DNA of 64,000 bases from Escherichia phage vB_EcoM-RPN242 (OL656110.1), one strand, 5' to 3'. Counted from the stretch's first letter, positions 1 through 64,000 are shown. Numbers and translations are program-made. The notes: a model not told the origin generated them from the sequence alone.

Positions 1-165
1 TGACTTGGTAAATAGGCGGACAACCCCGTCCCATTTAGAAAAGGGGTTGGGAACGAAGTTCGGGTCTTCGAATTTGAAGTAGTCATTAAGTTCTTCCCTG
101 ATAGAAAGATCTGCGATGCAACGCATGCGGACTTCGTTAACCTTAACAATCTGAATGTCTGCCAT
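1..165 (-). CDS. hypothetical late protein, N-terminal 55 codons only (gene continues beyond window start)
   Basis: ATG at 165-163 preceded by GGGAG and a CTAAATACCCC late-promoter motif; open frame MADIQIVKVNEVRMRCIADLSIREELNDYFKFEDPNFVPNPFSKWDGVVRLFTKS runs to position 1 with no stop. Absent from ORF track because truncated. Confidence 0.45.
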   Translation of the reverse strand, partial: MADIQIVKVNEVRMRCIADLSIREELNDYFKFEDPNFVPNPFSKWDGVVRLFTKS

Positions 166-186
166 ACAAAATCTCCCAAGGATTAT

Positions 187-197
187 GGGGTATTTAG
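187..197 (-). promoter_or_regulatory. T4-type late promoter motif CTAAATACCCC
   Basis: Minus-strand CTAAATACCCC; the TAA stop of ORF 194..940 lies inside the motif; followed by GGGAG and ATG at 165. Confidence 0.55.
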
Positions 198-940
198 TGA
201 TCCGGCCAGACTCCGTTTTGTTCTTTATCCATGCGATGATACAGACGAACACGCTCAAACATCTTTGTCAGAATGTCATCACGGTTGAACTCAATGACGG
301 TTGGTAGAGGGGAAGACTCGTTGGCGATCACGTTGATGAGGCGGGTGATCTTGACGCCGAACATCTGCTGGAACATGACCGAATATAAGCACAGCTGGAT
401 ACTGTAATCCTCGATCATGCCCCGCGTCTTCATGGTGTTCGATGTCTTGAAGTCGATGACAGCAGGTTTACCCTCATAAACCCCGATAAGGTCTACACGA
501 CCTGCAAGACCAAGCACCTCACTATATAATGGGATCTCCTGAGCATAGATCTTTGTCATCTTGTTCAGGTAAGGGAACAGCTGCTTGAACATGAACATGT
601 ATTCGCCAGCCGCTTCCAACACTTCTTTCATTGGGCGGTTCTTTAGATACAGTTCACACGCAAGGTGCAGCTTCTCCCCTCGGTCAGCACAGCGCATGGT
701 CTCAAGATCAGCGGCCTCTGCGCCCAGCTTCTTCCTCCAAGACTCAAGCCATTCATGATCTCCAGTGCGTCCCAGCATAGTCGTGACGGATGTCAGTTTT
801 ACACCAGACGGTGAAACGTAATGACGACCATTCTCCGTCGTAACACACTCCAGTTCCTTATGAGGAAGTTCGTATTGCTGGAATGTGTAATGACGGTTTT
901 CGAAGTCATTCAGCTTGCGTAGATCCTGGAGAGATGCCAT
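194..940 (-). CDS. hypothetical protein, 248 aa (weak PD-(D/E)xK-like D...E.K signature)
   Basis: ATG start with GAGGA upstream; segment GRVDLIGVYEGKPAVIDFKTS resembles a nuclease core but is unverified. Confidence 0.55.
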   Translation of the reverse strand: MASLQDLRKLNDFENRHYTFQQYELPHKELECVTTENGRHYVSPSGVKLTSVTTMLGRTGDHEWLESWRKKLGAEAADLETMRCADRGEKLHLACELYLKNRPMKEVLEAAGEYMFMFKQLFPYLNKMTKIYAQEIPLYSEVLGLAGRVDLIGVYEGKPAVIDFKTSNTMKTRGMIEDYSIQLCLYSVMFQQMFGVKITRLINVIANESSPLPTVIEFNRDDILTKMFERVRLYHRMDKEQNGVWPDH

Positions 941-955
941 TATGTGTGATCCTCG

Positions 956-1408
956 TTATACACCATCAATATATTTTCTCCACTCAATAGCATTTTTCAC
1001 TTCGTATCCCAGTTTGTTCAGGCGATCCAAACAAGTCTCTATGAACTTGACTTTTGCTTTTTGTTCTTGTAACAGAACAGACAACTCCACATAGTCATCG
1101 TCTGCTTTGACCCATGTATCTAGGTCAGACTTCAGGGGGCGAACCTTCAGGGGGCGATCTGCGTAGATGTTAGGGGGTAACTCCCCTGCATAGTAGCGGC
1201 GCAGATAGAGATCGATTTGGCGGAAGCGCCCGTTGAGAAATTCAAGATAACGTCCCTCGCGCAGATAATGCCGCTGTACAGCCATCCAAGAGCGCCCGAT
1301 TTTCAGTGAGATCTGGTCAAGGTTCATGTCTTCTGGGTCCACTGTGATCAGCGGCTCCAGTTCGTTCATGATGTCCTCGGTAGCCATTGTCTGTAGTTGT
1401 TCTTTCAT
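956..1408 (-). CDS. hypothetical protein, 150 aa
   Basis: ATG start; tightly packed behind downstream gene; no recognisable motif. Confidence 0.5.
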   Translation of the reverse strand: MKEQLQTMATEDIMNELEPLITVDPEDMNLDQISLKIGRSWMAVQRHYLREGRYLEFLNGRFRQIDLYLRRYYAGELPPNIYADRPLKVRPLKSDLDTWVKADDDYVELSVLLQEQKAKVKFIETCLDRLNKLGYEVKNAIEWRKYIDGV

Positions 1409-1450
1409 AAAATATCCCAGCTTGTCAATGTCATAGAATTATACCGCATT

Positions 1451-1951
1451 TCATGGATTAGAATCAATCGCCTTCCCAACAGATAGTGGAACCAGCTGTT
1501 GGAACTTGAAGGTCACTGTCGTCACCAGCTGAGGTACAGCCGCGTCTACGTCCACCAGTACGTTGTCCAAAGCAGTCGGGCGGGCTTCCTCCAGCACTAG
1601 AGTGAGGCCAATCGGTCGGTTGAGGTTATCCAGCAATTCAATGGTAATGTCCTTGCTGACAGGCAAATCCTTGCCGACGTTGCTGGTAATCCATTGGTGG
1701 ATCTGTAACCATGATTTCCAGTCCTCGTCTATAACGAAAGTAAATACGACGGGATCATAGGTTAAACGCTCTGAAGGTATAGAAACCAACACGTCACCAG
1801 GAGACGGACCATCGATGCCTTCGGAGTACACCCCTGGTATACTGAAGTCGTGGATGTTACGGGTTAGGAGTACAAGGTCTCCGATAGTCAGACGCCACTT
1901 ATCGGACGCCGCGAAATTAGGGTTTTCGTTCTTGAATTGTACGTTGGACAT
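1451..1951 (-). CDS. hypothetical (possibly structural) protein, 166 aa with the ATG at 1951
   Basis: Track ORF 1451..2254 starts at GTG; internal ATG (MSNVQFKNEN...) has AAAGGTG upstream. True start could be anywhere up to 2254. Confidence 0.4.
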   Translation of the reverse strand: MSNVQFKNENPNFAASDKWRLTIGDLVLLTRNIHDFSIPGVYSEGIDGPSPGDVLVSIPSERLTYDPVVFTFVIDEDWKSWLQIHQWITSNVGKDLPVSKDITIELLDNLNRPIGLTLVLEEARPTALDNVLVDVDAAVPQLVTTVTFKFQQLVPLSVGKAIDSNP

Positions 1952-2222
1952 AATAGCACCTTTGCTGTGGAGATATTTTGTGACCCTGATGCGCGGGATC
2001 AGTAGATTGTTGTTGGCATGCTCGATGCTCTTGTTTACGAGCTGTCGCATCTTTGTCACGCCAATAATTTCTGTTTCCGAACTCTGGAACCCAGAAGTGC
2101 GCACTGTACCTGTGACGTTGTCGGCCAGCGTTCCCACTTGTAACAAGGGTATGCTGGACATCATCGTGCAAGAGTTCCAGCCCTTCCAGAAGCTCGTACC
2201 TTTAGGTTGCTTTGATGAGAAC

Positions 2223-2630
2223 ATGAGCACCCTCAAGCCATACTGGAAGACCACAATTCCTCTCCTGCGGCATGGCGATGAAGGGAAGATTCCATACCTA
2301 TCAGCAAGTATTTATTACTCTCAGAACAACAGCATCATTATCACTTTTAATCCATCATTCCATGCCAAGCTGAAGCAACACATGGTTGGGCGACTGGATA
2401 CAACATCAGATATAATCGTGACGTTCAAGATCATGAATGACTCGGATAAACCAGTACGAATCGCAACTCAGGGTGTGTTCGTTAACAACGACGCGGTTGG
2501 AAATGGGATGAGTATCTTTGAAGTTAACCCAGGGGGAACGATCTTGATCAGACTGAGTAATGTGGGTGTGAACTCCCTGCTGTTGGATGGCATCGAACCA
2601 GTGGGAGTTCTTCCGGCGCGGGAGCACTGA
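2223..2630 (+). CDS. hypothetical protein, about 135 aa, on the opposite strand
   Basis: C-terminal two-thirds of plus ORF 1815..2630 looks protein-like (IIITFNPSF..., IVTFKIMNDSDKPVRIATQG...) while the overlapping minus frames are W/H-rich; start uncertain (2151 or 2223). Confidence 0.3.
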   Translation: MSTLKPYWKTTIPLLRHGDEGKIPYLSASIYYSQNNSIIITFNPSFHAKLKQHMVGRLDTTSDIIVTFKIMNDSDKPVRIATQGVFVNNDAVGNGMSIFEVNPGGTILIRLSNVGVNSLLLDGIEPVGVLPAREH

Positions 2631-3359
2631 TTACTTCAGCGCGTTCTTCAGATTATCGGAACCAATGCTGTTGATGACACCTCCGGCGCAGATATCTTTC
2701 GCCCACTCTGAGATCACGTTGGCAAAAGAGAAGTTAAGACACTTACCAACCATGTCTTGGATATGGGCTAACTCTGCTGCAATACCGTTCGTGATGTCCT
2801 GAGCAATAGAGGCTACTGATGCGACAGCAGTGTCGATGGCCTGAGTAACTTCAGCAGCCAGTGCCTGAATAGCATCAAGACCAGCACCGACGCCCTGAGC
2901 TACCAACTCAGCCAGCTCATTCATCTTGTTTGTGATAGTTGTGAGAACACTTTGCATGGTGTTGATCCACTGTTTGCCGAGGTTCTGAATAACCCCAAAT
3001 GCATTATTGATCAGATCACAGTTGTTCGGTTCTCGACCTATAGACTTCAGGGCGGACTTATACGACACAGATGTACCGATGCGGGAATATGCCTCGTTCA
3101 CTGACTGGTCGCCATAGTTGTTCAAAGTAGTGATGCTGTTGTTGGCTGAGTTGAACATTGCTGTAGATTCGTTGAGTTTGGCTGTAGTCAACCCACCTGC
3201 CGTCAGCGCTTCCTGAATCTGCGCATTTCCGGTGTTAGCCAGTGACGCTGTAGTCGCCTTACCACTGGTGATTAACCCCTGTGAGGCGCTGCTGAGGGAC
3301 GGGAGAGGATTGGTAAAGGCGTTGCCCTGTGATAGGGCGTCATAGATCTGTGCGTTCAT
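2631..3359 (-). CDS. late protein, Ala/Ser/Thr-rich, likely virion-associated, 242 aa
   Basis: Track start 3401 lies upstream of the late promoter; re-called to ATG at 3359 which follows GGGGGTATTTTCTT. Confidence 0.6.
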   Translation of the reverse strand: MNAQIYDALSQGNAFTNPLPSLSSASQGLITSGKATTASLANTGNAQIQEALTAGGLTTAKLNESTAMFNSANNSITTLNNYGDQSVNEAYSRIGTSVSYKSALKSIGREPNNCDLINNAFGVIQNLGKQWINTMQSVLTTITNKMNELAELVAQGVGAGLDAIQALAAEVTQAIDTAVASVASIAQDITNGIAAELAHIQDMVGKCLNFSFANVISEWAKDICAGGVINSIGSDNLKNALK

Positions 3360-3383
3360 AAGAAAATACCCCCATGGATGATG

Positions 3384-3394
3384 GGGGTATTTAG
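3384..3394 (-). promoter_or_regulatory. late promoter motif CTAAATACCCCC with inverted copy at the ribosome-binding site
   Basis: Minus strand reads CTAAATACCCCCATCATCCATGGGGGTATTTTCTT-ATG; 11-12 bp inverted repeat AATACCCCCAT / ATGGGGGTATT. Confidence 0.6.
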
Positions 3395-3608
3395 GGATCA
3401 TGGTAGTTTGTAAACGAAGTTGGACCAGAACTTACGAACAAACTTCTTGACATAAACCATTCGGTTGGCGTATTCCCCATCCTTCAGGTCATTGTAGGTC
3501 TCGATCCCTACCGCGCCCAAGAAGTACGCCGTGAAGATATAGCAGAACAGATTGATGACGACAAACATGATGTATCTCCGCTGTGTGTACTCAATTATTT
3601 ATGGTATG

Positions 3609-4031
3609 TTACAAAAGGCGCTTGGTCTTCGGCTTACCCATTAGAGTGATATCCACAGGCAGGCCAGCTTTCTTGCAACGGTTGATCATGTCCAGGGTGC
3701 CAGTGGACGAACCATCCCACATCGCAATCGGATACACTTCCAGCTTGGTCTGTCTGACGAGATCCAATGCCTTGTCTAACATGTCCTGATTGCGTTTGTT
3801 GCCCATCCCTTTCCCATACTTTTCATAATAGCTCGGAGGTATTGGCATAGGAGTGATATGAACATAATTGATTTCAGCCCAGTCACGGCAAATCTTGTCC
3901 ACACCAGAGGCTTCACCCTCAATCAGTGTATAGACCTCACGAGGATCGAGGAGTTCGTCCAGCTTGGCGAATACCTTATCCCGCTCGGTGATTGAGCGGG
4001 AACCCGTAATGAGAACGATATACTTCTTCAT
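3609..4031 (-). CDS. hypothetical protein, possible Rossmann-like SLOG/DUF2493-type fold
   Basis: MKKYIVLITGSRSIT...LIEGEASGVDKICRDWA pattern; start at 4031 or 4049. Confidence 0.45.
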   Translation of the reverse strand: MKKYIVLITGSRSITERDKVFAKLDELLDPREVYTLIEGEASGVDKICRDWAEINYVHITPMPIPPSYYEKYGKGMGNKRNQDMLDKALDLVRQTKLEVYPIAMWDGSSTGTLDMINRCKKAGLPVDITLMGKPKTKRLL

Positions 4032-4035
4032 AGAA

Positions 4036-4356
4036 TCACAGCGCCCCAAGATTGCCGATTACGTACAGGGAGCACAGAGGAGTACCTGACGAACGAGGTT
4101 CGATCGTCATCCCGCTCAGGCGGATCAGTTCCAGTAAGCCGTCAGTGGTCTGATACGCGCGTGTCGAACCGTTCGGTCGATATAGCTCCAGCTCAGTTCG
4201 CCCTTCCTTTATTGCATTTCGAATGCGAGTGAACACACTGTGGTCGCCGAACTTCTGTTTCAGAAGATCCAGCTTGGTGGTCAGGCGGCGACGTGGTTTG
4301 CGCGCACGAGGGTTCTCTTTTACGACCGCTTCTAAAATCGGGATGCTGTTAGCCAT
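4036..4356 (-). CDS. hypothetical protein, 106 aa
   Basis: ATG with AGAGGA upstream. Confidence 0.5.
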   Translation of the reverse strand: MANSIPILEAVVKENPRARKPRRRLTTKLDLLKQKFGDHSVFTRIRNAIKEGRTELELYRPNGSTRAYQTTDGLLELIRLSGMTIEPRSSGTPLCSLYVIGNLGAL

Positions 4357-4512
4357 GATAAAGTCCTCTATTTGTAGGGGATAGGGTATGCGGTTAACAT
4401 ACCCTGTTCAAAGGTTTAGAACAAATTGCTGCAATGTTACTTTGTAACGAGAGTGGTGATAGTTCCTTCATTTCAGAGTCAGTGTTGTGCTGCTTATGGA
4501 ATGAAGTATACG

Positions 4513-4545
4513 GGGTTTATTGAAGAATTAAACCCCGTATATTGA
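4513..4545. terminator. perfect 12-bp hairpin atacggggttta...taaaccccgtat in a 200-bp intergenic region
   Basis: Inverted repeat read directly; contains the recurrent TTCTTCAATAAA motif on the minus strand; sits just past the end of 4559..4795. Confidence 0.4.
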
Positions 4546-4558
4546 ATAAATTTAAAAT

Positions 4559-4795
4559 TTATTTGAAGCGATCAGGAAGGGTGTCGTGAACCTCGGCGCT
4601 CAGCACCAGAAACTTACCATCCGTCGTTGGGAAGCAATAGTCTTTCTTGATGTGACGCAAGTGTTCAGCTACAGCTGCTACGCAGTCATCTGTCACGTCG
4701 GTCTTCTCACCAACCCACATGCTGGTTTTGGTGTTCAACCTGCCCTGGAATATAGTACCAGTGAGAGGACTTGCGCCGATCTTTTTGATAATCAT
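4559..4795 (-). CDS. hypothetical protein, 78 aa
   Basis: ORF in gene-dense minus-strand block. Confidence 0.45.
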   Translation of the reverse strand: MIIKKIGASPLTGTIFQGRLNTKTSMWVGEKTDVTDDCVAAVAEHLRHIKKDYCFPTTDGKFLVLSAEVHDTLPDRFK

Positions 4796-4803
4796 GTTTA
4801 ACC

Positions 4804-5247
4804 TCAGTTGTTAACGCGGAATGCCGCCGGATACCCACCTGGATGCCCTTCTCCGGTCACGAAGACCTCGTACCGGGCACCTTTAACCAAACCAGGCAAA
4901 TTGCCTGAGTCAAGCAGATAGCGGATTTTATCCATAGTCTCCATCCAGGACTTAGCAGGTTCGGCCTCGGCCTCCCCACGGTTGATTTTGATCACACCCT
5001 CTGAATAATACTTCCCATTGTCCTTCATGTAGTACAGCTTGACATCGATAAACTGTGGGGATGGAACTTCTGTCCAACCCTCATCGTTCAAATCCTGGCG
5101 ATCATTGTCGAAACTCTGAAAATCAACATCACCGCATGCCAGGCGATAATCTTTGAATTTACGGAAACCTTCCACCTTGTCCCCAACGGAGCTACGGAAG
5201 AACTGTTTCTTGGCGGGACTAATGAAAATGAAATTCTTGTCACACAT
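4804..5247 (-). CDS. hypothetical protein, 147 aa
   Basis: Track start is TTG at 5268; ATG at 5247 has AAAGGAAGG 9 nt upstream. Confidence 0.5.
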   Translation of the reverse strand: MCDKNFIFISPAKKQFFRSSVGDKVEGFRKFKDYRLACGDVDFQSFDNDRQDLNDEGWTEVPSPQFIDVKLYYMKDNGKYYSEGVIKINRGEAEAEPAKSWMETMDKIRYLLDSGNLPGLVKGARYEVFVTGEGHPGGYPAAFRVNN

Positions 5248-5264
5248 GATATAGATCCTTCCTT

Positions 5265-5489
5265 TCAAAGAATGTTGTGTTCGTCGATATCGGACTGCGT
5301 TGCAATCTCCCAGCGGACGATGTTCTCGGTTGTGACGAAATCACGGTTCAGGTGAGAGGCTGGCACATACACCATCGTGTCGACCATGAAGTAACACTGC
5401 TCATTGTTACAAGAATCAACGTAAACCTCGATGAGGCACACCTCGGCAACACCGGCTTTCGGCTTCTTCACGATCTTTTTCAAGTACAT
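5265..5489 (-). CDS. hypothetical protein, 74 aa
   Basis: ATG start, GAGGG upstream. Confidence 0.45.
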   Translation of the reverse strand: MYLKKIVKKPKAGVAEVCLIEVYVDSCNNEQCYFMVDTMVYVPASHLNRDFVTTENIVRWEIATQSDIDEHNIL

Positions 5490-5514
5490 GGTACAACCCT
5501 CGGATAAGTAGACG

Positions 5515-5546
5515 GGGCAATAATACCTCTCGCCCCGTTATTGAAA
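5515..5546. repeat. 32-nt intergenic repeat, copy 1 (gggcaataatacctctcgccccgttattgaaa)
   Basis: Identical 32-mer recurs at 5775-5806, exactly 260 nt away; contains a hairpin. Confidence 0.7.
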
Positions 5547-5549
5547 CTG

Positions 5550-5750
5550 TTATCCTTCTTGTTCTTCCCAACCCCATTCATCTTCCCAAGACTGGCGAGG
5601 GGTCTTGCCTGCTTCGTAATCATCACGCCAGGCGTCGGCGTCGGCGGCTGAACCGCCCTGGCTTTTCGCGACTTTGCATAATACGTCGTGCCACTCACGG
5701 AAAGTGGAGTTGGCGACTGTGGTGTTTACAGAATCTTCTTTCAGGCTCAT
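5550..5750 (-). CDS. hypothetical acidic, Trp-rich protein, 66 aa
   Basis: Track start is TTG inside repeat copy 2; ATG at 5750 has GAGGAAATCACA upstream. Confidence 0.4.
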   Translation of the reverse strand: MSLKEDSVNTTVANSTFREWHDVLCKVAKSQGGSAADADAWRDDYEAGKTPRQSWEDEWGWEEQEG

Positions 5751-5774
5751 TGTGATTTCCTCGATTAATAGAGA

Positions 5775-5806
5775 GGGCAATAATACCTCTCGCCCCGTTA
5801 TTGAAA
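5775..5806. repeat. 32-nt intergenic repeat, copy 2
   Basis: Identical to 5515-5546. Confidence 0.7.
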
Positions 5807-5813
5807 TGTTCTT

Positions 5814-7286
5814 TTAGTTCAAGACATATTTGATCAGTCCACAATTCCAAATCCTGACCAACCCGGCTTCGGTTGCTAACTGGCTTTCTGTTTTGCCTTC
5901 TACGTCATACCCCATGCGAGCAAATGAACCTTTTCTGAAACCGAATTTGTGCTCACGCATAAATGTGCCAGGCTTGTGATATTTGTAGTCTGGCTTCTGT
6001 ACTTCCTCTTCTATGAATCCGTGGGATAGGTAAATGTTGGACAACCTGCTTACAACACACCTATCCCCAAAGGAATAGATTTTGGTGTCGGCAAATTTTC
6101 TTCTGAAGTGTGAAAGAAGTTTACTGAATGCCCCGTGGCAATCATTAGAGGCAAATCTGACTAATTCCAGGCCATCTTTCCTTTTAGTGAATAGCATCAC
6201 GGCTTGTATGACCCCACTCTTGTCAATTAACGATAAATGGTGGGTGGAAGAAACGGAACCTTGTATGTGGTGGTTGTCTAAAAACTCCCTCAAGCCGCTT
6301 ATATTTCCCCAAACGACTTTGTGTTGGCGAGCATATGACGCAGGCGTTTTAATGCCAAGTTTAGCTTTCAGAAGAGATTTGACCACTTCCTGTTTCTCAA
6401 CCCATTCATCTTCCCAGATGTGGATCAACTGGATACCCTGAGATTCACATATTTCAGTCTTTTCCAGGTGATAATATTTCTCTTTAAAAACTTCTGAATG
6501 CCAGTACAGGCCATTAAATTCAATCGCCAATTTGTGTTCAGGGCAATAGATATCCAGTTGTTTACCGGATAATATACTGTAATCAGAAACAGTGTTTACA
6601 ACTCCCATTGAGGTGAGAAACTCGGATATTTCCTTTTCATAAGAAGATTTCTTGTTCCTGATAGAACCATTGCTGAACAACGCACGTTTTAGTATGTTCG
6701 AGTTTTTCATAGGGTTGTCAACACCATAACGTTCTTGTAACGTTGCCAACGCCTTCTCCCTCACACCAGGTAATTGTAGTGTGGAGCAGCTTCCGTATTT
6801 GGATATATTCGAAGTCTCTATGGCTTTCCGACCAATCCCACCTTTACACATAGAAACCTGATAACATTCTTCAGAACAATATGTTCTGTAATCTTTATTA
6901 TTGATATAAAAGTTGGTTTCCTTGGAACACACCGGGCATATTTTCACGGTTCTATTGTACAGCCAAGCTGTGACTTTACAAGCCAAATCTTGTAGGGTGT
7001 TGTGGGTATTGGCGAACGCTAAAAGGTCTACATTGATGTGCTTCATAAGCAGTTCAGATTTGCATTTTTGGATATCCAATTTGTTGTTCTTGGTAAACAT
7101 ATATTTGTAGAAAAATTGGCGATATGATTCCTCGTCAGACAATTCATTCACTGCTTCAAGGAAACCTTCCGGGAGGTTCTTTAGGGTGTTCGATGCGAAG
7201 GTCTTGCAAGCATCTGAACAAAATTTCTTATCTTTCCTGGATGCTTTGAACTGTTCATGGCAGACACTACAGATTACCTGATACAT
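5814..7286 (-). CDS. putative free-standing homing-endonuclease-like protein with Vsr/DUF559-type nuclease motif and two Cys-pair zinc-finger-like elements
   Basis: LAIEFNGLYWHSE matches the Vsr-family (F/I)xDGxxWH signature; CSVCHEQF...CSDAC and CPVCSKE...CSEEC pairs; sits next to the capsid gene as segD does in T4. Track start 7382 runs through the terminator hairpin; re-called to ATG at 7286 (GGAGGAG upstream). Confidence 0.55.
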   Translation of the reverse strand: MYQVICSVCHEQFKASRKDKKFCSDACKTFASNTLKNLPEGFLEAVNELSDEESYRQFFYKYMFTKNNKLDIQKCKSELLMKHINVDLLAFANTHNTLQDLACKVTAWLYNRTVKICPVCSKETNFYINNKDYRTYCSEECYQVSMCKGGIGRKAIETSNISKYGSCSTLQLPGVREKALATLQERYGVDNPMKNSNILKRALFSNGSIRNKKSSYEKEISEFLTSMGVVNTVSDYSILSGKQLDIYCPEHKLAIEFNGLYWHSEVFKEKYYHLEKTEICESQGIQLIHIWEDEWVEKQEVVKSLLKAKLGIKTPASYARQHKVVWGNISGLREFLDNHHIQGSVSSTHHLSLIDKSGVIQAVMLFTKRKDGLELVRFASNDCHGAFSKLLSHFRRKFADTKIYSFGDRCVVSRLSNIYLSHGFIEEEVQKPDYKYHKPGTFMREHKFGFRKGSFARMGYDVEGKTESQLATEAGLVRIWNCGLIKYVLN

Positions 7287-7335
7287 AATTATTCTCCTCC
7301 ATATGGTATCTAGTATAACCTGTTCGATAATATGA

Positions 7336-7363
7336 ACAAATAAAAACCCCGCCGAAGCGGGGT
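7336..7363 (-). terminator. rho-independent terminator after the capsid gene
   Basis: Minus strand: hairpin CCCCGCTTCGGCGGGG followed by TTTTTATTTGTT. Confidence 0.7.
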
Positions 7364-7390
7364 TTGTCAGGGTTAAGGACAACTATTCGA

Positions 7391-8713
7391 TTAGAAAAGT
7401 CCCTTAATTAACCCTTTGCGGAAATACACGTTGCTGTCCTTGGCGATACCATCCGCAGTCACATAGACCTGTGGATCCTGGTTCGCTGGGATCTGAACGA
7501 ATGGGTTAGCACAAATCCCGTAGCGGGTCTTGAATGCCATACGTGGTGCGAAGGTGGTTTCACCCTGGGTGCGGTACATTTCCAGCGGTACATACGGTGC
7601 GAAGAAGATACCAGCGTCCAGCGCGGTTGCGCCTTTGTATGCCAGGGTGATGTATTCTGCTACTGCATACGGGTCGATGTAGACACGCATACCGTTAGAC
7701 AGCACACCAGCGAAGGTCTGGCCAGTCGGATCAATCGCCAGCTTGGTGTTTTCCTGCAGCGCCGGAGCATAATCCAGCATGCCGGACATCGCCAGAGCGG
7801 ATGCTACGTTCGGAGAACACAGAACACGGTTGCCTTTACCACGACGGGTATCAACACCGATGCCGTTCGCTTCAACTTCCAGCATGAAAGTCATGTACTT
7901 CCATTTTTCCAGCGCCCAACGACCGGAGATGTCAGTGGAGATATCTACGATACCATTGGTGCCGAATTTTTTGAAGCGTACTGCGCTGAAGTTCATGGTG
8001 CGGATAAACTCACGGTTCATCTCTGCCTGAATTTCAGTTACCATCACGTCGGACAGGATGCTGTCAACGTCTTCGCCGTGGATCGCCATCATGTCCTGGC
8101 GCAGTTCGTGGCTGTAGTCAGCGTACAGGCCACGAGACTTCGCAGTCACGGTTGCTTTCTGAACGGTGATACCAACACGTGCCCATGGGTTGGTGGTGGT
8201 GCCCAGCAGTTCGGCGTCGGTAGTTGACATACCTTTACCGATGGTGGTAGCAGCGCCGGAACCTTCGATCTCAGTCTGGGAGAAGCCAGATGGGTCGCCA
8301 GCCTGTGCAGTGTCGTCACCAGAGTAGCCAGAATCAGCTTCCTGCATGAACAGTTCTTTACGGGAATGTTGGGTGTTGGAGCCGCCGTCTGAAATGCCCT
8401 GGCGAGCACGCAGTGCGAAGATCTGACCGTCAGGACCAGACAACGGCTGAACGCCGAAGAAGTCCATCGCGATGTTGACCGGAGCCAGACGTTTGGCCAT
8501 GTCGATCAGGACTGGCTGCCATTTGCCCACAGAGGCGTTCACGGAGCCAGGAGCGTCAGATTCGCCCAGGTTTTTGGCGTTCCACTCAGCCTGGTTTTGC
8601 AGCAGACGGACGGCAACGTTTTCGGCAGAAAGCGGCTGGATGCTTTCAGATTCTTTCTGAAGAACTGGCAGCCACTGCTCGCGCATTTGTTCGGTAACAA
8701 GTTTCTTAGCCAT
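7391..8713 (-). CDS. major capsid protein (T4 gp23-like)
   Basis: 440 aa; follows scaffold, protease and portal in T4 order; ATG at 8713 has TAAGGAA upstream. Confidence 0.75.
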   Translation of the reverse strand: MAKKLVTEQMREQWLPVLQKESESIQPLSAENVAVRLLQNQAEWNAKNLGESDAPGSVNASVGKWQPVLIDMAKRLAPVNIAMDFFGVQPLSGPDGQIFALRARQGISDGGSNTQHSRKELFMQEADSGYSGDDTAQAGDPSGFSQTEIEGSGAATTIGKGMSTTDAELLGTTTNPWARVGITVQKATVTAKSRGLYADYSHELRQDMMAIHGEDVDSILSDVMVTEIQAEMNREFIRTMNFSAVRFKKFGTNGIVDISTDISGRWALEKWKYMTFMLEVEANGIGVDTRRGKGNRVLCSPNVASALAMSGMLDYAPALQENTKLAIDPTGQTFAGVLSNGMRVYIDPYAVAEYITLAYKGATALDAGIFFAPYVPLEMYRTQGETTFAPRMAFKTRYGICANPFVQIPANQDPQVYVTADGIAKDSNVYFRKGLIKGLF

Positions 8714-8804
8714 GATGGTCATTCCTTACATTGATATTCAGTTAAGTTGAAATTACTTAGTAGTTCAAAATCAAGCCCCCTTTCGAGGGCTGTGGCTGCT
8801 AAAA

Positions 8805-9656
8805 TTAGCCGTTGATGCCGAAGCGACGATTATAGTCGGCCAACTGACGCTTGATAGATTCTTTCAGCTCTTTGTCTGTTTCATCTTCATCGTCATCTTC
8901 ATCGCCTTCTTTCTTAGGCTTTTTGCCTTCGGCTTTAACATCTTTGTTGTCGTCATCGCCGTCTTTACCGCCGACTTTGTCCTGGAAGTCATCGTCATCG
9001 TCATCGCCTTCTTTCTTCACGGACTTACCTTCTACCAGGTTGCGGAAGGTGTGTACGCGGGAAGCGAATTCGCTTTCGGTGGTGAACTGCACAGCTTCCA
9101 GCAGATTGACAACCGTTGCTTTCTTGGTGTCGACCATACCTTCACAGATACGGGCGATCACAGAGTCACGCAGAGTCGCATTCGCGGCTTCTTTGATTTG
9201 ACGGTTTTCGCTTTCGGCAATCGCAGCACGTCGTTCTGCTTCGGTCAGGCGGGCAGTCAGCGCAGCGATCTGGCCGTTTTCGTCGGTGGCAAAGTTGATA
9301 CCAGCTTCTTTCAGAACACCAGTCAGGCCAGTCAGCAGATTTTCAGCCGCTTCACGTTTGATCTGAGCATCGATTCCAGGAGCGTTCTTGTTAGCCCACT
9401 CTTCTACAACAGCATTCAGGAAGCCATCGACTTTGGTCGCGATTTCCATCAAGTGAGACTCTTTCAGCTGAGCAATCTCAGCCTGATGAGCTTCAACCAG
9501 ACGCAGGCGCTCAATGTTGGCAGCGTTTTCGGTTTCTTGAATAGCGTTCAGGCGAGCGGCTTCTACTTTAGATTCCAGCAGACCAGACACTTTATCCAGG
9601 AAGTCGGTGCTGAGGCCGTTAACGCCCTCAAACAGTTTTTGCAATTCAGGTTTCAT
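8805..9656 (-). CDS. prohead scaffold protein (gp22-like)
   Basis: 283 aa, coiled-coil-like with a poly-acidic tract (DDDDDDFQDK...EGDEDDDEDE); positioned between protease and capsid. Confidence 0.7.
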   Translation of the reverse strand: MKPELQKLFEGVNGLSTDFLDKVSGLLESKVEAARLNAIQETENAANIERLRLVEAHQAEIAQLKESHLMEIATKVDGFLNAVVEEWANKNAPGIDAQIKREAAENLLTGLTGVLKEAGINFATDENGQIAALTARLTEAERRAAIAESENRQIKEAANATLRDSVIARICEGMVDTKKATVVNLLEAVQFTTESEFASRVHTFRNLVEGKSVKKEGDDDDDDFQDKVGGKDGDDDNKDVKAEGKKPKKEGDEDDDEDETDKELKESIKRQLADYNRRFGING

Positions 9657-9680
9657 GATTGTTTCCTTCTGAACGATTTT

Positions 9681-9690
9681 CAGTATTTAG
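9681..9690 (-). promoter_or_regulatory. late promoter motif CTAAATACTG upstream of scaffold gene
   Basis: CTAAATA about 25 nt upstream of ATG 9656; AAGGAAA ribosome-binding site. Confidence 0.45.
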
Positions 9691-9701
9691 TGAGGCTGAA
9701 T

Positions 9702-10370
9702 TCAGCCCAGATGTTTCAATGCGATATCGAGGCGGCGCAGGAAGTCGTCTTCTAACTGAATATTGGTTTTCACCAATGAATCGACCACATGCCCCTTAAT
9801 GTCCTTAGGAACCCAAATTCCTGAAGATTCATCAAGCTGCCATTCCACAGATTCGCTCACAGCCTTTACATAACAAACTTGTCCAGAAGGACGGTCGACT
9901 GCATCAACAGCAGTGAGCATAAAGCCGGGTTGAACGTCATCATAGCCGTTCACTGACTTGGTCTCACCAAGGCCACGTGTAGACACGGCCAGGTTGAAGT
10001 CTGCTTCAGCCAGAGCACGAATGATCTGACCTTTCGGTGTATTCAGGATCCGCGCTCGACCGATAGCGTTGGTGCCTTCCCAGCGCAAAGATTCGGTTTT
10101 GAGTGCAGCGTGTTCGATATCGGGGAAAGGATAATCCGGATGCTTGAGTTCACCGATTGCACGACGATCCTGGATATACTCTTTGTCGTATGCTTCGACA
10201 GCAGGGATACCCACCTTTTGGAGATCGTAGTTGCGACCATTACGGTTCACCTGGTTACACATCACGAATGGACCTTCGATGTACATGGCCTTGCCGCCAG
10301 TAGCCGTGGCCGCTTCACCAATCTGAAGATCTTTCCCTATCGCAGTGATCTCACGCAACAGTTTCATCAT
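9702..10370 (-). CDS. prohead protease (gp21-like)
   Basis: 222 aa; sits between prohead core genes and scaffold; AAGGAG upstream. Confidence 0.65.
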   Translation of the reverse strand: MMKLLREITAIGKDLQIGEAATATGGKAMYIEGPFVMCNQVNRNGRNYDLQKVGIPAVEAYDKEYIQDRRAIGELKHPDYPFPDIEHAALKTESLRWEGTNAIGRARILNTPKGQIIRALAEADFNLAVSTRGLGETKSVNGYDDVQPGFMLTAVDAVDRPSGQVCYVKAVSESVEWQLDESSGIWVPKDIKGHVVDSLVKTNIQLEDDFLRRLDIALKHLG

Positions 10371-10377
10371 TCGCTCC

Positions 10378-10683
10378 TTAACTCAGTCCCATCATACGAC
10401 GGAACTTCATTGCTTTTTTCTTACGACGCTCGATTTTGCGCTGGTATCCCATACCCATGCGTTTCTTGGCTCGGATCGCCTTGCGGTTGCCCAGCTTGCG
10501 AGTACGGCGCTCACTGGCGACCATCACCTCACAACGGGAACCATCCGCAGACAGTTTGAAACCAGGAGCACACTGAAGACGGCGACGGCGTTTGCCTTTT
10601 GCGTTCACCTTGTCAATGACTTTCTGCTCATCCATGCGGGAAGCCAGGAAATCAGCGAACGTTGCAACTTCTTCGATTTCCAT
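10378..10683 (-). CDS. highly basic small protein, likely prohead core/internal protein
   Basis: 101 aa rich in Arg/Lys (KGKRRRRL, RRKKKAMKFRR); AGAGGA upstream. Confidence 0.5.
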   Translation of the reverse strand: MEIEEVATFADFLASRMDEQKVIDKVNAKGKRRRRLQCAPGFKLSADGSRCEVMVASERRTRKLGNRKAIRAKKRMGMGYQRKIERRKKKAMKFRRMMGLS

Positions 10684-10695
10684 GATACATTCCTC

Positions 10696-10866
10696 TTACT
10701 GGTCGTCGCCGAAAGGACCCATGTCTTGGCTCAGGGAGTTCAAGACATATTCAGTACCCTGCTGGACCAGTTCTTGGGCGCGAGCGGACAGCTCCATTTC
10801 GCATTCAGCAGCAGCGGCATCAGTATCACCAGCGATGATTGCTTTTACCAGATCGATAGCGGCCAT
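10696..10866 (-). CDS. small acidic prohead core protein (gp67/68-position)
   Basis: 56 aa from ATG 10866 (MAAIDLVKAIIAGDTD...); track start is a GTG overlapping the portal gene. Confidence 0.4.
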   Translation of the reverse strand: MAAIDLVKAIIAGDTDAAAAECEMELSARAQELVQQGTEYVLNSLSQDMGPFGDDQ

Positions 10867-10903
10867 GTTCATATCCTCTAAATGTTTTCTATACTTAGTC
10901 GAA

Positions 10904-12598
10904 TTATTCTTCACCACCAGGAGGGTTAGTCGCTGGGATGACGTTAGGTCTGAATTTCAGTGGACTGACTTCCCCGCTGCCGAAGCCGCCGGACTCATCT
11001 GCCTGCACTTCAGGGTATTTGCCTTCTTTCTTCTCTTTCGCGATCTTCTCTTGCTGGTCTTTGATGTCTTCATCGGACATACGCAGCAAATTGCGTTGAG
11101 CAAAATCGATAGAGAAGAGAGTGCCGATATATGGTTCGATCTGACCGAGAGCCGCCATACGCTGTGACAAGATTTCGTTCTCTTGTTGTTCACGGATGAA
11201 GCTGTCAGAAGTGAATTCGAACTTGACGAACGGCTTGATCTTCTCATTCCAGTCAGCCTGATCTGTAATGCCTTTCAATATCAGTTGACGGCGCAGAAGT
11301 TCCAGGAAGATACCAGAAGAATAACGACGGCGCAGGCTCGCACAGAACTTGTTGAAGCGCAGTTCTTCCTGTGTGATTTCAGCAAGATTGGAACCACCGA
11401 TGTTGATGGAACCTTCCTCTTGCAGGCGGCTCTTAGGGATCATCAGAGCCTCGTAGAGCTTCTCGCGGAAGTATACCACATGATCCATTTGACCCAGTTG
11501 ATCGCCACCGCCTACGTTGGAGATCTCGGTTGCGTTCTGCCCTTCGCGACGTGGTAGCCAGTAGTCCTCAGCGATACCCATCAAATGAGTGTTACCAGCC
11601 ACCTTACCAGTGGTGCGATCATACGCCAGGCGGTTCTTGAATTTGCCCATCATGGCTTGCATGTATTCTTCGGCCGACTTCTTACCCAGCGTACCCACGT
11701 CGAGATAGAAAGCTCGCTTCTCAGGAGCACGTGTGATCGCATAGATCACCGTTGCATCTTCAGTTGTAACAAGGTTGTTCAGGGGACGGATAGCTGGGTT
11801 CAGCAGGCTTGGTACAACCCCATTCGCCAGAGGCTCTTCACCACTGTCCAGATACACTATGCTCTCATCATCAAACACCAGCTCTTGCTGTGACGGTTGG
11901 AAGTTCTGAGACGTACCGGACTGGCCAGTGAATTGGTTGCGGTTGTAGTTCGGGTTGTAGTAGTATTGAAGTTTTACGTCATTGATGACTTCGATACCGT
12001 CGCGCATCGCCTTTTGAACGATGTACACTGGGCGGATACAGCGTGAGTCCATCATGATGAGTTTGGCGATACCCGCTTTCTTGTTCTTCGGGTCCACTAC
12101 AACGTGGAATGCCTGACGGCCTTCAATATACCATTTGCGGATCTTCTGATACGCTGTGTTGTCAAAGTCAAGGAGATGCATGATCTCTTTGAATGCGTCA
12201 GTGATCTTCTCTTTGACTTCGTCTGTGATGCCATCTACCTTTTCCAGGTTGATGGTTACAGGAGTCTCTTCCTCTTCACAAGTGACGACGTCGTTGACAA
12301 TGATATCCACAGCCTTACGAATCTCAGGCTGCTGAGCCATAGACTGGTACTCTTCGACCAGCTGTTTGACGTTGAGCAACTCATTCTCAACACCAACGAA
12401 ATTGAATGTGTTCGCGCCGCCCTGGAGGATGATGGAACCATCCTGAGAATCGTCCAGCGCAACAACAGTCGCTTTTGAAAGCAACTTCTCTTCTTGGTTC
12501 GTGACCATCTTGTCGGTATCAATCGGCGCTTCTACTTTGCCGCCTCTGCCGAACAAGCCGAAGAACCCATTTCCGAATGCACCATTACCGAATGCCAT
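10904..12598 (-). CDS. portal protein (gp20-like)
   Basis: 564 aa; sits between tube and prohead core genes as in T4. Confidence 0.75.
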   Translation of the reverse strand: MAFGNGAFGNGFFGLFGRGGKVEAPIDTDKMVTNQEEKLLSKATVVALDDSQDGSIILQGGANTFNFVGVENELLNVKQLVEEYQSMAQQPEIRKAVDIIVNDVVTCEEEETPVTINLEKVDGITDEVKEKITDAFKEIMHLLDFDNTAYQKIRKWYIEGRQAFHVVVDPKNKKAGIAKLIMMDSRCIRPVYIVQKAMRDGIEVINDVKLQYYYNPNYNRNQFTGQSGTSQNFQPSQQELVFDDESIVYLDSGEEPLANGVVPSLLNPAIRPLNNLVTTEDATVIYAITRAPEKRAFYLDVGTLGKKSAEEYMQAMMGKFKNRLAYDRTTGKVAGNTHLMGIAEDYWLPRREGQNATEISNVGGGDQLGQMDHVVYFREKLYEALMIPKSRLQEEGSINIGGSNLAEITQEELRFNKFCASLRRRYSSGIFLELLRRQLILKGITDQADWNEKIKPFVKFEFTSDSFIREQQENEILSQRMAALGQIEPYIGTLFSIDFAQRNLLRMSDEDIKDQQEKIAKEKKEGKYPEVQADESGGFGSGEVSPLKFRPNVIPATNPPGGEE

Positions 12599-12663
12599 GA
12601 TTAAGTCCTCAACATTTTCTTGTAATTAGTGAGGGGGAATAAGATCCCCCAGCACTGAGGACA

Positions 12664-13197
12664 TTAGAGAGACTTGTCTGAGATGGCCTGGAAGTAACGC
12701 AGGTCAACAGTGAACTGAGTATAAGAGTCCATTGCAGACATGTCCAGTTCCAGCTGACCGAGGTTCTGAGGCCAGGCACCCTGAAGGGTCCAGGTCTTGG
12801 TGACGTTGTCATTCGCATCCAACAGTTCCATGATTACATCACGGAAATAATCATCTGGGTTAGCAGACGCACGGTTGTTGTTGCTGCCGTTGATATACTG
12901 CTGCCAGACTTCGAATGCGTTGTACGGGGCGTTGTCCACGACGTTGATGAACGTCACAGGCAGAGCCTCGAAGCGGCGGTCACCTGGGAATGGAAGTTCA
13001 CGACCACCCCATGGGACGAGTATTTCCCCGAGCTGGCCTGTTGGGGTATTTGTGGTCACCGCCAACAGCGAAACATCACGGATAGTATCGCTTCCAGCCA
13101 CGAAGGAAGGGAAGTTAACAGTCACACGCCAACGGTGTTGGCGCTGAACGCCACCCCCGCGTGACATAGCTGCTCTGAATTCATTAACTGTAGCCAT
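12664..13197 (-). CDS. tail tube protein (gp19-like)
   Basis: 177 aa; C-terminal GAWPQNLGQLELDMSAMDSYTQFTVDL resembles the T4 gp19 C-terminus. Confidence 0.75.
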   Translation of the reverse strand: MATVNEFRAAMSRGGGVQRQHRWRVTVNFPSFVAGSDTIRDVSLLAVTTNTPTGQLGEILVPWGGRELPFPGDRRFEALPVTFINVVDNAPYNAFEVWQQYINGSNNNRASANPDDYFRDVIMELLDANDNVTKTWTLQGAWPQNLGQLELDMSAMDSYTQFTVDLRYFQAISDKSL

Positions 13198-13217
13198 TAT
13201 AGATTCTCCAGAAAGAG

Positions 13218-13931
13218 TTACACAATTCTAATTAGCTGCCAACCCGTCGTGTTCAAACGCTCTGCGGTCGCAGTTTTCCTATGATACACAGACGGTGGTG
13301 GAACTGGAATACCCTTGTCGATGTAATCATAGAGTGCTGAATATTTAAGTCCCAACCTCTCCACGTATTCGCGACAATTCCCGTGGATTTCGTATTCTTC
13401 GCCGGATGGAGATACCAATTTGAATCGCTTGGCATGACCGTTGTTCTTGCCCTTTCTGATTCCAGTTTCAATGCATTTTCGACTAAATGATAATTTACCT
13501 TCTTCTTTCCATTCAACCCCGATCCGACAGCTAATGATTTCTCCTGTTTTCCACCGTGGATCATCGCAATCAACTAAACCGAGATGTTCACCAGTAGAAG
13601 TCAAAACTGCTCCGTGTTTATTGGAAAATGTGGACCCGTCTCCACCCCAGGTCTTGTTGTACCCTTTCTGAGTTGACATGTGGGTTCCGTGTTGCTTTAT
13701 AAGAATGATTTCCAATTCTTTTAGATCTTCCAGGGATTTGGTCTGGGCTAACACTTGAACAGAAAAGGACTCTTCTCCGTACTTTCTTATTGCTTGGTGA
13801 ATAAAGTAATCAGATCCCTTCTGAGCACTATTGCAGTGCTCCCACCACCTTTGCATAGGGTCTCTCGTCGTTATCCCAATATAGGCTTTCTGATTGACTA
13901 GATTTGTAATTTTGTAAACACTTCCGATCAT
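13218..13931 (-). CDS. GIY-YIG homing endonuclease, free-standing
   Basis: N-terminus VYKITNLVNQKAYIGIT...RWWEH is a GIY-YIG signature; inserted between sheath and tube. Confidence 0.8.
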   Translation of the reverse strand: MIGSVYKITNLVNQKAYIGITTRDPMQRWWEHCNSAQKGSDYFIHQAIRKYGEESFSVQVLAQTKSLEDLKELEIILIKQHGTHMSTQKGYNKTWGGDGSTFSNKHGAVLTSTGEHLGLVDCDDPRWKTGEIISCRIGVEWKEEGKLSFSRKCIETGIRKGKNNGHAKRFKLVSPSGEEYEIHGNCREYVERLGLKYSALYDYIDKGIPVPPPSVYHRKTATAERLNTTGWQLIRIV

Positions 13932-13987
13932 TTCGATGCTCTCTCAGTAAAATCGTTCCATTTTAACCCGCGAGAGACCATTGAAAT

Positions 13988-14003
13988 GCCCTCCGAAGAG
14001 GGC
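13988..14003 (-). terminator. hairpin after the sheath gene
   Basis: GCCCTCTTCGGAGGGC on the minus strand directly after the sheath stop; weak U-tract. Confidence 0.45.
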
Positions 14004-14013
14004 ATGGGGTAAA

Positions 14014-15909
14014 TTAAGAAGCGGCTACGATACCACCACCGGATTCGATCTCACTGAATTCCATGTCTGGACGCACGGAAGCAAAATCAAGATACACCCA
14101 ATTTATACTGTACTCTGGTTTCAGCCAGATACCCGCGACCATGGTGTTGGCTGCGATAACATCAGCGGTGTTGTTGTCCTCGTCACACTTCACCATCCCG
14201 TCATAGATCGCGCCCATGTTGGCCAACTGGCGGATATATGGGCGGACAGCGTTGCTGAACAACCCACGAGTGAATGCATCGTTGTTCTCACCAAGGTAGT
14301 ATTTGGCGATGGCTGCGATATTCTGCTCTGCCATAATGAACAGACCACGAACGTTGATGCGGTCGAACGCAGATGGGCGGGTCAGGCCAGTCTTGTCGCC
14401 GTACAACACGATGCCTTCGTTGGAGAAGGTGACGATGCTGTTGATCTGGTTGCGATACAGCACAGCACGCTCATCAGAAGACGCAGACCACGCCATTCGA
14501 TTATAGTTGTTGTATTTACCACGGTTGTGGAACGCCGGAGATTTGTAGATACCCGCGATTTCAATGCTTCGCGCCCAAACACCTGCGGTGCCGCCACAAG
14601 CCGGAATCCAACGCATTTTGTCGTTGTACTTGTCGTACACATACGCCCAGTTGTCATCCATGAAGAAGTAGGAGGAGTCGCGAACAAGGCTTTCACGCCA
14701 GGCCACAACATCATCCATCTCACGGCCACGGTTTCCGACGACCGTATCGCGAAGAGGAGACACGAAGGACACTGTGTCTTTACGCTCGGTGGACAGGTCG
14801 ATCAGTGCCTGCTGCTCAATCAGTTCTTCACAGAAACCGAACACTGGCTTGGCATCATACGCTTCGGCGTTGTTCAGTGCCTGGATAGCCGCAACACGGT
14901 TCCCAGTGTAATCGTCTACACCACCTTCGAGTTCAATCACACCAGCAGCCAGGGTAGTGGCGAAGGTGTACACCCAATTTGAGGTGCCGTTGATCACGTC
15001 TTTGAAGTACGCATTGGATCCATCAGATTTCTTAGAACCCTGAGCGGTCTGCACCAGTTCATACTTCTCGATGATCGTACCGGAAGCACCAACAGTTGTG
15101 ACGGCAGCGGTGGCAGTCAGACCATTCGCGTCTGGAACAATCGCAGTCGCAGCCTGAGGACCGATTGCTTTGTGAGTGACGGTGACGGTGTTGGACTTCA
15201 CGACAACAGAAGAATACACGTCAGACAGGGACGTCAGCGCGGTTCCGATCTTTGTCGCCAGAGTCGCCGGGGTGTCAGCGTCAGTGTACGCCACGGCTTC
15301 ACCAGCAACAGAGATGGAACCAGCAGCGGTGGCAGTACCGGATACAGAGATACGATCAACCTGACTAACAGCGCCAGAAGAGTCGGTAATGCGACCTACT
15401 TTGTCAACGATGGCGATATGGTACTCGCCATCCTGTGGAGCATATGCGAAGTTGTTACGGAATTCCCAGGTCGGGAACAGCGCAGCATCACAGATGTTCA
15501 CAGCAATGTCGTTACCCAGAGAGCCAGCATAGCGGCCTGTCCAGGTAATAGACGCAGATGGGGACGCAGTTTCGAAGTCTAGTTTGTTGCGGATAAGGAT
15601 TGCAGTCTGACCTTTGGTTACAGCGTTGCGTGCCGCCGGACCGACCACACGGGTCACCCATGCAACAGAGCTGTAAGACAGGAAGTCAGCAATCACCAAG
15701 AAGTCGGTGGCAGTTGCATCGTTTGGCTTGAAGAATTTCTTCACCAGACCAGTTTCGCCACCAGTGACCAACACAGGGAGTTCTGCTTCACCCCATTGGA
15801 ATTTGCCGACAGTCGCACCCTGAACAACAACGGATGGAGACGTCTGAAGCGTGGCATCACGCTCAGTCCACTGTACGGACGGCGCAACGCTGAAGCTTTG
15901 AGTTGCCAT
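14014..15909 (-). CDS. tail sheath protein (gp18-like)
   Basis: 631 aa from ATG 15909 (track start 15942 is TTG); follows terminase as in T4; conserved-looking C-terminal domain. Confidence 0.8.
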   Translation of the reverse strand: MATQSFSVAPSVQWTERDATLQTSPSVVVQGATVGKFQWGEAELPVLVTGGETGLVKKFFKPNDATATDFLVIADFLSYSSVAWVTRVVGPAARNAVTKGQTAILIRNKLDFETASPSASITWTGRYAGSLGNDIAVNICDAALFPTWEFRNNFAYAPQDGEYHIAIVDKVGRITDSSGAVSQVDRISVSGTATAAGSISVAGEAVAYTDADTPATLATKIGTALTSLSDVYSSVVVKSNTVTVTHKAIGPQAATAIVPDANGLTATAAVTTVGASGTIIEKYELVQTAQGSKKSDGSNAYFKDVINGTSNWVYTFATTLAAGVIELEGGVDDYTGNRVAAIQALNNAEAYDAKPVFGFCEELIEQQALIDLSTERKDTVSFVSPLRDTVVGNRGREMDDVVAWRESLVRDSSYFFMDDNWAYVYDKYNDKMRWIPACGGTAGVWARSIEIAGIYKSPAFHNRGKYNNYNRMAWSASSDERAVLYRNQINSIVTFSNEGIVLYGDKTGLTRPSAFDRINVRGLFIMAEQNIAAIAKYYLGENNDAFTRGLFSNAVRPYIRQLANMGAIYDGMVKCDEDNNTADVIAANTMVAGIWLKPEYSINWVYLDFASVRPDMEFSEIESGGGIVAAS

Positions 15910-15947
15910 AATCTTATTCCTTCTCTGTAGAGTTTCGCTCAATTTGA

Positions 15948-15958
15948 AAGATATTTAG
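15948..15958 (-). promoter_or_regulatory. late promoter variant CTAAATATCTT
   Basis: Between terminase stop (15962) and sheath ATG (15909); GAGAAGG ribosome-binding site. Confidence 0.5.
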
Positions 15959-15961
15959 TGA

Positions 15962-18190
15962 TCACCGTCTCAGCCATTCTTCCATAGACATACCAGAGCG
16001 TTCATCATAAACCTGAATTCCACCGAACCCTGGGATGTTCTCCACAGAGTGAGGATCTGGCGTCGTCATCATGCCCCCAAATGGTAGCATCTGTGATTCT
16101 TCCATCGCAGACAACCGTCCTCTCATATCCACAGAGATATTTGAATTGGTGAGATCACTAAACCATTCTTGTTTCACCGCCCATGCATACAACACGAGGG
16201 GCATTACACAGTCATCATGACAACCATCATCGGCTTCATACCTTGTTCCAGTCCATACGAATGTACTGAGTTCATCTATCGTGTCCTGGTCATCTATCAC
16301 CAGCATTTCACGTTCAATCAGGGCTTTCAGGTTGGCACAGCCGTTTGTGCGCACCTTCTTGTTGGTATTGATACCAGGCTCAGGACGGCGACCACCGATT
16401 CTCTTGCCTGTGCCCTTGGTATCTGTTGTAGTGAAGATGATCTCGGGATATTCAATTTCCTGGTATAGAATTGTGATTACCTGACCACCCACGTCGTTGT
16501 TGGTCTCGACTAGCATCGGGCACGTTCCATACTTCTCGCCCATATCGGCGATTGTGTACGCATACATCATTGGAGGTATCGTGTTATTTCGATACTTGGC
16601 TGCGATCTTGTGAGGATAGTCTGTGATGTCGATAATGGTCAGCACAGAATAATCCCCTTCGACACCCTTGCCTGTATCTGCGATACCCATATAGATGCGC
16701 TTAGGATCGTAGTCGTGATAAATCTTGGTGAACTCGTTCGGCTCCTGATACAGCTTCGAGGTCATCTTGTCCAGACACTTGGCAGGTATCAGTGATCCCA
16801 CAGAACCACGGAACTTAATGCCAAATTCTTGATCGAAACGTGCATCACCCAGCTTCGCCCTTTGTTTGGATTCCCAGTCTGGATCTTTGGTGTACGTTGG
16901 AACACGATACCATGGGACCTCGGTGAGTTTGAAGTCGTTGTATTGTGGGTGTTCTGGGTTCGCCTTGGTGACGATGTCGTAGAACAACCCGCGCTGACCT
17001 TTCGGCGTACTGGTCAGAATACAACGTGAAGTCTCTGCAGATGCAATCGCCGGGAATGTAGACTCCCAGAATTCAAAGTCGTTTTCAATGAACGCCACTT
17101 CGTCCACATACAGGAGCGATACAGATCGACCACGGATGGAGTCGGAAGATGTCGCATAGGCGTAGATCTTTGATCCGTTTTCGAACTCTATCAGCGTGGA
17201 ACCGAACTTCTCACAACCCTGTTGGAGGAAGAATGGCAAATCTTGATATGCTTTGCGAATACGATCTAGGATTTCAATCGCCTGCTTCTCTTTGTTCGCC
17301 AGTACTGCGATCTCTTTGTCGGAGTGGAACATCGCATACCAGAGCAGGAACGCTGCCACGACAGTCGTGTTGTGGCTGAGGAAGCCGTTGGTGTAGTAGC
17401 GCTGATCACTAGATTTCACCTGTAGGTCATACATGTGATGCGTCTCACCAGTCTGCCAAACCTCACGGATTTCTTCTGGACCTTCTGACGTCATGATGTA
17501 TGACCCAGCATTCAGGTCTTTGGCAAATATCTCCTTCATTTCCGGAGTGAAGAATATATGTTCGTCGGCCACGTTAATTCGCCGCCCAGTAACAGTCACA
17601 ATAACGAATTCCGCATATTTCTTCGTCTTATGCGCTGCGATAACCGGAACCCAGCCACTATCGGATTGCACAAAGTAACGCTTGCCGAAGCGGCTGTCCA
17701 CGAACTTGTCATGGTTGCCAATGGTATTCAGCGGCACGGCGTGATTGACGTCCTCGAAGCGACTGTGAAGCTCCCCTATGGTCAGGAGCAACTGCTCTTG
17801 GCTGAGAGTATCGTAAACTGTGACAAGCGTGTCACCTTTTACACATTTCCCAGACTGACGAGCCTGGACGACCGCATTGAATCGATAGTCCTGGAAGTCA
17901 TGGAACAACTGCTTCTGGTAATCGTGCATGTCAAAGAGGATGAAGCCTTTATCGATGGTCGTGATCTTGTAGTAGTTGGCGGCGAAGTAATGGGCGTCCA
18001 TCGCGCACTCGACGAACTCCGATTCTTGTTCGTCGGTTAGCATCAACTCCACACGAGGTGCACGCACAGACGGCTTGCGCATGAACGTTTGGTCCATACG
18101 CAGTCTGACGTCTTCTGTCTTAAACCCCGTCTTGAGCGGGGCGTATTCTACATCACGCTTCTGATACGCCATCGTCTTCACCTTCTCCAT
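15962..18190 (-). CDS. terminase large subunit (gp17-like) containing a mini-intein
   Basis: Walker A reads ARQSGK|C...HN|TTVVAAF, giving ARQSGKTT after excision (T4 gp17 has SRQLGKTT); later region aligns with gp17. Alternative start at 18172. Confidence 0.9.
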   Translation of the reverse strand: MEKVKTMAYQKRDVEYAPLKTGFKTEDVRLRMDQTFMRKPSVRAPRVELMLTDEQESEFVECAMDAHYFAANYYKITTIDKGFILFDMHDYQKQLFHDFQDYRFNAVVQARQSGKCVKGDTLVTVYDTLSQEQLLLTIGELHSRFEDVNHAVPLNTIGNHDKFVDSRFGKRYFVQSDSGWVPVIAAHKTKKYAEFVIVTVTGRRINVADEHIFFTPEMKEIFAKDLNAGSYIMTSEGPEEIREVWQTGETHHMYDLQVKSSDQRYYTNGFLSHNTTVVAAFLLWYAMFHSDKEIAVLANKEKQAIEILDRIRKAYQDLPFFLQQGCEKFGSTLIEFENGSKIYAYATSSDSIRGRSVSLLYVDEVAFIENDFEFWESTFPAIASAETSRCILTSTPKGQRGLFYDIVTKANPEHPQYNDFKLTEVPWYRVPTYTKDPDWESKQRAKLGDARFDQEFGIKFRGSVGSLIPAKCLDKMTSKLYQEPNEFTKIYHDYDPKRIYMGIADTGKGVEGDYSVLTIIDITDYPHKIAAKYRNNTIPPMMYAYTIADMGEKYGTCPMLVETNNDVGGQVITILYQEIEYPEIIFTTTDTKGTGKRIGGRRPEPGINTNKKVRTNGCANLKALIEREMLVIDDQDTIDELSTFVWTGTRYEADDGCHDDCVMPLVLYAWAVKQEWFSDLTNSNISVDMRGRLSAMEESQMLPFGGMMTTPDPHSVENIPGFGGIQVYDERSGMSMEEWLRR
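17369..17845 (-). mobile_element. mini-intein, 159 aa, no endonuclease domain, inside the terminase P-loop
   Basis: Starts with Cys after GK, ends SHN followed by Thr; C-terminal block HHMYDLQVKSSDQRYYTNGFLSHN matches intein F/G blocks; removal restores GKTT. Confidence 0.8.
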
Positions 18191-18854
18191 TCGGCTCTGC
18201 CTGAACGTCGATTACATCTTCTTCGGGATCAGGTCCTTTGGGCGCAGCTTTCGCTGCAGCACGTTCTTCAGCACGTTTACGGGCGTCTTCGATGGTCTTC
18301 AGTAGATCACGGGAAGACCTGGCCTGTTTACCGACGTTGACCGTGGTTGTGCCATCAGGGGACGTGGTGACCTCGACGGTTGTTTCGTCTCCAGGAGGTG
18401 GCTCTCTGTCGCCCGTGACCGCCTTGATAGTTTTCTGGTTCTCCATCAGGTCTTTGTTCAGGCCGCGCATGAGTTCACCCAACTCTTTGAAGACTGTGAA
18501 GGCACGGGGTGCTTCAGTCGTCGTCGCGAGTTTGGCTGCCTGTCCCATCATGAACATCGTGGCTTCCTGCATGGCATAAGTCGTGTCACGGATGCGTTTG
18601 TAGTCGGTGGTGGCATCAGTGTCTTCGAAGTCTGGAACCTTAGACTCCTTGGGCTTCAGCTCTTCTGGGTCCAATGAAGGAGGAAACACCACAGGCTCAT
18701 ACCCCGCAGGCTTTTCACCCAACCATTCGCCTGTATCCGGATCGTAATTTTTTCCGGCCATAGGCGAGGTCTTCTCCATGACTTCTTGAGCGACCTCATC
18801 CCGCGCTTGGATAGCACTGAGGGTGGATAATAGGCGTTCTGACATAGCACTCAT
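18153..18854 (-). CDS. putative terminase small subunit (gp16 position)
   Basis: 233 aa directly upstream of and overlapping the large terminase gene; ATG at 18854. Confidence 0.45.
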   Translation of the reverse strand: MSAMSERLLSTLSAIQARDEVAQEVMEKTSPMAGKNYDPDTGEWLGEKPAGYEPVVFPPSLDPEELKPKESKVPDFEDTDATTDYKRIRDTTYAMQEATMFMMGQAAKLATTTEAPRAFTVFKELGELMRGLNKDLMENQKTIKAVTGDREPPPGDETTVEVTTSPDGTTTVNVGKQARSSRDLLKTIEDARKRAEERAAAKAAPKGPDPEEDVIDVQAEPNGEGEDDGVSEA

Positions 18855-18856
18855 AA

Positions 18857-19552
18857 TCAATCTCCAGGATGATGTACACCGTCTTTGTCAACACGGAACC
18901 ACTCCGGCAGTTCCGTCCACGGTGTTTTCAAATCATTAGACATTTCGATAATTATCTCTTTGATCCCGTTAGGATCCCCGCCTCCCTCGTTGTCCACCCA
19001 ATAGTCATACCCGTAGATGAAGCCGCTCAGCTGGAACATGAAGGAGCAGTCGACGTGTGGTGAATCAGAAGCATCCCCTTCCCAGTTATCGGACATCTGG
19101 TGGCTGATCAGTTGGATCTTGATCTTCTGGTCTTGCTGTAGTGTATCGTTGTCCTTGATACCACAGTCTAGAGAGGGAGTGAATACCGAATAAACCTGCT
19201 CTAGCACCTGTAACATCTCAACCAATTTCTTGGTTCGGATATTGTACTCAAAATCGATAATCAGGGGGATTCGCTGCTTCGCCCCTGCTGTTGGTGTCGA
19301 TTGTCGATTGTGGTACGTCTTCGTCACCTGTTTGTTGATCTCAAACTGGCCAAAAGAGAATGTCGCAAATGGAAGCATGTTGGACGGCACGTTCCTGTTG
19401 AGGTCATTGCGTCTCCCGATGGCCATGTGTAATGGGACTTCCATAAGACCACGCTCTGTGTTCACCTTCAGATCAGACATAATGGTGGCAAACAGATTGA
19501 TGTATTTCATCAATGAATCATGGTAGAAGTAATTTTCAAATGGTCTGGCCAT
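18857..19552 (-). CDS. neck/tail-completion protein (gp15 position)
   Basis: 231 aa; synteny only. Confidence 0.45.
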   Translation of the reverse strand: MARPFENYFYHDSLMKYINLFATIMSDLKVNTERGLMEVPLHMAIGRRNDLNRNVPSNMLPFATFSFGQFEINKQVTKTYHNRQSTPTAGAKQRIPLIIDFEYNIRTKKLVEMLQVLEQVYSVFTPSLDCGIKDNDTLQQDQKIKIQLISHQMSDNWEGDASDSPHVDCSFMFQLSGFIYGYDYWVDNEGGGDPNGIKEIIIEMSNDLKTPWTELPEWFRVDKDGVHHPGD

Positions 19553-19554
19553 GA

Positions 19555-20205
19555 TTATTCTCCAAAGTCGATCTTCATATTGTCTGTTGCAAGCCCCTTC
19601 TCAAGATCATCTGCTAAAGCATTGTCGGTCTGCAGAGAAGAATCCTTGTACACGTCCGGTTCGTTCTCTTCGTCCAAGATGGACAGACGTTTGTCGATAT
19701 CGTCGATCTCCGGAACGCCCGTATCGAAGTTTTCGTTGCCGTACTGGAACAACGTGCACGGCAGAGAGAACGTATACCATTTGCCAAATTGCATGAAGTC
19801 TTCATCGTTGTTCGGGTTGTTGACCTTGAAGATCTTGTTCGCCAGTGGTAGATAGATCAGGTCACCTTCCTGAGGTTGTTGTTCAAACCCAACACCGTTG
19901 CCTATCACCTCGGCAAATCGGCGGCGCGAGATAGAGAACGTCACTTCGTCTTGCAATTGGATACCCCCAAACTTCTCCCACATCTGGGTGTTGAAGCCCT
20001 GATAATCCTGCATGTACGCTTCGATGTCGAACGCCTGGTCGAATCTGTGGTTAGCGTCGTTGGTGATAGGAAATTTTTCAACGATGGAACGGGGTATATA
20101 CTTGATGTCTATCCCGCGCAACTCAATCATTTCCTGTACCAAATCTTCAATCAGCTTCTGTGTGCCTTGGTGATTGGTGGCGTTGAAATATTTAGAAGTG
20201 GCCAT
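19555..20205 (-). CDS. neck protein (gp14 position)
   Basis: 216 aa; synteny only; late promoter upstream. Confidence 0.45.
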   Translation of the reverse strand: MATSKYFNATNHQGTQKLIEDLVQEMIELRGIDIKYIPRSIVEKFPITNDANHRFDQAFDIEAYMQDYQGFNTQMWEKFGGIQLQDEVTFSISRRRFAEVIGNGVGFEQQPQEGDLIYLPLANKIFKVNNPNNDEDFMQFGKWYTFSLPCTLFQYGNENFDTGVPEIDDIDKRLSILDEENEPDVYKDSSLQTDNALADDLEKGLATDNMKIDFGE

Positions 20206-20224
20206 ATCAATACCCTCAATTTTG

Positions 20225-20235
20225 AAGGTATTTAG
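20225..20235 (-). promoter_or_regulatory. late promoter CTAAATACCTT with inverted repeat to ribosome-binding site
   Basis: CTAAATACCTTCAAAATTGAGGGTATTGAT-ATG on the minus strand. Confidence 0.5.
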
Positions 20236-20264
20236 TCGAAGTTTATTCTTTTGAGGAATAGCTC

Positions 20265-20477
20265 ATGCAAGTGGAAGACATCAAAGAAGTTCGCAGCGGT
20301 CGTCGCGTCCGAATCATCTGTGTGGACGCCAAGATTGGAGGTGGTGATTACGACATCGTCGGTCTGGTGAAAGAAGTAGATGGCACAGACTTCATTGAAT
20401 GGTGGAACTCCAAAGACAAGACAGAAGACGGTCTGCTGCGTGGTAGTGGCAACGGAAACCTGGATTTGAAAATCTAA
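20265..20477 (+). CDS. small hypothetical protein, 70 aa, opposite strand inside the late operon
   Basis: ATG with GAGGAA upstream; followed immediately by a strong hairpin and T-run. Confidence 0.5.
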   Translation: MQVEDIKEVRSGRRVRIICVDAKIGGGDYDIVGLVKEVDGTDFIEWWNSKDKTEDGLLRGSGNGNLDLKI

Positions 20478-20478
20478 A

Positions 20479-20507
20479 AGAAGGGCGGGAACCCGCCCTT
20501 CTTTTAC
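20479..20507. terminator. bidirectional terminator hairpin AAGGGCGGGAACCCGCCCTT
   Basis: Lies between convergent gene ends (plus 20477, minus 20504); T-run on the plus side. Confidence 0.65.
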
Positions 20508-21256
20508 CCCATGTAGAAGTCGATAGGGTACTGCTGACCAGTACGCAATTCTTCCTCTAAACGCTCGATCTCCGCTTCAGCCTCACTGAACATACTATCG
20601 CCATCCAGCTCGATACCGCCAGGGAGACGGATGCCTCTTGCCTTCTTGAGCACTTCTGCCCAGCGGCGCTTGACCAACGCAGTTGCATATGCCTTCAGCC
20701 ACATATCATTCCATGCTTCTTCATTACCCTCAACCTCTGGGTCGATGTTCTGGAAGCATTTGAACGCCAACACCTCGTCCTTTGTCAGGGCGAATTGTGG
20801 GTAGAGTTTGCGCTGGAATTTCTTGTAAACGAAGGTGCGTTTCACGTTCAGCACACTGGTGATGTCAGACAAACGCTGTTGCATTGAAACATAGTCGACC
20901 AAGCGGATGGAAACGAGGGCGGCCTTTGGTACCAACATGGCTTGGGCCATCTGCCATTGAGGGGTTGCCCAGTTACCGATCGATTCAATCGGAGGGCCAA
21001 CGATGACTTCAACCACGTCGTCGATGTCTTTGGGGAATTCGATGTAACCGTTGGTGATAGTTTCTTCAGTCACCTGGTGAACAAAGAATGCGTCCTGACT
21101 GCCATCACGATGATACTCCCAAAACTTCTGTAGAGCATCGTCTACAGCATCCGAAACTTGCGTTGGGTCAAGGTTGATCTGAATTACAGGTGCCCCCAAT
21201 TTCTTGAGAATGTAATTCATAAATCCTTTACGATCAACAATAGAATTAACGGCCAT
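20504..21256 (-). CDS. neck protein (gp13 position)
   Basis: About 250 aa from ATG 21256 (AAGGGGAA upstream); track start 21316 is over-extended. Confidence 0.45.
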   Translation of the reverse strand: MAVNSIVDRKGFMNYILKKLGAPVIQINLDPTQVSDAVDDALQKFWEYHRDGSQDAFFVHQVTEETITNGYIEFPKDIDDVVEVIVGPPIESIGNWATPQWQMAQAMLVPKAALVSIRLVDYVSMQQRLSDITSVLNVKRTFVYKKFQRKLYPQFALTKDEVLAFKCFQNIDPEVEGNEEAWNDMWLKAYATALVKRRWAEVLKKARGIRLPGGIELDGDSMFSEAEAEIERLEEELRTGQQYPIDFYMG

Positions 21257-21584
21257 TGCCATTCCCCTTGTTGCTCTGGATATCAGCGACGGTGATACGT
21301 AAAGTGCGAACGTCATCGGATAGACTGTTGCTATTGAGTTTCAACTCAGCAACGTTCTGCTTGACGTAGTTAACGTCTGTGTTTAACACAGCAATCTTCT
21401 CATTCATATCGTTCACCTTGGTGAGGATTAGGTTGACCTTGTTGGAGTCACGCTCAACCACATCAAGGCGATTCTCAAATTTACCCATCATCCAAACAAC
21501 CGAGCCAACAGAGACTATCGTCGCCGTCAGCACCCCGGTGAGGATCGCTTTCACATCGATCACAGTGTCAGTTTGGGCTGCCAT
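21246..21584 (-). CDS. small membrane-anchored coiled-coil protein
   Basis: 112 aa from ATG 21584 (CAGGAGG upstream); hydrophobic segment ILTGVLTATIVSVGSVVWMM. Confidence 0.45.
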   Translation of the reverse strand: MAAQTDTVIDVKAILTGVLTATIVSVGSVVWMMGKFENRLDVVERDSNKVNLILTKVNDMNEKIAVLNTDVNYVKQNVAELKLNSNSLSDDVRTLRITVADIQSNKGNGNGR

Positions 21585-21816
21585 CTTGGCCTCCTGACGG
21601 GAGTTCAATCCCGAGGTGTTCCGCCATGAGTTGTACCATCGCTGTCAGTTGATCTATTTGCGCTGCCTGCGCTGCAATAGTTCTGTCCTTTTCTTCCTGA
21701 TTTCGACGAGCGTTCAATGCTGCCAAACCGGCAGCATTGTCTGTGCAGATGATAGCCCCAGGGCAAGAGCTACTTCTCATCATCGATGCATGCCCTTGTA
21801 CTTTTACACCACGCAT
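21568..21816 (-). CDS. hypothetical protein, 82 aa
   Basis: ATG with AGAGGA upstream. Confidence 0.4.
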   Translation of the reverse strand: MRGVKVQGHASMMRSSSCPGAIICTDNAAGLAALNARRNQEEKDRTIAAQAAQIDQLTAMVQLMAEHLGIELPSGGQDGSPN

Positions 21817-21865
21817 GATAATATCCTCTGTTAATGGCGGGGCAACCCCGCCTTGTTAATACTAC

Positions 21866-24800
21866 TTATGCCAGAGCAATCAAACGGAAATCTTTGAATG
21901 ACGGCGGTGCTATGCGGTTGCCTCTGACCAGCAGGCGGATCTTCAGACCAACGAAAGGATTGGTGCTGTCTACAGTCTTGTCATACTCATATTCGAAGAA
22001 TGCAGAACCGTCATTGACCAGAGGGGATGTCGGTGTCACAGTTTCCCATGCCACATTATCCATCTCCTGACCTGCGCGCAGCAGTTTAACCTGCACAGTC
22101 ATTGAAGACTGAGAAGGTAGCATCGCGCCGAAGTATTGCTTCAGAGTGGTGCAAGGGTTATCGAATCCGATATCCTTGGTCACATAGCTGAACACATCTT
22201 CAAACGGATCCACACCGTAGGTGTTGAAGATGATAGTGAAATCATCACCGTCGATCATTGGAGCCGTGTAGACATTACTCTCGTTGCGAGTCATGGTTGC
22301 ACGAACCTGGAAGTCGCCCACCTGACGATAGATACCTTCCGTCGGCAGAGACACGTCCGTATCGGATTCGAACTCAACCCAATCAGAGAATGAGTTGGAG
22401 GTCGCATCGCGATAGCGGTATTCCAGTTTCAATACAGATCCTTCTAGGGCTGAATTGGTGACGCTTGCGTAGAACATGTCTACCAAGTAGTTGCCTAGGA
22501 AAGAAGCCGCTTCACCACCAATCTGACCGTCGGAGTCGGCGTTGGAACTCAGAACGAATTTGAACGTCGTGAACGTCGCATCAGTCACAGTGTGTTGAGC
22601 GTTCAGTTGCTCAGGAGTGAAACCGCAACCACCCGTCAACCCAGACAGAGTAACACTTTCACCCGCAGTCAGGCCATGCCCCGGAGCGTACACAGTAACA
22701 GTTGAAGAACCGTTGACACATTTCACGGTGTTCAGACCCAGAGGGCGGATCTTCGGACCGACTTTAGCATCGAAGGTCACGATGTTTGAACCAGCGGAGA
22801 AGTTACAGCGATACACACGGAACTTCATATCGGCAGTCTGGTTTGGAGTCCAGGTCGTACCATTTGAAGATGTGAAGAACACGCCAGTGTACGGCTGTTT
22901 GGCAATGAACTCGTTGGTCAGCAAGTTCTTCTTACCCATCTCTGCGATGTATGCGTTGTAGTCCTGAGTGTTGGCCAAGAGAACAATCGCGAACTCAGTC
23001 TGCGCCTGCAGATACACAGGATAATCAAACTTGAACATCGTCGGCACAGAAGAGTCTGTGGAGATGGAAACTTCTGATGGATTCAGAGTCTTACGAGTGA
23101 CGACAGTCGTCGCTGGCAGACCATTGCTCATCTCACGGATTTCCAGAGTGATCGGGATATCACGGGACTTGGTAGAGAAGAACACTTCAATACCTTCGAT
23201 GTATTCGCCGCCGATATTGGTGGCAACCATGAAGGACTGGGCGATAGGATCTTTCCACTTCGCGACTTCAACCGTCTCTGTTTTGTTTTCCGTAGACTTG
23301 GTCGCAGTGTATCCCAGGACGCGAGTGTTGACATAAGTCTTCTGGATGCCCTGTTTCTTGCCGAAGGACTTATGAACAGCCTCGGCATTGGTCAGGGTAT
23401 CATCAGCAGACTTGCTATCCACAGGACTGTCAGTCAGACGGAAGACGTTGTCGCCCGTGTTAAACTTGATAGTCTCGTTCTGAGGAACCGCAAACACACC
23501 TTTGATGTTACCGTTGGCATCAGTGTTCAACGCACCACCCAGTACACCACCGTTTGGGGTACAGTACGCGCTCACATCACGCCCAGAGAAGAACGGATAC
23601 ACACGAGTAAATGGACGCAGGCCTGTGGCTTCGAAGTTGATGTTCGTTTTGCGCATGTATGGGATAACCTGCGTTTCAACGATCTGCTCGCCAGTCAGGG
23701 TAGTGGTCGTCTTGTCGGTGTACGTGTACGTGGTGACGTCACGGGTAGACACAGTCGTGCGGTAGCGATAGCCCCACCATACACCACCTGCACCATGCGG
23801 TTCCCACACACGCTCAGACACAGACACAGTACGCCATGTGCCATACACAGAACCTTCTTTGATCGCACCACGGGTGTTGATCGTTTCGTTGACCACACGT
23901 GGGGTGACATAGTAGTTCTCAAACCAGTAATCAGTAGTTGGGTTCAGCTTCAAGAAACCTTCCCAGTTGAACACCGCATACGGGTTCACGTTGATGGTCG
24001 TGGTTGCATAGTCCTGGCGGACAGAGATCTCACGGGTGTAGTTGCATACAACCATGCCATCCTGAACGTTGTTCCAACCGACTGGCGTCAGGTCAATCGC
24101 GTTCTGCTGAACAAACGGGCGTAGGCGACCATTGTCAGTGTCGATTGAACCCACCCAGTCTGCAGACAAATCGTCGATCAGACGGAAGTCTTTGAACGGG
24201 TCTGCTGCGATACCGTTCTTGAAGCGCGGGTTGCCAGTAATTGGATCGAACACCTGTTGTGACATCGCCGAGGATTCCAGCTGAGACAGTGAGGTGTAAT
24301 ATTCGACATTGGAGATACGGGTCTCCAGTTTACCGATATCGCGCATCGTGTAGCGGCGGTTGTCGATAGTACGAATCTGGATGTCGTCAATGTTGGCCGT
24401 GTATGGTGGGATCATCAATTCATACAGGCGCATGCCGTTGTCTGGGATCGCAGGGGAAGCCAGGTTGTTGGAACTCACACCACGAGCAACGTTGAACACG
24501 CCGTTGTCTGCCAGATACACAGCATCAATACGAGGCAGATAGTACTCTGCATCTAGGATGATCGCGGTGTTCGGGCGAACCATGTCCGTGTCAGACGCTC
24601 CGCTGGTGATCTTGGGACGGAAGTCCAGACTGTCGGCCAACCCATACACAGTACCAGAACTGGATGAAACATAGTTCGGGATGTCTGGGTAGTTGATGGA
24701 CGAATAGGAGTCCGCTGTGAAGAAATCACCAGAGCTGTGAGCGAAATACTGATACACCACCGTGAACGTCCCTGAAATGGCTCCTGTGGACGATATGAGG

Positions 24801-26704
24801 TTAGAAAGGTAGTATGCAGCATCACGCTGACCGCCGTCCAGAGTGAAGTTAGAGGTGACGTCAGCGCCATTTGCGTTCTTCACGCTGATCAGCTTGTAAC
24901 CATCATGGTTCCCAAGTTGTGCGCTGGCCGCCGCAGTAAACGTCACAGTCTCGGTGACTTCGGTAACAGTCTTGGTCTTGATCGTCGCTGTGGTGCGGAC
25001 CATCAATGCCAACAGGTTGATAGACTGGTTGGCGTACCCCGCGCCCAGGGAAATCTGTAGTGCTGAACCAACCGGAGTACCAGCCAGGGACAGTCCCGAA
25101 GAGATATCAAACTGAGCTGCAGTGCCATCTGCCTTCGCTGCGGAGTACAGTGAAAACTCAGGGCTGAAGCTGTAACCCAGAGGAGCAGAAATTGAGCCTG
25201 CACCAGCGGCGTTCAACGTGATCTTGTTTGACCGCAGGACAGTGTAGTTGATGTCGATGGTGCCTGTAGGTGCTAGAGTCTTCACACCAAATACAGGCAG
25301 AGGGAAGATCAGGTCAATCGCCGAACTCTGGCTGAACTGATTGGACTCCAGTTCGCAAGAGAACATCGTTGTACCGCTTTCTTCATAAGCGACTTTGGTC
25401 ACCGTGCCCATGTCCCCAGTCACAACCAGGTCGCGCATATACAGACGGAATTCAGTACCAGAGCGCTCTGCCGAAATCAACAGGGCGGTGGCCTGCACAT
25501 CGCTGGATGCGTTCAGGAACTTGTAGCGGATTGTGCGGGAGACAACCGGAACCCCTTTGGAGTTCTTGGACACCAGATAGTTTCCAGTCGAAACAGCCAC
25601 AGGGTTGTTGTTCAGGATATCAGTGTCACGGGCTTTGTCAATTATGACCAGCTCTTCGCCGAGGTTTTCGATACGACGACCACGAACGTAGGAAATGCCT
25701 GGCTTCATAACCGCCACGAATTTGCTTTCATCACCGCCTTCAGCCGGAGTGTAAACGCCGCCGTTGTTGTTCTGTTTCAGATGTTCACGCAGGTCGATCT
25801 GGTGAGTAGAGACGTTGTAGTCACCATTGGTCTCATAGGTACGCTGAGCCATGGCGTCTTCGAGGATGTTGTACGTTGACTGGGTGACCATGGACTGAAT
25901 GCGACCGTCTTTCACCTTCGCCAGTTCGACGAAGTCGGCCACTTCTTCATCATAACCGTAGCGAGACAACACGAGGTCGACGCGCAGGCGATGCGCACCA
26001 GGGGCTTTAGAGTTCGGAGTACCCTGAGCATTGGAGAACAGACTTTCATCTTCTGCTTCGGTCACGATTGTTTCTGTAACTTTGAAGCCAATGCGGTGAG
26101 ATGTAGAGTTCGATGCGTTGTCTACGATCAGAGTGGCTGGTTCAACATCCAGGAACATACCACGAACGAAATAAACACCCTTTGTCATGCGAGCGACAAT
26201 CGAACCACCAACAGTATCGGCCACACCATAGCCGACACGGATGAAGTTATCGTTCACGTCATAGGTGTTGAAATATAGATTGTCGCCAGCTTCGAAACCG
26301 TCTGAACTACCACTTTCAGTCATCTCTAAGATGGCATACATTGTATCTGGCTCAGCTGGATAACGTTCCAAGGACAGGACGCGTGCTTTCGCATTGTTGT
26401 CCTTGCCCAGAACATAGAGTTCGGAGATACCTTCCAGATCAGTGAACTCACTACCACCAGCCAGAGTGAACTTCATGGACACAGCAGTGTTGGTGATCGT
26501 TAGGCCGCCGGGGATAACCATTGAACCGTCTTTGAACAGATGGTTGCCAAGTTTCTCCAGTTGATCCTGGAAGATGGTCTGCATCTGGTTCAGTTCACGC
26601 GTCTGAACTTTGATAGGTGCCGGACGGAATAGGATGCGCGAAAAACGCTTCTCTGGATTCCAGTCATCCCAATATGGGCGGCGGTTGAGGTTCATTTCTT
26701 GCAT
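21866..26704 (-). CDS. very large virion structural protein, about 1612 aa (tail or baseplate associated)
   Basis: Single uninterrupted frame; ATG at 26704 (GGAG upstream) after a CTAAATATCTC motif; sits between tailspikes and neck genes. Confidence 0.7.
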   Translation of the reverse strand: MQEMNLNRRPYWDDWNPEKRFSRILFRPAPIKVQTRELNQMQTIFQDQLEKLGNHLFKDGSMVIPGGLTITNTAVSMKFTLAGGSEFTDLEGISELYVLGKDNNAKARVLSLERYPAEPDTMYAILEMTESGSSDGFEAGDNLYFNTYDVNDNFIRVGYGVADTVGGSIVARMTKGVYFVRGMFLDVEPATLIVDNASNSTSHRIGFKVTETIVTEAEDESLFSNAQGTPNSKAPGAHRLRVDLVLSRYGYDEEVADFVELAKVKDGRIQSMVTQSTYNILEDAMAQRTYETNGDYNVSTHQIDLREHLKQNNNGGVYTPAEGGDESKFVAVMKPGISYVRGRRIENLGEELVIIDKARDTDILNNNPVAVSTGNYLVSKNSKGVPVVSRTIRYKFLNASSDVQATALLISAERSGTEFRLYMRDLVVTGDMGTVTKVAYEESGTTMFSCELESNQFSQSSAIDLIFPLPVFGVKTLAPTGTIDINYTVLRSNKITLNAAGAGSISAPLGYSFSPEFSLYSAAKADGTAAQFDISSGLSLAGTPVGSALQISLGAGYANQSINLLALMVRTTATIKTKTVTEVTETVTFTAAASAQLGNHDGYKLISVKNANGADVTSNFTLDGGQRDAAYYLSNLISSTGAISGTFTVVYQYFAHSSGDFFTADSYSSINYPDIPNYVSSSSGTVYGLADSLDFRPKITSGASDTDMVRPNTAIILDAEYYLPRIDAVYLADNGVFNVARGVSSNNLASPAIPDNGMRLYELMIPPYTANIDDIQIRTIDNRRYTMRDIGKLETRISNVEYYTSLSQLESSAMSQQVFDPITGNPRFKNGIAADPFKDFRLIDDLSADWVGSIDTDNGRLRPFVQQNAIDLTPVGWNNVQDGMVVCNYTREISVRQDYATTTINVNPYAVFNWEGFLKLNPTTDYWFENYYVTPRVVNETINTRGAIKEGSVYGTWRTVSVSERVWEPHGAGGVWWGYRYRTTVSTRDVTTYTYTDKTTTTLTGEQIVETQVIPYMRKTNINFEATGLRPFTRVYPFFSGRDVSAYCTPNGGVLGGALNTDANGNIKGVFAVPQNETIKFNTGDNVFRLTDSPVDSKSADDTLTNAEAVHKSFGKKQGIQKTYVNTRVLGYTATKSTENKTETVEVAKWKDPIAQSFMVATNIGGEYIEGIEVFFSTKSRDIPITLEIREMSNGLPATTVVTRKTLNPSEVSISTDSSVPTMFKFDYPVYLQAQTEFAIVLLANTQDYNAYIAEMGKKNLLTNEFIAKQPYTGVFFTSSNGTTWTPNQTADMKFRVYRCNFSAGSNIVTFDAKVGPKIRPLGLNTVKCVNGSSTVTVYAPGHGLTAGESVTLSGLTGGCGFTPEQLNAQHTVTDATFTTFKFVLSSNADSDGQIGGEAASFLGNYLVDMFYASVTNSALEGSVLKLEYRYRDATSNSFSDWVEFESDTDVSLPTEGIYRQVGDFQVRATMTRNESNVYTAPMIDGDDFTIIFNTYGVDPFEDVFSYVTKDIGFDNPCTTLKQYFGAMLPSQSSMTVQVKLLRAGQEMDNVAWETVTPTSPLVNDGSAFFEYEYDKTVDSTNPFVGLKIRLLVRGNRIAPPSFKDFRLIALA

Positions 26705-26744
26705 TTTGATGCTCCATCGATAGGTGCCATTATAGAGATATTTA

Positions 26745-26755
26745 GTATACAACCA
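26745..26755 (-). promoter_or_regulatory. late promoter variant CTAAATATCTC
   Basis: About 40 nt upstream of ATG 26704. Confidence 0.5.
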
Positions 26756-27114
26756 ACCGAGGAATAGAAAGAAATAAGCCCGAAGGGGCTTTGATTATCT
26801 TTCTGTGGTTATGGTCATGGATTCAAGACCTCCGCATTCTTCAGGAACTATTGCAGGGGTGCTGGTACAGCCAGGGAATGGAGAACGCAAACAAGGCGAA
26901 CCAATGGAACCACAGTAGTAGGTTCAGATGCTAGTGTTAAGGTACAGGGTACAGACATTGCCAACAGAGATAACGTATTAGCCACTTACACACTTGGTTC
27001 GACAGACCCTTTCATGGTAGAAGGTATTCAATTGGGTATGTTTAATATCTCTGGGCAAGTAATCACCTTAACAGCAGTATCAATTAGGGTAATGCAAACA
27101 GTAAATTCTATATA

Positions 27115-27140
27115 AGAAAAGACCCCAAATGGGGTCTTAG
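27115..27140 (-). terminator. terminator hairpin AAGACCCCAAATGGGGTCTT after tailspike gene
   Basis: Minus strand: hairpin followed by TTTCTTATA. Confidence 0.6.
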
Positions 27141-27155
27141 TTTTACAGTTATAAG

Positions 27156-29381
27156 TCACGCTTCTGGCGAGGGGATAGTAAACCAATCGGACGCTGTTCC
27201 TGTTGTAGTGCCTTTATGCCTCCAGCCACTAACAGTTCTTTTTACCGTAGGGCTATCCTGCCAACCTGTTGCCGGGAGAAAGAAATTCCTCACTGGGGCG
27301 GGGTTTAACGCTCCAGTAGCTGGCGTGGCGGTTCCAGTCTGAGATGATACGAAGGTGGTTACTGTTGAGTAATCTATTACGTTATCATCATGAAACGCAT
27401 TCGTGTATAGATTTGCGGGTGCTGAGTTAACGAAGAATGCCGTAGTAACCCCGCTAACCTTGTTTCTATATACGTTGTTCCATCTACAGTTACCACCAAG
27501 GCGTATACCCTCAGAATCAGAAGCCCCCGCAATGGTGTTACTATCTATGTCACAATATTGGAAACTTTGAGCTACTAAAAACCGGCAACTATTACGCGTA
27601 ACCCTGCCGTAAGTAGACGTACCATTGGCATAGTAAACTGTTATATTGCCAGATGTTAAACAGTCTTTAATCGAGAAATTGGTCATAGGGCTAGTAAGGT
27701 ATACACTGCCAGTACCTTTCACTGTAATGTTTATATTTTTTCTAACTGTCAGGGTGTATGCGGGCGCGCTATACATACTGACTATATACCCGTTCGCCCC
27801 TGTATTTACAGGGACATTTGCATCCACTGTCACATAATCACAGTCCTTAATTAATATCGCAGCGGTTGTTTGAGCGCCAGTCTTTACGAATCTAATAGAC
27901 GGGTTTGTGATGGTAAAGTTCTGGCATTGCTCCATAAAGATAACGCCTGATACTTGATCGTCTGCCGCCAGCGAGTCTACAACAATACGCTGAGCACCAA
28001 ATGCCCCCATAACCCCATACTTTCCGCCTTTAATATAATCAGCATGGGTGTTGCAGTCGAAGCATTTTGCACCAAAATATATACCTCCGTTGTTGGCCGT
28101 AGGTTTTAGGGTGTTATGGGATGTACGGATGTTACGGCAGCCAGCATAAGATATTATTTGCGCATCCCCACCGGTCCCTCCAATGTGGGTCGTACCTGTA
28201 ACAGTACAATCTGTAGATCCGTAACCAAAAAATATATTACCATTTCCGACACGCCCGGTATGGGTAGTGTTGTGGTACACCACACCGTACGCGTTATCAT
28301 GCCTTGAACCGCCATTTCCATTATAATCAAAAACAGTACCATGGAACTCTATAAGCGAAGCCCCCACAGATTGGTACATGTAGCTAGACCCTGACGCAGA
28401 ATTTTTTAAGATTCCCCCGATGAACTTAGTAGCGTTGCCTTTTATAAGATAAATAACCGAATTGGTGGTAGTTAGGTCCCACGGTAAAGCCGTTGCTAAA
28501 TTTACGGTAGCACCTGATATGGACGAGATTAAAAAAGATTCGCCTTGGTATCCGGTTACATCCGGATTCTGTGCGTTGGCAATATACCAAGCGTCACTTG
28601 TGTCCTCAGTGCGTATTACCAACGCCCGAGTATACCCAGTTCCTGCCACCTCAGATGTTAATGTGATGGACGTTGCTCCGGAAGCCGCAGGGGAAAGCAA
28701 GCTGAATTGGCTCTCGCTGACGAAATTAAGAGCATTAGCGGTCAATGATGTCAACCCAGCACCGTGACCGAAAGTAAAAATCGTACCTTTTGGTATGTTG
28801 ACTTGTGAATGGGAAATTGTCATGCCCGGAGGAACAAAAACATTCCCCGAGTTAATGGCTAACTGTAAACTAGATGCCTCATCAGACCCATCACCGACAA
28901 CCCCAAAAGCACGCACGTCCCGTAAATTAGGATCTGTCTGCGGCTTCCAGTCAGCGTTACCAACTGGGTTAGTTCCTGCGACAATAGTTACAGGTAAGGA
29001 ACCTAAGTAGGTGTAACCTATGCCATTATAAAATAGTAATTCATTTCTAGTATTCACAACTAAACCAGTAGCAAACGAGTCGGATAGGTTCACGAACTCT
29101 CTACGTGTAGCAGCCAGTTCCCCCAAATCAACTGTGCCTGCGGAATGAACCAGGACTGCATGTTTATTGAGGCTTACGGCAGTGGTTCCTACTGGAAGTA
29201 CAGGTAATGAGTAAGCACGTTGGGTAGACTTGTCATAGATTACTTTGTAGCCACCCAAGTCCACTCCCACAGCAAAGTAGACTACTTCATTTTGCTTAAC
29301 ACCAAACTTACGAGCAATGGCTTGCTTATTGGTAAGAATACCAGTAGAGCCTTTACCGCCTTGTGAGAACATTTCGTTCAT
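27156..29381 (-). CDS. tailspike protein (741 aa)
   Basis: N-terminal module (KQAIARKFGVKQNEVVYF...YKVIYDKSTQRAYSLP...VDLGELA) is shared with the other tailspike genes. Confidence 0.7.
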   Translation of the reverse strand: MNEMFSQGGKGSTGILTNKQAIARKFGVKQNEVVYFAVGVDLGGYKVIYDKSTQRAYSLPVLPVGTTAVSLNKHAVLVHSAGTVDLGELAATRREFVNLSDSFATGLVVNTRNELLFYNGIGYTYLGSLPVTIVAGTNPVGNADWKPQTDPNLRDVRAFGVVGDGSDEASSLQLAINSGNVFVPPGMTISHSQVNIPKGTIFTFGHGAGLTSLTANALNFVSESQFSLLSPAASGATSITLTSEVAGTGYTRALVIRTEDTSDAWYIANAQNPDVTGYQGESFLISSISGATVNLATALPWDLTTTNSVIYLIKGNATKFIGGILKNSASGSSYMYQSVGASLIEFHGTVFDYNGNGGSRHDNAYGVVYHNTTHTGRVGNGNIFFGYGSTDCTVTGTTHIGGTGGDAQIISYAGCRNIRTSHNTLKPTANNGGIYFGAKCFDCNTHADYIKGGKYGVMGAFGAQRIVVDSLAADDQVSGVIFMEQCQNFTITNPSIRFVKTGAQTTAAILIKDCDYVTVDANVPVNTGANGYIVSMYSAPAYTLTVRKNINITVKGTGSVYLTSPMTNFSIKDCLTSGNITVYYANGTSTYGRVTRNSCRFLVAQSFQYCDIDSNTIAGASDSEGIRLGGNCRWNNVYRNKVSGVTTAFFVNSAPANLYTNAFHDDNVIDYSTVTTFVSSQTGTATPATGALNPAPVRNFFLPATGWQDSPTVKRTVSGWRHKGTTTGTASDWFTIPSPEA

Positions 29382-29669
29382 AATGACCTCTTTGTTTTTC
29401 TAAGTAAGCCTCCCAACGTGGGGAGGCATGTAAGTAAAGTTATTTACCGATTCTCAATTCAGCTAACCAACCTAGAATTTGTTTATTGATTCTAGACGGG
29501 TAAGCAGCCTCTAACCATGCACATCGGTCTGGTATTAAACCTCACCTTGAACCAGCAGGAGTAACAAATTCTTTCCATCCTTTCTGTAGAACTCAGGTAT
29601 ACGCTTCTTTAATACCATTATTACCAACAATACTTGCATACACAACAGACACTAAACTCTATATAAGAA

Positions 29670-29688
29670 AAGGTCCCGAATGGGACCT
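29670..29688 (-). terminator. terminator hairpin AGGTCCCGAATGGGACCT
   Basis: Just past gene end 29700; minus strand followed by TTTCTTATAT. Confidence 0.55.
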
Positions 29689-29699
29689 TTATAATAAAA

Positions 29700-32108
29700 T
29701 TAAGGGCTAACCCGATACCACCCGTCGTAGCTAATATACAAACGTTTACCGGACACAACTGCATCAATGCGAAGCGTTTTTTCACCTTCAGTAAAGAACG
29801 CTCCTCCAGTGTTCCCGATGTTCATTCGAAAGCTGGCTGGAATATTTCCAGAGGTAAAACCGATGTCCCCGTTGTTCACCCCTGTTACTGCTATGTATGC
29901 GTAATCCCGCGCGACAGGAAATCCTGTCACAGATATGAACTGACTGGTGCCGGAACTCCATTCAATTGTCACATCAAACACACCGAATATATGAGCAAAA
30001 TCTCCGACATAATTTATGTTATGTACGGTATACTCGCCGTATGATATCACCGCATTGGTGCCTGATTGAACTGTAATTTCAGGCGAACCGGGGTCATTCG
30101 CTAAGAAAGTACGGTCTGGTCTGATTTTGGCGGATGAATTCGCCACCGTTCTGGTAACGTTGTTGAGCCAACCGGCCTCCACCGGATCCCCATTTCGCGT
30201 AGACCTTACAATGTTGTTACGCAATATTGCGTTAAAAAACGTAATATCGGAGATGTAAATATTATGGTGCTGCCCGGCTACGGCCCCGCCAAACAACATC
30301 CCATTAGAGTTGTACTCATAAGATACGTTGTTCTCAATGATGCTGTTGCGCGCCACTCCATTTAATTCTAGCCATGATATGTTAGACGGGCCTGTGTAAT
30401 CAGAACCAAGTCTAATACTGGTGTTATTGGTGAATGAGCTATGGTCGAAATTATCCAATCTCCAGTTAATACCCAGAGTGCCTTCTTGACCATTCCCAGT
30501 TACCGTTACCCCTAGCAGGTTCTGTAATATATAGCCATAACACACTCTTGTCCTGTCCGGATAATAGTCGTTCCTGTTAGTGTGATCACAGGCATTAGCC
30601 TCTATAACAGAGTATTTAAGATCCCGATAGCAATGCCCATAATCACGGCAACTATTACTATAGTTAGTAGATATTACGCATGAAGTGCCGTTGTTTATAA
30701 ATATCCCACCGAGACATGCGGTAACGCGGTTGTTTCCTACTCGCGACGCAAATACAACAGGGAGAATTAGCCCATACTTGCAATCGTAAATATAGACGTC
30801 TTCTATCGTGGCGTCGGATACCACGCCTGCATTTACGATACCAAATTCTACCGCGTGGTTTTCCGTTGTAGTTTTTGTCCCATGCAGAGTAACCCCTGTG
30901 ATGACACCGGACCATCTTGAACTACTAGAATCCCCTAAACAAATAACCGCATTCATATCTGTAGGCAGGGTTCCGGTATATCCTCCAGATAGTGCAGGCG
31001 CCGTCACCAGAACTGTAACGGTAGTGGATGTCGTTTTCGTTATAGTAACTGATTCGCGACTTCTCCCTATTACTGATACATTCGATGGTAGAGCAAGAGT
31101 ACTGCTTATTTTATAGTTACCATCCGGGAAATAAACCACGCCTTTTGTGGTGCTGGCATAAGCTATAGCTGCTTTTATAGCTACCGTATCATCAGTAGCT
31201 CCGTCACCAACAGCACCAAAATCTTTAACGTTATAGTAGTCTTTAAAATGGCTATCAATGGTTCGCTTAATTGCAGAAGAAACACCAGATAAGCCAGAAT
31301 TTACTAATGTTCCCCCATCAGTAACCATAGCCGTTTTATATACCTGCAACTCATTCTCCACTGGAGTTACATCATTGGGTGCAGGGAGCAGGTCAACAAC
31401 AATCCCACCAGGATTGTATGTTAGTTGGTCACCATTAACGGAAGAAATATATACGTTAGTAGGCAATGTAGGCAACCCATATGCCTTCTGCTCACTAACA
31501 GAATAAATAATCTTCTTACCATTGAGGGACTGAGTAGTATCGGTGCTAAGAATTACTTCACTATCTTTAACGTTAGTAGCACGAGCGATTTCTTGAATAC
31601 TTCGGTCAAACAACGGACTGATATTCGGTTGTTTAACAGACATTTCAGCGACTACCCAAACGCCTGCTGTCAGCGCAGTTTGTAAAGACACTTTCCCTGT
31701 CGTGCTGTCATAGGAATATTCAATTTCGGGTGTTTTGTACTCACCACCGATATAAAGAGATTGGACTCCATAAGATGTGTAATCAGGAGTGAACTCGGTT
31801 TCACCTCCTATAGCCTGAAACTTATAGATTCGAATCCCAGTTTTATAATCTTCTGGAGACAGAATCTTATCAAACAGACAGAACACAACGTCACCTTTGG
31901 ATAATGCGCGTCCGAGATTTAACGTATTTCCATCGATTTCAAAGTTGTCTAACGGAACTTGCATACCACCGTTGATTGTGACTATACCAGTGACAGGGTA
32001 GAAAGGGAGGGAGATAAACTTCTCTCCGCCCGTTGCTGTGTAAGTGTATGGAATCTGGTGCGGAGCTGTTACGACCGCTCCAAAGATGCTCTCGACGTTT
32101 CTGGTCAT
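29700..32108 (-). CDS. tailspike protein (about 802 aa)
   Basis: ATG at 32108 follows GGGGTATTTTCAA; shares the module IARATNVKDSEVIL...KKIIYSVSEQKAYGLP with the others. Confidence 0.7.
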   Translation of the reverse strand: MTRNVESIFGAVVTAPHQIPYTYTATGGEKFISLPFYPVTGIVTINGGMQVPLDNFEIDGNTLNLGRALSKGDVVFCLFDKILSPEDYKTGIRIYKFQAIGGETEFTPDYTSYGVQSLYIGGEYKTPEIEYSYDSTTGKVSLQTALTAGVWVVAEMSVKQPNISPLFDRSIQEIARATNVKDSEVILSTDTTQSLNGKKIIYSVSEQKAYGLPTLPTNVYISSVNGDQLTYNPGGIVVDLLPAPNDVTPVENELQVYKTAMVTDGGTLVNSGLSGVSSAIKRTIDSHFKDYYNVKDFGAVGDGATDDTVAIKAAIAYASTTKGVVYFPDGNYKISSTLALPSNVSVIGRSRESVTITKTTSTTVTVLVTAPALSGGYTGTLPTDMNAVICLGDSSSSRWSGVITGVTLHGTKTTTENHAVEFGIVNAGVVSDATIEDVYIYDCKYGLILPVVFASRVGNNRVTACLGGIFINNGTSCVISTNYSNSCRDYGHCYRDLKYSVIEANACDHTNRNDYYPDRTRVCYGYILQNLLGVTVTGNGQEGTLGINWRLDNFDHSSFTNNTSIRLGSDYTGPSNISWLELNGVARNSIIENNVSYEYNSNGMLFGGAVAGQHHNIYISDITFFNAILRNNIVRSTRNGDPVEAGWLNNVTRTVANSSAKIRPDRTFLANDPGSPEITVQSGTNAVISYGEYTVHNINYVGDFAHIFGVFDVTIEWSSGTSQFISVTGFPVARDYAYIAVTGVNNGDIGFTSGNIPASFRMNIGNTGGAFFTEGEKTLRIDAVVSGKRLYISYDGWYRVSP

Positions 32109-32140
32109 TTGAAAATACCCCATAAAGGATTTGCCAATAT

Positions 32141-32151
32141 GGGGTATTTAG
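32141..32151 (-). promoter_or_regulatory. late promoter CTAAATACCCC with inverted repeat
   Basis: CTAAATACCCCATATTGGCAAATCCTTTATGGGGTATTTTCAA-ATG; 12-bp arms. Confidence 0.6.
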
Positions 32152-32185
32152 TCTGAACTAATAAATTTATAAACAAATGTATAGA

Positions 32186-32220
32186 GAAACCCCGCCGAAG
32201 CGGGGCTAGTTTTTATTTGT
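32186..32220. terminator. hairpin CCCCGCCGAAGCGGGG with T-run on the plus side
   Basis: Same hairpin core as at 7347 and 34851; located just past the end of 32227..34776. Confidence 0.55.
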
Positions 32221-32226
32221 GGTGTG

Positions 32227-34776
32227 TCAATTGAGTTTTGATATCTCTACAGTTATACCGAATACGTTATTCGGTCTACTTGTGGTTGTAGCTATAGTTA
32301 GCTCAAAGAAATGCGCGTTTATATCTGGTGACTGTGTGTATCCCGCAGAATTAGTTAATGTTACATTGAGTGATATGTCCGAATCTGTTACGCCGTTTAT
32401 GCGAATTTCATTCACAGGTCCTGATAGCGACGCGGCGGAAGTTGCACCTATCTTATGATTTACCAGGTACGTCTTCTCAATATAAGCAACGGATCCCCCA
32501 TTATTATATGAAGAGCACGACTTAACTTTTACCAGTAGGTTTTGCGATTCTAATGTTCCATAGTTATCAAAAATCTTTAAAACTTTGTTAGCAGATGCAC
32601 CAGAAATGCTTCCACAGTTCACTTCCCATAATGTAGTTCTATTCGCATTCGGTGCGTTCTCATACATGTAGAAACTACCATCTGGAATTACCCTGTTGTT
32701 TATTAATGTTTTCAGATTTCCGCAGTTACCTATTAGTCTCACGTGGGCATTGATGTTTGTTAATGTTACTGTTTTTATTTTTGATTCTGTGTTTGCGCAC
32801 CTAATAGAACCACCCATGCAGTTAATATTTTCGTAATAGACATTACCAGCTTGCCACGGTAACGCGAAAATATCGTCCGCCCGGTTTTTATAATTGAGCG
32901 CAACATTAGCAGCAATCCAGTCTCGGTGCATAGAAGAATCACCAGTAAATGTGACGATACCTATTTGAGGGTCTTCTGCTGGGGTTGTGCCCAAACTGGC
33001 AACTATATTGATATCTGTCAGCTCACCACCAAGACATCTTATATTTGGCATATCATATTCTTCGGTGGCAAATACGTTACGCCATTTAGCATCAAAACCA
33101 GCGTGCGAGTCCATCGTGGCGAAGTTATTATAACCGAAGCACTTTTTAACCTCGAACTTGTTGAACCATGTTGTTGGGGAGGCAGCATGTCTACAGAATG
33201 ATGCTGTGATGCTATCAACAACTGTATCGTAAGTGCCCGCCGCAGGGCTGATAGGATACTGACACCTATTAGCAACTACATTGCCAATCCTTGGCATATA
33301 GCAAGCTATTAATAAGTACGAGGAACCACCACTGGTTTCCACGTCACCAGAAAAGACTGGCATATAAAAACCACGGAACCATGAAGATGAAACCCCAAAT
33401 GATGCGGTGCCTATATTAACAAAAGATGAGTTATCACGGTTGTTAAAGTGCTCCATCTTGAAGTTATTGAAAATCAACCTTACCGGTTTGTACCTGTTAA
33501 CCTTAACGTTGTTTGCTACTAGATGATCGAATAGCGCTGGCCTATCAACTTTCATATTAGAACCAGATTCACGCTCTGCAATAAACAACTCCCTTGAGTT
33601 AAAATTCCACTGAGTCTCGTACGTCTTGTTGTCCTCTATATAAATCAAATCACCCTCTACAGCCCCAGCCACCCGCGCAACTGTGGAGCCGCTTACCATA
33701 TCAGCTAGAAGTGAAGACTGAATCTCGGTTGATGACAGGTGCATTTCCACCCCATCAGAGGCCCCGAACAGCTTTATGCCAGACCAATCAACAACTAAGT
33801 TTTTATCAATCGACAATAGTTCTATATTACTGGTTACAGTAACCTCACCGACTGACCTGAAGTATCCACGGCACCCGGATGTGTAAGCTACAGTCAGGAA
33901 TTCAGATATAGTCTGGCCTGATACAGACCCTCCAGCGGTTATGCCGAAATCATCTCCGCAAATCGCGCTTATAGGGGTAAATGATGTTAATGCCGGCTGG
34001 GAAGCAGACCTGACCCACATTGTACCGCCGGTTGAGCATACCGAATCTACAGGTAACTCTGCCTCCGTGGACGCAATCATCTCGTAAAAAGAGGAGAAAT
34101 GTTTGTATATTCCAGCAACTTTGTAACCACCAGTTATAGGATTAGTCCCAGCGACAACTATACCAGCAGGACCGGAGAACGCCTTACCAGTGCGTTCTTG
34201 TAGTAGCACATCGTTGGCGTTCACTAGTGTACCGCCCGACTCAAAGCTACCATCTACTAGATTATAGCCTGCTGTTGCATAGCTACGGCGCAACGCCTCA
34301 CGGGTCTGTGTACTTGTGAACTGATTGGAGCACCTAATATAACCACTCCCTGGAAGAGTAGGGTCTGTGCCAGCAGGAACTACTTTAGGTAATGCCCCAT
34401 CCCAACGGTACTTCCCATCTGTAAAGACAACTAATTCATTCTTGGTATTAACTGTTACACCGGTATCAAATGACCCAGACAATGTGACGTACTCTTCACG
34501 AGATACAGCCAATTCCCCGAGATCTACAGAACCTGCTGAATGTACCAGGATTGCCTGTTCGTTCAGACTTATCGCAGTCGTTCCTGAAACAATACCTGAA
34601 GGAAGAGAATAAGCCCGTTGGGTAGACTCATCATAAATTACTTTAAATCCACTGAGATCAATACCAGCAGTGAAATAAATGACTTCGTCTTCTTTGACAC
34701 CGAAATTTCGAGCGATAGATTGTTTGTTAACTTCTATGGAAGTGGAGCCGCGTGGTTGATTGAATTGAGAAATCAT
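32227..34776 (-). CDS. tailspike protein (849 aa)
   Basis: Shared N-terminal module; contains a 160-bp segment nearly identical to one in the next gene. Confidence 0.7.
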   Translation of the reverse strand: MISQFNQPRGSTSIEVNKQSIARNFGVKEDEVIYFTAGIDLSGFKVIYDESTQRAYSLPSGIVSGTTAISLNEQAILVHSAGSVDLGELAVSREEYVTLSGSFDTGVTVNTKNELVVFTDGKYRWDGALPKVVPAGTDPTLPGSGYIRCSNQFTSTQTREALRRSYATAGYNLVDGSFESGGTLVNANDVLLQERTGKAFSGPAGIVVAGTNPITGGYKVAGIYKHFSSFYEMIASTEAELPVDSVCSTGGTMWVRSASQPALTSFTPISAICGDDFGITAGGSVSGQTISEFLTVAYTSGCRGYFRSVGEVTVTSNIELLSIDKNLVVDWSGIKLFGASDGVEMHLSSTEIQSSLLADMVSGSTVARVAGAVEGDLIYIEDNKTYETQWNFNSRELFIAERESGSNMKVDRPALFDHLVANNVKVNRYKPVRLIFNNFKMEHFNNRDNSSFVNIGTASFGVSSSWFRGFYMPVFSGDVETSGGSSYLLIACYMPRIGNVVANRCQYPISPAAGTYDTVVDSITASFCRHAASPTTWFNKFEVKKCFGYNNFATMDSHAGFDAKWRNVFATEEYDMPNIRCLGGELTDINIVASLGTTPAEDPQIGIVTFTGDSSMHRDWIAANVALNYKNRADDIFALPWQAGNVYYENINCMGGSIRCANTESKIKTVTLTNINAHVRLIGNCGNLKTLINNRVIPDGSFYMYENAPNANRTTLWEVNCGSISGASANKVLKIFDNYGTLESQNLLVKVKSCSSYNNGGSVAYIEKTYLVNHKIGATSAASLSGPVNEIRINGVTDSDISLNVTLTNSAGYTQSPDINAHFFELTIATTTSRPNNVFGITVEISKLN

Positions 34777-34802
34777 GATAATACCCCAAGAATGACCAAT
34801 AT

Positions 34803-34813
34803 GGGGTATTTAG
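34803..34813 (-). promoter_or_regulatory. late promoter CTAAATACCCC with inverted repeat
   Basis: CTAAATACCCCATATTGGTCATTCTTGGGGTATTATC-ATG. Confidence 0.6.
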
Positions 34814-34848
34814 TCTGAACTAATAAATTTATGAACAAAGTTATAATA

Positions 34849-34872
34849 AGAACCCCGCCGAAGCGGGGTTTA
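34849..34872. terminator. hairpin CCCCGCCGAAGCGGGG
   Basis: Third copy of this hairpin core; just past gene end 34876. Confidence 0.55.
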
Positions 34873-34875
34873 TTG

Positions 34876-37800
34876 TTATGATGCATTTGCTGATTTGTTT
34901 AAATACCATCCGTAGTTCGTTTTTATTAACTCTACAATCTCCCCGTTTGTCTTGTATTTTGTCTTCCCGGTTTCTGTATTATACATAATTCTGTCGGTGA
35001 CAGAGACGCCGGACGCTTGTTTTGAAAGCGTCACAACAGTGTTGCCGGATAACGGAAGTATTGATATCCTTTGTCCGATATATCCACCAGTGATTGACGT
35101 TATCACTGATCCATTACTTCCAGCGTCGAGATAAAATACGTCGCAAGAGTTGGCATCTAATGTAGTTGTTTCAGTTGTTAGCGTTTTCGTTGGCGACGAA
35201 ATACCAAGCACAAATGATGAACCGTTCCATGTATATTCTTTGCCGTCAGCAAGACCAATCACTCGCTCGTTGATTCTTAAATCGGGTGCAAAAGTCTTTC
35301 TAATGTCAACAATTTTAATAGTGCCACAAAACGGGACAGGGATAATCACGTTACCTGCAAGCCTGTTAATAGTGTAAATTGAATTGCTGATCGTCCACTG
35401 TCTACCGTTCCACATACTCATAAATGAACCAGAAGATAGAAGCACGGTTGAACTGTAACCTGCTTCCAAAGCATTTGTGTCTGTTATCATGCCGCGATCA
35501 ATAGGATTGCTAAAATCGTCAGAGCAGTCGAATACTCTAATGTTTGCACGTCCTTCATAATTACCTGATTGACCAACAGGTGCGATAACAAAGAGATAAT
35601 CCTTATCAAAACCATAATCAGGGCCAACGCGTAAGAACGACGCCATACAGTTAGTGGTAGGGAACTGTCCTTTTACAACCCACTTTCCACTAGAATCTTG
35701 CATCAATAGCTTTTGAATGGCTATTTTGTACGGCTTAGTGGTCGTATCTGCTGCGCGCTCAATGGCAAACGGTGTTCCGTCATAAAAATTTCCGAAACCA
35801 ATTTCACCGCCAGATGTACCGAGAGTATCGGTATCCGTGTCTTTCCTGACATCTTCACCGTAGGTGTAGTTACCGCTATCATCAACTGTGATATACCCCT
35901 CAACTATTCCGGTAGATAGTTGAGTTAAATAATAATAAGGAATTGCAGGCTTGCCATTTATGTACCCGACTTGTGTAGGTGCAATTGATGAGAAGTAAGC
36001 ACCAGATGGTTTAACCAATGGCGTAATATCAACAGGGGTGCTCCATGTATTGCCACCATCCTTTGATATGACATATTCAATAGTTGATGTTGTGTCAGGG
36101 TTAGTTCCTTGTTGTGCATGCCCCCACCCAGTAATCCCCTTCATTGATGTAAAGAAACAATACAAATATCCATCAAGATTATTTAGGAATAGTACCGTTT
36201 CAGAAGTGGCATATCCTGGCCCTTTGTTAACAACAGTTCCAGTGGTCCAGTTCACACCGTTATCATCAGATATTAGGTAATCAATGTGCATAGGTGTGCC
36301 GTCCTGTCCTGGGTCAATATTAGCACCATCCTTCACTGTGTAGATACATACCACCCGCCCACTTGGAAGTGACACCGCTTTTGGTGCAAAGTTAAATACA
36401 TTCTCCACATAAGTTTGCAACTGTAAGCGCAAATTATTGTTAAAGCTTCTTGAGTATTTATTCCCAAAAGCGAAATTAAATCTATTTTTTGCAATTGATT
36501 GCCTTTTGTAAAGCTCAAAATCTTTATCCTTGACTGCTCCGTTAACTAAATCAACTCCGTCATCATCAGCCAGGTCACTTCTTAAACTTACATCACCAAC
36601 ACTTAACCATTTTCCTGCACCAGTACCACCAGCACTCCCTGGGGTTGAGCCAGCAGAAACCTCTTTAGGCAATTCCCCATCCCAGCGATACTTCCCATCT
36701 GTAAAGACAACTAATTCATTCTTGGTATTAACTGTTACACCGGTATCAAATGACCCGGACAATGTGACGTACTCTTCACGAGATACAGCCAATTCCCCGA
36801 GATCTACAGAACCCGCTGAATGCACAAGTACAGCGGAAGGACTAAGACTGACAGCAGTAGTACCAGGGGCAATATCAGCAGGCAAGGGATAAGCCCTTTG
36901 CGTCTCCTTGTCATAAATAACTTTATACCCACTTAACGCAGCACCAACACTAAAATAAACGACCTCTGTATCTTTAACATTGGTTACACGAGCAACTTCC
37001 CGCAAAGTATAATCAATTTGATTGTAGATGTTTGGTGTTCCATTGATAATTACAACAACTTCATCCTCTGGTTCCAGTTCTTGCGCAAGAGTGATTTTAC
37101 TGGTTGATGGATCGAATGTGAATCCCAGATTTTTATACTGGCGACTTCCGTTTATATCAATGGCCGGAACATCGTCAACAACGACGTCCAACGTGATTTC
37201 GGTTTCACCGCCAATCGCTGAACCCCCATTATAGACCCAGGTAATCGTAGAAGAACCAGAACCACCGACATTACCCAATTGAATAGGAGTATATTCAATC
37301 ACCTGAAGTTCTGTGCTGGCTGGCAAAGAAGGACTGAAAGTGATTACATTCCCATCTAGTGAATATTTGGATTCCGCAAGACGTTTTCCGTCAGCATACA
37401 CGTCCACGATTGTTGGTGGAGTATTGAGAGCGACAGAACTTGTTTCAGACGCCAAAATTTTTGTAAAGATTTCACGACTGTAGACACGGCCTTGGCCAAG
37501 ACCGACGCCGGATGTAATAATCCAACCTTGTTCAGGTCCAGACCAAGTGAACGTTGCTGATACGTTATCAGTTGTTATAGCCATGTCTTCAGTGGAGCCA
37601 TACAAATTATTTCCAGAAGGAGACACGGTCAATGGGTAAGTGGCAAATTTCCCATAAGCATCACAAATAGTAACGGAATCCCCAATACGCGTAGGGGAAG
37701 GGAGAACCACTGTAGATGCCCCTGTGGTATTATTAATGAGATAGCCTCGCCCTTCAGTGAGCGTTGCCGTAGAGGCATGCGGAAGGACTTCCCAGCGGAT

Positions 37801-38037
37801 ACCACCGCCACCCAGCGGCAACCATCCACCATTTTCATAGAAGCCCTCAAATTCGTCGGAGTCGGCATTGTAGCGAACGGAAGACGGGAGTCCTGCGCTG
37901 GCATTACCCTCGGGTAAAGTCAGGACAGCATCTGGTCCATGCTCAATCGTACCCGTGTTGAGGAGACCAGCCAAAGTAGACTGCTCTTCAGCCGCCAGAC
38001 CGAGAGGGAAAACAGGCTGTGTTGGTTTATTAGCCAT
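34876..38037 (-). CDS. long tailspike protein (about 1053 aa) with extended N-terminal domain
   Basis: ATG 38037 follows GGGGTATTTGAA; internal copy of the shared module (VARVTNVKDTEVVYF...YKVIYDKETQRAYPLP...VDLGELAVSREEYVTLSGSFDTGVTVNTKNELVVFTDGKYRWDG). Confidence 0.7.
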   Translation of the reverse strand: MANKPTQPVFPLGLAAEEQSTLAGLLNTGTIEHGPDAVLTLPEGNASAGLPSSVRYNADSDEFEGFYENGGWLPLGGGGIRWEVLPHASTATLTEGRGYLINNTTGASTVVLPSPTRIGDSVTICDAYGKFATYPLTVSPSGNNLYGSTEDMAITTDNVSATFTWSGPEQGWIITSGVGLGQGRVYSREIFTKILASETSSVALNTPPTIVDVYADGKRLAESKYSLDGNVITFSPSLPASTELQVIEYTPIQLGNVGGSGSSTITWVYNGGSAIGGETEITLDVVVDDVPAIDINGSRQYKNLGFTFDPSTSKITLAQELEPEDEVVVIINGTPNIYNQIDYTLREVARVTNVKDTEVVYFSVGAALSGYKVIYDKETQRAYPLPADIAPGTTAVSLSPSAVLVHSAGSVDLGELAVSREEYVTLSGSFDTGVTVNTKNELVVFTDGKYRWDGELPKEVSAGSTPGSAGGTGAGKWLSVGDVSLRSDLADDDGVDLVNGAVKDKDFELYKRQSIAKNRFNFAFGNKYSRSFNNNLRLQLQTYVENVFNFAPKAVSLPSGRVVCIYTVKDGANIDPGQDGTPMHIDYLISDDNGVNWTTGTVVNKGPGYATSETVLFLNNLDGYLYCFFTSMKGITGWGHAQQGTNPDTTSTIEYVISKDGGNTWSTPVDITPLVKPSGAYFSSIAPTQVGYINGKPAIPYYYLTQLSTGIVEGYITVDDSGNYTYGEDVRKDTDTDTLGTSGGEIGFGNFYDGTPFAIERAADTTTKPYKIAIQKLLMQDSSGKWVVKGQFPTTNCMASFLRVGPDYGFDKDYLFVIAPVGQSGNYEGRANIRVFDCSDDFSNPIDRGMITDTNALEAGYSSTVLLSSGSFMSMWNGRQWTISNSIYTINRLAGNVIIPVPFCGTIKIVDIRKTFAPDLRINERVIGLADGKEYTWNGSSFVLGISSPTKTLTTETTTLDANSCDVFYLDAGSNGSVITSITGGYIGQRISILPLSGNTVVTLSKQASGVSVTDRIMYNTETGKTKYKTNGEIVELIKTNYGWYLNKSANAS

Positions 38038-38070
38038 TTCAAATACCCCTAAATGTGTTCGTTTCATCTA

Positions 38071-38081
38071 GGGGTATTTAG
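38071..38081 (-). promoter_or_regulatory. late promoter CTAAATACCCC with inverted repeat
   Basis: CTAAATACCCCTAGATGAAACGAACACATTTAGGGGTATTTGAA-ATG. Confidence 0.6.
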
Positions 38082-38089
38082 TTTTCACT

Positions 38090-39280
38090 TTAGAAAGAAG
38101 CTACAATAGAATAATCGACCGAACAAGCAGTCGTCGTGTTCGCATTAACAACGGAAATTCTCAATTTACCACCCACCACAGCTCCTGTGAACGTCACTGT
38201 ACCGCTCGTACTTTTCTGAACCAACAACTCCGACTTGATAGTTCCGTCGCGAGTTATGGTTACTCGATATGTATCAACAACGTTACCTGTCCCCCATTGC
38301 GCGGTCACCAGTATTTGACAAAGGTTCACCAAATCAAAATCTGGAAGAGCCGTCGTCCCAGAAGCCGAAACCGTGTAAGAAGACAAATTCGTTTTGGTAC
38401 GATAAACGGCGTTCCCTAAACTATTGTCGACAGAGGTCATCTTGGCATTATACGTTGATACATTAACTTTATCACTGGAAAGAGAACTGATGCTGTTATC
38501 CAACGATGCCATCTTAGTGTTGTACGTGCTGACCTCGACTTTATTACCCAGAGACGTATTGATATTGGAGATACTCAAATCCAACGATGCCATCTTAGTG
38601 TTGTAAGTCGATGTGTTGACTTTCCCGTTCAACGACGTGTTGATGTTATTAATCTGGGACTCTAGACTCAGCATATCTGCGTCATACGCTGTCGTTGTCA
38701 CATATCCATTAAATCGGTTATCTGCAAACAACGCATCAAAAAATGCAGTCATTGTCCAATAACGCACTCCAGAATCTGTTTGTACTGGAATTGAAGTCGG
38801 CATCGTTGATCCGGTATACGCAGACAATCTGGTGAAATCCAAATTGAATTTGTAATATCCGGATGCCAACAACTCCCCAGCCAAACCAGAACCAGGTGGG
38901 GTAGTGTCTTCACTGACACCATGCTTTCTCAGCATGCTCAGGTTAACACCATCTGTCGCTACCATAGGTTCATCCGCGATAGACAGTTTCTTTCCAGTCG
39001 GAACAGTCAGGCCGCCGTTGGCTGTCAACAACGCAGCAAAAGTCTTGTTCCCGTTGATCGTTTGTTCACCACCGTCGGTGCGAATCACTTTGTTTTCCAG
39101 TGTGTCGTAGATAATATCCACAGAACGCTTCAGCTCGTATGTCAAATGAGCTGAAGGAGGGAACAACGGATCATCAACAGCGAAATCGTTGACAACATCA
39201 GTCTTGCTTATTTTATCGTCAACAGAAGAAAGGATTGCATCAATCTGCTGACCTGTGTATCGACTCAGAAAATCGGCCAT
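38090..39280 (-). CDS. tail fibre protein with tandem 26-27-aa repeats
   Basis: 396 aa; repeats NINTSL..KV..STYNTKMASLD; AGGAG ribosome-binding site. Confidence 0.6.
   Translation of the reverse strand: MADFLSRYTGQQIDAILSSVDDKISKTDVVNDFAVDDPLFPPSAHLTYELKRSVDIIYDTLENKVIRTDGGEQTINGNKTFAALLTANGGLTVPTGKKLSIADEPMVATDGVNLSMLRKHGVSEDTTPPGSGLAGELLASGYYKFNLDFTRLSAYTGSTMPTSIPVQTDSGVRYWTMTAFFDALFADNRFNGYVTTTAYDADMLSLESQINNINTSLNGKVNTSTYNTKMASLDLSISNINTSLGNKVEVSTYNTKMASLDNSISSLSSDKVNVSTYNAKMTSVDNSLGNAVYRTKTNLSSYTVSASGTTALPDFDLVNLCQILVTAQWGTGNVVDTYRVTITRDGTIKSELLVQKSTSGTVTFTGAVVGGKLRISVVNANTTTACSVDYSIVASF
38400..38640. repeat. in-frame tandem repeats of about 78 nt inside the tail fibre gene
   Basis: tccaacgatgccatcttagtgttgta recurs about 78-79 nt apart. 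Confidence 0.6.
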
Positions 39281-39282
39281 TT

Positions 39283-40137
39283 TTAACTCCTTGAACTTTC
39301 TAGGAATACAGTAAACCCAGCAGGATGGAAATGCTGACGGAAGACGCGATCAAACACACCTTCAAAATCAGATACGTTGCCAGGAACTCTTATCACATAC
39401 GTGAATTCATCATAGTAGTAATCGTCACGCATTCCTGTCGCGCCGTCACATTCAAAGTTGTCATCCAGGCCACCAATTGCTTCCTTGGGATAATACACAC
39501 TCACTGGGCAACCAAAGTAAATCCAGAAGAACAATTCAATCGCTTTCTTCGTCCCGCGAATGCGATAAATGTGTTTAAGTAACTTCAACCAGCGTACATG
39601 GTCCAGTGTCCGGCGTTCAGTTCCCTCGACATACACAGAGAGTGTGTCTCCGTCTGAAGTCACCAAACTGTCCGAACCAACTGGCACAAACTTCCCGAAC
39701 TCCAGGAAGGACTTATCAACCGTTCTCTGGAATCCAAAATCAGCATACCAATCGTCGATGCGTTCGTTCTTGTCTTCCATTGAGATTAATGCTCGACCGT
39801 CCACGTCCAGCAAATCTTCGAAGTCTAGCGCCATCATGTTCTCAAACGTGCGCGTCAGGAACTTGTCTTCCAAGAAGTCTTTGGCCTCAGTACCTGGCGT
39901 CTTGCGCTTCTTGATGTCAATCAACTGCTCAATAGGAGACTGATCCGTATTTGGATTCACCCAACCACCAGTGTCTGCCAGATACGCCAAGATCTCCTCT
40001 TCGGTGAATCCCTGCTGGCGATACAACCAGTTGAAGAACGTATCCATAAACTCGATGAATACTGGGAATTCATTCTGGTAAAACAATGGGGTTTCATATT
40101 TCACCCCATTGTGCCCGTTATTAAGATCTTTGGACAT
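39283..40137 (-). CDS. baseplate-associated protein
   Basis: 284 aa; start overlaps the upstream gene by 17 nt, suggesting translational coupling; synteny only. Confidence 0.45.
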   Translation of the reverse strand: MSKDLNNGHNGVKYETPLFYQNEFPVFIEFMDTFFNWLYRQQGFTEEEILAYLADTGGWVNPNTDQSPIEQLIDIKKRKTPGTEAKDFLEDKFLTRTFENMMALDFEDLLDVDGRALISMEDKNERIDDWYADFGFQRTVDKSFLEFGKFVPVGSDSLVTSDGDTLSVYVEGTERRTLDHVRWLKLLKHIYRIRGTKKAIELFFWIYFGCPVSVYYPKEAIGGLDDNFECDGATGMRDDYYYDEFTYVIRVPGNVSDFEGVFDRVFRQHFHPAGFTVFLESSRS

Positions 40138-41899
40138 AACGCACCTCCGGCTCCACAGTTACAGCACCGATGCGGAGCACCTGATTCTGTGTGGCCTGAA
40201 TGTTCTGGTCAAGACCGTCTGGAGACACAATTATTGTCACACCCTCAGTGTTGTAGTTGGATACTATGATACGCTGGAGTTCAACAACGCCAGTCACATA
40301 ATCAACCGTCCCAACAGCTTGTACCAGATATTCCTTGGTCGTGTCTGTTGTACTCACCTTGTACATATTCAGGACACCACTGACGTCGCGTATGTAGTAA
40401 GTGAATTCGACCTCGGCCGGAAGCGGCTTAAACCCACTGATACGCACAGAACCAGACGCAATCGAGCGCCCAAACTCGAATGTGAAGCTGTCCAGTACCC
40501 CATAGTCTGGCTTGAAATGGCGCTTATACTTCACAGAAGTGATGTTTGACACTATCGATCTGTCTATGTCGGTGATGGCCGACTGTAACTGCTCTTTATC
40601 GAACAGTTCGTCGAATCCTTCTAGGTTCCCCAAGCCCCAGTTGACAACACCGTTCTTCACGACTGTCTTCAACTGCTCTTCGGTATAGGACGTGGAAGTC
40701 GGATCCCAGAACACGCGGGTGGTGACATCAACATAAGTCAGTTCAGCGTCGACAATCTTGGGTGTGATCGTGCCCACATTGTACTTGTCTAACGTCGCCA
40801 CGATATCTGCCTTCTCAGCGTCCGAGAGCGCCTCACCAACAGAAGGTATCACAGCAATGTAAACGTATCCGGAGTCGGGCGGAGAGAGCGTGTCGCCGCC
40901 ATATGCTTTGGCGCGGGAGACGTTGGAGAACAGACGCTCGGTCAACATAGCATAATCGACTTCGGCTACCGCCGCACCCTCAGCCTGATAAGCCAGCGGA
41001 GCAAGGCGCTTGATGTCCTCAATGCTCTCTGGGTCCGCACCGCCGGAAGAACGTTCTGACACCAGCTCAACATCTACAAGGTTGAATCCCCCGATGGAAG
41101 ACGCGGAGGACAAGGCAGTGATGTCATTGCCGTCTGCACCAGCTGTCTCCAGATACTGGAGGTACACGACGTTCCCGTCTTCTACTCGCTTACAGATATA
41201 CCCATCACCGAATTCGAACGTGTACATCCCGTCCAACCCCAGCTCAACGAAGTAGAGTTGCGCATACTGGCTCAAATCGAACGGGCTGACATATCGTGAA
41301 AAGGTAGACAGCACGTCAGATGTCTCAGATTCCTGCACCTGCACCACCATATGGTCGATGTCCACGGAAGAAGATGGGATCACATAGGTGGAGATCGCGC
41401 TACCTTCCACATCATAGGACTTGTACAGCCAGTTACCCTGTATGAGTTTGATGTTCTCGAACTTGTAAGAGCCGTCTACAAGAGAGGCGCTCACAGGTTG
41501 GTCAACCGTGAAGTTATAGGATTTGCCATCCTTCACCCCAATGAACATCGCGCGGCGATCCATTACAATCGTGTCTGGAGCCGTGCTGGCGTCATATGGA
41601 GTGACTGTGACGTTTGCGTACAGGTACGCGGCCTGGTAGTTGTGAGGGGTGTAAGATAAGAACCCCGCCGCCAGACCGACATTAGAACGCTGTTGAGCAG
41701 AGTGAAGATGGCTTTCGCCATTCAGCATGTTCTGCATGAACCCGATAGAGTTGGCATCCGAGGCCAAGATACGCACGATTGCACTGAGACCAGAACCTTC
41801 AAAGTCATAATCCTTGAAAGTTGGATCAGCTTTCATGCGCTTCTTGATAAGATACTCGAAAGCCCTGACATCGAGTGAAGGGACTGTTTGCGTGGCCAT
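40121..41899 (-). CDS. baseplate wedge protein (gp6-like)
   Basis: About 592 aa from ATG 41899 (track start 41950 is TTG); first gene of the late module. Confidence 0.55.
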   Translation of the reverse strand: MATQTVPSLDVRAFEYLIKKRMKADPTFKDYDFEGSGLSAIVRILASDANSIGFMQNMLNGESHLHSAQQRSNVGLAAGFLSYTPHNYQAAYLYANVTVTPYDASTAPDTIVMDRRAMFIGVKDGKSYNFTVDQPVSASLVDGSYKFENIKLIQGNWLYKSYDVEGSAISTYVIPSSSVDIDHMVVQVQESETSDVLSTFSRYVSPFDLSQYAQLYFVELGLDGMYTFEFGDGYICKRVEDGNVVYLQYLETAGADGNDITALSSASSIGGFNLVDVELVSERSSGGADPESIEDIKRLAPLAYQAEGAAVAEVDYAMLTERLFSNVSRAKAYGGDTLSPPDSGYVYIAVIPSVGEALSDAEKADIVATLDKYNVGTITPKIVDAELTYVDVTTRVFWDPTSTSYTEEQLKTVVKNGVVNWGLGNLEGFDELFDKEQLQSAITDIDRSIVSNITSVKYKRHFKPDYGVLDSFTFEFGRSIASGSVRISGFKPLPAEVEFTYYIRDVSGVLNMYKVSTTDTTKEYLVQAVGTVDYVTGVVELQRIIVSNYNTEGVTIIVSPDGLDQNIQATQNQVLRIGAVTVEPEVRYVQRS

Positions 41900-41935
41900 G
41901 ATAATCTCCATCACCTGAGTTTGAATATGGTGTTG

Positions 41936-41946
41936 AAGATATTTAG
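41936..41946 (-). promoter_or_regulatory. late promoter variant CTAAATATCTTC
   Basis: About 40 nt upstream of ATG 41899. Confidence 0.5.
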
Positions 41947-42265
41947 CCAACGGGAATCAAAACGGCTCGCGCGCGTTTAATTTATTCGAATATAACTCGC
42001 GAGGGGGCTGACGCCCTCGCTCGTAACACCGCCCTGTGCGGGCAGCACCATTCCACAGCCATGGAGGCTGCTTCTCGTTGTTCGTTGACACTCACAACTC
42101 GAAGGGCACTGCGTTAGGATACAGTTTCTTGATGTTGTAGAAAAGTAGTTTTTACCTATTAATAATCACTGTCATTATTTTATTGGTCATTCCTGTGTTT
42201 ATATTCAATAAACATACTCCCAATATAATAACGGAGACATTTAATCAATCCAGTGAGGCTCCGGA

Positions 42266-42835
42266 ATGCACATTAACACAGCAATCATGAAACACATTAT
42301 TCCTTTGTTAGCAAAATACGAAGGGGAACGCGCCACGAATATCCCTTTTGAAACAATCACCGATGAAGTGAAACGCCTGACAGGTAAAAGTATCAATTTC
42401 CGTCGCGTTATTGAATCTGCGTTAGAGTTGGCCCGTTCTGATTTACGAAATCCAACATTTTCATTTAATATTGACATAACTTCTTCACTTCGACAAGAAT
42501 TGGAAGAATCATCACAAGCACGGCGCAATCGCTTCCGTCATTTATATGTTCGTAACGAATTCTCTGAAGGTCGTGTTGGTATGAAACTGGAGTCTATTCG
42601 TTCTGACATTTGCTTCACTGTCAACTACGTTTTAGAGCCAGAAAGTGGGCGCATTTATTTTGGCGCGATTATCGGTTTCTATGGGAACTCTATTAATGGT
42701 TGGGCTGAACGCGTTGGATTAAAAGAAACCCAGAACACTCATTCCACACCTTCTACCCATTATATGACGCATGAAGCTGCTGGTGAATATGTTTACATTC
42801 TGCGTCGTATTGTGAAGTTAGAAGTGTTAAAATAA
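42266..42835 (+). CDS. hypothetical protein, 189 aa
   Basis: First plus-strand gene after the divergent region; GTGAGG upstream. Confidence 0.55.
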   Translation: MHINTAIMKHIIPLLAKYEGERATNIPFETITDEVKRLTGKSINFRRVIESALELARSDLRNPTFSFNIDITSSLRQELEESSQARRNRFRHLYVRNEFSEGRVGMKLESIRSDICFTVNYVLEPESGRIYFGAIIGFYGNSINGWAERVGLKETQNTHSTPSTHYMTHEAAGEYVYILRRIVKLEVLK

Positions 42836-42892
42836 CGCTTTATTCAATAAATAATTGCAGTAAAGTTAGTTGCATGGAAGGGAGGGAACACT

Positions 42893-43039
42893 ATGTTTTA
42901 CATGATGTTACTCCTCATCCTCCTGATCGGGATTACCTTTACTCTCCTGGGTCTACCCGATCAGTCCGGTAAACAGTCGCCCACTTCGGCGCATCCGGTT
43001 TTGTGTGAAGGTTCGTCCGCACTGCTGTGGGCAGTGTAG
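42893..43039 (+). CDS. small hydrophobic membrane protein, 48 aa
   Basis: Strong ribosome-binding site GGAAGGGAGGG; MFYMMLLLILLIGITFTLLGLP... Below the track length cut-off. Confidence 0.4.
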   Translation: MFYMMLLLILLIGITFTLLGLPDQSGKQSPTSAHPVLCEGSSALLWAV

Positions 43040-44864
43040 CTCAAAGAGGAGAGGACTTTTCAAATTAGCTGGGCTGCAGTAAAGTATTAAGCGTGAGGCG
43101 AACAACGCATCGAGTTAGGCATCTAAAGCCGACCTCGCTAATCCCAGTCTCAGGGGCATGCGTGAATAGAGGCGTGATATCCACCTTGCATGGTGTCAGT
43201 GGACGCACTTGACCGTCGGAGAACGAAACTCCCTGTTGTAGCGTGATTAGCTCAGAATCAGAGAGCACCCCGTTGGCAAGTCGACACCAACACAAGGGGA
43301 GGTCGGGGGCGCTAATCTCCATCACGCCGACAACATTATGAGTCTTCCATAGAGGGTTCATAATGTTGCGTCAAAGGGCAACAAGGTTCCTGTTGGTTGA
43401 ATTAACTTGATTCATAGTTCCTACTGATCTTCCCGGATTCGAAGGATCACCAACAGGCGAGGCCGGATGCGTAAGTTCCGGTAAATCGATGGTAACGCCC
43501 TCGCCAACAAAAATAAAAGGTTTTATCAATAACGGGTTACAAAGTATAGTTAACCCACTGAAGCGAAAAGCTGTTTGGGCATTAGACAAACACTTCGATG
43601 TGAACCCAGGACATGGTGTCTTGTGCTCAAACAGGTTTTCGTTTTCGTTGTGCGTGACTTTGCGGGTTTTTAGAAACTGACCAAGCAAATAACTGCTAAT
43701 GATTCCGAAGTTCTGATGGCGGCGTAACAGCCTATAAGTCAGTGAGGTCTTCCGATTCCTCATCACCAAATTCGGCGCACTAAAATAGACGGGAGGGTGT
43801 GATTAATAATCTCCCGTCGACAATGCCGTTATATCTGACTGTCCAAAGGGGATAAGCTCCTGAGTAAGCAGAGGTGGGTTGCCTAAGTCAGATGGGATGT
43901 AAGGTCAGCGCTGGCCAAGCATTTGGGTTCGACTCCTAAAAACGGCTCCACATCTTTGAGGATATTCTCACGAGTATCTTGAAAGATGTGAGCGAAGTCT
44001 TGCCATCAGCCCTGATCCCTGGCAGGTGAAGGGCACACAAATCGAAGTGTCTTGACAATTTATCTTAAACCCAAAGGTTGATCTAGAAATTGGGCGGCCA
44101 ATCCGGTGGACGATAACAGCATATTGGGCCATACTGTTGAGTCAGGGCACTTCGATTTGTGAACTTGAGAGAGCATTGGGTGAAATAGACCATGCCTTGC
44201 AGATTGCGATGTCTACACATTCCGGACACTGGTGGACACCAAGAAGAACTCAGTAGCAGACGAGCCATCAGGGTTAGCTACCCGGCGCGGCGAGGACTGG
44301 GAGGCCGAACTAAGGGGAAACCCGAGACAGGCGTAGTATTCTCAAGTTCACAAAATGAAGAGCATTAAAGAACTCGCAAAGGACCTGAAATTGGTATCCC
44401 TGGCTTGTACCACTGAGTGTTCTTCATCTTTGGGTGATTCTATGTTGCCGGGCTATCAACCCATGCTTGCTGGAGCAACCAGCGGCTCTGAATCAACCAG
44501 CCAGCCTCGTTTGGTCCGAGCGTTAGAGGACAAGTTGCTTCTACATGGAAGTTGCGAGTTGCGACATTGGTTGCAACTTTGATGGCTCTGGATTTTATAA
44601 ACCATGTCTATGGGTGACGCGGGATCTTTAGTACCAGAGCTATCAAAGTTGTGTCCAACCCGATCTTACAAGCCCGTATCCCGGTCTGGTTAAGACTTGT
44701 AAGTGGAAAGCCCTGGAAAAATAAACGCCTGTGGCGAGGCTATGGTGCAAGCCAAAGACTCACAGAAGCGCATGCCGTGAGGCAGCACAAAGAGGCATGC
44801 ATGAACTGATCATGCACAAACGGGATAAAGGGTTGACAGTCCTTGGTCGGACACACAATAATTT

Positions 44865-44941
44865 GGTCCTGTAGCTCAGTGGTAAGTAGCAGTGAACTCA
44901 TAATTCATTGGTCGTTGGTTCAAATCCAACCAGGATCACCA
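44865..44941 (+). tRNA. tRNA with CAU anticodon (Met or Ile2)
   Basis: Hand-folded cloverleaf: acceptor GGTCCTG/CAGGATC, anticodon loop CTCATAA, T-arm GTTGG-TTCAAAT-CCAAC, encoded CCA. Confidence 0.75.
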
Positions 44942-45193
44942 TGTTAAGGGGTGTGAAACATGACACTCCGACAAACACAGTAAGCGTTGCAGTCAGCTGT
45001 GTATAAAATGGGGTGACTCCGCATCGGAAACGATGCCCCAACTTCCAGAAATGGTCGGGCGCAAAGCCTGTAAAGTTCCAGGAGATCGAACCAGAAGGCA
45101 CTGGTCGCCAGTTAACCAATCGGCGCTGAGAAGCGCGGGGAGTTGGGCTACGGCAGATCAAATGCTCAATCGGGTGTGAAGCCCGTCCAAATT

Positions 45194-45282
45194 GGAAGGT
45201 TGCCCGAGATGTTTAAGGGACTCGACTGCTAATCGAGTGGGGCTTTTAGCCCCCGAAGGTTCGAATCCTTCACCTTCCGCCA
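45194..45282 (+). tRNA. tRNA-Ser (GCU) with long variable arm
   Basis: Acceptor GGAAGGT/ACCTTCC, anticodon stem CTCGA/TCGAG with loop CTGCTAA, variable arm GGGGCTTTTAGCCCC, T-arm GAAGG-TTCGAAT-CCTTC, CCA. Confidence 0.75.
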
Positions 45283-45498
45283 AATTACGGGCGTGACTTC
45301 CTGAAGAGTTAGAAGATGTGCATGTCGACTCTCTCGTAATCGGGTGTTTAGGAAGTTAAGAAAATCGCGGCGAGGATAGTGAAATGCAAATAGCTTTCTC
45401 TACGTCGACGACTTCAGGTTCGACTCCTGACGCGCTCTCCCATAGGGTAGTACCAGTGCAAGCGTGTAGTCTTTCAACCCATCCCATCGATGTGGTGT

Positions 45499-45528
45499 AG
45501 CCGGATATCCTATCCGGCTTTCTTTTTA
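45499..45528 (+). terminator. rho-independent terminator after the tRNA region
   Basis: Hairpin GCCGGATATCCTATCCGGC followed by TTTCTTTTTA. Confidence 0.7.
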
Positions 45529-45651
45529 TCCCTGTCTTATTATCTTCTTATCGACCCAAGCATGTCCTCCTTTATCATAGTTTGTTCAATGATACAAAGG
45601 GGGTTTAAAATTTAACCGTTAACCCCCTATCATAGATTTGAGGATACACCA

Positions 45652-46320
45652 ATGCGTAATGTTTCTATCTGGGAATTGAACGAAGTGATTTCCCATGACA
45701 CCCCTCCAATTGTCAGACTCTTCCGATACAAGGGTGTCAAGCGTACTCTGAATGAGTTCCTGTCGCCTGTTTACGTCTACCGTGATGGCGGGTTCTTCCG
45801 CCGCGATAAAAACATCCCGAACCTTGGTATGACGTTTGATTTGAGTATCAAAGGCCAGGTTGTATTGATGGGTTATGATAGCCTGGAACAATCTGAGAAA
45901 GGCCAGGGCGCTCCACTTATGGTCTTCGGTTCGTTTGAACAAGCCGTGCACTGGCTGATCAGAAACGGATATGATTTCTATGGCGAAGAAAGCGCCAATT
46001 GGCGTCGTCGCAAGGTCAAGTCTGTTGATTTCTACGCAGAGCGCAAGAAATACCTGGATATCGCTCATCAGTATGAGCAGTCTAAGAAATCCGTTCTAAT
46101 CAAACCATGCGTTACGGTCGGTGAAGAAGTGGGTGTCGTGGATAATTCCGATTTGAATCAGGCAATTAAATCTTTGAATCCAACTCCTCCGGTCAGTCGT
46201 GTTCTGAATGATCAGGGTGCTCCGGCCAAGCATGACAGTTCTATTCCGGTCCCCCAATCGGAGAAACCAGCGGAGCACAAATCGTTCTTCCGTCGCTTGC
46301 TGGACTTCCTGACCAAGTAA
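45652..46320 (+). CDS. hypothetical protein, 222 aa
   Basis: ATG with GAGGA upstream. Confidence 0.55.
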   Translation: MRNVSIWELNEVISHDTPPIVRLFRYKGVKRTLNEFLSPVYVYRDGGFFRRDKNIPNLGMTFDLSIKGQVVLMGYDSLEQSEKGQGAPLMVFGSFEQAVHWLIRNGYDFYGEESANWRRRKVKSVDFYAERKKYLDIAHQYEQSKKSVLIKPCVTVGEEVGVVDNSDLNQAIKSLNPTPPVSRVLNDQGAPAKHDSSIPVPQSEKPAEHKSFFRRLLDFLTK

Positions 46321-46389
46321 GACGAGATTCTCCTTTTCTATACTCCTGTAGATACGCTATGATAAGCCAATGTCTACAGGAGAAATAGA

Positions 46390-47664
46390 ATGAACAAATT
46401 CGCTGCACAACCCCTCGCTCCATATATCCCGTTCCGCACGTATATCCCGTTCCACACGTTAGGGAAAGGTCCATATAAAACGATTTTTGATGTCCTCTCT
46501 CTTCATCGTGAACATATTCACTGGGAAGACTACCTCTACAAACACACTCCGTGTGAACTCGTCGCCAACCCCGAAACTAACCAGCAGGTCTGGTTCAAGC
46601 GTGAAGATTACTTCGCGCCGCTATCTTGTTATATGAATGGCAAGCAGGGCATCAATGGCAGTAAGTTGCGCCAGGCCATCTGGTTGATGGTTGAGCACCT
46701 GAAGACCGGAGGCTCCCCTGACATCATCCATGGTACTGTCGTTGGTAGTCCGCAGTCCCCTATGGCGACGGCAGTCTCTCGGCACTTCGGCGGCAAGACA
46801 ACCACTGTACTCGGAGCGACCAAACCCACCACCTGTATGAACCACGACATGGTGGCAATGTCAGCCTGGTTTGGTAGTGAGTTCAACTTCGTCGGCTCGG
46901 GTTACAACAGCACGATCCAGCCGCGCTGTAAGAAGTTGATCGAACAACAGAATCCAAAGGCGTATTATCTGGAATATGGTATCACCCTCGACCACACAGC
47001 GCATTCTCCTGAGCGCATCGCTGGCTTCCATATGCTGGGTGGCGAGCAGGTTGCCAACATCCCTGACCATATTACCGATCTGATTATCCCAGCCGGATCC
47101 TGCAACTCTTGCACAAGCATCCTGACCGGGCTGGCAATGCATCCGAAGCCTAATCTGAAGCGTGTGTATCTGATTGGCATCGGTCCTAACCGCCTTGACT
47201 TTATCGAGAGCCGTCTGCGCATCATCGGCAAACATGCCAATCTGCCGCACATTGTCGACTTCACCCGTCGCTATCACGACAACCCAGACTATGTACACGG
47301 CAAGAAGGAGCTTCAGCATGCCTCTAAGAGCGTTTCGCTGGCTGGCCTCCTAAGTGGTATCAGGCAGAAGGAAGAGCCAGAGGTCGTGCTTCCTCGCTTT
47401 GAGGTACACCATTGGGATCTTCATACCACTAATTGGGTTCGTTACAATGATCTGATGGAATATCAGTGGGGTGATATTGAGTTGCATCCTCGCTATGAAG
47501 GCAAGGTCATGACCTGGGTTCAACAACACAAGCCCGAGTTGCTCAACGAGAACACCCTGTTCTGGATTGTGGGTAGCAAGCCATACATCGAGCCGATGAA
47601 GGCAGCATGCCCTGAGCTGGCTATCCCTGAAACAGTTCCTGTAAACGACTTCACCCCTTCCTGA
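46390..47664 (+). CDS. putative PLP-dependent enzyme (fold-type II, ACC-deaminase/D-cysteine-desulfhydrase-like)
   Basis: 424 aa; GINGSKLRQ resembles the GGNKxRK PLP-lysine loop and GSPQSP the Gly-rich phosphate loop; AGGAG upstream. Confidence 0.45.
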   Translation: MNKFAAQPLAPYIPFRTYIPFHTLGKGPYKTIFDVLSLHREHIHWEDYLYKHTPCELVANPETNQQVWFKREDYFAPLSCYMNGKQGINGSKLRQAIWLMVEHLKTGGSPDIIHGTVVGSPQSPMATAVSRHFGGKTTTVLGATKPTTCMNHDMVAMSAWFGSEFNFVGSGYNSTIQPRCKKLIEQQNPKAYYLEYGITLDHTAHSPERIAGFHMLGGEQVANIPDHITDLIIPAGSCNSCTSILTGLAMHPKPNLKRVYLIGIGPNRLDFIESRLRIIGKHANLPHIVDFTRRYHDNPDYVHGKKELQHASKSVSLAGLLSGIRQKEEPEVVLPRFEVHHWDLHTTNWVRYNDLMEYQWGDIELHPRYEGKVMTWVQQHKPELLNENTLFWIVGSKPYIEPMKAACPELAIPETVPVNDFTPS

Positions 47665-47670
47665 TCCATC

Positions 47671-47681
47671 CTAAATACCCC
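47671..47681 (+). promoter_or_regulatory. late promoter CTAAATACCCC with inverted repeat, plus strand
   Basis: CTAAATACCCCATGCAAACCAGTGTGGGGTATTT-ATG. Confidence 0.6.
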
Positions 47682-47704
47682 ATGCAAACCAGTGTGGGGT
47701 ATTT

Positions 47705-48169
47705 ATGAAAACCTTTCTTGAATATCTTAAAGAGGCGTCTGAGGCTGAACCCAAGTTCGATAACATGCGCCTCTTTCACGGCTCCAACGTAGGATTCGAT
47801 GTCTTCGACTTTGAGCGCTTCGGTCAGACTGACTGTGGTACGATGGGACCTGGGTTCTATCTGACAGGCAACGAAGAAGAGGCACAGCGCTATGCAGAGA
47901 ACGCCGTCCGCTACCGCCAGAGTGGTGAACCCCATGTTCTGGTGTTTAACGTCAGTGTTAAGAAGCCCCTCGAACTCGACTCTAACAATGTCTCGGCCTG
48001 GGAAGACGCTATGCGTGAACTTGGTATCGAACCGGGTAAGATCCATGAGAACGCCGCCGAGCTAATTGCTCAGGGCTATGACTCCACCATCGTGCTGGAC
48101 CGCTTTGGGTTGCCTATGGTGCGTGAGATCGTCCTGTACAAACCAGGCCTGGCAGTGCGGGAAGCCTAA
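47705..48169 (+). CDS. late-expressed hypothetical protein, 154 aa, with an HGS motif
   Basis: RLFHGSN...GFYLTGN suggests a nucleotide-modifying fold but is unverified; driven by a late promoter. Confidence 0.55.
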   Translation: MKTFLEYLKEASEAEPKFDNMRLFHGSNVGFDVFDFERFGQTDCGTMGPGFYLTGNEEEAQRYAENAVRYRQSGEPHVLVFNVSVKKPLELDSNNVSAWEDAMRELGIEPGKIHENAAELIAQGYDSTIVLDRFGLPMVREIVLYKPGLAVREA

Positions 48170-48177
48170 ATACCCCC
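48166..48177 (+). promoter_or_regulatory. late promoter CTAAATACCCCC
   Basis: The TAA stop of the upstream gene is embedded in the motif; GAGGAA then ATG at 48206. Confidence 0.55.
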
Positions 48178-48205
48178 ATATGGCTAACCCACTGAGGAAC
48201 CTAAC

Positions 48206-48664
48206 ATGCCAACCTCCAAATTGTTTGAATCAGAATACACCAATGACATCCCTGTATGGACTGGTGTTCAAGACGGTATCACGATTGAGCTGTTTGATCG
48301 TGAAGAGACAGGCGCGGAAGAGATCTATGCAGGCGTTGAAGGCACTGATGTTGTCCGCGCCGCCGTAGCACTTGCCACCTTCCTGGAAGATGCACCGATT
48401 GATGGTGTGCCGTTCGAGGCGCACGTAGATCCTCAGGATCCGACCTCTATCATCATTACAGTGAATGGGGTGCCATACACTTCATACAGCATCGAGACGG
48501 ACGAAGAAGGCAGTGGAGCGCTGTATATTGCCACCGACCTGCAGCTGGAAGACGATGAGATGGATTATCTGATTCAGAACGGGGTGCTGCCACCGTTTAC
48601 CGATGAAGAACTGGACACGGAACTGGCCGCCGTCGGGGACGACGAAGACTTCTGGGAAGAATAA
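48206..48664 (+). CDS. highly acidic late protein, 152 aa
   Basis: Asp/Glu-rich throughout (EEGSGALYIATDLQLEDDEMDYL...DEELDTELAAVGDDEDFWEE). Confidence 0.55.
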   Translation: MPTSKLFESEYTNDIPVWTGVQDGITIELFDREETGAEEIYAGVEGTDVVRAAVALATFLEDAPIDGVPFEAHVDPQDPTSIIITVNGVPYTSYSIETDEEGSGALYIATDLQLEDDEMDYLIQNGVLPPFTDEELDTELAAVGDDEDFWEE

Positions 48665-48666
48665 GA

Positions 48667-48695
48667 AAAGGGGCTTAACGCCCCTTTCTTTATTT
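48667..48695. terminator. bidirectional terminator GGGGCTTAACGCCCC
   Basis: Between convergent gene ends 48664 (plus) and 48690 (minus); T-run on plus, A-run upstream. Confidence 0.65.
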
Positions 48696-49241
48696 CACCT
48701 TGCGAGTTGGATATTGGTTAAAGAGTTTGCCTAGCTTAGACACGTTGATGATCGTTTGGGTCTTCCAGCGCTGGATCCCTTCCGGGGTAGTCACGGTCAG
48801 GATTGAATGCCCCCAAATGTGGGAACCGTCCAGCACAGCCGCGCTGTGGCTACCAATCTTATCTTCCAGTTTGCAAATGAAAGATTCATACTGATGGGCA
48901 GCGTTGCAACGGGCTTCCTTGATGAACAGACGCTGGCGCTCTGGATCGGCCTTGACGATGTTCGGTGCACCCACTTGATAAGAACGGTTTGGCGGGTTAT
49001 TGTCGGTAGTCAGGCTCATATACAAAGACTGCTTTGCCTTCATGCGATGGTAATCGTGGTGACCCATTCTGATGCCAACAGTTGATGGCCAAGGAGCGCA
49101 CTTCTGAAGATCCCAGCCGTTGGTGGCTAGATCGTCCATCACGTTCTTGATGATTTTGTTCGCGTACTGCTCGGCAGCTTCTTCGGCTTGCGACAACAGA
49201 GGCTCAACAGCGATACGGACAGCAGTTTTTGGTATTGTCAT
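48690..49241 (-). CDS. hypothetical protein, about 183 aa
   Basis: ATG at 49241 with GAAGGG upstream; track start 49295 over-extended. Confidence 0.5.
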   Translation of the reverse strand: MTIPKTAVRIAVEPLLSQAEEAAEQYANKIIKNVMDDLATNGWDLQKCAPWPSTVGIRMGHHDYHRMKAKQSLYMSLTTDNNPPNRSYQVGAPNIVKADPERQRLFIKEARCNAAHQYESFICKLEDKIGSHSAAVLDGSHIWGHSILTVTTPEGIQRWKTQTIINVSKLGKLFNQYPTRKVK

Positions 49242-49287
49242 GATATAGCCCTTCAGTTCAAAGTAAGCCCCCGGAGGGGCTTTGTAA

Positions 49288-49596
49288 TTAGACAAAGATG
49301 AATTTAGAATCTTTGAATGTCAAGCGGGAGCAAACTTCTTCAACCGCGTCAACCACCATAAAATCGTTGAATGCTTTGTGTAGGGCTTTCAGGAAGGAAG
49401 CCGGAACCAGCCCACACGCTGGGTTGTCAAACAAAGCCGAAGAGACGACAGAGTTGAAAGTTGAGTCTGGAGTACAAGACTGGGCAATCATAAGCGCTTC
49501 TGCGTTTCTCACTGCGTGGAACTTAAAGGTAGCAACAACGGTTTCTTTGTTAGATTTAGCCAGTTGTGCTTCAAATTGTTCTTTTGTGATTGCCAT
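49288..49596 (-). CDS. hypothetical protein, about 102 aa
   Basis: ATG at 49596 with GAGAAGGAAA upstream. Confidence 0.45.
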   Translation of the reverse strand: MAITKEQFEAQLAKSNKETVVATFKFHAVRNAEALMIAQSCTPDSTFNSVVSSALFDNPACGLVPASFLKALHKAFNDFMVVDAVEEVCSRLTFKDSKFIFV

Positions 49597-49691
49597 GATG
49601 TATTTCCTTCTCTTCAGATTGTTGTTTGTTCGTACTACAATTAGAAGTATACGCCAGTTATTGAAGAAGTAAACTTTATTCAATAAATATT

Positions 49692-49904
49692 TTAATAAAT
49701 TTTGAACTCCGCTCCTTTATACACCGCCGACCCTCGTTCTATGAGACCGTCTGGGACAATCACCTTTGTCGGCCAACCACCATCGGGAGCCTTAACAGTC
49801 AGGCGCGTCTTATGATCGCCCAGCTGTGTTTGTTCATAGATCCTTCCGCGTACTATCGTCGCCCCGCCCTGGGTGACGAGCAATCTCTTGTTTACCACAT
49901 TCAT
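49692..49904 (-). CDS. hypothetical protein, 70 aa
   Basis: ATG start but weak ribosome-binding site. Confidence 0.35.
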   Translation of the reverse strand: MNVVNKRLLVTQGGATIVRGRIYEQTQLGDHKTRLTVKAPDGGWPTKVIVPDGLIERGSAVYKGAEFKIY

Positions 49905-49946
49905 TCCCTAAACACCAAAAGAAAGGGGAGTTTCCTCCCCTTGAAC

Positions 49947-50519
49947 TTATTTCTTCAGATCAGGCCACGCACCAGAGGTCGCAGTAGACCCAGCTGGGGG
50001 AGCAGACTCAAGATCGGGAGAACCCGACTGAGTAACAACAGTGGGATCTTTCTGTACGACCCGAACCCCAAATTGCTTGAGAGCATCCATAGCTTGGGCT
50101 TTTCGCCTGTTGCTTTTGTAGTGGTTGTAGCCTTTGATACCGAATGATGCACTAATTGCTGTCAATAACGAATAGGTATACCATTCAGGTGCGGTATCTA
50201 GTGCCTGAAGGCCACCGATTACTGCTTTGATGAAATCCCCTTTATGATACTCACCAGGGAACAGAATCAGTTCCACAACCGGAGCAGTCATGACGAGGAT
50301 GGCGGGTATGGCCAACACGATAGTCCAGAATTCGTCTTTCCAAGACCCGCCGACTTCGGTAATCTTAGACAGCTCCCAATCTGAGGAGGACTTGATGGCC
50401 TCCAGCTTGACGTCGTGTTTGGCCTGTACAACTTCCCGCTTATATTGGATCAAATCAGTCCCGAGGTTCCAGAGTTGCTTGAGCGCCCCTGGGATCATAC
50501 CAACGAGGGGGATTGCCAT
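49947..50519 (-). CDS. membrane protein, possibly holin-like
   Basis: About 190 aa from ATG 50519 (AAGGAG upstream); two to three hydrophobic segments and a charged C-terminus. Confidence 0.5.
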   Translation of the reverse strand: MAIPLVGMIPGALKQLWNLGTDLIQYKREVVQAKHDVKLEAIKSSSDWELSKITEVGGSWKDEFWTIVLAIPAILVMTAPVVELILFPGEYHKGDFIKAVIGGLQALDTAPEWYTYSLLTAISASFGIKGYNHYKSNRRKAQAMDALKQFGVRVVQKDPTVVTQSGSPDLESAPPAGSTATSGAWPDLKK

Positions 50520-50598
50520 AATAAACTCCTTGGTCAATGAATGGCTCTATGGTTAAATATGCCCACGTGCTAACGGCACGGATAACCTGGAGAATTAC

Positions 50599-52016
50599 AT
50601 GACCGTCTTCTATACGAACGTTGCCCGCCGGGGCAATGACCTGTTGATTCGAATCGCAGATGACATGGGTAATCGCCGTCTGTTGAAAAAGAAATTCGAA
50701 CCCACTCTCTATTTACCCACGGCTGATTATTCAAATGTTGAAAAGGTCGGCCTGCTCAACGAACCCCTGGTCTCCAAGAAGTTCCCTGACATGCGCACTG
50801 CTGACAACTACCTTGAAGAGTACAAGGAAGTCCAGGGTGCAGCCATTTACGGGCAGACCGATTATGCATACCAGTTCATCGCCCATAGCTTTCCTGGAAA
50901 GATTGAGCCGGATTACTCCAACATCCATATTGCTAACCTCGATATCGAAGTGTTCTCCGCCGGGTGGAAAGATGGAAAGATGACCAAAGGTCCATTCCCT
51001 CACCCAACCATTGAGCAGCAGACGTTCAAAGGGAATGAGGCGCGCATTCGCCGCTTCCATCAGCAGGTACTGGCCAACCATGACTTCATCCGTGAGCACT
51101 TTCCCAGTTCCTTTATCAGCAACAACGTCACTGATCAGTTCCCTATCATTGACAGCAACGGTAAGATCACCCAAGACATGAATGCGGCGTTCCCCATTAC
51201 CCTGATCCAGCTTCAGGACATGGCGACCAATAAGTTCATGGTGTGGGGTATGCCGTGCGCGAAGGATCGTGCGAAGTTCAGATACGATCCAGAAGACGCG
51301 GAGATCGGTGGACTTGAGGTGGAGTACAAGGAGTTTGTCACCGAGCAGGATCTGCTGCGATCTTTCCTTGACTTCTGGTCACAGCGTCAGTTCGACGGCT
51401 GGACAGGCTGGAACATTGAGACGTTTGATAGCCCTTATCTTGTTGAGCGCATGAATCAGGTTCTGGGTGAGGCTGAAACGTCGCGCCTCAGTCCTTGGGG
51501 TATCATTAAGAAGCGTATCATTCGCGATAAGAAGGGCGATATCACGACGTATCAGTTCGTGGGTTGCCCTATGCTCGATTATATGCAGATCTACAAGAAA
51601 CACACGTACACCACCCGTGAACGCTACTCTCTTGACTGGATTGCGTATTGTGAGCTGGGTGAGAAGAAGATGGACTACAGTGAGAGCAAGTCGCTCTTTG
51701 ATCTGTACTTCAACGACTACTGCAAACACACCCGATATGGTATCAAAGACGTTAAGCTGGTATGGCGACTTGAACAGAAGCTGCGCCTGCTCCAGCTGAT
51801 GTTCGTCCTGGCCTACCGCACCAAGTCCAACTATGAGGACGGCCTGGGTACTGTGGCTCCGTGGCTGGCCATGTGCTATTATCGCCTGTATGAGAAGGGG
51901 ATAGTGCCTAAGATCCAGCGTGTATACGATGGTCCGACCGACTTTGAGGGTGCATACGTCATGGATGTGACACCAGGAATCTACTTCTGGGTCTTCTCTG
52001 AGGACTTGAACTCCCT
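50599..52016 (+). CDS. DNA polymerase, family B, exon 1 (N-terminal and exonuclease region up to motif A)
   Basis: N-terminus MTVFYTNVARRGNDLLIRI... resembles T4 gp43; frame ends at ...SEDLNSL, the first half of motif A. Confidence 0.85.
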
Positions 52017-53199
52017 TAAGTTAGCAGCATAGGGGCTTTGGTTGGCGACAACCATCGAATAACTCTCTTAATTGCTGGGAAGTCTCTTTAGAGATAATCA
52101 GCAGCCAAGGTCGGCCACGAAGACCTAAATACTCTGTAACCACGGTGAAGGAGTAAGGTCATGAAGGAAATCAAGAGTCTGTTCTATCGAAATGATTTGG
52201 TAATTGAAGAATCTAAGATAGAAGAATATTTGAAGTTCTGTAAGGAACACAGTTATGATGGTGATGGATACAGTGAACGCCATCATATACTGCCTCAGGC
52301 GCATTATCCTGAGTTCTCTAAAGAAGAATGGAACATTGTAAACCTGTTATATAAAGATCATGTAGAGGCTCATCGCCTGTTGCATGAAGCATTACCAGAA
52401 GATAAATCAGCGTTCTTCGCCTACTTCATGATGAAATCCCATAACGGGGAACTAAGTGAGGAATTGAGAAGAAAGAATGTTGAAATGCTGACGGGAGAGG
52501 GAAATCCTTCGAAGAGGGAAGATGTCAGAAGAAAGATATCCAAATCTAAGAAGGGTGTTAGAAGAGCAGATATGAAGGGTAAGGCTTATTTCGGCGCTGA
52601 TAAAGAAACAGCTGAAAGAATTAAAGCCAATTCCAGTCTTGTTCACAAAGGCACTGTCCCCGTAAGACTCCTGGATGGTAGTGTTATCAAAGTTTCAACG
52701 CAAGACCCGAGATATTTGAGTGGTGAGTTGAAATGTATAATAGGTGCAAAGAAAGGTCAGGTGGGACCAAACACCGACCCAAAAGCGAAGAAGAAATTTA
52801 AAGATTCTTTAGAGAAAAGGAAGGAAATGTTTGCCAGAATGAGTGGGGAAGAAATAACCACTCATTGCTTGACACAACAGGATTTAGGTAAGAAGACTGT
52901 AGAGTGGGGCAAGTTGGCAAGAAACTTCAAACGACTCTTTGGTTACGCTGGGTTAAACCCAGATGATTTCCTTGAAGTAGTGGGTGACAAGGTTCAACGA
53001 CTATCGAAAGCAAGACCGACGACTAAGCGTCTGATCTGAAGCGAGTAGAGTAGGGGCAAGCGCCTCGAAATGGAGAGAATCTCTAGACAGTTCTGGAGAT
53101 TGTGATATAGTCTGGCCTGTATGGTGACATACAGCAGTGTTCGGTAAACTGAATGACGAACACGGGGGATGAAATAGCGAGCATCCCTGAACATAAGCG
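52017..53199 (+). mobile_element. group I intron carrying an HNH homing endonuclease gene
   Basis: R-like element GTTCAACGACTA at 52992-53003 and S-like GATATAGTC at 53104-53112; 5' exon ends in U, intron ends in G; splicing gives DLNSL|YPHIIQQYNLGPETI. Confidence 0.7.
52161..53039 (+). CDS. HNH homing endonuclease (intron-encoded)
   Basis: ERHHILPQ...NIVNLLYKDHVEAHRLLHE is an HNH motif; GGAG upstream; 3' end overlaps the intron core. Confidence 0.8.
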   Translation: MKEIKSLFYRNDLVIEESKIEEYLKFCKEHSYDGDGYSERHHILPQAHYPEFSKEEWNIVNLLYKDHVEAHRLLHEALPEDKSAFFAYFMMKSHNGELSEELRRKNVEMLTGEGNPSKREDVRRKISKSKKGVRRADMKGKAYFGADKETAERIKANSSLVHKGTVPVRLLDGSVIKVSTQDPRYLSGELKCIIGAKKGQVGPNTDPKAKKKFKDSLEKRKEMFARMSGEEITTHCLTQQDLGKKTVEWGKLARNFKRLFGYAGLNPDDFLEVVGDKVQRLSKARPTTKRLI

Positions 53200-54781
53200 A
53201 TATCCACACATCATTCAGCAATACAACCTCGGTCCAGAGACTATCGTTGGCGACAAACACCAGCGCCGCGAGATTATTGAGGCTATGTGTGAAGAGCTGG
53301 CTGCTCAGATGAATAACATGGCAACGCCGATGCACAAACGTCGGTTGATGAAAGCCCTTCACGACAAGCTGTTGCGTGCGGTTGACGAACGCCTGCAGGT
53401 TGTTGATGAGTTGGTTGCCCTGGGTGAGTTCCACTTTGAAACCCTGCGCCGCTACAACGTGTCGTTCACGCCGAACGTTCAATTCTTCAGCAACGAGAAG
53501 ATGTCGTTCCTGTCTGAAATCATGCGTGGTATCTACAGCGACCGTAAAGTAGAGAAGGCCAAGGGTCTGAAGTATGAGCAGTGGGCTGGCTGGTGTAAAG
53601 AGATGTCGAAGGGCGACTTCCATCTTGAGTCTGCCATGAAGTCTCGCTACTATGACCCAGAGTGGTATGAAGAGCACAAGAACATTGATCTTGATGCCCT
53701 GACCGAAGTGATGAAGAAGTGGGAAGACCTGGGCGTCGCTCAAGATACCCTACAGCAAGGTCTGAAGATCTTGATGAACGCAGGTTATGGCGCTATCTCA
53801 AACGTCTGGTTCAAAGAGTACTTCAACCTCAACATTGCCGAAGCCATCACCACATCCGGTCAGCTGATCAACAAGTGGAACAAGCGTTACACTGATGACT
53901 ATCTGAACAAGCTGTGTGGTACAACAGGCCAGGACTTCGTCATCGCAGGGGATACCGACTCCAACTACATCTGTATTGAGCGTCTTGTCAAGCAGTTGTG
54001 GCCTGATGTTACTGACCATCATGCTATGGTTGATAATATCGACCAATGGATCAAAGACAACTACCAGCCGAAGACCAATGAGTGGGCACAGCTTCTGTGT
54101 AACACCATGAACGGATTTGAACAGCGCATGGTGTGGGAGCGTGAGGTCATTGCGTCAGCCGCTGTCTGGCGAGCCAAGAAGATGTATGCCATGGCCGTGT
54201 ACGACAGTGAGGGTATCAAGTATGAGAAGCCGAAGATCAAGTTCAAAGGTCTGGAAGCCCGCAAGTCCACCACGCCGGAATGGTGTCGTGAGCGCCTTGT
54301 CAAGTGCTATGAGAAGATCCTACTCGGCACCGAAGAGGAAGTACAGACGCTCATCTCCCAGTACAAAGAGGAGTATATGAAACTCTCTGTAGACGATATC
54401 GCCAAGGCGTCAGGCGTGTCCGACATAGAGAAGTGTGTGGCTGCTGACGGATCGTTTATATCTGGTGCTCATTTTGCTGCCAAGGCGTGTGTGGGCTACA
54501 ACCGTCTGGTTGAGAAGAACGAAGATCTGGGTCTACCGATGATCGAGTCGGGTGATAAGGTACAGATGGTGTTGTTGAAGCCGGGCAACCCGTTTGGGCA
54601 GAACTACTTTGCATATCCTGAGTTCTTCCCAGAGGAGCTTGGTCTGGGCAAATGGGTGGATTATCAGGCGGCCTTTGAGAAGTCCTTCATTGATCCGATT
54701 CAGTCTATCCTCGACGTGGTCGGCTGGTCACACAAGCGCCGTGTGAACCTTCTTGCCATGATGCAAAAGAAGAAAGGTTGA
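53200..54781 (+). CDS. DNA polymerase, family B, exon 2 (motif A second half, motif C, thumb)
   Basis: Begins ...YPHIIQQYNLGPETI; contains VIAGDTDSNYI (motif C). The track's ATG at 53153 lies inside the intron. Confidence 0.85.
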
Positions 54782-54843
54782 TTCAATAAACCAAAGGGGG
54801 ATATAATTCCCCCTGTTAACCCTTTGACAAACAGGTGATTGAA

Positions 54844-55185
54844 ATGAAACTCAATAAGATTCTTCTGGTGTGCGCTCTGGCTTTCTCTACCACTGCGTGT
54901 TCCACCCTTCTGGACGTTGCGTCTACTGTAGACCTTGACGCGCCGACGTTCACCAATGAGCAGGCCGTGTCCAAGATGGAAGACACCATCAAGGCGCATG
55001 CAGCACTGGACAACACTACCCCAGGTCCGCTCCAAACTGTCTGCAACTATGACGATTCCATCCAGGAAGACGAAACTTACCACTGCATCACCTACGTGAA
55101 GCAGGCCTCCGTCGTTCTGTATGCAGATTGTACCGAAGAACAGTGTGTTGCTACAGGCTACGATAAAGTTGAGGAAGACAAATGA
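54844..55185 (+). CDS. putative lipoprotein, about 113 aa
   Basis: MKLNKILLVCALAFSTTAC signal peptide with lipobox-like TTAC; AGGTGA upstream; track start is a GTG at 54835. Confidence 0.5.
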   Translation: MKLNKILLVCALAFSTTACSTLLDVASTVDLDAPTFTNEQAVSKMEDTIKAHAALDNTTPGPLQTVCNYDDSIQEDETYHCITYVKQASVVLYADCTEEQCVATGYDKVEEDK

Positions 55186-55961
55186 ACAACCTGGTTTGTA
55201 TCTATGATATGAAATCAAAGGTCGGTGGCCTGTATCGCGTCCTCGTGGATGTTGACCTGACGTTGGTCGACAGCCTCTCCCCTTGGGTGCAGTGGTTTAA
55301 CGAAGAGAACATCGCCGCCGCTGCTACCGCTACGGGGGAACATAAGTCATACCAGTTCCAGCCGATTACCAAAGAGTGTTATATGTCCCATGCTGGCGAC
55401 CTGGCTATTCTGATGCGTGAACGTGCGCATCCGGCGTGGCTATACCATGAAGTCCAATTGGGGATGCACAAACAACGTGTGCCAAGCGGTAACGATCCTA
55501 TGGACTGGTGGCGTCGCCCTGACTTGTACGCCAAGATGAACCCACTTCCTGGTGCTTACGAGTTCCTGGTAAATCTGAAGAAGATTCTGCTCGAAGACTT
55601 TGACAATGTTGAATTCATCGCAGTGTCCAAGTGTGAGCCGGAACACGAGCGCAGCAAGCGCCAGTTTGTCTACGACAAGTTCCCTGGTATCTTCAACGGG
55701 TTTGTCAGCACCGACGAAAAGCATCTGCTGGCTGGCGATGTCCTGATTGATGACAATCCGAAGTATGTCGAGCCATGCGGTCTGAACAACATCTTCGTCA
55801 TCTTTGTTCCTCAGGGTAATTATGAAAAACTGGATCTTTCGAATTCGGAAGACATGCTTTATATTAAACCAGTAGAAGGCCAGAACCACTTCGACTTCCT
55901 GAACCACAATATTGTCGAAGTGGTTAACCGCCTGATTAGTCATTATCAATACGTCCGATAG
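55182..55961 (+). CDS. HAD-superfamily hydrolase-like protein (possible nucleotidase)
   Basis: LVDVDLTLVDS resembles HAD motif I (DxDxT/V); ATGA overlap with the upstream stop. Confidence 0.45.
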   Translation: MNNLVCIYDMKSKVGGLYRVLVDVDLTLVDSLSPWVQWFNEENIAAAATATGEHKSYQFQPITKECYMSHAGDLAILMRERAHPAWLYHEVQLGMHKQRVPSGNDPMDWWRRPDLYAKMNPLPGAYEFLVNLKKILLEDFDNVEFIAVSKCEPEHERSKRQFVYDKFPGIFNGFVSTDEKHLLAGDVLIDDNPKYVEPCGLNNIFVIFVPQGNYEKLDLSNSEDMLYIKPVEGQNHFDFLNHNIVEVVNRLISHYQYVR

Positions 55962-55970
55962 GAGGACATC

Positions 55971-56276
55971 GTGCAAGAACAATCCAAGTTTGGGGAAACC
56001 CCAGACAAGCGTTCCGGTGATAGCGACATGGATAGCGTGATTAACCATGTGAACAACTTCATTCGCCAGCAGGAGACTCCAACTCCTATCGGTGCAGCCA
56101 AGGCTCTTCATGATGTACTGGTGAAGATCGGCCAGCGCTCTGAAGCGGATGAAATCTTCTATAACTTCGACGACCAGTATAAAGTTAAGTTTGAAGAGAA
56201 TGGCTGCCCACAGGTTGCTGTGTTCTGGGCACCTTGGCTGGGCGGCGTGAGCTGGCGTATTGAGGATGCTGTGTAA
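55971..56276 (+). CDS. hypothetical protein, 101 aa
   Basis: GTG start with strong AGGAGG 6 nt upstream. Confidence 0.5.
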   Translation: MQEQSKFGETPDKRSGDSDMDSVINHVNNFIRQQETPTPIGAAKALHDVLVKIGQRSEADEIFYNFDDQYKVKFEENGCPQVAVFWAPWLGGVSWRIEDAV

Positions 56277-56962
56277 TGCTGTCGCTTTACCTGATCACGA
56301 ATCTCGTCAATCATAAATTCTATATCGGTGTCACCTCAGAACCGGATAGGCGGTTGGCTGAGCATAAGTGTGGTCAGGGGAGCATTGCATTACAACGAGC
56401 GTTCAAGAAATACGGTGAAGACCAGTTCAAGTTTGAAGTTCTGTTCCGAGGGAAAGATTCGGTTATCCTTCAGATAGAGTCTGAACTGGTCTGCCAGGAG
56501 ATCCTTGACTCTGGGTGGTGCTACAACATGGTCGTCGGGGGTGGGAAGCCTCCATTGGCCACGCCTAATTCATCCGCAAAGAGTGCTGCAACCCGCAAAC
56601 GTTTGATCGCTGAGGGTAAGATCAAGCCACCTCCCCGCATATCGGCTGAGTCACAAAGAAAGGGTGGTGAAACCAGAAGGAAACTGATTTCCGAGGGAGT
56701 GATAAAGAAGCCATTACCTCCACCTTCAAAAGCCCAGAGGCGAGCAGGTGAGACAAGGAAACAGTTGCATGCTCTTGGCCTGATAGACATTGGTCCTGGC
56801 CGCGATGAAACGATTTACAAATGGCAGCACAAAGATGGTCGCATTGTTGAGTTAAGAAGATGCGATATGGAACTTCAATATGGCCTCCCTTCTGGTAATA
56901 TAACGAATCTCTTGAAAGGTAGGGCTAAAACATGTCTCGGTTGGAGAATAATGAATGGCTAA
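56276..56962 (+). CDS. GIY-YIG homing endonuclease with C-terminal NUMOD-like repeats
   Basis: LYLITNLVNHKFYIGVT...RRLAEH; three repeats of TRK.L...G.I; paralogous to 13218..13931. Confidence 0.8.
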   Translation: MLSLYLITNLVNHKFYIGVTSEPDRRLAEHKCGQGSIALQRAFKKYGEDQFKFEVLFRGKDSVILQIESELVCQEILDSGWCYNMVVGGGKPPLATPNSSAKSAATRKRLIAEGKIKPPPRISAESQRKGGETRRKLISEGVIKKPLPPPSKAQRRAGETRKQLHALGLIDIGPGRDETIYKWQHKDGRIVELRRCDMELQYGLPSGNITNLLKGRAKTCLGWRIMNG

Positions 56963-57860
56963 AATAATTGTAGTGAAGGGAACAAGTGGCGTGGGTAAGG
57001 GTACGAGAGTGGTCCAGTTCATCGAATGGCTGCGCACTAAGCTGGAGCCTACCGAACTGACCTACACCGTTGGTGACAAGACTCGCCCGTTTGGCTTGAA
57101 GTTCGGAGAGCTGAAGTTAATCTTCGTTGGACAGTACACCGTGTCTAACAAATCCGGCCTGGCTTCCTGGACTTCAATGGATGCAATCCATGCTGCTACA
57201 GGCTCAGGCGATATTGCTCGTGATCTAATCAAGTGCTGGTTGGTTCAGGGATACACTCTGGTGTGCGAGGGAGAACCTCTCATGCTATCGGACAAATGGC
57301 GTCCTGAATGGATGTTCAAGAACTATCCGATTGAATCATTGGCGCTGCTGTACTTTGCGTACCCCGACCGCTATCAGTACGATGCTCGTATCCGTGGTCG
57401 CTCTGGTAAAGAAGCAGGGAACTCCGGCTGGTCGCGCAACGAATCTTACTACAAGGAGTTTGAGAAGTCGAAGGCCGAAATGTTGGCACTGGGGTGGAAC
57501 GTTTTGGCAGACGTGTACAGTGGGCAGGATGTTGAGTATACAAAACCTTCTCAGAATGAGTGGGAAATGGATCCACGTAGCGAACTGGCAGTCATGCCGT
57601 TTGATGCCCCTCTTTGGGTTGTCGGGGATGCTATCGCTTATCAGATGGATATCGGCGCGGTTAACCTTGACATCAAAGATTTTTATGCCTACTGTGAAAC
57701 CAATCCAATGACCCGTGAGGTCGGCGGTGATGATCCTTTGGCGCACAGAGTGCCTGAGAAGCCGCAGAAGGCATCCAAAACTAAAACCAAGGCGAGCGCC
57801 CAGCCAGAAGCAACGAAGGCAGCGTCGCGCTCTCTCCTTGACCTGATGAAGAAGGGGTGA
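56955..57860 (+). CDS. P-loop kinase, candidate 5-hydroxymethyl-dU DNA kinase
   Basis: KGTSGVGKGT P-loop (NMP-kinase-like GxxGxGKGT); 301 aa without a HAD motif, so not a T4 Pnk-type kinase/phosphatase. Confidence 0.5.
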   Translation: MAKIIVVKGTSGVGKGTRVVQFIEWLRTKLEPTELTYTVGDKTRPFGLKFGELKLIFVGQYTVSNKSGLASWTSMDAIHAATGSGDIARDLIKCWLVQGYTLVCEGEPLMLSDKWRPEWMFKNYPIESLALLYFAYPDRYQYDARIRGRSGKEAGNSGWSRNESYYKEFEKSKAEMLALGWNVLADVYSGQDVEYTKPSQNEWEMDPRSELAVMPFDAPLWVVGDAIAYQMDIGAVNLDIKDFYAYCETNPMTREVGGDDPLAHRVPEKPQKASKTKTKASAQPEATKAASRSLLDLMKKG

Positions 57861-57862
57861 TC

Positions 57863-58060
57863 ATGAAACGGTTGTCTAATTATCTGTTGTTCATTGGTCT
57901 GGTTATGGCAGCCGTTTCAATGTGTACTGCCCTAGCCTATCATTTCACCCCTCTGGACTTAACAACCTCAGAGAAGTTGAACGTGACTGTGATGTACTGT
58001 ATTGGCGCGGTGATGTCTATCGGCGCTGCTGGTTACAAAATATTCAAGGAACCAAAATGA
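57863..58060 (+). CDS. small two-helix membrane protein, 65 aa
   Basis: ATG at 57863 with AAGGGGTG upstream; two hydrophobic segments. Confidence 0.45.
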   Translation: MKRLSNYLLFIGLVMAAVSMCTALAYHFTPLDLTTSEKLNVTVMYCIGAVMSIGAAGYKIFKEPK

Positions 58061-58434
58061 AAATTCAAATCCCTCGCGATGCTGTGGCTGTTGCGATCGA
58101 CTACACCGGAAACGCCAAGCACATTACTGCCGTGCGCCTGATTCCTGAAAAGAACTGCGTCATCCCTCAGTTCCAGCTGAATGCCAATCCGTCGTCCAAA
58201 GACTTCGGAAAGTGGTTGCAGGCTGCTCCGTTCCGTACCCAGACGAACGCTCAGATGTTCATCTCGGGTAAGACCCACACTGCAGCCCGTCTGTGGTTCG
58301 TGACCGCTGACCGTCGCTTTGTCGATATGTGGGAACGTCCGATGGGGTTCGTGAAGCCGGAAGATATTCAGCTGGCTCCTGAGCCTGAAGCTGTGGCTCC
58401 TGAAGAGGAAGCGAAAGATGCATCATTTATCTAA
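58057..58434 (+). CDS. hypothetical protein, about 125 aa
   Basis: ATGA overlap with the upstream stop; track ORF 57922..58434 is over-extended. Confidence 0.45.
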   Translation: MKIQIPRDAVAVAIDYTGNAKHITAVRLIPEKNCVIPQFQLNANPSSKDFGKWLQAAPFRTQTNAQMFISGKTHTAARLWFVTADRRFVDMWERPMGFVKPEDIQLAPEPEAVAPEEEAKDASFI

Positions 58435-59644
58435 AATGCCGACGGGCTATACGCCTCCGGCTGAATGGAAGTACCCGATTGACCTGGCTGTTGATTATCG
58501 CAAGCCTGAGAATCGCATGTACTTGCTCAAGGCTTGGGTGGAGGCGCTGTCCTACACAGAAGAGCACAACCAGCAGATGCGTCTGATGGACTATGCGATC
58601 GAAGTCACTGAAGGCATCAGCCTCGAACAGAAAGTCGAGCGCAAGATCTGGATGGCATTCCTGTGGGGTTGTTGCTATAACGCCGTCGGGCCGTGGACGA
58701 TCTACAGTGAGTTCCCTGTGCCGCCTCAGTCTAAGGAAGAGATGCAGCGCTTCTCTGATTGGTATAATCTGAACTTTGAACGCATGCGATTCGATACCGA
58801 CTGTCGCTACCGCAAGTCCAAGATGATCCCGTGTGTTCAGTCCTATATTGACTGGCTGGCTGGCCGTACTCAATATGACGCTTTCCGTGGGATGTTGGTG
58901 TGCATCGATAAGACAGAACAATTCACCCAGCTGTGGGACACGGCGATGTCCTGGAAATACTTCGGTCGCCTGAGCGCCTGGAACTTCCTGGAAGCCCTGA
59001 ACATGGTATTCGGAAACGAATACACCATTGACGTCCCTGGCTTCATGCTGCGTGATCGTGATGGAAGCGAGTCCAACCGTAATGGCGCGGCGTTCTTGTC
59101 CAACCGTGACGATTGGGTGACTAAACACGGGAAGAAAAAGATCAACGGTTGTCCTATCACGGATGAAGAGTGTGACATCCTTGAGGCTGACCTTGAGCAG
59201 GCGTTCCAGGATTGTGTGGCTGAGTTCGGGCACCTGACGTTCATCAACCGTCTGAACTTTGAAACCTCCGGTGCTTGTTGGCTGAAGAAATTCTTCCGAC
59301 TGAAGAATACCCGTTACATCGGGTGGGACGCAGAGCGTACCTGGGATGAGATAGACTACATGGAACGCGTCTGGCCTGAATACTCCTGCGCAGCGCTCTG
59401 GGAAGCCCGTTCGCTCTGGCTGCCAGATACCCTGTTGTGCGAAAAGGCTCCTGCAGGGCACGTTCCAGGCGTCCAGAAGTGGAAGATGCCTGTGTTCTTT
59501 GAGACTGGTGTTCCTCTGCACATCTGGCATCTGCAAAAGGGTACGCGTTGGGAGCCTGACCAGGTGTATCGAGAATTGGGTAAACCGAAGATTGATAAAC
59601 CGAAGTCCAACAGCGTCAACCTCATGGCACTCTTGAAACGCTGA
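58418..59644 (+). CDS. hypothetical 408-aa protein, candidate base-modifying transferase by context
   Basis: GAGGAAG upstream; no motif recognised by eye; assignment rests on neighbourhood with the kinase only. Confidence 0.5.
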   Translation: MHHLSKMPTGYTPPAEWKYPIDLAVDYRKPENRMYLLKAWVEALSYTEEHNQQMRLMDYAIEVTEGISLEQKVERKIWMAFLWGCCYNAVGPWTIYSEFPVPPQSKEEMQRFSDWYNLNFERMRFDTDCRYRKSKMIPCVQSYIDWLAGRTQYDAFRGMLVCIDKTEQFTQLWDTAMSWKYFGRLSAWNFLEALNMVFGNEYTIDVPGFMLRDRDGSESNRNGAAFLSNRDDWVTKHGKKKINGCPITDEECDILEADLEQAFQDCVAEFGHLTFINRLNFETSGACWLKKFFRLKNTRYIGWDAERTWDEIDYMERVWPEYSCAALWEARSLWLPDTLLCEKAPAGHVPGVQKWKMPVFFETGVPLHIWHLQKGTRWEPDQVYRELGKPKIDKPKSNSVNLMALLKR

Positions 59645-59680
59645 TATAAATATCCTCGCCTATAAAGTGAGGATATTATC

Positions 59681-59848
59681 ATGTTACAAGATCTGCTGGT
59701 TTATGCGCTTCCTGGCGTGGTTGTCGGCTTCGTAGCTGGCGCTCTGGTATTCCGCAAACACGCGCAAGACGGTGAAGTGATTGTTCAGAAGGGTAAAGAC
59801 ATCCTGGAACAAATCGAAGCCAAACTGGAAGAGCTGAAGAAAAAGTAA
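59681..59848 (+). CDS. small membrane protein, 55 aa
   Basis: MLQDLLVYALPGVVVGFVAGALVFRK...; ribosome-binding site GAGGA lies inside an 8-bp inverted repeat ATATCCTC/GAGGATAT. Confidence 0.4.
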   Translation: MLQDLLVYALPGVVVGFVAGALVFRKHAQDGEVIVQKGKDILEQIEAKLEELKKK

Positions 59849-59875
59849 TCTGATTGCGATTGCGTTCTTCAATAA

Positions 59876-59916
59876 AGGGGAATGGGTTAATATTAGCCCG
59901 TTCCCCTTTCTTTTTG
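59876..59916 (+). terminator. rho-independent terminator
   Basis: AGGGGAATGGG...CCCGTTCCCCT followed by TTCTTTTTG; preceded by the TTCTTCAATAAA motif. Confidence 0.7.
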
Positions 59917-59930
59917 CAAGGAAATACATC

Positions 59931-60143
59931 ATGGCAATGCAACGAATTGAAGATATGTCCCTACTGGATATGGAAGCGACTTTTGGTGATTACTTTGAGT
60001 CCACTCCGAAACAAAAAGACCCTCTGGTTGGCCGTCTGGTGGTTTCTGAAGCGTTCGCACAGAAAGTTCGCGAAGGTCTTCCACCTGAATATGGGTGCTT
60101 CCGTAATGGCGCTTCCGTTATCGTCATGGGTGAATCTAAATGA
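59931..60143 (+). CDS. hypothetical protein, 70 aa
   Basis: AAGGAAA upstream. Confidence 0.5.
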   Translation: MAMQRIEDMSLLDMEATFGDYFESTPKQKDPLVGRLVVSEAFAQKVREGLPPEYGCFRNGASVIVMGESK

Positions 60144-60526
60144 CACAGTCCGAATACAAACAGTACCTGTACGATCTGTTCATGAAAGAAACGGATGGTA
60201 CACTCCACCCTAAGAAAGCCACTATCGTCTTGCTGTATTCACAAGGTGCCCTGTCATTCTCCTATCTTTTCAAAGAATTGGATCTGATGGGCATTGAATA
60301 TAAAAAGCACATTACGCCAGAACGCACTCTGAAGCGCGCAATCGCTCACTGCGTCCACTCGGTGGCGACTGTTATGTTCCGCCATCACATTACATTCGAT
60401 GAAGCTCTTGACCCACAGTATCACGAAGAGCGTTGGGATCTGTTGTTAAAGAACGGTGCCAAGCCTGAGCACAAAGATCAACTCCTTGGGATGACCAAGG
60501 CGCAACTCGTGGATGGTGTGTTATGA
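60140..60526 (+). CDS. hypothetical protein, 128 aa
   Basis: ATGA overlap with the upstream stop. Confidence 0.5.
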   Translation: MTQSEYKQYLYDLFMKETDGTLHPKKATIVLLYSQGALSFSYLFKELDLMGIEYKKHITPERTLKRAIAHCVHSVATVMFRHHITFDEALDPQYHEERWDLLLKNGAKPEHKDQLLGMTKAQLVDGVL

Positions 60527-61635
60527 TCTATCTCCTGTTTGGTGTGCCATTGATACTGGCCATCCTGTTTGTGGTCTACCACCGCAAGACCCATGAGCCG
60601 AAAGAGACTCTGATTGCGACGGCGATTGTGGTGGTGCTATCCTGTCTGATTCAGGTCGGGGCTTATGCTGCGTTCTCCCTCGGCAGTTCAGGGGACGTTG
60701 AGATACTGAACGGGTACGTCACTGCAAAGGAACGGAATAAGGTGAGCTGTGAGCATTCATATGAATGTATGTGCTATTACACAACATCTTGTACAGGTTC
60801 AGGAAATAACCGATCTTGTACACAAACGCGTCATTGCAGCACATGCTATGAGCACTCTTATGACGTTGATTGGGATGTATTAACAACCGTCGGTGATCTG
60901 AGCATTGACCGTATTGATCGTCAGGGTACTACAGAGCCTCCGCGTTGGACACAAGTTAAAATCGGGGAACCTGCGGCACGTGAACATTCATATATGAATT
61001 ATGTGCTGGGTAACAAAGACTCTCTGTTCTCTCGTTCAGACCAGCAGTTTGCTGAGCGCTTCAAAGACAAGATTCCGAAGTATCCCGAAGTCTATGACTA
61101 CTATCGTGTCACTCGTGTACTGAATGTGTCTGGTCTGGCGTTACCGACCACATACTGGAACGATTATCTGAACAATACTCTGAAAACATTAGGTGCTTCA
61201 CGTCAGGTCAATATCGTCTGGGTTGTGACTTCCGGCCAGCCAGTTGAATACTTCCAGGGCTTGGTCTATGCTTGGGATGGTGGTAAAAAGAACGACGTTA
61301 TCGTCGTGACCGACATCAGCAAAGACCTGAAGATCAACTGGGGTAAGAGCACTTCGTTCGCTGATGGTATGCATAACCGTGAACTCCACTCTCGCAATGG
61401 TATGGCTCTCACAGGACACGACATGGGTGTCGGTGTCATGGCTGATGTTGTCGCTAACATCACCAAAGGCTACAACCGCGTTGAGATGAAGGAAATGGAG
61501 TACCTGAAGTGGCGGGAACTCAAGACCTGGGAAGTTGTGATTGTTGTTCTGCTAGGCTGTCTGCCGTTCACCGCAATTTTCATATTACAGCGAATGGAGT
61601 ACAATGGTGGTCGTCGTTATCCGTTTAATTTTTAA
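60523..61635 (+). CDS. Cys-rich integral membrane protein, 370 aa
   Basis: N- and C-terminal hydrophobic segments; Cys cluster CEHSYECMCYYTTSCTGSGNNRSCTQTRHCSTCYEHSY. Confidence 0.55.
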   Translation: MIYLLFGVPLILAILFVVYHRKTHEPKETLIATAIVVVLSCLIQVGAYAAFSLGSSGDVEILNGYVTAKERNKVSCEHSYECMCYYTTSCTGSGNNRSCTQTRHCSTCYEHSYDVDWDVLTTVGDLSIDRIDRQGTTEPPRWTQVKIGEPAAREHSYMNYVLGNKDSLFSRSDQQFAERFKDKIPKYPEVYDYYRVTRVLNVSGLALPTTYWNDYLNNTLKTLGASRQVNIVWVVTSGQPVEYFQGLVYAWDGGKKNDVIVVTDISKDLKINWGKSTSFADGMHNRELHSRNGMALTGHDMGVGVMADVVANITKGYNRVEMKEMEYLKWRELKTWEVVIVVLLGCLPFTAIFILQRMEYNGGRRYPFNF

Positions 61636-61653
61636 TCAAAAGAGGAAGTAAGA

Positions 61654-62223
61654 ATGTCTCAATCTAAGGGTATCGCAACAGGTTGGATAGTTGGTTTGGC
61701 TTTGCTGGGTATAGTGATTCTCGGCATCAGTACAGTCATCAGCTACTTCAACGACTTCAACCGCACTGAGCAGCAGGTCAAGAAGTTCAACAAAGACTCC
61801 GAGAACTACCTGAGCAACTACACGCTCAAAGTTCAGGAGACGGCGCAGATTCCTGACATGTATAAAGACGGCCTGAAGGAAGTGATCAAAGGCACGTTCG
61901 AAGGGCGTTATGGCGCTGATGGTTCCAAGGCCGTCATGCAGTGGATCCAGGAGCAGAATATTCAGTTCGATTCCAGCCTGTACAAAGAGATCCAGGTGGT
62001 GATCAGTTCTGGGCGTGATGAATTCCGCATCAGCCAGACCAAGAAGCTGGATATCTGCACAATATACGAAACCAAGCTGGCTCAGTTCCCTGGTTCGTTG
62101 ATTGCTGGCATGTTCGGCTACCCGCGCATCGACCTTGACAAGACCTGCCAAGTGGTGAGTGATACCCGTACCCAGGCCGCGTTCGACGCTGGTATTCAGA
62201 AACCGATTAACTTCAAAGGCTGA
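61654..62223 (+). CDS. LemA-family-like membrane protein
   Basis: N-terminal hydrophobic segment; C-terminal YETKLAQFPGSLIAGMFGYPRID resembles the LemA C-terminal motif; AAGAGGAAG upstream. Confidence 0.45.
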   Translation: MSQSKGIATGWIVGLALLGIVILGISTVISYFNDFNRTEQQVKKFNKDSENYLSNYTLKVQETAQIPDMYKDGLKEVIKGTFEGRYGADGSKAVMQWIQEQNIQFDSSLYKEIQVVISSGRDEFRISQTKKLDICTIYETKLAQFPGSLIAGMFGYPRIDLDKTCQVVSDTRTQAAFDAGIQKPINFKG

Positions 62224-62227
62224 TGTC

Positions 62228-62641
62228 ATGAGCGTGAAACTCACTGAATCCCTGACACTGGACCAACAGCAGGCTCTGTTGGATGAGGTGGTGATCTCTG
62301 CTATCAAGCAAGGGATTATCAAAGACGACATGTTGATTGACCGCCCCGAGATGATCCATCATCTGGTGGTGTGCCTGGGTGAGGCCAGCAACCCTCGCAA
62401 GAAGATCGTGCTGTTTACTGATGGTGTGATCCTTCCGAGCGGGAAATGTGCGTTCTTGGATGTGGTTGAACATCCGAACACGAAAGGCAAAGAGGTCAAG
62501 ACTTCTGTTCCGGTGACTCCATACACTGAGGGTGTTGACCAGCTGTCTTGGTTTGAGACAATCAACACCATTTATGTGATGACACCGGACGGTAAACCAG
62601 TTCGGGATCTACGAGGCGGCAAAGTAGAATCTGAAGACTAA
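62228..62641 (+). CDS. hypothetical protein, 137 aa
   Basis: ATG at 62228 just past the upstream stop; track ORF starts earlier in-frame. Confidence 0.45.
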   Translation: MSVKLTESLTLDQQQALLDEVVISAIKQGIIKDDMLIDRPEMIHHLVVCLGEASNPRKKIVLFTDGVILPSGKCAFLDVVEHPNTKGKEVKTSVPVTPYTEGVDQLSWFETINTIYVMTPDGKPVRDLRGGKVESED

Positions 62642-62658
62642 TCGTTCTTCAATAAAAG

Positions 62659-62690
62659 GGGATAGGGTATTATTGCTCTATCCCTTTTTC
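62659..62690 (+). terminator. rho-independent terminator
   Basis: GGGATAG...CTATCCC followed by TTTTT; preceded by TTCTTCAATAAA. Confidence 0.6.
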
Positions 62691-62751
62691 GTGGACAGGA
62701 ACATGACAGACAAGCCAAGAAGATGAAGAACAAACGCCGGAGCAAACGCTG

Positions 62752-63207
62752 ATGACTACCAAACCAACTTATGAAGAACTGGCGCAGACCGTTCTGACCT
62801 TTGACAGTACCCTGAAGAATCTTTACAAGGTGCTGGGAAATAACCCGACTTCAGAGTCAGGAGAAACAGTTAATCTTCTGTTACTGATGAACCCTCTGTG
62901 GGATATTGATACCACTGTTACTGCCCTGAAAGATCCTGGGGCACAGGAGCCGGAGCCAGCCCCTATATCCACTGGGATTCAGAAATACCTGGAGAACTTT
63001 GACGAGTACTCCTTCACCGATCTGCTCCTGCGTGATATGATCAACACAGAACGCCGTCGCCAGGGGAAGAACTGTCCTGTGGTCCAGTCTGATGAAGAAA
63101 TCGAGCAGAGTGTTCGAGAAGATCTGAACAGCACCTACTCGCCGATCGATCTGGCTGTAATGATTGTTCAGGCACTGTCCTATGCTGCCAAGGGGGAAAC
63201 AAAATGA
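62752..63207 (+). CDS. hypothetical acidic protein, 151 aa
   Basis: ORF with GGAG upstream. Confidence 0.5.
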   Translation: MTTKPTYEELAQTVLTFDSTLKNLYKVLGNNPTSESGETVNLLLLMNPLWDIDTTVTALKDPGAQEPEPAPISTGIQKYLENFDEYSFTDLLLRDMINTERRRQGKNCPVVQSDEEIEQSVREDLNSTYSPIDLAVMIVQALSYAAKGETK

Positions 63208-63404
63208 AGAAATCATCTGCGGCTGTTGCTGCTATGCTAGCGCTGTCAGAAATGGAAATCGTCGCCGCGCATCGTGGTGATGACATGTGGGGGCGTCGTT
63301 ACACTCAGGGTGGCACACCCGGCGAACCAGGACATGGTCGTCCATCTGCAACCCGCAAGAAGAAGGCGAAGACCTATGGAAAGAACAAGCGCAAACGTAA
63401 GTGA
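63204..63404 (+). CDS. small protein with a strongly basic C-terminal tail
   Basis: 66 aa ending RKKKAKTYGKNKRKRK; ATGA overlap. Confidence 0.45.
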   Translation: MKKSSAAVAAMLALSEMEIVAAHRGDDMWGRRYTQGGTPGEPGHGRPSATRKKKAKTYGKNKRKRK

Positions 63405-63545
63405 GGAGTGCCTGTAGAAAGATCCTTCAGGCACTCCAAAGTTGGCCAGATCATGGGTGATGTTTGATGACCGACGAGATAATCTTCCTTCGAGCAGAGG
63501 TCGCTCGATTAAGTAAAACCGAACCCAAAAAGTAGAGGATATGTT

Positions 63546-63893
63546 ATGAGTTCTATTGAACAGCTGATCACCCCACAGTATGTGTACTCCAACATTGTTG
63601 AGCACCTGCGCTCACAGTTGAACGTGGGAACCCTGAACAGCACTGACCTGAAAGATCTACAAATCGTTAAAGTCGAAGTGGCGGCCTTTGGTTCTCGCTA
63701 TCACTTCAATGTGGAATACACGCGTGTAGAAGAGCAGCAGTCCTCTATCATCGCGCTGGCTACTCCAGTCAACCCACGCAAAGAGCCTGTGTCGGTCACC
63801 CGCACCATCATCGGCTATCTGGAAGAGAAGTTGGAACCTGGTGCCCAGCGCCCAACATTCGACTTCCAGGCGCGATTTGCCACCGAAGATTGA
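63546..63893 (+). CDS. hypothetical protein, 115 aa
   Basis: AGAGGA upstream; followed by a terminator. Confidence 0.5.
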   Translation: MSSIEQLITPQYVYSNIVEHLRSQLNVGTLNSTDLKDLQIVKVEVAAFGSRYHFNVEYTRVEEQQSSIIALATPVNPRKEPVSVTRTIIGYLEEKLEPGAQRPTFDFQARFATED

Positions 63894-63901
63894 TCTGAAC
63901 A

Positions 63902-63926
63902 AAGCCCTCAGTCGAGGGCTTTTTCA
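63902..63926 (+). terminator. rho-independent terminator
   Basis: AGCCCTCAGTCGAGGGCT followed by TTTTT. Confidence 0.65.
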
Positions 63927-64000
63927 ATTGAAGCCCACCACAGGTATCATACTCACTCAACCAATATGTTTCCCTTTGACATTGATAGGATTTCTATACT

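Follow-up and report, generated by a model that had tools for sequence, protein, structure and literature searches.

What do two adjacent open reading frames at positions 60523–62223 of a phage genome encode, and what could their products do together in an infected cell? The 64,000-nucleotide stretch of DNA analysed (the window) comes from Escherichia phage vB_EcoM-RPN242 (OL656110.1), an Ackermannviridae (ViI/Ag3-like) phage with ~91% identity to the Shigella phages MK-13/Ag3; for the region, identity is 91% to MK-13 and ~90% to Ag3. The initial annotation had described a 370-aa ORF followed 18 nt later by a 189-aa ORF, and these coordinates were confirmed exactly. The 370-aa gene (60523..61635, + strand, ATG start; phrog_2087) overlaps with its start the stop of a preceding 128-aa gene (ATGA). 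The 18-nt intergenic spacer (61636..61653, + strand), with a Shine-Dalgarno sequence, AAGAGGAAG, at 61640–61648, separates it from the 189-aa gene (61654..62223, + strand, ATG start; phrog_1383), and the following gene begins 4 nt past the stop of the latter (true start about 62228, MSVKLTES...). A strong intrinsic-terminator-like hairpin (59874..59909, + strand; 16-bp stem, then a T run) forms the upstream boundary of the packed + strand gene string, and a terminator scan found none between the 370-aa and 189-aa genes. From the upstream hairpin, its lack of a counterpart between the genes, the ATGA overlap and the 4-nt spacing, the pair is probably part of a tightly packed, polycistronic string. 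Promoter scans for sigma-70-like sequences and for the T4 late TATAAATA motif gave matches not above chance.

Both proteins match their PHROG families end to end (E 4e-164 for 370 aa, 6e-86 for 189 aa) and have homologues numbering in the hundreds. Measured against Shigella phage Ag3 and Dickeya phage phiD3, dN/dS is 0.05–0.06 for the 370-aa gene and 0.04–0.13 for the 189-aa gene, similar to the neighbouring ADDT enzyme (0.044). We conclude that both ORFs are genuine genes under strong purifying selection and not chance ORFs. We considered and rejected a link to ADDT, the neighbouring gene for thymidine hypermodification, since other phages have different neighbours.

How far the two genes travel together was examined by tblastn, which found the gene for the 189-aa (LemA-like, see below) protein in 501 phage records and that for the 370-aa (TPM-like, see below) protein in 487. 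Counts by host genus (LemA-like/TPM-like) run in parallel: Salmonella 166/168, Escherichia 62/62, Klebsiella 54/55, Erwinia 29/29, Aeromonas 25/26, Acinetobacter 23/23, Serratia 22/22, Vibrio 22/22 and Dickeya 19/19. Carriers include Ackermannviridae, ICP1, T5-like and T4-like phages and jumbo phages, and 35–50% identity is maintained across these unrelated families. Nine diverse loci were compared: the window, ICP1, Klebsiella jumbo phage K64-1, Acinetobacter phage Ab_121, Sinorhizobium phage phiM19, nucleus-forming Erwinia phage RAY, T5-like Vibrio phage VPG01, T4-like Aeromonas phage AsFcp_4 and the Lak-B3 megaphage. The only families these loci have in common are the LemA-like and TPM-like ones, with no third conserved gene, and wherever both occur they are adjacent and co-oriented, TPM then LemA. 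Fifteen Prevotella records appeared in the LemA-like list only, and in Lak-B3 no TPM-like neighbour was found within 3.5 kb of the LemA-like gene, even with TAG read as sense. Only 37 loci were found in 185,579 species-representative prokaryotic genomes, mostly on MAG contigs; both genes are present in 28/37, with the LemA-like gene immediately downstream in 24 of these 28 (gap -26 to +58 nt), while of the remaining four, ORF calls overlap in two, the order is the bacterial one in another, and one has no assigned arrangement. The isolate-genome loci (Achromobacter anxifer, Variovorax sp. WDL1) lie in ORFan-rich surroundings, and long metagenomic contigs with the gene are phage-like (Gp23, terminase, DnaB). 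One metagenomic homologue (P0253) is a single 553-aa ORF in which both proteins are fused. The pair is a strict two-gene module in ~490 sequenced phages.

We asked whether the 189-aa protein is LemA-like, as the initial annotation had proposed from sequence features. Pfam, NCBIfam and PADLOC scans of both proteins returned sub-threshold noise only, including LeoBC (17.6 bits over the TM/coiled region), Spore_III_AF and DUF948; Pfam LemA (PF04011) was matched partially by the 189-aa protein at 13.7 bits (E 0.055), below the gathering threshold of 26.2 bits. None of 97 database homologues had a precomputed Pfam domain. LemA was the commonest Pfam family among individually scanned homologues (9/41), the best PF04011 E-value in this set being 0.0016. 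In contrast to these single-sequence scans, profile-profile comparison gave a clear result. Alignment by hhalign to a LemA profile of 29 bona fide PF04011 proteins reached 96.6–96.7% probability (P about 4e-10) over 136–144 columns, with reversed and cross-family controls at ≤1.7%, and the match extends from the end of the TM helix to an FP...FG[FY] motif common to both families. Consistently, when the 41-sequence family profile was searched against PDB sequences, the sole significant match was T. maritima LemA (2ETD, E 7e-4; query residues 32–161 against chain 10–156). The LemA assignment thus stood at the level of profiles and failed at the Pfam threshold. The region homologous to the bacterial LemA domain (61723..62136, + strand; residues 24–161) has the conserved C-terminal motif FPGSLIAGMFGYP where LemA has FPGVIFAKMFGFE; in the alignment, the phage motif QFPGSLIAGMFGYP pairs with LemA KFPGVIFAKMFGFE. 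The architecture is also that of LemA: an N-terminal TM helix, then a ~150-residue helical domain ending in the FP...FGF motif. In the AF2 model (pLDDT 83.7), helix H8–63, with the TM segment at about residues 8–30, is followed by a helical bundle; Foldseek of this model against PDB placed 2ETD at rank 10 (E 1.2, TM 0.30/0.37), so that 2ETD did not stand out, a common outcome for helical bundles. The phage family has a near-invariant motif of its own, GRYGxDGSKAxxQWIQEQN, absent from bacterial LemA, and a representative-set profile search gave, among the matches listed, close family members only and no bridge to LemA. Judged by profile alignment, the 189-aa protein is a genuine remote homologue of LemA, a divergent superfamily member with a subfamily of its own.

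The 370-aa protein had been noted for terminal hydrophobic segments and a dense Cys cluster, and both are present. Hydrophobic segments lie at about residues 1–20, 27–55 and 333–361, and seven Cys fall within residues 76–108. Hydropathy and charge, together with model helices H2–20 and H26–55, predict two N-terminal TM helices (60523..60687, + strand; about residues 1–20 and 27–55), connected by a short basic loop, YHRKTHEPKE, that is predicted to be cytoplasmic. The AF2 model (pLDDT 89.8) continues with a beta-rich Cys domain and an alpha/beta domain and ends in a C-terminal TM helix (61519..61605, + strand; about residues 333–361, also predicted by hydropathy and charge), after which comes a short basic tail, likewise predicted cytoplasmic. 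The alpha/beta domain (61117..61506, + strand; residues about 199–328) is modelled with the TPM arrangement, a central four-stranded beta sheet with four flanking amphipathic helices. Its motif QVNIvwVvt...W-x-GGKKNDV corresponds to the bacterial AQVvVvtV...WGIGxKxxNNGV. Sequence comparison was less decisive. The TPM family PF04536 gave nothing at E≤1 for the 370-aa protein of the window, the threshold of 22.1 bits not being reached; it was the commonest Pfam family among homologues (12/45, all sub-threshold, best E 1.8e-4; best individually scanned homologue 18.1 bits), and the matches always place residues about 207–263 on model positions 11–76. With hhalign, the family aligned in register over 109 columns to bacterial TPM partners, for which the profile held 4 sequences only, at a non-significant P of 0.015 (full length) or 0.007–0.009 (domain only), with reversed controls at 0.35–0.45. 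The family profile matched no PDB sequences. The sequence-level relationship to TPM is therefore suggestive, and as modelled the 370-aa protein has a domain of TPM fold flanked by membrane anchors, with the Cys7His2 beta domain in addition.

The TPM motif includes the invariant polar residues K255, K256, N257 and D258, which could be taken as a hint of catalysis. The pair might then be a periplasmic enzyme, in which the TPM domain and the Cys/His metal site serve as a phosphatase or nucleotidase on a LemA-like membrane scaffold and either scavenge phosphate or nucleotides or modify an envelope component. For some TPM domains, activity as a phosphatase or ATPase/ADPase has been reported along with binding of divalent metals (PMC11237479; bioRxiv 10.1101/2024.10.28.620569), and nucleotide-metabolism genes are frequent neighbours of the pair (guanylate kinase and ADDT in the window, RNR and thymidylate synthase in Ab_121, RNA ligase in VPG01). 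However, TPM-domain catalysis is weak and disputed (PMC11237479), and the neighbours vary between phages while the pair alone is conserved. We consider an enzymatic role unlikely.

The beta-rich ectodomain (60691..60996, + strand; residues 57–158; model strands E57–74, E80–91, E98–108, E114–128 and E150–158) is virus-specific and gave no significant structural match in Foldseek. It contains the Cys/His cluster (60748..60855, + strand), C76-x-H78-x3-C82-x-C84...C90...C99...C105-x2-C108-x2-H111. Conservation is 93–99% for C76, C82, C90, C99 and C108 and 97% for H78 and H111; the pattern CHCCCCCCH occurs in 96 and seven Cys in 95 of 120 homologues. C84 and C105 are kept or lost together (101 both, 19 neither). 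The odd number of Cys and the two conserved His suggest that the cluster may be at least partially metal-ligated and not a pure disulfide knot. An odd Cys count (seven) with two conserved His is puzzling in a periplasmic domain, an observation counted against the main explanation developed below.

The same domain raises the prospect that the pair builds a machine peculiar to viruses at the periplasmic surface of the inner membrane, a Cys7His2 ring or collar with a metal or redox centre. Its long beta hairpins would oligomerise, the TPM and LemA domains would supply a membrane-proximal scaffold, and, once the genome has entered, the assembly would seal, gate or reorganise the inner membrane. 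The hints come from the low-probability Foldseek matches of the beta domain to the ring-forming collars and pores FliF, anthrax PA and VCC (prob about 0.2) and from the odd, near-invariant Cys/His set, and from these only. We regard such a machine as improbable. If it were real, it would be an unrecognised phage envelope organiser common to most large virulent phages of Gram-negative bacteria.

The initial annotation had called for topology prediction; this was run, predicting the membrane segments above and, by charge bias, a periplasmic location of the soluble domains. In the LemA-like family the short N-terminal segment has a net charge of +2.4 and the 15 residues past the TM helix a net charge of -0.4, and this flanking bias predicts an N-in/C-out protein. 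In the 370-aa protein both the TM1–TM2 loop and the C-terminal tail are basic. Beyond the TM helix, LemA-like proteins have no Cys (129) or exactly two (100) in 229/234 cases; in raw counts, uncorrected for phylogeny (n=234), the columns of C135 and C165 hold both Cys in 87, neither in 141 and one only in 6. From this both-or-none pattern, C135 and C165 (62056..62148, + strand; codons 62056–62058 and 62146–62148) probably form a structural disulfide in an oxidising compartment, the periplasm. Taken together, charge bias and the covarying Cys pair would put the soluble domains of both proteins on the periplasmic side, and the topology of the natural fusion makes sense only with its two ectodomains on that one side. 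TPM domains have been described as lumenal or extracytoplasmic (bioRxiv 10.1101/2024.10.28.620569).

A type-II topology, a helical periplasmic domain and a conserved Cys pair are superficially like i-spanins, and the TM helices of a few homologues have weak holin-family Pfam matches (E 0.007–0.03). Might the pair control lysis, as an antiholin-like, spanin-like or lysis-timing component, one of the roles first put forward for it? The holin matches span hydrophobic segments only, the 189-aa protein is homologous to LemA and not to Rz, and the conserved neighbours include no endolysin or holin. There is also no lipoprotein (o-spanin) partner: both neighbours are without a lipobox, the next gene product (MSVKLTES...) has neither signal peptide nor lipobox, and within 61654–62223 no embedded + strand ORF of at least 40 aa was found in another frame except the next gene, over the last 65 nt (62159–62223). 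Control of lysis is thus quite improbable, slightly more so than the ring or collar.

Superinfection exclusion was another of the roles first suggested. A periplasm-facing inner-membrane pair could stop the entry of a secondary phage genome, like T4 Imm/Sp; such an entry blocker requires an inner-membrane site with periplasmic domains, as predicted for the pair, which also lies among non-structural genes close to replication genes. Known exclusion genes, however, are narrow and fast-evolving, whereas the pair has the low dN/dS (0.04–0.13) and the sustained 35–50% identity noted above, across unrelated families with very different ejection machines. Homology to a ubiquitous, housekeeping-type bacterial module likewise favours a host-directed target over a phage-directed one. 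Exclusion is unlikely, if marginally less so than an enzymatic role.

We examined whether the 'virion structural protein' name borne by phrog_1383 and many RefSeq records is justified, in which case the pair would be a structural or ejected component of the particle. The published proteomes of relatives were consulted. The 189-aa protein is not among the 39 virion proteins of LIMEstone1, in the six Ag3 bands analysed or in the RAY/Deimos-Minion MS table (for phiD3, too few proteins were identified to inform on the label), and the Ag3, LIMEstone1, phiD3 and RAY papers hold no data behind the name. In Ag3 the pair (gp208/gp209) lies 3' of DNA polymerase, guanylate kinase and an amino-acid:DNA transferase homologue, distant from the morphogenesis genes. 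The name itself is what speaks for a virion protein; the label could not be traced to data in these papers. Against it are the gene position and the nature of the protein, which is integral to the membrane and homologous to a membrane protein of cells, and we judge this reading very improbable, the least probable of those weighed here.

The bacterial setting of LemA bears on the identity of the pair. The initial annotation had stated that bacterial LemA proteins usually pair with membrane partners, and such pairing was seen in the three lineages checked: a PF04536 gene begins 0–15 nt behind the LemA gene in Thermotoga, Neobacillus and Carboxydocella, and its product has a signal peptide, TPM domain, TM helix and Gly-rich tail. 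With the LemA homology of the 189-aa protein and this adjacency of LemA and TPM genes, we conclude that the phage pair is a viral version derived from the bacterial LemA-TPM operon. That the identity and architecture of the pair are those of a phage version of this envelope module is, in our judgement, very likely.

What the module does for the phage is a more tentative matter. We propose that the pair are non-virion proteins produced during infection, which would both insert into the inner membrane of the host, soluble domains facing the periplasm, the LemA-like protein N-in/C-out and the TPM-like protein with its TM1–TM2 loop and C-terminal tail in the cytoplasm, and would act jointly as a complex. 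At the periplasmic surface of the inner membrane this complex could work like a chaperone or as a stabiliser, a proposal to which we give somewhat less than an even chance, and might keep the membrane or its protein complexes working, or remodel them, during the replication of a large virulent phage. Such envelope support would fit the strong purifying selection, the conservation across unrelated large virulent phages and the non-structural gene location. The functional part is modelled on the role proposed for bacterial TPM/LemA proteins, in membrane-complex assembly or repair and envelope stress. In bacteria, TPM domains are debated as weak phosphatases or as chaperone-like factors for the assembly and repair of membrane complexes (PMC11237479; bioRxiv 10.1101/2024.10.28.620569), and in F. 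columnare under membrane stress lemA and a TPM gene are co-induced (PMC13236525). A phage function derived by way of the bacterial module would be analogy upon analogy, and on that footing the functional reading is possible but doubtful. Taken as a whole, identity, architecture and function blended, envelope support by a viral LemA-TPM module is the best explanation, and we would put its chances at about even. Counted against it were the missed Pfam thresholds, the low Foldseek rank of 2ETD, the weak sequence-level signal for TPM, the inverted gene order and the Lak LemA-like gene that stands alone.

A literature search for LemA or TPM with phage terms found nothing characterising such a pair, in agreement with the initial annotation, whose interpretation overall was partly supported. 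Automatic annotation has given a few database records the names 'LemA family protein' or 'lemA protein', so the LemA resemblance is not entirely new. New here are the TPM-fold partner, and hence a viral derivative of the bacterial operon; the strict two-gene behaviour across ~490 phages, with a natural fusion; and the virus-specific, conserved Cys7His2 domain, predicted periplasmic, together with the topology signals. The widely propagated 'virion structural protein' annotation appears unfounded and is corrected here. LemA and TPM proteins are widespread in bacteria, neither with an agreed biochemical function, and a viral version in ~500 sequenced virulent phages, some of them tractable (ICP1, Ackermannviridae), offers a compact system for probing the role of the module; since infection is a sharp, measurable stress, phage knockouts suit this purpose. 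Should the module matter to the fitness of phages, this would suggest that large phages share an envelope-maintenance step.

Among known systems, direct orthologues alike in order and spacing are Aeromonas phage Aeh1 p307/p306, ICP1 2017DRC106_0195/0190, Erwinia phage RAY gp45/gp46 and Klebsiella phage K64-1 gp217/gp218, none characterised and all labelled hypothetical or 'virion structural protein'. The TPM-domain proteins TLP18.3, Psb32, LMTP1, BA41-BA42 and cg2496 have only 12–16% identity to the phage protein; none has the Cys/His beta domain, and what they are known to do (PSII repair, association with respiratory complexes, weak phosphatase activity) has no evident parallel in phages. 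In magnetotactic bacteria, the LemA-family single-pass membrane protein MamQ is required to form the magnetosome membrane and is implicated in membrane remodelling; it is not known to have a TPM partner, and its cellular context differs. Compared with the bacterial LemA-TPM operon (e.g. Thermotoga TM0961, PDB 2ETD, and its downstream neighbour), the phage pair has the inverse order, TPM then LemA, and its sequences, unlike those of the bacterial proteins, are too divergent for Pfam thresholds. In the phage TPM protein, two N-terminal TM helices stand where the bacterial partner has a signal peptide, the extra ~100-residue Cys7His2 beta domain has been gained, and the Gly-rich C-terminal tail is missing. 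The two systems nonetheless share a co-oriented, tightly spaced two-gene arrangement, a single-pass protein with a LemA-homologous helical domain and the FP...FG[FY] motif, and a partner in which a TM anchor and a short tail come after a predicted TPM fold, and in the phage, as in the bacterial operon, the soluble domains of both proteins are predicted to be extracytoplasmic.

The product of the LemA-like gene (61654–62223, 189 aa) gave a weak match to LeoBC (PADLOC PDLC03841; E = 4e-4, 17.6 bits) at residues 9–112, an area made up of its transmembrane helix and first long helix, and the match is probably compositional. For its 370-aa partner, the TPM-fold Cys-rich protein, the beta domain (residues 57–158; 60691–60996), which has long hairpins, was compared by Foldseek. 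No significant match to this domain was returned (probability about 0.2 or less). The low-probability matches were nearly all to ring-forming beta collars or pore stems, namely the FliF MS ring, the anthrax protective-antigen pore, V. cholerae cytolysin and CDTb.

Upstream of the pair lies the gene for an amino acid:DNA transferase (ADDT; 58418–59644, + strand; 408 aa; Pfam PF18724, E = 4e-60), a thymidine-hypermodification enzyme family expected for ViI-like phages; the protein also has a weak aGPT-Pplase3 match. In the Ag3 annotation the ADDT gene is flanked by two short membrane-protein genes. In the window, a 55-aa membrane-protein gene is found at 59681–59848; one of only two copies of the motif TATAAATA in the whole window sits just 5' of it (59645–59652), and directly 3' of it is a very strong terminator-like hairpin with a 16-bp stem followed by a T run (59874–59909, + strand). 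Other + strand genes in the window encode a 151-aa DUF7181 protein (62752–63207; end-to-end Pfam match, E = 1e-63), tRNA-Met (CAT; 44865–44941) and tRNA-Ser (GCT; 45194–45282).

Outside the window, the pair of the jumbo Klebsiella phage K64-1 (locus L003, 857–2733) comes after genes annotated as encoding a TelA-like 'toxic anion resistance protein' and a 'peptidase', both additional envelope-related functions; this arrangement was not observed in the other phages. The phage-type pair is also present in two isolate bacterial assemblies, on a 487-kb contig of Achromobacter anxifer LMG 26857 (L020) and a 282-kb contig of Variovorax sp. WDL1 (L029). Nearly all neighboring genes at both loci lack a Pfam or PHROG match, and just upstream of the pair the former encodes a RecA of full length together with an MscS-like fragment. 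Large prophages that have not been characterised, or mobile elements of another kind, could account for these regions.

Prevotella phage Lak-B3 carries a clear LemA-like gene (L014, 3327–3878; E = 7e-41 against the phage family profile) but a TPM-like gene is absent from the 3.5 kb flanking it on each side, and the Lak megaphages are the sole lineage seen in which the LemA-like gene stands alone. In the protein P0253 (locus L018, 1012–2673), known from one metagenomic, phage-like contig only, TPM-like and LemA-like parts are joined through a short acidic linker in a single 553-aa ORF, which could reflect either genuine fusion or loss of a stop codon. On one MAG contig (L023), the LemA-like gene (356–910) comes first and the TPM-like gene (913–1995) second, separated by 2 nt; this is the bacterial order, opposite to that at every other phage locus.
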